This document shows positions 1 to 5,551 of a stretch of 5,551 nucleotides of DNA, piece by piece. How positions within the stretch are numbered: position 1 is the stretch's first letter; the number at the start of each line of letters is the position of its first letter. The DNA is taken from IMG/VR virus record IMGVR_UViG_2690316166_000013, positions 1 through 5,551 of that record, one strand, 5' to 3'. Source of the DNA: a virus (lineage: Duplodnaviria; Heunggongvirae; Uroviricota; Caudoviricetes). The notes under the pieces were generated by a model. The model was not told the origin of the DNA. It did no database searches and was given only the letters and a program-made list of their open reading frames with translations. The position numbers and the translations under genes are program-made.

Positions 1-3000
1 AAACGTCCGAGACGAACGCCAGGTCTTCTGAAACGGCAGCGGGACAGAGTGCCTCAGCTGCGGCAGGCTCAAAAACAGCGGCTGCGTCGTCTGCCAGCGC
101 CGCGTCAACAAGTGCCGGGCAGGCCTCAGCCAGTGCCACCGCCGCCGGAAAATCGGCAGAAAGCGCCGCATCATCCGCTTCAACAGCCACAACGAAGGCT
201 GGCGAAGCCACTGAGCAGGCCACGGCAGCAGCGAGGTCAGCTTCCGCAGCGAAGACATCCGAAACGAACGCGAAAGCGTCGGAAACCAGCGCAGAATCCT
301 CAAAAACGGCTGCCGCATCGTCCGCCAGTTCGGCGGCGTCATCGGCATCATCGGCGTCTGCTTCAAAAGATGAGGCGACCAGACAGGCGTCAGCAGCGAA
401 GGGCAGCGCCACGACGGCATCCACGAAGGCGACAGAGGCTGCTGGTAGTGCGACGGCAGCAGCTCAGAGCAAAAGTACGGCGGAATCCGCGGCAACGCGC
501 GCCGAGACAGCAGCTAAACGGGCAGAGGATATTGCATCCGCCGTGGCGCTTGAGGATGCAAGTACGACGAAAAAGGGGATAGTACAGCTCAGTAGTGCGA
601 CTAACAGCACTTCCGAGTCACTGGCGGCAACACCAAAAGCCGTTAAGGCCGCGTATGACCTGGCTAACGGGAAATACACCGCACAGGATGCAACGACAGC
701 ACAGAAAGGGATAATCCAGCTAAGCAGCGCGACCAACAGCACGTCTGAAACGCTGGCGGCAACGCCAAAGGCAGTAAAAGCAGCCAATGACAATGCTGAG
801 AAACGTCTGCAGAAAGATCAGAACGGTGCGGATATCCCTGGCAAAGACACCTTTACGAAAAATATTGGTGCCTGCCGTGCCTTCGGTGGGTCAGTAAGCA
901 CAACAACAGGAAACTGGACGACTGCACAGTTTATCGAGTGGCTGGATTCTCAGGGAGCATTTAACCATCCATACTGGATGTGCAAGGGTTCCTGGTCTTA
1001 TGGCAATAATAAAATCATTACTGATACTGGCTGCGGTAATATTCATCTCGCCGGAGCTGTCATTGAAGTAATGGGGATAAAGTCAGCGATGACGATCCGC
1101 ATTACCACTCCGACCACATCCAGCGGTGGCGGAACAACCAACGCCCAGTTTACCTATATTAATCACGGAACAGATTATTCACCTGGCTGGCGAAGGGACT
1201 ATAACTCCAGAAATAAGCCAACGGCATCAGAGATCGGGGCGCTACCGTCAGGTGGAACAGCAGTATCATCAGTTAATCTGGCTTCAAAAGGTCGGGTAGC
1301 CGCGCTGACAGACAATACGCAGGGGGCAGCAGGTCTTGAGTTATACGAGGTGTATAACAACGGATATCCAACAGCGTATGGAAATATCATTCACCTGAAA
1401 GGGATGACAGCCGTTGGCGAAGGTGAGTTACTCATCGGCTGGAGTGGTACAAGCGGTGCTCATGCTCCGGCATTTATTCGTTCACGACGGGATACGACCG
1501 ACGCAAACTGGTCGCCGTGGGCGCAGCTTTACACCTCGGCTCATCCTCCTGCAGAGTTTTATCCAGTCGGTGCACCAATCCCGTGGCCATCAGATACCGT
1601 TCCGTCTGGTTATGCCCTGATGCAGGGGCAGACTTTTGACAAATCTGCTTACCCGAAACTTGCAGCCGCTTATCCGTCAGGCGTGATCCCTGATATGCGT
1701 GGCTGGACGATTAAGGGCAAGCCCGCCAGTGGTCGTGCCGTATTGTCTCAGGAACAGGACGGCATTAAATCGCACACCCACAGCGCCAGCGCATCCAGTA
1801 CGGATTTGGGGACGAAAACCACATCGTCGTTTGATTACGGCACTAAATCCACGAATAACACCGGGGCGCATACGCACAGTCTGAGCGGCTCTACAAGTTC
1901 AGCTGGGGCCCACCAACATAGTCAGACTGGGCCCAGAACGAATAGCGGGAGTCAACCTACTGGAATGTTTCCGGCAGGGAGTACTCAAGTTAGCGGGACT
2001 AATCAGGTTGGTATCAGTGGCTCATTAACCAGTGGCACCTCCCAATGGGTAATCGTTAACGATAACTTGTCGTGCAAAAAACTTTTTGCCACAGACGAAA
2101 TTGTAGCGCGTGGTGGTAATCAGATTCGAATGATAGGTGGGGAGTATGGTGCATTATGGCGTAATGATGGCGCTAAAACTTACCTGCTGCTTACCAATCA
2201 AGGTGATGTTTATGGTGGCTGGAATACATTAAGACCGTTTGCTATTGATAACGCAACCGGCGAACTGGTTATTGGAACCAAACTGTCCGCAAGTCTGAAC
2301 GGTAATGCATTAACAGCAACAAAGCTGCAAACGCCAAGACTGGTTTCTGGTGTTGAGTTTGATGGTTCCAGAGATATTACTTTAACCGCTGCGCATGTTG
2401 CTGCTTTTGCCAGAAGAGCAACGGATACGTATGCCGATGCGGATGGGGGCGTTCCCTGGAATGCCGAATCAGGCGCTTACAATGTCACCCGCTCTGGCTA
2501 CAGCTATATTCTGGTTAACTTCTATACCGGAGTCGGAAGTTGCCGGACCTTGCAGATGAAGGCGCATTACAGAAATGGTGGTCTGTTCTACCGTTCTTCA
2601 AGAGACGGTTATGGTTTTGAGGAAGATTGGGCAGAAGTTTATACCTCGAAAAATCTTCCACCAGAAAGCTACCCAGTCGGCGCACCAATCCCGTGGCCAT
2701 CAGATACCGTTCCGTCTGGTTATGCCCTGATGCAGGGGCAGACTTTTGACAAATCTGCATACCCGAAACTTGCAGCGGCTTATCCGTCAGGCGTTATTCC
2801 TGATATGCGTGGCTGGACGATTAAGGGCAAGCCCGCCAGTGGTCGTGCCGTATTGTCTCAGGAACAGGACGGCATTAAATCGCACACCCACAGCGCCAGC
2901 GCATCCAGTACGGATTTGGGTACGAAAACCACATCGTCGTTTGATTACGGTACTAAATCCACGAATAACACTGGTGCGCATACCCATAGTTTAAGTGGCA

Positions 3001-3359
3001 GCACGAATGCAGCTGGTAATCACAGCCATAGAGATGGCCGTCGATTTAACCCCAGTGTTTTTAAAGATACTTATCAATATGGTTATACAAGCTCAGGTCA
3101 AAATACTTGGGGTGTACAAGGCTCAGTAGGTATGTCTACGGGGTGGTTAGCTAATACCAGTACAGATGGTAATCATAGCCACTCACTGTCCGGCACAGCA
3201 GCATCTGCAGGTGCACACGCACATACTGTCGGTATTGGTGCTCATACGCACTCTGTTGCGATTGGTTCACATGGACACACCATCACCGTTAACGCTGCTG
3301 GTAACGCGGAAAACACCGTCAAAAACATCGCATTTAACTATATTGTGAGGCTTGCATGA
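1..3359 (+). CDS. stf: Side tail fibre protein (lambda Stf-like), 5'-partial; the gene starts upstream of the window
   Basis: Frame beginning at nt 3 is open with no stop to TGA 3357-3359 (translated by hand: [20 protein letters not shown]...). The ORF track starts it at 543 only because no ATG/GTG/TTG occurs earlier in frame. Ala/Ser/Thr/Lys-rich N-terminal region, twin GI(V/I)[11 protein letters not shown](S/T)LAATPKAVK motifs, PIPWPSD...[13 protein letters not shown] module, C-terminal His boxes ([30 protein letters not shown]) and terminal [22 protein letters not shown] match lambda Stf as I recall it. At least 1118 codons in window. Confidence 0.9.
573..836 (+). repeat. Tandem pair of phage-tail-fibre repeat motifs (132-nt period), coding, inside stf
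   Basis: [32 protein letters not shown] (from ~573) and [32 protein letters not shown] (from ~705) lie 44 codons apart; nucleotide copies are diverged but clearly related. Confidence 0.6.
1563..1870 (+). repeat. Intragenic direct repeat, copy A (partner at 2673-2980)
   Basis: Hand alignment of 1573-1860 against 2683-2970 shows 7 mismatches in 288 bp, including a 122-bp perfect block (1689-1810 = 2799-2920). Offset is exactly 1110 bp. Both copies encode the identical peptide [112 protein letters not shown]. Confidence 0.85.
2673..2980 (+). repeat. Intragenic direct repeat, copy B (partner at 1563-1870)
   Basis: Same alignment as copy A; identity decays after ~2970 but the protein stays similar ([20 protein letters not shown] vs [20 protein letters not shown]). 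Confidence 0.85.
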
Positions 3360-4246
3360 TTACGCTCATTCTTTCTGCACCAGTAACAGAAATGGCTGAA
3401 GCATTTAAGCGGGTATTTGCAAACGCAGATAATGTGAATATTGTCGGAAAGCCATTTGAAACAATCAGAGAATTTGACTGCATGGTAAGTGCGGCAAATA
3501 GTTTCGGCCTGATGGATGGCGGCGTTGATGCCGCCATTACCGCATTCTTCGGTACTCAGTTACAGTCCCGCGTTCAGAATCATATTCTTCGTGAATATCT
3601 AGGCGAACAGCCTGTAGGTTCTGCATTTGTAATTGAAACGGGGCATAATCATCACCCCTGGCTGGTACATGCGCCAACAATGCGTGTTCCGCTGACAATT
3701 GACGGAACAGACGCTGTATATAATGCAACCTGGGCCGCTCTGCTTGCCATCTTTCAGCACAATAAAAACGCAACGACAGACAGGAAAATAAAGACGGTGG
3801 TATTCCCTGCAATGGGGGCCGGATGTGGTCAGGTTCCGTTTGAAAGCGTTGCCTGGCAAATGAAGCAGGCATGGGATAACTTTAATAAGAAAACAGAATC
3901 AATTTACTGGGAATACGCACACTCCCGCCAGTCGGCAGTATTTGGCACATATGCATACTGTCCGGGTAATTCTGTTTGCCGTTATGCGGATACTAAATAT
4001 ATTGGATGCGGCGATTATCGGACGTATTGCTCACGTTCCGGGCAGTTCTGTATTAGCCATGTGCATCAGGCTGATGACGTGCTGACTAATAATCGCTCTC
4101 GCCCTGATTCGCATACACACCGGTTTAATCCAGAAAATCCCGTAGGCAATCTCACCTCTGGCGCACATAGCCACGGAAGTAGCATCGTTATTGGTGCTCC
4201 CACCCATACGCTCAATAAACAATATTCTGTCTCTGATATTAAGTAG
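3356..4246 (+). CDS. Macro-domain (ADP-ribose binding / ADP-ribosyl hydrolase-like) protein with Cys-rich, His-box tail-fibre-like C-terminal extension; function unknown
   Basis: 296-codon ORF. ATG 3356 overlaps the stf stop (ATGA, 3356-3359) and has GAGG at 3347-3350. Macro-domain motifs seen in the translation: SAAN (N48, nt 3497-3499), [11 protein letters not shown] (aa 51-61) and [14 protein letters not shown] (aa 148-161), comparable to the NAAN / GGGVDGAI / FPAISTG motifs of YmdB/MacroD. C-terminal aa ~181-296 contain C-x5-C-x9-C-x6-C-x6-C followed by DSHTH...[17 protein letters not shown]. Stop TAG 4244-4246. Confidence 0.7.
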
Positions 4247-4254
4247 AGGTGAAC

Positions 4255-4771
4255 ATGGATTTTAGAATGACTGAACAACCACGGACCATAAAAATTTATA
4301 ATTTGCTGGCCGGAACTAATGAATTTATTGGTGAAGGTGACGCATATATTCCGCCTCATACAGGTCTGCCTGCAAACATCGTGGCATCTCGTTGAAGATC
4401 ATCGGGGTAAAACGGTTTATGACGTGGCTTCCGGCGACGCGTTATTTATTTCTGAACTCGGCTCATTACCGGAAAATGTCACCTGGTTATCCCCGGAAGG
4501 GGAGTTTCAGAAGTGGAACGGCACAGCCTGGGTGAAGGATACGGAAGCAGAAAAACTGTTCCGGATCCGGGAGGCGGAAGAAACAAAAAACAGCCTGATG
4601 CAGGTAGCCAGTGAGCATATAGCGCCGCTTCAGGATGCTGTGGATCTGGAGATCGCAACGGAGAAAGAAACCTTGTTGCTGGAAGCCTGGAAAAAGTATC
4701 GGGTGTTGCTGAACCGTGTTGATACATCAACTGCACCGGATATTGAATGGCCAGTAGCACCTATAGGGTAA
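4255..4771 (+). pseudogene. tfa: Tail fibre assembly protein (lambda Tfa-like), disrupted by a frameshift / internal deletion
   Basis: ATG 4255 with GAGG at 4246-4249. Frame 1 reads [41 protein letters not shown], then IVASR and TGA at 4393-4395. The rest of the Tfa-like sequence ([133 protein letters not shown] 4769-4771) continues in the +1 frame from ~4379. Against lambda Tfa as I recall it, ~22 codons ([22 protein letters not shown]) are missing at the junction, a deletion of 3n+2 nt. Confidence 0.75.
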
Positions 4772-4853
4772 ATTCGTAATGATTACCTAAATACGTTATT
4801 CTTTTGTTAAAAAAGTGATTTTGCTATAGGTAGGGAGTATGTTCTTGGATTAA

Positions 4854-4888
4854 GAATAAAAAATCGCCATGAAAGAGCTTCATGGCGA
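4854..4888 (-). terminator. Rho-independent terminator for a minus-strand transcript
   Basis: Perfect 10-bp stem TCGCCATGAA (4864-4873) / TTCATGGCGA (4879-4888) with 5-nt loop. On the minus strand the hairpin is followed by TTTTTTATT (complement of 4854-4862). There is no T-run after it on the + strand. Confidence 0.45.
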
Positions 4889-5036
4889 GTACATAAACGT
4901 ACAAAATGTGATGAAAGTAGAGTGGCGTAAGCCACTATATTAAGATATGACAATAGCGAAGAAAAGTAAATAACATTTTATGGACGTTTAATTGTTAATT
5001 ATAAAAACTAGAGTGCCCGATATTGTTTATCTTGCT

Positions 5037-5138
5037 TTAAAATAATGTACTCAAACCAAATTTTTGAGCTAAAAGCTCAAATAATATAAATGCAATAATA
5101 ATGTTTAATAAGACAATTAGCTTGCTTTGTATTTTCAT
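5037..5138 (-). CDS. Candidate small hydrophobic protein (33 aa), hypothetical
   Basis: Minus-strand ATG (5138-5136) to TAA (5039-5037) encodes MKIQSKLIVLLNIIIAFILFELLAQKFGLSTLF: basic N-terminus then one predicted transmembrane helix. Possible sigma70 promoter upstream on the minus strand (TTGACT, complement of 5196-5201; 17-bp spacer; TATTGT, complement of 5173-5178) and the terminator at 4854-4888 downstream. No clear Shine-Dalgarno; below the ORF-track size cutoff. Confidence 0.2.
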   Translation of the reverse strand: MKIQSKLIVLLNIIIAFILFELLAQKFGLSTLF

Positions 5139-5520
5139 TTCGGAATACTGTTAAGTAACTTTGATGACCCTAACAATAGATCGGAATTTTCTTAGAGTCA
5201 ATGGTCACTGTTTTTGCTTGCAAAGCAAATGTTTTGGTGGTTATAAGTTGTCTTAATATAGTCACGCATGCAACTTGTTCCATGCGGAGATTAAAGATTG
5301 GAATATAACGCGAAGATGGAATTAAATTACATTTGCAATAATCAATTTATTATTACTCAATAATTACCGATATTATTATTGTAAATTAATCATTAGAGTG
5401 CAAAAAGAAATGTAACGGCAAAATAAGAGGACGATAGCTGAGAAAAAAGCGTGCTTTCCCAATCTGGGGCAAATCACGTCTGAATGACACCTGAAAACAG
5501 GTGGTAGCCTCAAGAAGGCT

Positions 5521-5551
5521 GGTGATGCTGCCAACTTACTGATTTAGTGTA
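5521..5551 (+). mobile_element. IS1 insertion sequence, left terminal inverted repeat (element continues past the window end)
   Basis: GGTGATGCTGCCAACTTACTGATTTAGTGTA matches the first 31 nt of IS1 (IRL GGTGATGCTGCCAACTTACTGAT...) as I recall it. Confidence 0.85.

Follow-up and report, generated by a model that had tools for sequence, protein, structure and literature searches.

Results

A side tail fiber gene with two collar-needle regions

The DNA analyzed here (the window) is the whole 5,551-nt contig CXEP01000296.1 of the draft assembly GCA_001256535.1, and its main gene is a lambdoid prophage stf gene of E. coli, of which the window contains the last 1,118 codons, with a macro-domain gene and tfa downstream. 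The stf ORF (frame 3; all features described below are on the + strand) extends past the left edge of the window and, within it, runs unbroken through 1,118 codons to its stop at 3359. About 274 N-terminal stf codons fall to the left of the contig start, and relatives colinear with the window carry the prophage tail fiber N-terminal domain (PF08400). The number of such fiber loci per E. coli genome has a median of 3 and a maximum of 11; in StfR relatives, the fiber gene comes after lom and gpJ. A search of the fiber against NCBIfam gave no match. The modules run in the order shaft, two fiber repeats, KDQNGADIP motif, A1, and A2, followed by collar 1 and a half needle bearing V1; a partial B1, another fiber repeat, and B2 come next, and collar 2 and a complete, V2-bearing needle close the protein.

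The translation opens with an Ala/Ser-rich shaft (3..557; 37% Ala, GC2 0.79) to which the stf/stfR genes of many E. coli prophages are 92-95% identical in nucleotide sequence. Two Phage_fiber_2 repeats follow (553..791, at 553-659 and 685-791; Pfam PF03406, E 8e-37, two stretches), which constitute direct repeat D2 (107 nt at 75%). This combination of shaft and repeats is that of lambdoid Stf/StfR fibers, but where those have a single gp37-like C-terminal tip and an intact tfa, the window has an extra, truncated tip and a frameshifted tfa. The conserved junction motif KDQNGADIP (792..838) forms the left mosaic boundary of module A, since homology to StfR-type genes ends at 838; it also stands ahead of A1 in Mu S' (8JU3) and in the variable fiber parts of the Mu/P1 type.

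Module A is related to Mu S'

Directly after KDQNGADIP, as in the variable parts of Mu S'/P1 fibers, lies A1 (839..1244), a Mu S' (gp52)-like fiber domain that phmmer aligned to residues 178-330 of PDB 8JU3 (domain E 6e-70, ~80% identity); 8JU3 was also the sole significant structural match of the AF2 model (E 4e-20). An alignment of 20 A1 sequences from several genera (Escherichia, Salmonella, Photorhabdus, Edwardsiella, Yersinia, Citrobacter, and Acinetobacter) had 35 invariant columns, and at least three kinds of C-terminal region stood downstream of A1 in these sequences. A2 (1245..1555), a pre-tip bead ending in ...FIRSRRD..., matched the tail-fiber PHROGs 3299, 37852, and 22609 and was the structural equivalent of the second domain of 8JU3 in a fold search (254 aligned columns). 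This pairing of A2 with the B2-like domain of 8JU3 comes from the fold search only; A2 and B2 were rejected as sequence homologues, their BLASTP match not being significant (E 0.6-1.5). Downstream of A2 there is a Mu-type tip in P0142 and more shaft in P0145. Over the A segment (792-1517), the window matches NH-21 without a difference (100% identity), and ~800 complete E. coli genomes have A without B.

Module B is related to T4 gp34 and Mu S'

Module B1 (2052..2294; Pfam PF21446, E 2e-25) begins at StfR residue 698, and it matched PDB entries 4UXE, 5NXF, and 5YVQ with E about 1e-12. Intact K-12 StfR has the first residue of its Gp34_trimer-like domain at aa 663, which lies 35 aa before the join described below, so B1 comprises only the C-terminal ~two thirds of this domain because the fusion removes the domain start. 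A fiber repeat unit (2295..2402), present in up to 13 copies in representative fibers, separates B1 from B2 (2403..2665), a pre-tip bead similar to Mu S' 324-415 (PDB 8JU3, E 2e-20) with a weak, below cut-off match to Pfam gp37_C. B2 is also present in the P1-like plasmid fiber L010. The distance from the end of the B-type module to the C-terminus was ~200-250 aa or 90 aa in representative proteins, and B occurs without A in ~1,365 complete E. coli genomes.

The sequence-only reading of this DNA had singled out two segments, NIGACRAF...SRRD (aa 287-499 in full numbering, which is the numbering from its start at 543 plus 180) and YLLLTNQ...FYRSS (aa ~722-862). Both lie where it placed them, and the peptides that it quoted agree with the translation. 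The second segment is, however, composite: its first ~45 residues (SQTGPRT...TSQWV) belong to the head cassette V1, and the StfR-derived part begins only at nt 2052.

The terminal collar-needle region is a complete gp37-type tip

Each module is followed by a gp37-like collar and ascending needle strand (copy 1, 1556..1904, Pfam Collar PF07484 at aa 523-570; copy 2, 2666..3014, the second Pfam Collar stretch). The core of copy 1 has ~97% nucleotide identity to 2666-3014 over ~330 nt, including a 122-nt identical run, and the two proteins are identical over ~113 aa. Twenty of the 29 differing codons are synonymous, with the 9 non-synonymous ones located at the edges only.

Copy 2 aligns end to end with the T4 gp37 tip 2XGF (aa 888-1118, E 5e-85) and contains a collar, seven HxH motifs (aa 961-1092), which is the number in gp37 (PMC12609058), and a head cassette. 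The domain limits of gp37 are those given in PMC9659904 and PMC12609058. This cassette, V2 (3015..3161; found in 1,135 of 5,426 genomes and hence common), corresponds approximately to gp37 residues 932-965, which have been named a putative specificity domain (PMC9659904), and aligns with the divergent 2XGF stretch between HxH motifs 3 and 4. The descending needle strand after it (3162..3359) carries four HxH motifs (aa 1058, 1072, 1081, and 1090) and the conserved protein C-terminus, which is near-identical to that of gp37.

In contrast, copy 1 (aa 519-683) has three HxH motifs (aa 591 and 623, with the third, aa 637, at the start of V1), a cut head, and no descending strand. V1 (1905..2051), a rare variable head cassette with a putative role in receptor specificity (25 of 5,426 genomes), is cut ~15 nt short of its natural end; in strains A20, Z1323HEC0477, and BH100N it continues as GKSSSEGNHTHS..., and four descending HxH motifs follow. 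The gene encodes 10 HxH motifs in all, compared with 7 in StfR and in A20.

Based on the 2XGF alignment, the receptor-specificity element is predicted to be the short V cassette between HxH motifs 3 and 4, and the V1- or V2-bearing collar and HxH needle, that is, the "repeat copies," to be the actual receptor-binding units. The sequence-only reading used these copies as mere landmarks, when the specificity cassette lies inside and just after them. Of the two tips, the terminal gp37-like V2 tip alone is complete and could bind a receptor.

The two halves of the gene are joined at an in-frame junction seen once

Local blastn break points, together with direct reading of the junction sequences, placed a fusion junction at 2051|2052 (feature 2040..2065; ..TCCCAATGGGTA|ATCGTTAACG.., protein ..TSQWV|IVNDNL..). 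To its left, window 1-2051 matches the A+V1 fiber of strain A20, and 3-1888 matches NH-21 at 97.5%; to its right, 2050-3360 matches B+V2 StfR-type genes at 98.5%, and 2050-4378, which includes the macro-domain gene, is colinear with the phage-plasmid pAH01-1 at 98.8%. The join is in frame, falls within the Pfam Gp34_trimer domain, and shares 9 of 12 nt with the StfR alleles L013 and L014; beyond the ambiguous TA, 7 of 10 bases match (binomial p about 0.003).

This fusion was seen only here in a comparison covering 5,426 E. coli genomes and 5.8 billion proteins. No record among E. coli genomes, phages, and plasmids spanned the junction, and exact-pattern scans of genome, viral, and metagenome contig collections did not find the junction 21-mer. 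We rejected the junction as a population-level module boundary, given that every StfR-type gene continues with its own sequence upstream of 2052 and that the match to a P1-like fiber begins only at 2301. A recent tandem duplication was likewise rejected as the simplest model, since the synonymous differences between the collar copies match two parental lineages: for copy 1, identity is 97.5% with A-type genes but ~91% with StfR types, and copy 2 shows the reverse. With each copy bearing the synonymous variants of its own lineage, the two represent diverged alleles rather than a fresh duplication. A duplication followed by two replacement events is possible, but needs three steps.

A macro-domain gene and a frameshifted tfa lie downstream

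Between stf and tfa lies a macro-domain ORF (3356..4246; Pfam Macro, E 4e-18), which is carried by the right-hand parent type. The tfa gene (4255..4771), encoding the tail fiber assembly chaperone, is frameshifted by a 65-nt deletion at 4377|4378, as determined by alignment to intact tfa genes; the remnant ORF still matches Pfam Caudo_TAP. We rejected a switch of parent at this break, since at least 113 genomes hold both flanks at 97.9% together with the 65 nt, which indicates a plain deletion. The deletion is unique to this contig. The sole match in an Rfam scan of the window was IS009, within tfa.

Base composition varies between modules

The GC content drops from 0.63 in the shaft to 0.42-0.55 downstream, as the sequence-only reading had observed by eye, although much of this drop results from amino-acid content (37% Ala and a GC2 of 0.79 in the shaft). 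GC3 was 0.56 in the shaft, 0.48 in A1, 0.43 in A2, 0.33 in B1 plus repeat (0.28 in the fiber repeat unit 2295..2402 itself), 0.49 in B2, and 0.27 in V2. This heterogeneity was significant for all modules (p=7.5e-4, chi-square) and when the shaft and its two fiber repeats were left out (p=0.008, chi-square). The composition is thus not uniform, nor does a single homologue span the protein, the best of 5.8 billion proteins covering 61% of it. Modular assembly by recombination, which the same reading had proposed, is borne out by this non-uniform composition and by the genomes with A alone or B alone. Its use of Gly/Ser/Thr/Tyr/Trp-richness to mark the two segments did not hold, with these residues making up 41% of A, 38% of B, and 40% of the whole protein.

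A and B are probably interchangeable pre-tip shaft modules

It had also been suggested that A and B are each an independent distal receptor-binding or adhesin domain imported from other phage families. The anticipated relatives in other phage fibers do exist, the modules being related to Mu, P1-like, and T4 fibers: A1 and B2 have their homologues in parts of Mu S', and B1 in Mu S/T4 gp34. A and B modules also move independently of each other, as such a proposal would have it. Fiber shaft domains with lateral sugar binding are known in other phages, which provides a precedent. However, adhesin domains are expected to be distal and hypervariable, and neither A nor B has this combination: A1 is conserved, and in every homologue examined the A and B modules lie inside the protein, never at its C-terminus, with a recognized Mu-type or T4 gp37-type tip after them. 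Several module orders were found in natural fibers with A/B-type modules, the fold search returned fiber structures only and no lectin or carbohydrate-binding fold, and specificity of the gp37-type tip maps to the head cassette (PMC9659904). We therefore regard the adhesin proposal as highly improbable and conclude that A and B are most likely alternative, interchangeable pre-tip shaft modules, not receptor-binding tips.

In the ordinary population, homologous recombination would reassort A and B with head cassettes, the likely sites being the conserved shaft, the junction motif, the collar, and the needle. Single-tip fibers are known for all four A/B x V1/V2 combinations, which shows normal exchange through the conserved collar.

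Discussion

Origin of the tandem fiber

The gene probably arose by microhomology-mediated illegitimate fusion of two common fiber types, with an A+V1 fiber gene joined end to end to a B+V2 StfR gene, giving a recent, probably defective recombinant. A single in-frame crossover would have cut the head cassette of the A+V1 fiber 15 nt short and continued at codon 698 of a B+V2 gene of the StfR type, which had macro and tfa downstream. Mid-fiber, the product has a tip that is only half present, with 3 of 7 HxH motifs and the returning strand missing, and next to it a Gp34_trimer-like domain that has lost its start. Since its own tfa is frameshifted, we regard the locus as most likely a recent recombinant and probably a defective one, although the in-frame fusion and the absence of decay in either half count against the term "defective." Recombination between the collar copies (122 nt identical) would delete 1,110 nt and leave an ordinary A+V2 fiber. 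For lambda and Rac stfR/tfa, experiments have demonstrated that relaxed homologous recombination takes place (PMC3945230).

Counting against this explanation is that the fusion occurs once, on one draft contig, and the tfa deletion as a second unique lesion on the same contig could reflect a faulty assembly instead of prophage decay. The draft assembler, scaffolder, or gap-closer might have misjoined pieces of two or three ordinary lambdoid prophages (A+V1 and StfR B+V2+macro, for example), which would render both the fusion and the tfa "deletion" artefactual; the separate loci would then read V1-GGTAAATCATC... and ...CATTCGTTA-ATCGTTAAC. The window being an entire draft contig of 5,551 nt, the number of similar loci per E. 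coli genome, the confinement of both anomalies to this contig, and the 122-nt identical run, which would tangle a k-mer graph, all favor such a chimera. K-mer graph misjoins arise within exact repeats, whereas the join lies outside shared sequence and has only 9/12 imperfect matches; a shared 122-mer would swap tips (A+V2 or B+V1) instead of making a V1-to-B edge. A misjoin must also lose both the descending-needle continuation of V1 and ~560 nt of StfR-specific segment upstream of B, and would keep the reading frame 1 time in 3 by chance. We accordingly consider an assembly chimera rather unlikely.

We see only a slim chance that the gene encodes a functional extended or bivalent fiber, ~370 residues longer, in which V1 is a second lateral site or mere lengthening. 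The frame intact over 1,118 codons is consistent with function, as are the 100% identity of the collar 1 and needle strand protein to functional alleles, the many module orders tolerated in natural fibers, and the activity of engineered lambda-P2 Stf chimeras (bioRxiv 10.1101/2022.09.30.509847), and sibling prophages could provide Tfa in trans. Yet copy 1 lacks the returning strand needed by the six-stranded barrel of a gp37-type needle (PMC12609058), the join cuts the Gp34_trimer-like domain, the cognate tfa is frameshifted, and no second occurrence was found in the collections searched. Equally doubtful is the notion that the tandem is a real, usable intermediate in fiber evolution, with V1 and a second pre-tip module parked inside a working fiber; homologous recombination between the collar copies would then resolve the tandem to an ordinary fiber or swap the terminal tip. 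If true, this would be mosaicism caught in the act, with the illegitimate join first and homologous trimming later, or even a bivalent fiber.

Mosaic tail fibers across lambda, Mu, P1, P2, and T4 were already recognized in the early 1990s, and the main point of the sequence-only reading is therefore not new: the mosaicism is real but ordinary, and the one-off fusion alone is unusual. A non-homologous, microhomology-mediated, in-frame join such as the one we favor would be rare in a family whose exchange is thought to be almost entirely homologous. The analysis provides a module map for a very common E. coli Stf family, relevant to the engineering of Stf chimeras, that would place host-range information in the short V cassettes and treat A and B as interchangeable shaft modules. 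It also carries a caution, namely that one-off architectures on short draft contigs call for read-level confirmation before interpretation.

Comparison with known systems

The locus resembles Rac StfR (and mEp332, ev099, 2H10, and Kati) in its shaft, B module, collar, needle, and downstream tfa, with K-12 stfR having 96.6% DNA identity to window 2050-2999. It differs from K-12 StfR in having A1-A2-collar-half needle-V1 in place of the StfR-specific segment upstream of B (aa ~280-697), V2 as its head cassette, a macro-domain gene ahead of tfa, and 10 rather than 7 HxH motifs. Relatives have pinR or pinQ downstream, unlike the window, in which we found no ORF for a Gin/Pin invertase or other recombinase and only weak inverted repeats.

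A1 is ~80% identical to residues 178-330 of Mu S' (gp52; 8JU3) and B2 is homologous to its residues 324-415, and KDQNGADIP marks the constant/variable boundary as it does in Mu S' and P1/p15B-type invertible fibers. In Mu S', however, one domain directly adjoins the other and a short Mu-type tip comes next, whereas here they are parted by the collar and half-needle, and A1-A2 and the B modules each precede a gp37-type collar. The short Mu-type C-terminal tip (..RPIQYCINGTWYNAGSI) is absent from the ORF, so the Mu S'/P1 set of Mu-type tip, invertible segment, and Gin/Pin invertase is not found in the window. B1 resembles the C-terminal region of T4 gp34 (4UXE/5NXF), aligning to ~1036-1106 with E about 1e-12.

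Copy 1 departs from T4 gp37 in that, beyond the collar, it has just three HxH motifs and the greater part of a head, and the returning strand is absent; the V1 and V2 head cassettes span ~48-51 aa compared with ~28 aa in T4. Copy 2 has the organization of the T4 gp37 tip (2XGF) and of the lambda Stf C-terminus: after its collar come seven HxH motifs, and the third and fourth of these flank the variable head.

Gene layout of the fibre locus

The window is one entire contig of 5,551 nt (CXEP01000296.1) from draft assembly NCBI GCA_001256535.1. Its fibre ORF, in frame 3, is open at the left end and stops at 3359 after 1,118 codons, with ~274 N-terminal codons of the gene falling beyond the contig; "full" residue numbers refer to the translation of 3-3359, and subtracting 180 gives those of an earlier, sequence-only reading. 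Among relatives in E. coli prophages and phages, gpJ and lom precede this long gene, which bears the annotation stf or stfR, side tail fibre.

A macro-domain ORF (3356-4246; Pfam Macro, E 4e-18) follows, its start overlapping the stf stop (ATGA), and sits between stf and a frameshifted remnant of the tail fibre assembly chaperone gene, tfa (4255-4771). NCBIfam matches to ADP-ribose-binding and O-acetyl-ADP-ribose deacetylase families were weak and far under cut-offs, and three H-x-H motifs in the last ~50 aa of the macro ORF weakly resemble the descending needle strand of the fibre (E 0.005 in a pairwise comparison). Some prophages of this kind (M114, A20, pAH01-1) carry the macro ORF, and others (STEC313, mEp332, Z1323PEC0010) lack it. 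The window closes with ~780 nt of AT-rich sequence (4772-5551; GC 0.28-0.38) in which neither strand has an ORF of at least 60 aa and the inverted repeats (I1, I2) are all weak; phage mEp332 and the E. coli strains STEC313 and EBJ003 have this stretch 3' of tfa at 97-98% identity. Two further ORFs overlap the Ala-rich shaft, at 49-582 on the plus strand (177 aa, Pro/Arg/Gln-rich, a gene call in the source collection that matched no family) and at 464-793 on the minus strand (109 aa), and both look like by-products of GC-rich repetitive coding sequence.

Module order and composition of the fibre

All fibre modules lie on the plus strand. Pfam, PHROG and PDB sequence searches assigned 3-557 to an Ala/Ser shaft and 553-791 to two Phage_fiber_2 repeats, and alignment placed a conserved junction motif (KDQNGADIP) at 792-838. 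Repeat number differs among alleles, several of which (loci L002, L004-L006) lack the stretch 660-704 between the copies and have one repeat rather than two, which points to unequal exchange inside the shaft too. Segment A begins with A1 (839-1244), which matches the alternative fibre S'/gp52 of Mu (PDB 8JU3) at ~80% identity over residues 178-330, and continues with A2 (1245-1555), a second bead that the fold search sets opposite the second 8JU3 domain. When segment A was modelled with AlphaFold (pLDDT 71), the sole significant structural match was 8JU3 (E 4e-20), with T4 gp34 a weak second; a lectin-like fold was absent from this search. Collar 1 with the ascending needle strand (1556-1904) leads into V1 (1905-2051), the variable head cassette of the first gp37-like tip copy. 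Segment B then opens with B1 (2052-2294), whose homologues are Mu S and the C-terminal region of T4 gp34, and continues through a fibre repeat (2295-2402) to B2 (2403-2665), a homologue of 8JU3 324-415. The stretch 2666-3359, with collar 2, needle and C-terminus, aligns along its whole length with the receptor-binding tip of T4 gp37, 2XGF (E 5e-85).

Peptides quoted from A and B in the sequence-only reading were found at their places, and the GC drop noted there was reproduced (0.63 for the shaft, 0.42-0.55 beyond it), in part because the shaft is 37% alanine (GC2 0.79). Gly/Ser/Thr/Tyr/Trp richness, taken to mark the two segments, did not distinguish them (41% in A and 38% in B, against 40% in the whole protein). 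GC3 was 0.56 in the shaft, 0.48 in A1, 0.43 in A2, 0.33 in B1 plus repeat, 0.49 in B2 and 0.27 in V2, the cassette of the second tip copy. This heterogeneity (chi-square p=7.5e-4 overall; p=0.008 once the shaft and both of its fibre repeats are left out) indicates that composition is mosaic at synonymous sites rather than uniform.

Fibre modules recombine in the E. coli population

At ≥80% coverage, A was present in 800, B in 1,365, V1 in 25 and V2 in 1,135 of 5,426 complete E. coli genomes. All four pairings occur as normal single-tip fibres: A+V1 in A20, A+V2 in M114 and STEC313, B+V1 in Z1323HEC0477, and B+V2 in Z1323PEC0010 and pAH01-1. Such pairings are to be expected where the conserved parts (shaft, junction motif, collar and needle) serve as sites of homologous exchange, and exchange of this kind between lambda and Rac stfR/tfa has been shown by experiment (PMC3945230). 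The mosaic fibre and its modular assembly by recombination, as first proposed from the sequence, are confirmed; assembly of this kind is already well known. A fibre gene on a plasmid that looks P1-like (L010, p96_1414B-1, 3445-4101) carries B2 and collar/needle at 94-97% DNA identity to the window, and thus these parts move between lambdoid and P1-like elements while staying nearly identical.

A singular join at 2051|2052

No homologue carried both halves of the protein, the best coverage being 61% among 5.8 billion sequences (the contig's own ORF aside), rather than one continuous homologue. No record among E. coli genomes, phages and plasmids spanned the middle of the gene, and the junction 21-mer was not found in genome, viral or metagenome contig collections. 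Local alignments revealed a single break at 2051|2052. Leftward of the break, colinearity is with A+V1 fibres, where V1 runs on (GKSSSEGNHTHS...) into the descending needle strand; rightward, it is with genes of the type of StfR, the Rac prophage side tail fibre, from codon 698, and an identity of 98.5-98.8% extends across V2 and the macro gene into the tfa start. The closest right-hand parent allele (L012; pAH01-1, NZ_CP055252.1; 98.8% over window 2050-4378) lies on a 46.9-kb circular lambdoid phage-plasmid with sopA and a ParB/RepB/Spo0J-family partition gene directly after tfa, a layout also seen on an 81-kb plasmid (L014, pB16EC0268-3).

The join reads ..TCCCAATGGGTA|ATCGTTAACG.., and some StfR alleles read ..TCCCATTCGTTA|ATCGTTAACG.., so that 9/12 bases match just before it (7/10 beyond the ambiguous TA; binomial estimate p ~0.003). 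The reading frame is kept (..TSQWV|IVNDNL..) and the join falls off any domain boundary, with loss of the last five V1 residues and all four descending HxH motifs on the left, and of the first 35 residues of a Gp34_trimer-like domain (limits as in intact StfR) on the right. Collar copies share ~113 residues of identical protein; outside a 122-nt identical core, their synonymous differences follow two parental lineages, so the copies are two alleles joined rather than a fresh duplication.

The tfa gene is broken at 4377|4378 by a 65-nt deletion (..CTGCAAACA|TCGTGGCATC.., CA microhomology) that shifts the frame relative to every related tfa. These 65 nt, with both flanks 97.9% identical, are present in at least 113 complete genomes, and no other genome shared the deletion. 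The listed ORF 4319-4771 is the tfa remnant with an out-of-frame start, and an Rfam IS009 match (RF02111; 4533-4731, plus strand; 218 bits, gathering score 117) lies wholly inside tfa coding sequence.

We consider the locus most likely a defective one-off recombinant, since only one tip is complete, the half-tip lacks a strand and tfa is frameshifted. An assembly misjoin would fit a short contig from a draft assembly with a second unique lesion, the tfa deletion. K-mer-graph misjoins, however, arise inside exact repeats; the join has none, and a misjoin would need loss of the V1 continuation and of ~560 nt of StfR-specific sequence, making this origin unlikely. That the fibre works, in a longer or bivalent form, is compatible with its open frame and undecayed sequence, but the missing needle strand, cut Gp34_trimer-like domain, broken tfa and lack of a second occurrence in our searches render this very doubtful. 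The end-to-end fusion itself occurs once only, is of uncertain reality and probably has no function.

The recombinant most likely arose through a single illegitimate crossover, mediated by microhomology, that linked an A+V1 stf to a StfR-type B+V2 stf. The median number of stf-type loci per E. coli genome is three, so the crossover could have involved two prophages already in residence, or a resident prophage and an incoming phage. A present-day allele has an A segment 100% identical to this one, so the event would be recent. Recombination between the collar copies would delete exactly 1,110 nt and leave a normal A+V2 fibre.

Shaft modules and receptor-binding tips

The sequence-only reading had taken A and B for two independent receptor-binding-type adhesin domains. 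An alignment of 20 A homologues (Escherichia, Salmonella, Citrobacter, Photorhabdus, Edwardsiella, Yersinia and Acinetobacter) shows A1 as a strongly conserved module with 35 invariant columns, placed directly after the KDQNGADIP junction. A2-type or B2-type beads come next, and the fibre finishes with a gp37-type collar or a short Mu-type tip. Among 3,431 relatives of B (full HMMER search, 1.84 billion representatives), matches reaching the B2 end typically continue for 200-250 aa (gp37-type tip) or ~90 aa (Mu-type tip), and parts of B recur up to 13 times in one protein. Natural orders vary, as in the homologous fibre proteins P0171 (B2-A1-B1-repeat-A2) and P0145 (A2-repeat-A1-B2-tip). This internal position, conservation and shuffling argue that A and B are exchangeable shaft modules related to Mu S', P1-like and T4 gp34 fibres, and clash with the adhesin reading, which we regard as extremely improbable.

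By homology, the receptor-binding units would instead be the gp37-like tips, previously called repeats. Ordinary members of this fibre family carry seven HxH motifs like gp37, with three on the ascending and four on the descending strand; the architecture of the gp37 needle has been described (PMC12609058). The fibre ORF has ten because copy 1 adds three orphan ascending ones; a complete tip stands only at the C-terminus, and the half-tip inside the fibre is without the strand needed for a six-stranded needle. The V cassettes are the hypervariable, distal elements of the fibre: the stretch between HxH 3 and 4 (V2; V1 in copy 1) is equivalent to gp37 residues ~932-965, and gp37 932-965 is a putative receptor-specificity domain with conserved tip sequence on either side (PMC9659904).

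Follow-up and report, generated by a model that had tools for sequence, protein, structure and literature searches.

What does a predicted ADP-ribose-handling enzyme do in the tail-fibre operon of a phage? The question is raised by a stretch of 5,551 nt (the window) from a tailed-phage record, IMGVR_UViG_2690316166_000013, in which a complete macro-domain gene lies between the side tail fibre gene stf and its chaperone gene tfa. The features of this region are as follows.

1–3359, + strand: stf, side tail fibre gene; 5' end outside the window, frame open from base 3
3347–3350, + strand: GAGG Shine-Dalgarno motif inside the last stf codons (GTG AGG CTT GCA), 5 nt before the macro ATG
3356–3359, + strand: ATGA overlap; the macro ATG (3356–3358) shares bases with the stf stop TGA (3357–3359)
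3356–4246, + strand: macro-domain gene, complete; ATG start, 296 codons and TAG stop; PHROG 2613 over its full length (E = 6e-140)
3356–3943, + strand: macro domain (residues 1–196) of the Ymx7/YMR087W type, from AF2, Foldseek, profile and conservation; loops N48, D54-G-G-V-D58 and G154-A-G-C-G158
3944–4084, + strand: Cys4 segment (residues 197–243); C202, C208, C225 and C232 invariant, beta-hairpins predicted
4085–4243, + strand: variable His-x-His tail (residues 244–296); H253-T-H255, H271-S-H273 and a degenerate P282-T-H284
4246–4252, + strand: GAGGTGA Shine-Dalgarno motif for tfa (ATG at 4255), brought by the cassette and missing from the macro-less junction L172
4255–4395, + strand: 5' fragment of tfa, 46 codons followed by a premature TGA (4393–4395), from alignment with L172
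4377/4378, + strand: junction of a 65-nt deletion in tfa, with CA microhomology
4379–4771, + strand: rest of tfa, out of frame with its own start and within the ORF 4319–4771; Pfam Caudo_TAP (E = 2e-44)

An exact insertion in the fibre locus

The product of stf shows Pfam matches to Phage_fiber_2, Collar (two) and Gp34_trimer (two). Its last 300 aa match PDB 2XGF (T4 gp37) with an E-value of 5e-86, and its C-terminal tip is, by sequence, homologous to the receptor-binding tip of T4 gp37. An earlier note on this DNA described a 296-codon ORF that overlaps the stf stop and ends 8 nt before tfa, and the sequence confirms it: the macro stop TAG (4244–4246) is followed by the 8 nt AGGTGAAC and then by the ATG at 4255, which opens a Tfa-like frame. 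The translational coupling to stf that it proposed is supported, as is coupling to tfa. The stf–tfa junction L172, which has no macro gene but is otherwise near-identical, reads ...GCATAATGGCA, and the GAGG that precedes the macro ATG is, on this reading, the motif that serves tfa there. The cassette has thus been inserted exactly where the final stf codon meets the start codon of tfa; the inserted gene takes the ribosome-binding site normally serving tfa and supplies a new one for tfa. A fusion of Stf with the macro protein by read-through or frameshifting was rejected, because the stf frame runs into another stop after 9 codons and a slippery heptamer is absent at the junction.

The insertion is a recurrent one. 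Among 90 loci with the gene, 89 show the same ATGA overlap, behind a fibre ORF ending in [FYL]NYIVRLA, and all 86 downstream ORFs were Tfa-like. The phage backgrounds are lambda-, N15-, P2- and Mu-like. The gene is missing from otherwise near-identical junctions of lambda-type prophages, such as L172, and Gifsy-2 lacks it while Gifsy-1 has it. The placement between stf and tfa given in the earlier note is supported. Presence/absence polymorphism between conserved flanks is typical of a moron, but the other marks of one, namely a promoter and terminator of its own and a deviant base composition, were not found: the gene is coupled to its neighbours, and promoter-like sites numbered 6 against 7.1 expected. 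The GC content of the macro ORF (0.466) is, as had been noted by eye, below that of the stf 5' part (0.58), but it matches those of the adjacent stf 3' part (0.481) and tfa (0.478). GC is therefore uninformative on a foreign origin, and the argument for such an origin from base composition was dropped.

An intact tfa behind the macro ORF, as first assumed, is not what the window contains. The 65-nt deletion shifts the frame, so that the ORF from 4255 stops after 46 codons, and tfa in the window is a frameshifted pseudogene. The nearest relative also changes at 4377/4378, from pAH01-1-like sequences to chromosomal macro-less prophages, and the exact arrangement of the window was not found in any complete E. 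coli genome of the collection. The broken neighbour indicates that this prophage is decaying, which would suit the possibility, raised in the earlier note, that the macro ORF is an untranslated remnant, or else a chance ORF. Such a reading is already refuted by conservation, and its probability is close to nil: of the 128 E. coli records, 127 contain a full-length copy, and the gene has 1,712 database relatives, shows dN/dS values of 0.10–0.45 and keeps its start context in 89/90 loci.

Among 5,426 complete E. coli genomes, 128 carry the gene, in 131 places. A query of tfa plus its downstream sequence matched 15,827 places in complete E. coli genomes, ~99% of them without the macro gene, including places with near-identical flanks. 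This distribution bears on a role in fibre maturation, in which the protein would be a second chaperone or an enzyme that frees the fibre or Tfa of an ADP-ribosyl mark. The position is that of a fibre accessory gene, the gene is translationally coupled to fibre and tfa, and its tail, described below, resembles the substrate of Tfa. However, the many macro-less places and the lack of the gene in Gifsy-2 make such a factor highly improbable, and the macro ORF gave zero matches to the chaperone family Caudo_TAP, to which the following gene belongs.

Orthologues are found in Gifsy-1, in the Salmonella phages SEN4/SEN5 and in the E. coli phage Chuche. The earlier note knew of no described macro gene at this position; databases do hold it, as PHROG 2613 (function unknown), as 'macro domain-containing protein' by PGAP in the 128 complete E. 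coli genomes, and as STM2588.1n of Gifsy-1, annotated 'contains pfam01661, Macro'. The gene is thus known and annotated, and the literature searched gave no described function for any member. In a 2007 microarray paper, an operon STM2586-STM2587-STM2588 is listed as MX-responsive, with only one of the three genes significant; whether STM2587 is the macro ORF is uncertain, and the listing was set aside.

A macro domain of the Ymx7 type

Residues 44–166 of the product match Pfam Macro (PF01661) far beyond chance (E = 3.9e-18; 65.9 bits, cut-off 22). The AF2 model has a pLDDT of ~97 across residues 1–196 and adopts the three-layer alpha/beta/alpha macro fold. Foldseek returned 197 PDB matches at E ≤ 0.001, and all 50 of those listed are macro domains or macro-scaffold designs. 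The top match is PDB 1njr (Ymx7; E = 3.5e-11, the next match being at 3.6e-7), which is also the best match of a profile search against the PDB (E = 9e-16, profile positions 3–179). By structure and by profile, the domain is therefore closest to the Ymx7 subfamily, N-terminal extension included. The macro identity claimed in the earlier note and its N-terminal location both stand, while the extent of ~1–180 proved too short, the domain running over residues 1–196.

The signature motifs, N48-x6-G55-G56-V57-D58-A-A-I and F150-P-A-M-G154-A-G156-C-G158, lie where they had been claimed and are invariant among 17 relatives of the phage clade (63–94% identity). They contain the two ADP-ribose-binding loops, N-x6-GG-[VLI]-D and G-x-G-x-G. 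In 84 sequences, down to 32% identity, N48, D54, G55, G56, D58 and G158 are at least 90% conserved, and the dN/dS of the domain is 0.10–0.14. Model, profile and conservation together establish residues 1–196 as a Ymx7-type macro domain with an intact predicted ADP-ribose pocket, and the gene as one encoding a predicted ADP-ribose-handling enzyme. Standalone cellular proteins of cyanobacteria and Chloroflexi share ~50% identity with the domain. No recurrent neighbour gene was found at 77 loci of cellular homologues and, without conserved neighbours, these do not allow the substrate to be inferred.

The DarT link suggested in the earlier note found no support. With NCBIfam antitoxin_DarG the score is 12.7 bits (cut-off 250), and the PADLOC DarG model gives a partial match over 44 residues (E = 0.0077); with the models this far below threshold, DarG/anti-DarT membership was rejected. 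Neither a DarT-binding C-terminal domain nor an adjacent DarT gene is present, the C-terminus consisting of the Cys4 segment and the His-x-His tail and the neighbours being the fibre gene and tfa. Relatives that lack the tail occupy other positions. One is next to methyltransferase and ParB_N genes, upstream of terminase, further ones are among small early genes, and a tail-less member of PHROG 2613 is located inside the structural/ejection module of the Microcystis phage Mae-JY35. Distant homologues in jumbo and Rhizobium phages bear the names 'tail protein' or 'tail assembly-like', to which their context gives no backing; the database name 'phage tail protein' is an unsupported annotation carry-over.

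The Cys4 segment and the His-x-His tail

The C-terminal part, which the earlier note did not see, is the most informative feature of the protein. It comprises the Cys4 segment, with strands at a pLDDT of 58–68 and a dN/dS of 0.18–0.26, which is probably a metal site, and the His-x-His tail, with a pLDDT below 50 as a monomer and a dN/dS of 0.35–0.45. None of the three regions reaches a dN/dS of 1, so that purifying selection acts on the ORF throughout. Each tail has one to three His-x-His motifs of the needle-repeat type; in the window copy the third is degenerate, APTHT where relatives show AHTHT. By blastp, tails and fibres share up to 51% identity over 39 aa. Compared with the last 140 aa of fibres, the tails have a median z of 5.1 against composition-preserving shuffles, and z exceeds 3 in 35 of 36. 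The tail thus resembles, in its sequence, the metal-binding needle of the fibre, of which it appears to be a look-alike. A recent duplication of the stf 3' end was rejected as its origin, DNA similarity being absent. The tail profile gave zero matches in the PDB, and AF2 of the tail alone reached a pLDDT of 46, so that its fold is not assignable.

The tail is restricted to the fibre-locus clade. Although its length varies, every full-length member at the fibre locus has it and none elsewhere does, and in an Izhakiella member the His-x-His repeats are retained despite a diverged middle part. When the tail was looked for on other enzymes, only fragments of its own family came up. Proteins of 101–132 aa that appear to be 'tail-only' begin at an internal Met, and the one examined (P0277) is encoded in a decayed Salmonella prophage remnant.

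The cassette itself moves between the lambda-, N15-, P2- and Mu-like phages in the company of the last ~45 fibre codons and of a 5' stretch of tfa that reaches ~130 nt past the macro stop. These two flanks stayed conserved in a pairwise mosaic test, but neither the receptor-binding part of the fibre nor the 3' third of tfa did; the macro gene pairs freely with different receptor-binding heads. These data are what would be expected if the gene were a pure hitch-hiker, i.e., an ordinary ADP-ribose-metabolite enzyme (clearing, for example, ADP-ribose-1''-phosphate) whose position is due only to the fibre 3' and tfa 5' flanks acting as recombination arms, with the tail a tolerated appendage unlinked to the fibre. 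The insertion is exact, nothing but the flanks is inherited with it, an Appr-1''-pase comes nearest among characterised structures, and the tail is variable in length and under weaker constraint. Yet an appendage without a link to the fibre would hardly be shared by all full-length members at the fibre locus while missing from those elsewhere, persist as repeats where the middle part has diverged, and stay at a dN/dS below 1 beside four invariant cysteines. We regard this account as unlikely.

The same tail has kept alive, as a possibility, the display of the enzyme on the virion, an idea already put forward in the earlier note. The tail would dock on the needle or collar end of the fibre or on fibre-bound Tfa, and three macro domains per fibre would act outside the cell as a lectin or as an esterase/phosphatase on a surface sugar-phosphate. 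Strict synteny and translational coupling across four tail architectures, the fibre-needle-like tail found only in the fibre-locus clade, the constant company of the last ~45 fibre codons and the Mae-JY35 member in a structural/ejection module all fit. On the other hand, the pocket has the residues of cytoplasmic ADP-ribose enzymes, with which identity is ~50%, and the enterobacterial surface is not known to us to carry an ADP-ribose-like ligand. The protein lacks a collar, an N-terminal attachment domain and the ...NYIVRLA end of a fibre, and the names that call such proteins tail proteins are carried over. Free pairing with different receptor-binding heads and the many macro-less junctions with near-identical flanks also speak against display; lambda-type fibres assemble and work without a macro gene, as Stf/Tfa of Ur-lambda do. 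Virion display is thus doubtful, though it deserves to be kept in mind.

Proposed function and comparison with known systems

Our tentative preference is for an accessory, two-part protein of the tail-fibre operon that serves as a late, fibre-coupled, ADP-ribose-processing counter-defence enzyme and trimerises via its tail. The protein would be produced late, together with the fibre and Tfa. Its His-x-His tail and Cys4 segment would bind metal and trimerise it as the fibre needle does, possibly aided by Tfa; trimerisation is inferred here from the likeness of the tail to the needle. In the infected cell, the macro domains would bind and hydrolyse an ADP-ribose derivative that arises from an NAD+/ADP-ribose-based defence, perhaps as a signal, as a by-product or as an ADP-ribosyl mark carried by a protein or a nucleic acid. 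The late stage of infection would thereby be shielded, when structural proteins able to trigger defences accumulate. The conserved pocket, the accessory distribution and the tail-less relatives in non-fibre accessory regions favour an anti-defence role, the other of the two hypotheses in the earlier note. Side tail fibre and chaperone alleles have been reported to set sensitivity to the His-ADPR-signalling Thoeris II system (bioRxiv 10.64898/2026.06.04.730250).

Several points speak against the counter-defence model. The protein is not DarG-like, and its cellular homologues give no clue to a substrate. It is not obvious why an enzyme of the cytoplasm should need a fibre-like tail, which the model therefore under-explains, and late expression is odd against early-acting defences unless the protein is packaged. 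Packaging with early delivery, in which the protein would enter particles via the fibre/Tfa assembly line or otherwise and act against ADP-ribose-based immunity at the start of the next infection, agrees with the vicinity of ejection-type proteins in Mae-JY35. However, side or baseplate fibres remain outside the cell, and we know of no route that carries a fibre-bound protein into the cytoplasm; head-targeting or ejection-protein features are absent from the macro protein. This course of events seems very unlikely, even though passages of Iyer, Burroughs and Aravind (2022; PMC9503650) predict it generally for phage Macro genes among morphogenesis genes.

A bolder form of the late counter-defence model would see in the tail an address label taken over from the fibre needle. 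A metal-bound trimer, built with Tfa, would join the fibre–Tfa assembly complex or the finished fibre, placing three ADP-ribose hydrolase domains where a host sensor meets the complex, so that the alarm would be destroyed at its source. This form is a long shot; if true, a tail-fibre needle motif would for the first time be seen to target an enzyme cargo, in a case of trigger-tethered counter-defence.

Macro domains of phages are coming to light as means of countering immunity based on ADP-ribose. To our knowledge, those described so far mimic DarG and lie among early or accessory genes; in the present case a Ymx7-type macro subfamily, distinct from these mimics, is built into the fibre operon of at least four unrelated tail types. 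If the tail trimerises the enzyme or docks it to the fibre or Tfa, phage morphogenesis would prove to have a new means of sending an enzyme to its place, and structural proteins that trigger immunity would be tied to the antidote. If the protein is instead a plain metabolite phosphatase on recombination-prone flanks, it would be a tidy example of conserved fibre/tfa ends spreading cargo. The gene lends itself to testing, being present in Gifsy-1 of Salmonella LT2 and in the cultured phages Chuche and SEN4/SEN5.

Among known systems, lambda tfa, P2 G, Mu U and T4 gp38 are, like the macro gene, encoded right after a gp37/Stf-type fibre gene and translationally coupled to it, but the macro gene shares no sequence or fold kinship with them, Pfam finding Macro only. 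Since Tfa follows the macro gene, the latter is dispensable for the locus. The needle of T4 gp37 and lambda Stf (2XGF) has repeated G-A-H-x-H motifs at a spacing of 9–18 residues, which also occur in the macro tail. Yet the macro protein has only one to three of them and no collar, receptor-binding head or ...NYIVRLA end, and does not qualify as a fibre.

Yeast Ymx7/YMR087W (ADP-ribose-1''-monophosphatase, 1NJR) is the best structural and profile match over residues 3–179, including the N-terminal beta-alpha extension, and has both the NS[FY]G-x-x-GG-x-D and the G-x-G-x-G loops in common with the phage protein. Identity is ~20%, however, and Ymx7 has neither a Cys4 nor a His-x-His tail. Ymx7 is a cellular enzyme tied to a tRNA-splicing by-product, whereas the phage protein is, by sequence and fold, a putative enzyme.

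DarG-type phage macro domains, which neutralise DarT and reverse ADP-ribosylation defence (PMC13309987, PMC11481870), are likewise phage-encoded but have another genome position and no fibre-like tail. Of the Macro/NADAR/Nudix genes treated by Iyer and colleagues, passages of that paper describe Macro genes in structural operons, among virion genes, that are predicted to counter ADP-ribose signals (PMC9503650). These are in head-packaging, terminase/portal neighbourhoods, and a fibre–tfa cassette or a fibre-like tail goes unmentioned in the passages searched. The closest counterparts are STM2588.1n of Gifsy-1 and the genes of SEN4/SEN5 and Chuche, with 62–99% full-length identity and the same position between fibre gene and tfa. 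The window copy differs from them in its degenerate third His-x-His motif and the broken tfa beside it, and is otherwise essentially the same.

Layout of the fibre locus

The macro gene lies between the side tail fibre gene (stf) and the gene for the fibre assembly chaperone (tfa), with the following features:

stf, 5' end beyond the window's 5' edge, + strand: side tail fibre gene with Pfam matches to Phage_fiber_2, Collar (two) and Gp34_trimer (two)
3356–3359, + strand: ATGA, overlap of the stf stop and the macro start
3356–4246, + strand: macro gene, ATG-initiated ORF of 296 codons with a TAG stop at 4244–4246
8 nt from the macro stop to the tfa ATG (4255), + strand: spacer containing GAGGTGA
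from 4255, + strand: tfa (Caudo_TAP, E = 2e-44), broken in the window

The last 300 residues of Stf match the receptor-binding tip of T4 gp37 (PDB 2XGF, E = 5e-86), and the match takes in the His-x-His needle motifs as well as the C-terminal end. With two collar-plus-needle modules, the fibre encoded in the window is chimeric, and a tip region is present in it as an internal copy. The gene also holds a 300-nt direct repeat (1518–1817 and 2628–2927, 92% identity).

Compared with intact copies, the tfa of the window lacks 65 nt at 4377/4378, with a CA microhomology at the junction. The frame from 4255 therefore ends at a stop at 4393–4395 after 46 codons; the rest of the Tfa sequence is in another frame, and the pseudogene spans 4255–4771. 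The plasmid-prophage pAH01-1 shares 98.8% identity with the window up to the deletion; beyond it, the window is ~98% identical to chromosomal prophages without the macro gene. Since the nearest relative changes at this very point, the deletion looks like the scar of the illegitimate recombination that brought the cassette in. The combination of macro cassette, deleted tfa and downstream DNA was found in no complete E. coli genome of the collection, and the closest complete E. coli record covers 69% of window 3000–5551.

An Rfam match to IS009 (RF02111; 218 bits, gathering score 117) at 4533–4731 lies wholly within tfa coding sequence. The DNA 3' of tfa (4772–5551) is AT-rich (GC 0.32) and carries a strong palindromic, terminator-like hairpin at 4864–4888, read on the − strand. 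Its counterpart in other E. coli strains lies at the prophage end, ~3.5 kb from ybhB-bioA, which is the lambda attachment region.

The macro domain and its C-terminal extension

The macro-domain assignment of the earlier note was confirmed by independent searches. Pfam Macro matches residues 44–166 (E = 3.9e-18, 65.9 bits, threshold 22), and an AlphaFold2 model built from 84 sequences has a pLDDT of ~97 over residues 1–196. The fold thus sits at the N-terminus as predicted, but extends beyond the ~180 residues first proposed. The listed Foldseek matches in the PDB were all macro domains or designed proteins built on a macro scaffold. Ahead of the rest by four orders of magnitude was yeast Ymx7/YMR087W (1NJR; E = 3.5e-11, 201 aligned columns), an entry titled ADP-ribose-1''-monophosphatase. 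A family profile searched against the PDB also placed 1NJR first (E = 9e-16), aligned over profile positions 3–179, so the unusual N-terminal extension belongs to the Ymx7-type subfamily. No variation at N48, D54-G-G-V-D58 and G154-A-G-C-G158 is seen in the phage clade, and in the 84 sequences, which reach down to 32% identity, N48, D54, G55, G56, D58 and G158 are conserved at 90% or more. By sequence and predicted fold, the product is a Ymx7-type member of the macro superfamily with a putative enzymatic activity. DarG, fibre and Tfa were also considered as its identity and were all rejected.

The family comprises 2,320 clusters at 50% identity (E ≤ 0.001), mostly standalone proteins of ~200 residues, with some eukaryotic fusions. 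The nearest cellular relatives, from cyanobacteria, Chloroflexi and similar groups, are ~50% identical over residues 1–195. No recurrent gene neighbour was found among them; hence, genome context does not point to a substrate.

The last 100 residues, overlooked in the earlier note, comprise a Cys4 segment and a His-x-His tail. In an alignment of 17 relatives, the Cys4 segment (residues 197–243) has four invariant cysteines (C202, C208, C225 and C232) within the motif AYCP-x4-C-x2-A-x3-YIG-x-GDYRTYC-x2-SG-x2-CI. The tail, from about residue 244, varies in length and carries one to three G-A-H-x-H repeats. It resembles the needle repeats near the fibre C-terminus, with blastp identity reaching 51% over a 39-residue stretch. 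Compared with its own composition-preserving shuffles, the tail scored over 3 standard deviations higher in 35 of 36 distinct cases (median z 5.1). A recent duplication of stf as the origin of the tail was ruled out, there being no DNA-level similarity to stf. A tail-profile search for the tail elsewhere found only fragments of the macro family; as judged from sequence, the fibre-needle-like tail is restricted to the fibre-locus clade. Modeled as a monomer, the Cys4 part forms predicted β-hairpins of modest confidence (pLDDT 58–68) and the tail has no predicted fold, as would be expected of oligomer- or partner-dependent folding, but also compatible with disorder. The Izhakiella australiensis copy (locus L095, 2068–2970; 300 aa), also in a fibre-macro-tfa setting, has a divergent cysteine-rich middle, unrelated in sequence, yet its C-terminus retains His-x-His repeats and the ending ...GAHHHGVKK.

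Pairwise dN/dS values are 0.10–0.14 for the macro domain, 0.18–0.26 for the Cys4 segment and 0.35–0.45 for the tail, indicating that the entire ORF is translated and under purifying selection. A dead remnant, the opposing reading named in the earlier note, is thereby excluded.

A 117-aa "tail-only" ORF, P0277 (4001–4354 in loci L173–L175), is widespread in Salmonella and starts at the macro protein's internal Met169. It looks like a fossil of the macro cassette. Its surroundings are a decayed prophage remnant, in which a MAPEG-family gene (two methyltransferase genes beyond) flanks it on one side and SRAP/isochorismatase genes, near an aspartyl-tRNA synthetase-like gene, on the other.

Distribution and mobility of the cassette

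The macro gene occurs in 128 of 5,426 complete E. coli genomes, at 131 places (22 on plasmids), always named "macro domain-containing protein". A query of tfa plus downstream DNA matched 15,827 places; the macro gene is therefore present in ~1% of tfa-bearing places. Its backgrounds are diverse: an N15-like plasmid-prophage with protelomerase and lambda-type J/Lom/Stf, a P2-like prophage of O157:H7, the cultured P2-like phage Chuche, a myovirus-type Erwinia prophage, Salmonella lambda-type prophages, an Enterobacter Mu-like prophage, Gifsy-1 of Salmonella LT2 (STM2588.1n, annotated "contains pfam01661, Macro") and the Salmonella phages SEN4 and SEN5. The position and coupling to the fibre gene proposed earlier recur across loci. 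In 89 of the 90 loci analysed, a fibre ORF ending in [FYL]NYIVRLA has its stop overlapping the macro ATG, and a Tfa homologue follows in all 86 loci with a downstream ORF, starting −11 to +24 nt from the macro stop. Gifsy-1 (L090) has stf-macro-tfa, whereas in Gifsy-2 (L176) of the same LT2 strain, stf is followed directly by tfa with a 1-nt overlap, a ready-made natural comparison.

The junction without the macro gene reads ...GTGAGGCTTGCATAATGGCA, so the cassette is inserted precisely after the final fibre codon and before the tfa ATG. It uses the GAGG that normally serves tfa and brings a new GAGGTGA for tfa. Mosaicism was assessed by pairing loci with a DNA identity of 90% or more in the macro domain. 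Among these pairs, only 1% drop under 75% identity in the final 135 nt of the fibre gene; the receptor-binding part of the fibre differs in 44% and the 3' third of tfa in 42%. Thus, the mobile unit comprises the macro gene together with ~45 codons from the fibre 3' end and the 5' portion of tfa (~130 nt past the macro stop), and on these comparisons it shows no co-adaptation to any particular receptor-binding head or Tfa specificity domain. Pure hitch-hiking on flanks that recombine readily would account for this spread but leaves the tail unaccounted for, and we regard it as rather unlikely. Display of the macro protein on the fibre, which the tail favours, is somewhat more plausible, although still doubtful: the pocket is of cytoplasmic type, no attachment domain is present and the gene pairs freely with a variety of fibre heads.

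The closest tail-less relatives occupy other genome positions. The nearest (locus L177, 4134–4757; 63% identity, 207 residues) has a methyltransferase gene on one side and ParB_N genes on the other, just upstream of the terminase and portal of another phage. In two Rhizobium phages, the macro domain is encoded among small early genes. In Microcystis phage Mae-JY35 (L178, 3935–4492), a tail-less member of PHROG 2613, to which the window's macro gene also belongs, lies within the structural module, overlapping by 4 nt; among its neighbours are matches to PHROGs for a virion structural protein and a DNA ejection protein, and one neighbour has a Peptidase_S74 domain. The enzyme is therefore a recurrent phage accessory gene, sometimes inside structural operons. 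Distant homologues in jumbo and Rhizobium phages (H53–H92) carry the labels "tail protein" or "tail assembly-like protein". Both inspected Rhizobium contexts are not tail modules, and these labels were probably carried over from enterobacterial fibre-locus genes.

Candidate roles and comparison with known systems

The role we rank first, tentatively, is that of a late-acting counter-defence enzyme. The macro protein would be co-expressed late with the fibre, would trimerise in a metal-dependent manner through its His-x-His repeats, perhaps assisted by Tfa, and would hydrolyse or sequester an ADP-ribose derivative in the infected cell. The trimerisation step is drawn by analogy with the T4 gp37 needle (2XGF), which binds iron. 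Packaging of the protein for early delivery is improbable, and a role in fibre maturation slightly more so. The tail remains an odd feature that no simple model explains.

Public records and PHROGs already include annotations of the macro gene, so the gene itself is not new. The earlier statement that no macro gene was described at this position thus fails for databases but stands for the literature searched, which yielded no paper on it. The searched passages of a broad survey (PMC9503650) contain no description of the fibre-macro-tfa cassette or the fibre-like tail. The cassette is well defined, widespread and easily tested in Gifsy-1, Chuche or SEN4.

Counter-defence is placed first because the pocket is of the cytoplasmic-enzyme type, the gene is accessory and its tail-less relatives lie in accessory regions. 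Moreover, counter-defence by phage macro domains is already known (PMC13309987, PMC11481870), and macro genes in morphogenesis clusters have been predicted to play this role (PMC9503650). Sensitivity to Thoeris II, whose signal is His-ADPR, has been reported to be set by side tail fibre and chaperone alleles (preprint 10.64898/2026.06.04.730250). This finding, made in other phages and only an analogy, offers a rationale for an ADP-ribose enzyme beside fibre genes.

Follow-up and report, generated by a model that had tools for sequence, protein, structure and literature searches.

Results

The macro gene is inserted between the genes for a side tail fibre and its chaperone

The window (here, the whole 5,551-nt stretch of phage DNA that was analysed) covers the distal end of the tail module of a prophage. 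As shown in Table 1, a side tail fibre gene (stf) is followed by a 296-codon open reading frame, by the tail fibre assembly gene tfa, which begins at 4255, and then by an AT-rich unannotated stretch. In the nearest record, that of the N15-like linear-plasmid prophage pAH01-1 from E. coli AH01, identity over the 296-codon frame is 99.9%, and stf, this frame and tfa are listed as tail fibre, 'macro domain-containing protein' and tail fibre assembly protein, respectively. The product of the 296-codon frame (henceforth referred to as the 'macro protein') matches PHROG 2613 (E 5.8e-140), which is listed as of unknown function, and appears in databases under the names 'macro domain-containing protein' or 'phage tail protein'. 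The segment at 3896-4243, which the first-pass annotation had singled out as a Cys-rich region followed by tail-fibre-type His boxes, corresponds to residues 181-296 of this protein.

The reading frame of stf is open at the 5' end of the window, indicating that its true start lies upstream. Its product has Pfam matches to Phage_fiber_2, Collar, Gp34_trimer and Phage_fiber, and in pAH01-1 its counterpart bears the name 'prophage tail fiber N-terminal domain-containing protein'. In a phmmer search of the PDB, the final 178 residues of Stf aligned over their full length with 2XGF_A (long tail fiber protein P37; E 6.6e-50), and this tip carries seven HxH boxes, located between 2883 and 3278, the last three of which are spaced 9 residues apart. 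In the T4 gp37 trimer, seven iron ions are coordinated by such HxH boxes (PMC11705849). The Stf of the window also holds a second, internal copy of the ascending boxes, that is, an orphan half-needle; the idea that the tail of the macro protein completes this half-needle was rejected, because among 72 distinct upstream fibres the internal copy occurs in the Stf of the window only. Compared with the intact 191-aa tfa of pAH01-1, the tfa gene of the window is broken by a 65-nt deletion at about 4376/4377, such that the N-terminal frame stops at 4395 and the C-terminal Caudo_TAP part is open in 4319..4771; the translation of 4319-4768 matches PF02413 in Pfam (E 2.3e-44). The macro protein gave no Pfam match to PF02413 (Caudo_TAP).

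The start signals of the macro gene are interlocked with the end of stf: the GAGG Shine-Dalgarno motif sits within the last stf codons and the macro ATG overlaps the stf stop codon by 4 nt (ATGA). In a cassette that lacks the macro gene, stf and tfa overlap directly via TAATG and the same GAGG serves tfa. Because the same GAGG is used with or without it, the macro gene is a clean insertion into the coupling point. The GC content of the macro gene (0.43-0.49) matches that of the Stf tip and tfa, and a moron-like foreign composition was rejected on the grounds of this similarity to its neighbours.

Table 1. Features of the window, with positions counted from its first nucleotide.
Feature	Position	Strand	Basis
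stf, side tail fibre gene	1..3359	+	in-frame stop absent from base 3 to 3356; Pfam matches
Stf receptor-binding tip, homologue of the T4 gp37 needle	2823..3356	+	phmmer against the PDB
GAGG Shine-Dalgarno (3347-3350) and macro ATG (3356-3358)	3347..3358	+	read from the sequence
Macro-domain protein gene, 296 aa and stop	3356..4246	+	PHROG 2613; E. coli annotations
Macro domain proper, residues 1-195, MacroD/Poa1p-like	3356..3940	+	PF01661; Foldseek; invariant residues
Cys-rich linker, residues 196-240	3941..4075	+	sequence; alignments of relatives
Needle-like His-box tail, residues 241-296	4076..4243	+	sequence; similarity to gp37-type tips
Box 1, DSHTH, residues 251-255	4106-4120	+	true HxH
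Box 2, GAHSH, residues 269-273	4160-4174	+	true HxH
Box 3, GAPTHT, residues 280-285	4193-4210	+	degraded, one His
tfa, tail fibre assembly	4255..4771	+	alignment with intact pAH01-1 tfa; PF02413

The gene order is conserved and the macro gene is rare

We examined 83 loci with a full-length macro gene. The order gp37-type tip, ATGA overlap, macro gene and Tfa gene was found in every locus with readable neighbours; the prophages concerned are of lambdoid, N15-like and Mu-like type and come from Escherichia, Salmonella, Erwinia and Izhakiella. All readable upstream fibre ends have the same conserved terminus, with a stop codon that overlaps the macro start (ATGA), and a Tfa gene follows the macro gene in all 83 loci except the window and one short locus. 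The same gene order is seen in Gifsy-1 (Salmonella LT2), beside Mu-type baseplate genes in metagenomic contigs (relative P0126), in the contig of relative P0127 and in Izhakiella, where the fibre gene is a short one of gp37 type. Among 5,426 complete E. coli genomes, the 3' end of the tip was present in 3,903 and the macro gene in 128; about 97% of the genomes with such a tip thus have no macro gene, which indicates that the gene is not needed to build the fibre. The same fibre-Tfa slot is occupied in Mu-like prophages by 203-aa macro-only relatives that have no C-terminal extension. These macro-only relatives and the rarity of the gene argue that it is dispensable for fibre building, whereas the conserved His residues described below argue that the tail is not junk. 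A full-text literature search found no published study, including proteomic or genetic ones, of the macro protein or its tail.

Residues 1-195 form a MacroD/Poa1p-like macro domain

The macro protein belongs to the macro domain superfamily. Residues 44-166 match PF01661 in Pfam at 65.9 bits (cut-off 22), PF01661 is also matched by all 22 of 22 aligned relatives, and AlphaFold monomer models predict a three-layer alpha/beta/alpha macro fold, with pLDDT of 67-93 over most of residues 1-180. When the model was compared with the PDB by Foldseek, 84 matches were obtained at E<=0.001, and the best 50 of the 84 were all macro domains: the top match was 1njr (yeast Poa1p, an ADP-ribose-1''-monophosphatase), followed by TTHA0132, macroH2A, MacroD2 and YmdB. 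Alignments of 22 and 54 relatives showed no variation at N48 and D58, which belong to the motif SAAN...GGVDAAI, and little or none in the glycine-rich loop 152-AMGAGCG-158. We take N48 and D58 to correspond to N25 and D35 of YmdB. The protein thus has the sequence marks of a putative MacroD-type hydrolase, namely the presumed catalytic Asn and Asp and a glycine-rich phosphate loop. It shares with the MacroD/Poa1p-type proteins (E. coli YmdB, human MacroD2, yeast Ymx7/Poa1p 1njr and Thermus TTHA0132) the Pfam Macro match, the predicted fold, the N and D of NAAN...GGGVD and the glycine-rich second loop, but is only 15-27% identical to them, and the 100-residue Cys/His extension and the location in a tail fibre cassette are found in the phage protein only.

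The closest non-phage relatives of the macro part are stand-alone macro proteins of about 195 residues, which show about 50% identity over residues 1-195 and occur in Chloroflexota, cyanobacteria (e.g. Acaryochloris marina), Acidobacteriota and others. They end near residue 200-215 (...RYGGDxG...) without a Cys/His extension. Since the stand-alone proteins stop where the Cys-rich part begins, the phage protein can be described as a cellular-type macro domain with a 100-residue extension. No conserved partner gene was found near about 70 cellular homologues (the best cluster covered 10 loci), and the neighbourhoods of the cellular proteins therefore give no clue to the substrate.

A linker with four conserved Cys residues and one His joins the macro domain to the tail

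The linker contains C202 (codon at 3959), C208 (3977), C218 (4007), C225 (4028) and C232 (4049), and H237 (4064); just two further Cys residues occur among the remaining 265 residues of the protein. The five Cys residues, their spacing (x5, x9, x6, x6) and the ISHVH that follows them (residues 233-237) are exactly as the first-pass annotation described. Conservation held up for most of this cluster: C202, C225 and C232 do not vary among 22 relatives and stay at or above 90% conservation in a set of 54, the conservation of C208 in relatives is likewise at least 90%, and H237, invariant in the 22, drops below 90% in the 54. The fifth Cys, C218, is replaced by F, L, S or Q in relatives, and the conserved unit is therefore four Cys and one His rather than five Cys. 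Similarly, H235 is not conserved, so that ISHVH does not count as an HxH box of the family.

Searches of Pfam, NCBIfam and the PDB sequences with residues 181-296 or 191-296 gave no match. The spacing of the cluster (Cx5C...Cx6Cx4H) differs from that of zinc ribbons and zinc fingers in that CxxC is absent, and no known Zn-binding family was matched. The AlphaFold monomer models predict a weak beta-hairpin at residues 211-225 (pLDDT about 45-57). In the Izhakiella-type and P0126/P0127-type relatives the linker is of a different Cys type (GCDCGCG) and the HxH boxes are still kept. A Cys-rich match in Salmonella phage SEN34 was rejected as an independent module, being a start-less gene remnant.

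The His boxes of the tail are non-random and under purifying selection

The tail of the macro protein in the window has two true HxH boxes and a third, degraded one. The third position reads GAHTHT in many relatives and is also degraded in a large 'GTPTHT' group from E. coli. The family's 76 distinct tails contain 2.04 HxH each on average, compared with 0.64 expected from shuffling each tail (3.2-fold), with between one and four HxH per tail and spacing modes of 9, 11 and 18 residues. Furthermore, G251, H253, H273 and H284 each reach 90% conservation or more among 54 relatives, which come from several genera, and the His residues of the boxes are conserved while the surrounding tail residues vary. 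Overall, the Cys, box and shuffle checks indicate that the features seen by the first-pass annotation are real and non-random, with three corrections.

Tail length ranges from 29 to 64 residues among relatives, and truncation or frameshifting of the tail is common; relatives P0021, P0130, P0131 and P0133 show, between them, truncations, frameshifts and one internal deletion. The conserved C-terminal cap that closes the gp37-type needle is absent from all macro tails, whereas it is present in every upstream fibre with a readable end. In the AlphaFold monomer models (two runs, with 22 and 54 sequences) the pLDDT of residues 233-296 was 23-41, and because the C-terminal 60-100 residues are modelled with low confidence, a fold search of that part is not meaningful. 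The dN/dS ratio rose from 0.11-0.15 in the macro part through 0.24-0.37 in the linker to 0.44-0.46 in the tail; purifying selection acts on the macro domain, the linker and the tail.

At the family level, the tails descend from gp37-type needles

We compared the tails with gp37-type tips both for the window's own copy and for the family. The tail of the window gave E 0.026 against its own Stf and E 0.006 against a set of 49 tips (BLASTP), and its resemblance to the needle is borderline. At the family level, comparison of a profile of 36 tails with one of 36 tips by hhalign gave a probability of 90% and E 1.4e-6, a score that was reached by 2 of 200 column shuffles. Likewise, 67 of 122 distinct extensions matched gp37-type tips at E<=1e-3, and 32 of the 122 at E<=1e-5 (BLASTP); in a control with reversed sequences, which preserves the composition and the palindromic HxH, none of the 122 did so at E<=1e-3 (best E 0.053). 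Nearly all matches fall on the tip's descending boxes and share their 9-residue period. For example, GAHTHTIDIGAHNHAI of the Salmonella relatives (P0044) aligns with the descending segment of Stf (E 3e-5), and an E. coli-type relative (P0004) matches the tip over 46 columns (E 5e-5). Relative P0127 contains FDYGTKITNTTGAHTHTI; its segment FDYGTKITNTTGAHTHTITPEQNAGGSHNH is 63% identical to Stf over 30 residues, including FDYGTK..TGAHTH (E 2e-10), and the motif is that of the ascending strand of the needle. A match of this kind by chance or convergence is unlikely, and we conclude from these alignments that, at the family level, the macro tails descend from fragments of gp37-type needles.

Searches with the window's own copy gave a different picture. 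The expectation that profile searches would relate it to fibre tips was not borne out, as neither phmmer, the PDB nor PF03335 returned fibres. A phmmer search of 1.84 billion representatives with residues 191-296 retrieved the protein's own family and one repeat protein judged spurious, and no other enzyme bearing the extension was found among them. Residues 191-296 had no match in the PDB at E<=10 (phmmer), PF03335 did not match the window protein at E<=10 and matched 3 of 22 relatives weakly (best E 0.76), and a tblastn search of 50,697 phage records with residues 233-296 (E<=10) returned an orthologue in phage Chuche and a weak match in a Serratia phage, with no fibres. The P0127 extension retrieved nothing in a word-indexed search. 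As PF03335 is not matched and the cap is absent, the protein is not filed as a fibre tip, only as a carrier of needle-derived boxes. The assignment of the His boxes to the gp37-needle type therefore stands for the family (hhalign, 67 of 122) and is weaker for the copy in the window, which reaches just E 0.006-0.026 and in which box 3 is degraded. The suggested origin by gene fusion is supported with one amendment: a stand-alone macro domain has gained needle pieces, but these do not include the very 3' terminus of a fibre gene, since the cap is absent.

Discussion

The best explanation of the macro gene is that it is an accessory member of the 'fibre tip and chaperone' cassette of gp37-type tail fibres. 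What is new about it is that an ADP-ribose-type enzyme is joined to fibre-needle fragments within a tip-chaperone cassette; both kinds of component were already known. As to function, our tentative proposal, to which we give a little less than an even chance, is that the His-box tail would trimerise the protein via metal, probably with the help of Tfa, and that the protein might dock on the fibre or assemble beside it. The complete MacroD/Poa1p-like macro domain would putatively bind or hydrolyse ADP-ribose derivatives, and the linker, with its four Cys and one His, joins it to a variable tail of two to four G-x-H-x-H boxes derived from the metal-binding needle of the tip. By analogy with gp37, in which one metal ion is bound by one HxH from each of three chains, three chains of the macro protein might each contribute one HxH per layer to hold one metal ion, giving a metal-bound trimer, which the Cys cluster perhaps also helps to staple, and the downstream Tfa chaperone would probably assist in folding the macro protein. 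Three macro domains would thereby be displayed on a short stalk resembling a fibre, which may attach to the side tail fibre or be produced together with it. The likeness to the T4 gp37 needle (2XGF; PF03335, 'Phage tail fibre repeat') lies in the G-x-H-x-H boxes, the alternating hydrophobic residues that follow them and their 9-14-residue spacing; the differences are that the needle has seven boxes, placed on a fibre shaft, whereas the macro tails have fewer, attached to an enzyme domain, and lack a head domain and a cap. It speaks against the trimer model that the tail has no needle cap and mostly contains boxes of the descending type only, and we know of no precedent for a three-stranded version of the normally six-stranded needle. 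A bolder version of this proposal, in which a Tfa-folded, metal-stapled trimer rides on the side tail fibre of the virion, or else acts inside the cell as a fibre mimic that blunts ADP-ribose immunity, appears improbable to us; the mimic would blunt, for example, Thoeris-type signalling triggered by a fibre-chaperone complex.

Several features of the family could also be accounted for if the macro protein were a cytoplasmic counter-defence enzyme, produced along with fibre and chaperone, that late in infection strips phage DNA or protein of ADP-ribose, or breaks down or sequesters immune signals derived from ADP-ribose. The tail would then be a by-product of frequent recombination in the tip cassette and at most a dispensable tag for oligomerisation or metal binding. 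The accessory distribution of the gene (128 E. coli genomes versus 3,903 with the tip), the macro-only forms in the same slot and the strongest constraint being on the macro part (dN/dS 0.11-0.15) all agree with such a role, side tail fibres and their chaperones have been reported to set sensitivity to Thoeris II, which signals through His-ADPR, and a phage macrodomain, T4 AdfM/Tk.4, neutralises DarTG2 (bioRxiv 10.1101/2025.11.20.689424). A Tk.4 homologue is among the viral fold matches of the macro protein, albeit a weak one (rank 20, E 9e-4). However, AdfM, although likewise a phage-encoded macro domain, belongs to another macro subfamily, is encoded outside the tail module and has no His-box tail, and the macro protein falls into neither the AdfM-type nor the DarG families (NCBIfam antitoxin_DarG, E 0.056 and 12.7 bits against a cut-off of 250; PADLOC DarG, E 0.0077). 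Moreover, coupling to late structural genes would be late for reversing ADP-ribosylation of DNA, a location fixed so strictly between the fibre and chaperone genes of unrelated phage types is atypical of anti-defence genes, and conservation of the box His residues across genera is not predicted of a pure by-product. We regard this explanation as rather unlikely, if still a substantial competitor. That the extension is a decaying, functionless relic of a recombination accident, with the macro domain alone being of importance, seems a poor bet. The strong variation in tail length and sequence, with truncations, frameshifts and an internal deletion, the degraded third box in the window and in the 'GTPTHT' E. 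coli group, the dN/dS of the tail being the highest of the three parts and the predicted disorder of the tail as a monomer would all fit a relic. Yet that dN/dS is still 0.44-0.46, the HxH excess over shuffles is 3.2-fold, the conservation of G251, H253, H273 and H284 among the 54 relatives is 90% or higher, and divergent lineages of the Izhakiella and P0127 types, which have other Cys linkers, retain HxH boxes.

We also considered a helper in fibre maturation, in which the His boxes and Cys residues would bind Fe2+ or Zn2+ and, together with Tfa, pass the metal to the seven HxH sites of Stf, or in which the tail would pair transiently with unfolded needle strands and the macro domain would be a regulatory or nucleotide-binding appendage. 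The place of the gene between stf and tfa, its translational coupling and the mimicry of descending needle strands by the tail suit this idea, and His-rich C-terminal tails are typical of the metallochaperones SlyD, HypB and UreE. But most gp37-type tips of E. coli fold without a macro gene, the macro-only relatives do not have the putative metal-binding part, and the need for a strongly conserved macro domain would go unexplained, so that we hold this to be very improbable. The accessory cassette member that we favour has a parallel of position in the gp38 adhesins of the T2/S16 type, which are encoded right after the fibre gene, before or instead of the chaperone, and are carried on the fibre tip. 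Like the product of the macro gene, these adhesins have hypervariable C-terminal segments; unlike it, they have glycine-rich motifs rather than HxH boxes and no enzyme domain, and a relationship in sequence or fold between the two was not found.

The interest of the family stems from the two processes that it brings together. Macro domains read or erase ADP-ribosylation, which is central to the anti-phage systems DarTG, Thoeris and CmdTAC, and tail fibre tips with their chaperones are the main determinants of host range; the macro gene joins these determinants to ADP-ribose processing. Should the tail target the enzyme to the fibre or to Tfa, this would constitute a new route for recruiting accessory enzymes to virions, and the tail would give engineering work a portable tag for trimerisation or docking. 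If the protein were virion-borne, an ADP-ribose-processing enzyme would be located on the outside of the phage particle, and if either the virion-borne or the intracellular-mimic reading were true, the macro protein would be the first known enzyme that uses a borrowed fibre needle as an assembly or targeting handle. If it were instead an anti-defence factor, it would link tail-fibre sensing to ADP-ribose signalling. Well-studied prophages that carry the macro gene include Gifsy-1, from Salmonella LT2, and some in O157:H7 strains of E. coli.

Divergent, truncated and shortened relatives of the macro protein

In the divergent macro relative of Izhakiella australiensis and in two further distinct relatives (P0126 and P0127), a cysteine cluster of the form G-C-D-C-G-C-G replaces the YCPx4-5C...C...C linker, and all three proteins retain the His (HxH) boxes and the common ...HGVKK end despite this CxCxC cluster. 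A search with the Izhakiella protein as query returned a macro-only relative (P0129) that is about 70% identical to it, lacks any Cys/His extension and is encoded in each of its three loci between a gp37-type fibre gene and the tail fibre assembly gene tfa. The remnant in Salmonella phage SEN34 comprises the Cys-rich segment and the first HxH box (60% identical) and adjoins an acyltransferase gene. This remnant is a recombination scar, and the macro cassette has therefore moved between phage types.

Tails of the Salmonella group (for example L003, L135, L138 and L150) carry a hypervariable segment of 14 residues, flanked by the conserved HQVDDIYIGAH and N(P/T)EYLSGVKNDV, in proteins that are near-identical elsewhere. 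The variants of this segment (AVFLSPNSHGKH, TVSPGTYPHSHY, HVFLGLDYHDNH and GVFPGDHSHTLH) form a pattern that recalls host-range determinants.

Features surrounding the macro gene in the window

Compared with the intact 191-aa tfa of the N15-like prophage pAH01-1, the tfa of the window has a 65-nt deletion; the reading frame of its N-terminal part ends at 4395, and the part matching Caudo_TAP, the Pfam family of Tfa, is read in a different one (4319..4771). As a result, assembly of the side fibre in this prophage may fail. The IS009 match lies wholly within the tfa coding sequence, and probably arises because the Rfam model was itself derived from prophage tfa sequence; a separate RNA gene here is the less likely explanation.

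Through the direct repeat in the side tail fibre gene stf, the fibre carries its collar and ascending HxH boxes twice; the extra copy is internal and precedes a Gp34-trimer-like domain. Of 72 distinct fibres encoded upstream of macro genes, that of the window is the only one with two copies.

The AT-rich stretch holds no long ORF and, among the records listed, no annotated feature. It was matched in 2,504 of 5,426 E. coli genomes, and in 280 of these the match covers 80% or more of the stretch. A hairpin-like inverted sequence, cgccatgaaagagcttcatggcg, lies within it at about 4866-4888.

Coordinates of features in the window and in related loci
Feature	Location	Details
Direct repeat in stf	window 1518-1817 and 2628-2927	300 nt; 92% identity; 1110 nt apart
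Broken tfa	window 4255-4771	deletion at about 4376/4377
Rfam IS009 (RF02111) match	window 4533-4731	+ strand; 218.5 bits
AT-rich stretch after tfa	window 4772-5551	28-36% GC
Divergent macro relative	L008 (Izhakiella australiensis) 2068-2970	likewise P0126, P0127
Macro gene 3' remnant	Salmonella phage SEN34 (L002, KT630649.1) 6000-6210	start-less
Macro-only relatives (P0129)	L165 5001-5612; L166 1329-1940; L167 4345-4956	203 residues; metagenomic Mu-like prophage contigs

Follow-up and report, generated by a model that had tools for sequence, protein, structure and literature searches.

A lambda-type tfa gene inactivated by an inherited 65-nt deletion in a mosaic lambdoid prophage

A lambda-type tail fibre assembly gene, tfa, has been inactivated by a frame-disrupting deletion of 65 nt. 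The gene occupies positions 4255-4771 of the window, which is the whole stretch of viral DNA analysed here (5,551 nt; positions 1 to 5,551 of IMG/VR record IMGVR_UViG_2690316166_000013). The deletion is genuine: it is an inherited allele and characterises the Shigella sonnei lineage. We regard the locus as very probably an ordinary, already-sequenced pseudogene allele in a decaying mosaic lambdoid prophage: one more case of cryptic prophages decaying by small microhomology deletions in an IS-rich Shigella/E. coli lineage. The DNA upstream of the deletion has a different parentage from the DNA around it, matching linear phage-plasmids of the N15 type. We discuss the deletion and its recurrence, the mosaic in which it is embedded, the state of the fibre gene and of the prophage, and the functions that might remain to the pieces of tfa. 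The features on which the discussion draws are collected in Table 1.

Table 1. Positions of the features discussed, in window coordinates.
Feature	Position	Strand	Remarks
S. sonnei att-lambda prophage-type fibre segment	1..2051	+	99.5% identical to HE616528.1 locus L015, 7677-9727; gap-free, 10 differences
Side tail fibre (stf) ORF, C-terminal 1118 codons	3..3359	+	two-parent chimera with two collar-domain modules
Left recombination junction	2050..2051		TA microhomology, in frame, mid-domain; from three-way alignment
N15-like linear phage-plasmid segment	2050..4340	+	fibre C-terminal half, macro gene, first ~50-85 nt of tfa
296-aa macro-domain protein gene	3356..4246	+	ATG overlaps fibre stop (ATGA)
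tfa 5' fragment	4255..4395	+	ATG, 41 native + 5 frameshifted codons, TGA; Shine-Dalgarno GAGGTG
Right (homologous) crossover interval	4304..4340		37 nt, in conserved tfa 5' part, upstream of the deletion
S. sonnei-identical stretch	4304..5551	+	deleted tfa, AT-rich prophage right end, IS1 junction; 0 differences to L015
65-nt deletion junction	4377..4378		CA microhomology; from alignments
tfa 3' fragment, +1 frame	4379..4771	+	native residues 64-193, complete Caudo_TAP, TAA 4769-4771
IS1, first 31 nt (inverted-repeat end)	5521..5551	+	window stops inside; ~750 nt downstream of tfa

The extent of the deletion was defined by aligning window 4240-4790 with lambda tfa (NC_001416 21973-22557, annotated 'tail fiber assembly') and with tfa from an E. 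coli ST2350 prophage (L001 5055-5630). The three-way DNA alignment contains a single 65-column gap in the window and is otherwise free of indels up to the last codons; relative to intact tfa of lambda and of E. coli prophages, exactly 65 nt are missing from 4255-4771. The original prediction, made from the letters alone, had put the loss relative to lambda at about 65 nt. The junction reads GCAAA[CA]TCGTGG, and the bracketed dinucleotide occurs at either end of the deleted segment in intact tfa; the breakpoint first proposed (gca aac a|tcg tgg) agrees with it within the 2-nt ambiguity.

At the protein level, Tfa codons 42-63 are lost, and residues 1-41 and 64-193 lie in separate frames, shifted by +1. 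Translation initiated at ATG 4255 reads 41 native codons (MDFRMTEQ...GLPAN) and 5 frameshifted ones (IVASR) before reaching TGA 4393-4395, and the C-terminal 130 native residues (S64 to G193) are encoded at 4379-4768. The split over two frames and its stop had been predicted with all coordinates right, as alignment and translation confirm. The +1-frame part is contained in a mechanically called ORF of 150 aa (4319-4771), which is Tfa-like from residue 21 onward; its first 20 residues are out-of-frame sequence. Pfam Caudo_TAP (PF02413) matches residues 29-148 of this ORF over profile positions 1-130 of 131 (E = 2.3e-44). The family phrog_105, 'tail fiber assembly', matches both pieces of the gene, including residues 1-43 of the 5' fragment. 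Both halves share ~94% DNA identity with lambda tfa, and window 4377-4754 is 100% identical to the intact ST2350 gene.

In its layout, the gene resembles lambda tfa (orf-194) and the Caudo_TAP family that includes tfaQ and tfaR: it lies downstream of a side fibre gene on the same strand, 896 nt past the fibre stop, and retains a full Caudo_TAP. It departs from lambda in lacking the 65 nt, in its division between two frames, and in the macro-domain gene that intervenes, whereas lambda tfa overlaps the stf stop. Other tfa remnants are found in cryptic prophages of E. coli, such as a 132-nt stump in the same att-lambda prophage of strain AR_0369 and an internal-stop tfa pseudogene near appY in ST2350. 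The K-12 genes tfaD, tfaX, and tfaS are further remnants of this kind. Unlike these, the lesion studied here is a small internal deletion, with the two ends of tfa retained, and it typifies the S. sonnei lineage.

The deletion recurs. By exact look-up of the 150-aa product, we located the identical junction in the complete 4,988,504-bp chromosome HE616528.1 (GCA_000283715.1), whose protein the source names 'Shigella sonnei' and which we take to be the chromosome of S. sonnei 53G. The same junction is present in two draft loci (L016/L017) and in two IMG/VR contigs, such that L015-L019 all share it, and each of these sequences aligns gap-free to window 4255-5551; the exact scan of IMG/VR used a 27-mer across the deletion junction, GCAAACATCGTGGCATCTCGTTGAAGA. 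In the cluster table, the 150-aa product is found on 104 contigs with names from S. sonnei and E. coli, corresponding to 104 blocks in the index. A sequencing error, to which the original prediction had left room, is rejected for the deletion, since the identical junction recurs in independent assemblies. Furthermore, the identity of window 4304-5551 to the S. sonnei chromosome, without a single difference and with the IS1 junction included, argues for common descent rather than for recurrent deletion.

Intact alleles are common: annotated as tfaQ or tfaR, they match the window at 100% in their flanks and have the 65 nt that it lacks. Since the deletion, the 3' part of the gene has taken on no further changes and remains 100% identical to the intact allele, which would fit a recent lesion but does not in itself point to decay. 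Searched with a 46-nt query centred on the junction, whose flanks are too short to seed a match alone, 5,426 complete E. coli RefSeq genomes gave no match; a positive-control query of the same length, placed 20 nt further on, matched 3,459 E. coli genomes. An exact scan of GTDB species representatives did not find the junction, and exact look-up of the 46-aa and 48-aa N-terminal peptides returned no match. Complete E. coli RefSeq genomes contain no place that covers 80% or more of the window. The recurrence has a practical side: the out-of-frame 150-aa remnant, which ought to be marked as a pseudogene, carries the label 'tail fiber assembly protein' in more than 100 assemblies.

Upstream of the deletion, the window changes parent. 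Window 2050-4378 is 99.6% identical to N15-like loci (L003/L004), and 3279-4340 is identical; the neighbours of these loci include a TelK-type telomere resolvase and SopB/ParA. The window thereby resembles the N15-like phage-plasmids of E. coli and Shigella (TelK/TelN, SopAB) at 99.6-100% identity over 2050-4340. It differs from them in running into att-lambda prophage DNA rather than into sopBA and the telomere, and in its deleted tfa, which is intact (191 aa) in all 10 of the 10 N15-like loci with an identical macro gene. The right crossover can be placed within a short interval. Seven positions within 4259-4303 differ from the S. sonnei type, positions 4341, 4347, 4353, and 4368 differ from the N15-like type, and the stretch between is identical to both parents. 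This stretch of 37 nt lies in a conserved 124-nt tfa 5' region, and the left junction shares TA only. Judged from the sequences, the replacement fits the pattern of homology-facilitated illegitimate recombination.

These elements suggest a history in several steps. A 65-bp deletion between two CA dinucleotides removed tfa codons 42-63 and shifted the frame, and the S. sonnei lineage inherits the lesion within a defective lambdoid prophage that occupies the lambda attachment site on its ybhB-bioA side. The upstream DNA would then have been swapped for an N15-like module comprising the C-terminal half of the fibre gene, the macro gene, and the first part of tfa, through a homologous crossover within tfa at 4304-4340 and an illegitimate one at TA 2050-2051, with 2.3 kb of foreign DNA between them. 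Because the homologous crossover falls upstream of the deletion, the incoming intact tfa would have left the deletion unrepaired. We infer the order of these events, as well as the direction and mechanism of the 2050-4340 replacement. As an exchange between a phage-plasmid and a chromosomal prophage, it is a tidy case of module traffic and not new in kind.

Strains of S. sonnei do carry N15-like plasmids with this fibre type, as in NZ_CP061364.1. This plasmid, from S. sonnei 6207, was rejected as the exact donor: it is 98.0% identical over window 2050-2971 and lacks the fibre 3' end, the macro gene, tfa, and sopBA. The record (L020/L021) is a 42.4-kb N15-like sequence deposited as circular, in which the fibre collar-repeat region jumps to a point ~180 nt upstream of the telomere resolvase gene; the gap may be real, the record then being a deletion derivative, or it may come from mis-assembly of a linear replicon with hairpin ends. 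Separately, one N15-like contig (L011; GCA_025827525.1, JAOSMW010000064.1) is a perfect palindrome that reads through a fibre fragment, macro, tfa, sopB, and parA, and then through their mirror image. Such a palindrome is what read-through of the covalently closed hairpin telomere of an N15-like linear plasmid would be expected to produce.

A mosaic of this kind raises the matter of artefact. The 65-nt gap might be an error, or a plasmid locus might have been mis-joined to a chromosomal deleted tfa through 4304-4340. The window does start in a repetitive fibre region and end 31 nt into IS1, as a short-read contig would; the right switch of parentage sits in the 37 nt common to both parents; and S. 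sonnei strains can hold both elements. In addition, the exact combination of chimeric fibre, macro gene, and deleted tfa occurs in no other record searched. Against these points, the deletion is present in a complete chromosome and in many independent assemblies, and a 37-nt repeat is easily spanned by ordinary reads. The left join, moreover, shares only the 2 nt at 2050-2051, too little for a k-mer graph to have produced it, and so this recombinant, at least, is present in the DNA itself. We consider a sequencing or assembly artefact unlikely.

The fibre gene is open and chimeric. Its frame is free of stops from window base 3 to TGA 3357-3359, and Pfam recognises Phage_fiber_2, Collar (in two stretches), and Gp34_trimer. 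The left join falls at aa 697 of the N15-like fibre, within the span of 663-762 that Pfam matches to Gp34_trimer, and the window fibre retains just half of that trimerisation domain. The original prediction set a broken chaperone beside an intact fibre: the open frame stands, but the ORF is an in-frame chimera of S. sonnei-type and N15-like sequence joined in the middle of Gp34_trimer. A join of this kind has a one-in-three chance of staying in frame, so the open ORF is weak evidence of function, and the chimeric fibre is presumably non-functional. More generally, an uninterrupted fibre ORF at such loci is no proof of function, as illegitimate recombination yields in-frame chimeras. The fibre chimera junction, marked by the 29-mer CCTCCCAATGGGTAATCGTTAACGATAAC, was not found in complete E. 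coli genomes, IMG/VR, JGI metagenomes, plasmids, or phages.

A more constructive reading of the same chimera can be framed. The dead prophage might have captured the host-range module of a co-resident N15-like plasmid, consisting of the fibre tip and a macro gene with HxH motifs, and might still express the chimeric fibre and the macro protein, folded with Tfa provided in trans by the plasmid or by other tfa-bearing prophages. Were this reading true, the locus would still work as a platform on which plasmid and chromosomal phages exchange receptor-binding modules, and the break in tfa would be of no consequence and no sign of death. We hold it to be quite improbable.

The fibre gene has further features of its own. 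A direct repeat of 300 nt (1518-1817 versus 2628-2927; 92% identical, 1110 nt apart) represents the two collar modules, and a second pair (553-659 and 685-791; 107 nt, 75% identical) is a repeat of the kind usual for Phage_fiber_2. Of the ten differences between window 1-2051 and the S. sonnei chromosome, nine lie in window 288-563; this clustering suggests a short gene-conversion patch from the fibre gene of another prophage.

To return to the decaying mosaic prophage, its surroundings are those of a known chromosomal site. A total of 280 E. coli genomes share a block made up of the tfa 3' end, 750 nt of AT-rich DNA downstream of it, and the IS1 end (5521-5551). Annotated examples identify the block as the right-hand extremity of a lambdoid prophage integrated at the lambda attachment site, adjoining an AraC-family gene, ybhB, and bioA. 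An IS1 InsA gene and an IS1A transposase are found at matching positions in the S. sonnei chromosome (L015) and in L014, and an uninterrupted relative, STEC313, aligns to the window only up to 5520. Relative to STEC313, the S. sonnei prophage encodes a lom product of 160 aa rather than 199, through the loss of 78 nt from the gene's end, has gained IS1 with 743 nt lost, and has its AraC gene split. In E. coli AR_0369, which carries the same prophage, a terminase fragment is fused to a lom fragment, and the tfa stump is the 132 nt already mentioned. A decaying cryptic prophage, one of the outcomes originally envisaged, is borne out by this wider damage: the IS1 end 750 nt downstream and the chimeric fibre in the window, the additional lesions of the S. 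sonnei prophage, and the shorter tfa stump elsewhere in E. coli.

It is these other lesions, and not the loss of tfa, on which we judge the prophage to be defunct. Side tail fibres are dispensable for lambda plaque formation, and laboratory lambda lacks them through an stf frameshift (PMC12617516); tfa loss alone thus need not kill a lambdoid phage. E. coli genomes have a median of two tfa-like places, from which Tfa might be provided in trans. Lambda PaPa, compared with Ur-lambda, likewise has a single frame-disrupting lesion in a lambdoid side-fibre system (PMC12617516). The two cases differ in what is broken: in PaPa, the fibre is broken and tfa is intact, whereas in the window it is the chaperone gene that is disrupted, next to a chimeric fibre gene and in a prophage with other lesions.

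What remains for the pieces of tfa depends on where ribosomes start. ATG 4255 has a predicted anti-Shine-Dalgarno pairing of -7.3 kcal/mol, against only -3.5 kcal/mol for ATG 4319 and for TTG and GTG codons close to it. One internal start alone pairs better, GTG 4424, whose GGGG lies ~17-20 nt upstream, too far to serve. Ribosomes entering at the well-placed ATG 4255 would end after 46 residues, and with termination there the Caudo_TAP domain would be left untranslated. The only alternative would be weak internal initiation, yielding a product that lacks at least 63 residues from the start of the fibre-binding N-terminal domain. The internal starts presumably give no useful restart product.

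According to PMC9608196, which cites the Mu Tfa structure 5YVQ, Tfa proteins bind the distal fibre through their N-terminal domain and probably oligomerise through the conserved C-terminal helices. The Tfa of phage Mu (PDB 5YVQ chain B) follows the same two-domain logic, and its C-terminal helical region aligns (query 127-191, E = 1.3e-8). The N-terminal domains, by contrast, are not alignable by sequence, and the deletion therefore cannot be mapped directly onto the solved structure. In an AlphaFold2 model of the intact counterpart (P0031), helices 118-175 are confident and the N-domain has a pLDDT of 40-60; being confident only in the C-terminal helices, the model was not used for fold searches. 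Mapped on it, the deletion falls in the N-terminal beta region, taking part of the 33-53 loop and strand 54-59, and the structural argument from this modelled domain would lend weak support to loss of function. In-frame deletions affect the same region in a few rare tfa alleles, with residues 42-57 missing from P0130 and 32-49 from P0137. On inspection of the DNA, the P0130 loss reads as a deletion between two AACAGT repeats, and the N-terminal region of tfa looks deletion-prone.

A tfa that is still functional in split or shortened form could be imagined on these grounds: a Caudo_TAP protein made from ATG 4319 or later, possibly together with the 46-aa peptide, would aid fibre trimerisation. 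The complete, unmutated Pfam Caudo_TAP in the +1 frame is compatible with it, as are the annotation of the 150-aa ORF as 'tail fiber assembly protein' by pipelines, the existence of the P0130 and P0137 alleles, and the role in oligomerisation attributed to the C-terminal domain (PMC9608196). We find it highly improbable nonetheless. Ribosome-binding signals are weak at ATG 4319 and too distant at GTG 4424, the ORF begins with out-of-frame residues and its product would lack 63 residues of the fibre-binding domain, and the fibre to be served is itself a mid-domain chimera. The Tfa homologues listed are mostly ~190-205 aa in a single frame with both PF28596 and PF02413; in the window, the N-terminal and C-terminal domains do not share one such ORF.

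Programmed +1 ribosomal frameshifting in the 4319-4395 overlap, which would join the two frames with TGA 4393 as a possible pause site, is rejected as extremely improbable: as originally predicted, no slippery or shifty motif precedes the stop (CGU UGA A), homologues do not keep a two-frame architecture but read a single frame with the extra 65 nt, and the shifted product would still lack 22 residues.

The gene wedged between fibre and tfa had gone unmentioned in the original prediction. Its 296-aa product has a Pfam Macro match at residues 44-166 (E = 3.9e-18) and matches phrog_2613, a family of unknown function. Exact look-up of the protein returned only N15-like contexts among the matches listed; the gene also lies between fibre and tfa in ST2350-type loci, and in both kinds of locus the neighbouring tfa is intact. 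The macro protein was rejected as a substitute chaperone, as it co-occurs with intact tfa in 10 of 10 N15-like loci; differences in gene calls among those loci (137 aa, or no call) are annotation noise. Its annotations vary between 'RNase III inhibitor' and 'phage tail protein', and its 90%-identity cluster has 579 members from E. coli and Shigella prophages and N15-like phage-plasmids. The last ~50 residues carry HxH motifs resembling the fibre C-terminus, a likeness at the level of motifs only (BLASTP E = 0.29), and a DNA repeat links 4172-4206 in the macro gene to 3216-3250 in the fibre gene at 71%. The gene seems to encode a late-operon, possibly fibre-associated macro-domain enzyme that is uncharacterised and of more interest than the tfa lesion.

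Several observations concern RNA and small ORFs. Rfam IS009 (RF02111) matches 4533-4731 (+) at full length with 218.5 bits, wholly within the C-terminal coding region of tfa; from this position, the IS009 'sRNA' family appears to represent conserved coding sequence of tfa, or remnants of that gene. A weak isrG match (21 bits, E = 0.011) lies at 1-164 (-), within the Ala/Ser-rich fibre region. Just downstream of tfa, 4852-4985 (-) is a structured RNA candidate (MFE -29.1 kcal/mol; z = -6.2 versus shuffles) that ends in a perfect intrinsic terminator with a stem at 4888-4864 and a U-run. A 2026 preprint describes a prophage sRNA, PasB, that is typically flanked by IsrG and IS009 Rfam matches, and PasB might lie in this window. 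Finally, the AT-rich right end of the prophage contains a hydrophobic ORF of 33 aa, MKIQSKLIVLLNIIIAFILFELLAQKFGLSTLF, at 5037-5138 (-), which could be a small membrane peptide, a toxin-like gene, or a product of chance.

Follow-up and report, generated by a model that had tools for sequence, protein, structure and literature searches.

What does the AT-rich DNA between a tail-fiber assembly gene (tfa) and an IS1 element in this tailed-phage record encode, if it encodes anything? The window analyzed here is a whole stretch of 5,551 nucleotides (IMG/VR record IMGVR_UViG_2690316166_000013), and the island in question occupies positions 4772–5520. The original prediction saw in it a compact minus-strand transcription unit made of a promoter-like element, a 33-codon open reading frame (ORF) and a strong terminator, and proposed that the peptide is either a membrane-active toxin of the type I toxin–antitoxin (TA) kind or a small membrane regulator.

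The general description of the island proves accurate. GC content ranges from 0.27 to 0.375 across 4701–5500, versus 0.40–0.64 in the upstream tail-fiber genes (200-nt windows), and neither strand of 4772–5520 carries an ORF of 60 codons or more, the longest being 52 and 48 aa. The flanks are likewise as described—i.e. the left-hand gene is annotated as "tail fiber assembly protein" in homologs, and an IS1A element starts at 5521. The window's own tfa copy carries a 65-bp deletion that shifts its reading frame, and the sole strong Rfam match (IS009) is located inside tfa, outside the island. In IS1-free relatives, ∼1.5 kb of AT-rich DNA precedes a gene for an AraC-family regulator.

A 33-codon gene under purifying selection

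The mini-ORF is present where it was predicted, at 5037–5138 on the minus strand, and its product of 33 aa is MKIQSKLIVLLNIIIAFILFELLAQKFGLSTLF. It is intact and 33 codons long in all 76 loci that have an anchor upstream of the ATG, among which we find four peptide variants. Of these loci 47 are viral and were chosen through the pattern of the 3′ module described below, so this part of the sample was not selected for the ORF. Across 32 distinct sequences, the variable sites at codon positions 3, 1, and 2 number 13, 8, and 2, respectively, and indels are present on the flanks of the ORF, with none inside it.

Comparison of the window with a 79%-identical lineage (loci L003 and L029) reveals 18 nucleotide differences and 5 amino-acid changes in the ORF. 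Against L003, we count 11 synonymous differences over 19.7 synonymous sites and 7 nonsynonymous differences over 79.3 nonsynonymous sites, which corresponds to a dN/dS of 0.09 (Fisher P = 2e-5). Behind this value, as behind the conservation statistics below, stand essentially two deep lineages (∼79% identity), joined by shallow ones. Random placement of these substitutions creates a stop codon in 36% of the trials, and an outcome with 5 or fewer amino-acid changes and no stop is obtained in only 1e-4 of them. The adjacent 37-aa ORF at 5170–5283 on the minus strand, which is annotated in phage PhiR70_1, served as a control and, unlike the 33-codon ORF, is disrupted in many copies by loss of the start codon, stops, or frameshifts; we rejected it as a candidate gene. 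A hairpin inside the 33-codon ORF (5063–5081) was also set aside, being not conserved in L003.

A lack of conservation or of any coding signature in related genomes had been named at the outset as grounds for abandoning the gene, as had the view that the region is simply a degraded remnant of the phage b region. The ORF is instead kept in all 76 loci, and its coding signature excludes a decayed remnant. On the evidence of these substitution patterns, the 33-codon ORF is a real protein-coding gene under purifying selection.

The peptide resembles the stress membrane protein YncL

The peptide had been described as basic and then hydrophobic, and this is what we find: residues K2 and K6 precede a hydrophobic core at residues 7–25, whose 19-aa Kyte–Doolittle mean is 2.54, versus 2.15 for YncL. 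In its length of 33 aa and in the hydrophobicity of this core, it has the build of the YncL family, i.e. peptides of ∼30 aa with one transmembrane helix.

Among NCBIfam families, the only one to match at E ≤ 10 is NF000537, "stress response membrane protein YncL". Both variants searched hit it (E = 1.3e-5 and 3.7e-5), with a match that covers residues 1–28 of the 30-position model and with scores of 25.0 and 23.5 bits, which lie below the curated equivalog cut-off of 35 bits. Comparison with YncL by hhalign gives a probability of 94.2%, an E-value of 1.1e-7, and 38% identity over 29 columns from residue 1. The K-12 YncL sequence is MNVSSRTVVLINFFAAVGLFTLISMRFGWFI, and a gapless alignment from Met1 makes 11 of 31 residues identical (∼35%); the residues that the 2 peptides have in common are S5, V9, L10, N12, A16, L19-F20, L22, and (K/R)26-F27-G28. 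The score of this alignment is reached by none of 20,000 full shuffles, and by 1 of 50,000 shuffles carried out within the N-terminal, hydrophobic, and C-terminal blocks. These statistics, which rest on ∼30 columns, the peptides being so short, identify the product as a diverged paralog or homolog of YncL, and not as an equivalog.

Other resources add little to this assignment. Pfam and PADLOC have no family for the peptide, PHROGs returns one insignificant match only (E = 0.59, with the L003 variant), and the PDB sequences contain no match. A HMMER search of 1.84 billion representative proteins recovers, apart from the peptide, only a 43-aa variant (P0003) in public data that results from a frameshift. 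An exact look-up assigns the peptide to an unnamed cluster of 2 members, and neither the peptide nor the 3′-module sequence occurs in the literature text.

YncL itself is an inner-membrane peptide of the stress response. Specifically, its levels increase in minimal medium and after heat shock, and cells that produce it show sublethal membrane depolarization, a condensed nucleoid, and lower viability (PMC12542507). The Salmonella "sRNA" STnc1110, which is sigma-S-dependent, encodes it (PMC5437024), and YncL is an in vivo substrate of the intramembrane protease RseP, as are the Hok toxins (PMC10470546).

A strong terminator within a conserved 3′ module

The strong terminator of the original prediction is present at 4854–4888 on the minus strand. 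Its stem (4864–4888) has 11 pairs, 5 of them G-C, and a loop of 3 nt, and is followed by TTTTTTATTC in the U-tract (4854–4863). The scan returns 2 terminator-like sites, where shuffled sequences lead one to expect 0.3 ± 0.6. All variants retain the stem, in which the pair that closes the loop varies from G-U to A-U, and L003, the 79%-identical copy, has the terminator at the corresponding position.

Conservation and folding define a larger 3′-terminal RNA module at 4854–4945 (minus strand), of which the terminator is the last element. The module begins with a hairpin, AGUGGC-UUAC-GCCACU at 4921–4936, which is followed by a U/A-rich linker of 31 nt at 4889–4920 (CUACUUUCAUCACAUUUUGUAC) that has one polymorphic site among all variants. 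The predicted fold consists of the hairpin, the single-stranded linker, and the terminator (minimum free energy −27.1 kcal/mol, z = −7.5). Between the module and the ORF lies a variable proximal 3′ UTR (4946–5036, minus strand), where L003 and L029 have indels of 4, 1, and 5 nt. The contrast between these neighbors is significant: L003 diverges by 8.7% in the module and, next to it, by 29.1% in the proximal 3′ UTR, which has 10 gapped positions in addition (Fisher P = 5e-4), while its divergence is 17.6% in the ORF, 21.7% in the upstream region, and 34.6% in the spacer toward tfa. In every copy of the module (827 genomes), identity is 90% or higher.

The single change in the hairpin stem, from C-G to U-G, preserves pairing on the minus strand only, and no compensatory double substitution is found in the module stems among the variants. 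Rfam has no family match in the island at permissive thresholds, and the linker is no more complementary to the unit's leader, or to the mRNA of chromosomal yncL, than shuffled sequences are. A 24-aa ORF on the plus strand (4869–4943) that overlaps the module was rejected because its substitutions are mostly nonsynonymous and its start lies inside the terminator stem.

The 3′ UTR of ∼150 nt had been counted against the gene. Its length proves to count the other way: the distal ∼90 nt are the best-conserved part of the unit. From this conservation we propose an RNA-level function: the data hint that the last ∼90 nt may have a role of their own, be it in stability, in processing into a 3′-UTR sRNA, or in chaperone binding.

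Predicted promoter and translation start

A sigma-70-type promoter, TTGACT-17-TATTGT, is predicted by pattern scan at 5173–5201 on the minus strand. The element is present as originally claimed and is kept in L003, but its pattern does not stand out from chance (4 promoter-like sites found versus 4.0 ± 2.4 expected in shuffles), so the case for it is one of conservation. Specifically, the homologous TTGACT-17-TATCGT of L003, on the same strand, is the sole promoter-like site in 720 bp, and 3 of the 29 positions of the promoter core differ there, versus 9 of 34 in the leader (counted by eye). Leader and promoter together diverge by 19.0% in this copy. In strain HH45, the promoter is damaged and 5 nt are inserted in the leader, with the ORF intact. 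The −10 region, TCTATTGTTA, resembles the extended −10 of sigma-S promoters (TCTATACTTAA), a resemblance we treat as a lead only.

Transcription is predicted to start near 5164–5166, within the short A/U-rich region of the 5′ leader (5139–5172, minus strand). As the original prediction remarked, there is no clear Shine–Dalgarno sequence: the free energy of pairing with the anti-Shine–Dalgarno is +0.1 kcal/mol, versus −7.2 kcal/mol for chromosomal yncL. The leader is also weakly folded (local fold −3.4 kcal/mol), and an in-frame TAA is located 5 codons upstream of the ATG. We infer that translation would start by Shine–Dalgarno-independent initiation on this A/U-rich stretch. With homologous promoter and terminator sequences in L003, the predicted promoter, the mini-ORF, and the terminator behave as one conserved minus-strand unit, in agreement with the original proposal.

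Boundaries and distribution of the unit

The island as a whole does not evolve as one piece. The segment that separates the terminator from the stop codon of tfa (4772–4853) moves with the tfa allele and not with the unit; it is 32–35% divergent in L049 and L003, while the rest of the unit in L049 is ∼5% divergent, which places a recombination joint at ∼4853/4854. Mosaic recombination at this joint could in principle add to uneven divergence. On the other side, homology across contexts stops at ∼5317 in the sit-linked copies or at ∼5349 in other copies. The upstream part of the unit (5202–5317), presumed to be regulatory, is 8–22% divergent (21.7% in L003), and 5436–5520 is a separate, widely scattered module. 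Given these joints on the left and right, the alignments delimit a conserved unit from ∼4854 to ∼5317 within an island that is a mosaic.

The unit is common in Escherichia coli. The ORF with its promoter (5037–5210) is found in 827 of 5426 complete genomes (∼15%), in 934 places that are all chromosomal, and the 3′ module (4854–4945) is found in 827 complete genomes, in 933 places. The near identity of these counts indicates that the 2 parts travel together. PGAP annotates no feature under the unit among the genomes listed. In phages, the unit is carried by mEp332, PhiR70_1, and ev099, and by 4 of 50,697 phage records in all; the listed hosts of mEp332 and PhiR70_1 are K-12 MG1655 and E. coli C.

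There is one unit per lambdoid prophage, and it always follows tfa, while the chromosomal sites and the right-hand cargo vary. For example, one copy (L001) is in a prophage that adjoins bio and has an AraC-family regulator as right-hand cargo, another (L002) is in a prophage whose end lies at the Qin site of K-12, a truncated ydfJ, and in L003 and L004 the unit adjoins sitABCD.

Searches beyond these genomes return little else. Among GTDB species representatives, the 3′-module pattern has 0 matches, and a degenerate YncL-like codon pattern finds only chromosomal yncL, in E. coli and 2 Citrobacter. Relaxed codon patterns applied to viral and metagenome contigs recover the same lineages (100–91% and ∼79% identity) and one ordinary yncL. 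As such, the GTDB, viral, and metagenome scans contain no relatives beyond ∼79% identity or outside E. coli.

Alternative explanations

Could the unit be a type I TA system, in which the hydrophobic 33-aa peptide would poison the membrane and an antisense or divergent small RNA would restrain its mRNA? The peptide would suit such a role, as it falls within the size of these toxins (hydrophobic membrane peptides of <60 aa), is basic and then hydrophobic, and comes from a prophage gene with a long 3′ UTR; moreover, production of its homolog YncL depolarizes the membrane and reduces viability (PMC12542507), and YncL is cleaved by RseP along with the Hok toxins (PMC10470546). The RNA partner, however, is where this explanation falters: a plus-strand scan and a repeat search of the island find nothing conserved that could be the antitoxin. 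The antisense sRNA that had been suggested on the plus strand has no terminator-like site anywhere in the island, the promoter-like site at 4947–4976 is not re-detected in L003 by the same scan, and the hairpin at 5216–5229, a candidate for the end of an antisense RNA, is lost in L003. The mRNA does not have the expected features either, given that the leader is short (∼28 nt), unstructured, and without a hidden Shine–Dalgarno. A 12-nt inverted repeat between its 5′ and 3′ parts (4934–4945/5251–5262), reminiscent of a Hok-like fold-back, is at the estimated chance level, and L003 breaks 3 of its 12 pairs without compensation. Neither Pfam, PADLOC, NCBIfam, nor PHROGs gives a toxin family match, and chromosomal YncL is not known as a TA toxin. 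As these scans reveal no conserved antisense or divergent RNA gene, no structured leader, and no family match, the type I TA reading of the original prediction finds no support and we regard it as very unlikely. The small membrane regulator that was offered beside it is the best fit, because the peptide is homologous to the stress membrane protein YncL.

The conservation of the 3′ end raises the question of whether a regulatory RNA is the main product, with 4854–4945 acting as an Hfq/ProQ-type sRNA and the transcript being either dual-function or one in which the ORF is secondary. That the module is the most conserved segment in L003 and retains at least 90% identity across 827 genomes fits this idea, and so do its architecture (a hairpin, a single-stranded U/A-rich linker, and a terminator with a U-tail; z = −7.5) and stem changes that are compatible with a minus-strand RNA only. 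Still, it has no Rfam family, no compensatory double substitution, no internal promoter that we could find, and a linker that is complementary to the unit's leader and to chromosomal yncL mRNA at no more than chance level. Above all, the ORF clearly evolves as a protein, so an RNA function is at most additional, and we consider a primarily regulatory RNA unlikely. It is far less plausible, to the point of being extremely improbable, that the ORF is incidental—i.e. that it lies by accident in AT-rich DNA of the H-NS type, forming the upstream region of the downstream cargo or the junction with it, or in decayed b-region DNA. Such DNA does continue up to the AraC-family regulator in IS1-free relatives, PGAP leaves the unit blank among the genomes listed, and the promoter pattern is at chance level. 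But the sequence of the unit is kept beside cargo as different as the AraC-family gene, sitABCD, and the Qin-like prophage end at ydfJ, the ORF has a dN/dS of 0.09 and is undisrupted in 76 loci, and the adjacent control ORF does decay.

Proposed function and significance

We consider it probable that the unit from ∼4854 to ∼5317 is a moron, a self-contained, AT-rich, leftward unit of transcription that lies after tfa in lambda-like prophages, encodes a YncL-like membrane peptide, and may have a 3′ end with an RNA-level role. According to this model, the predicted sigma-70-type promoter (5201–5173) would start a minus-strand RNA of ∼310 nt that would end at the strong intrinsic terminator (4888–4854). 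The 33-aa peptide would be translated from the unstructured A/U-rich leader without a Shine–Dalgarno and would insert in the lysogen's inner membrane as a single helix. In this position it may act in the manner of YncL, either dissipating the membrane potential mildly or binding a partner in the membrane, and so could shift the stress, dormancy, or phage-entry physiology of the host to the benefit of the prophage. The last ∼90 nt of the mRNA would probably add an RNA-level role, in stability or as a 3′-UTR-derived regulatory RNA.

By analogy, then, we infer a small protein that is active on the membrane as YncL is and that may have been repurposed in the way of HK97 gp15 and YebO, a functional argument that extrapolates from the over-production phenotypes of a ∼35%-identical paralog. 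One may go further and imagine the captured YncL as a dual device of lysogenic conversion, in which one RNA of ∼310 nt would provide both a membrane peptide that blocks the DNA of incoming phages or brings the lysogen to a tolerant state of low energy, parallel to HK97 gp15/YebO, and an ultra-conserved 3′-UTR-derived sRNA that regulates host genes. This elaboration is speculative and, in our judgment, unlikely; if true, it would mean that about 1 in 7 complete E. coli genomes carries an unannotated dual-function moron.

Whatever its exact role, a conserved protein-coding gene has gone unannotated in 3 sequenced phages and, with 934 copies, in at least 827 complete E. coli genomes. Its resemblance to YncL ties a poorly understood host stress peptide to phage biology and, with HK97 gp15/YebO as the first example, the gene would be the second of a small membrane protein that a phage took over from its host. 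The unit is not a new kind of system; it adds a prophage-borne gene to the YncL type, one that comes with a highly conserved 3′ module. As the listed hosts of mEp332 and PhiR70_1 are the laboratory strains K-12 MG1655 and E. coli C, both the YncL-type peptide and the 3′ module should be testable in lysogens.

Comparison with known systems

YncL (E. coli K-12 b4598, NF000537; STnc1110/STM14_1932 in Salmonella) is the closest relative of the prophage peptide, and both are single hydrophobic helices, of 31 aa in YncL versus 33 aa here. The prophage peptide has 2 additional C-terminal residues and a charged residue (E or K) at position 21. The transcript of yncL is short, sRNA-like, and monocistronic (PMC5437024), and the same type is predicted for the prophage gene. 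By contrast, yncL is part of the chromosomal patD-yncL-ortT context in K-12 and has a Shine–Dalgarno, AAAGGTGG, whereas the prophage gene follows tfa and lacks one, and its promoter and 3′ UTR are unrelated to those of yncL.

The type I toxins Hok, Ldr, TisB, IbsC, ShoB, ZorO, and DinQ are, like the prophage peptide, small and hydrophobic, often borne by mobile elements, and perhaps alike in dissipating the membrane potential. The prophage unit differs from them in having an unstructured leader, no sequence similarity to these toxins, and no antitoxin RNA that we could find. The 3′ end, for its part, is reminiscent of 3′-UTR-derived Hfq sRNAs, of which CpxQ, SroC, and MicL are examples, in that the predicted mRNA ends in a conserved module next to the terminator, part of which is U/A-rich and single-stranded. 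The prophage module differs from these sRNAs in being known from its sequence and in matching no Rfam family.

Morons are defined as insertions in a phage genome with deviant GC content and their own promoter and terminator (PMC3594210), and the unit has much of this character. It is an extra segment absent from related phages (present in 4 of 50,697 phage records and in 827 of 5426 E. coli genomes), its GC content is 0.27–0.335 versus 0.43–0.64 in the tail genes, its terminator is strong and conserved, and its predicted promoter is kept in L003, with a pattern count at chance level. The nearest parallel is gp15 of HK97, which is encoded by a moron, resides in the inner membrane, is a diverged relative of the host's YebO, and acts in superinfection exclusion (Cumby et al. 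2012; PMC3594210). Both cases involve a lambdoid moron of deviant GC content with its own promoter and terminator, here predicted, and a diverged version of a small membrane protein of the host. They differ in that the peptide studied here belongs with YncL and not with the YebO family, and in that its gene is located after tfa and not inside the tail operon. Superinfection exclusion by HK97 gp15 has been shown experimentally, whereas the YncL-like unit of these prophages is known from its sequence.

Sequences flanking and overlapping the unit

In the window (4255–4771), the tail fibre assembly gene (tfa) left of the minus-strand unit lacks 65 bp that are present in the intact tfa (193 aa) of strain TUM9757. 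As this deletion shifts the frame and leaves an ORF of only 150 aa (4319–4771), the tfa of this prophage is probably a pseudogene. The Rfam family IS009 (RF02111) matches the window at 4533–4731 on the plus strand (218 bits, E = 2e-54), wholly within the tfa coding sequence, and this "sRNA candidate" family appears to be tfa coding DNA. A second match, weak and truncated, to isrG, lies on the minus strand of the GC-rich 5' end (1–164), where it scores 21 bits against a gathering score of 100 and is probably due to chance.

A 37-aa ORF on the minus strand (5170–5283) overlaps the promoter of the unit and is annotated as a "hypothetical protein" in phage PhiR70_1. We rejected it as a gene; the annotation is probably spurious because the ORF is disrupted in many copies. 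Both the −35 and −10 elements are mutated in the copy of the unit in Escherichia coli HH45 (L086, 1494–1690), and its leader carries 5 inserted nt, but its 33-codon ORF is intact, with a single synonymous change. This pattern would fit either a silenced copy or an assembly error.

The prophage module and the AraC-family cargo gene

Positions 5436–5520 of the window belong to a module of ~300 bp (8665–8922 in the bio-site prophage L001 and 3001–3220 in locus L005) that recurs close to the ends of many unrelated E. coli prophages and has partial matches in hundreds of further genomes. In relatives that lack IS1, the module continues into the 3' portion of a tRNA-Ser sequence resembling serU (GGTCTCGAAAACCGG...CTCTCTCCGCCA), and homology to the O26 copy ends within the anticodon loop. 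ARAGORN detected no whole tRNA. The module looks like an att arm and tRNA half of a serU-integrating phage, embedded in the cargo region of this prophage.

Some of the strains carry an IS1A insertion at 5520/5521 (5521–5551 in the window; 6303–7245 in locus L085). In strain 104, IS1A precedes a gene for an AraC-family regulator by ~220 bp, whereas 757 bp separate the insertion point from this gene in IS1-free strains; the insertion was thus accompanied by a deletion of ~0.5 kb and may change expression of the regulator. The gene itself (9506–10249 in L001, 4506–5249 in L006 and 4497–5249 in L007) encodes an AraC-family transcriptional regulator of ~247 aa. It forms the cargo that follows the unit on its downstream side in bio-site prophages and in phages mEp332 and PhiR70_1, and IS remnants come after it. 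This regulator may be akin to PatE or Psr, regulators encoded by EHEC prophages.
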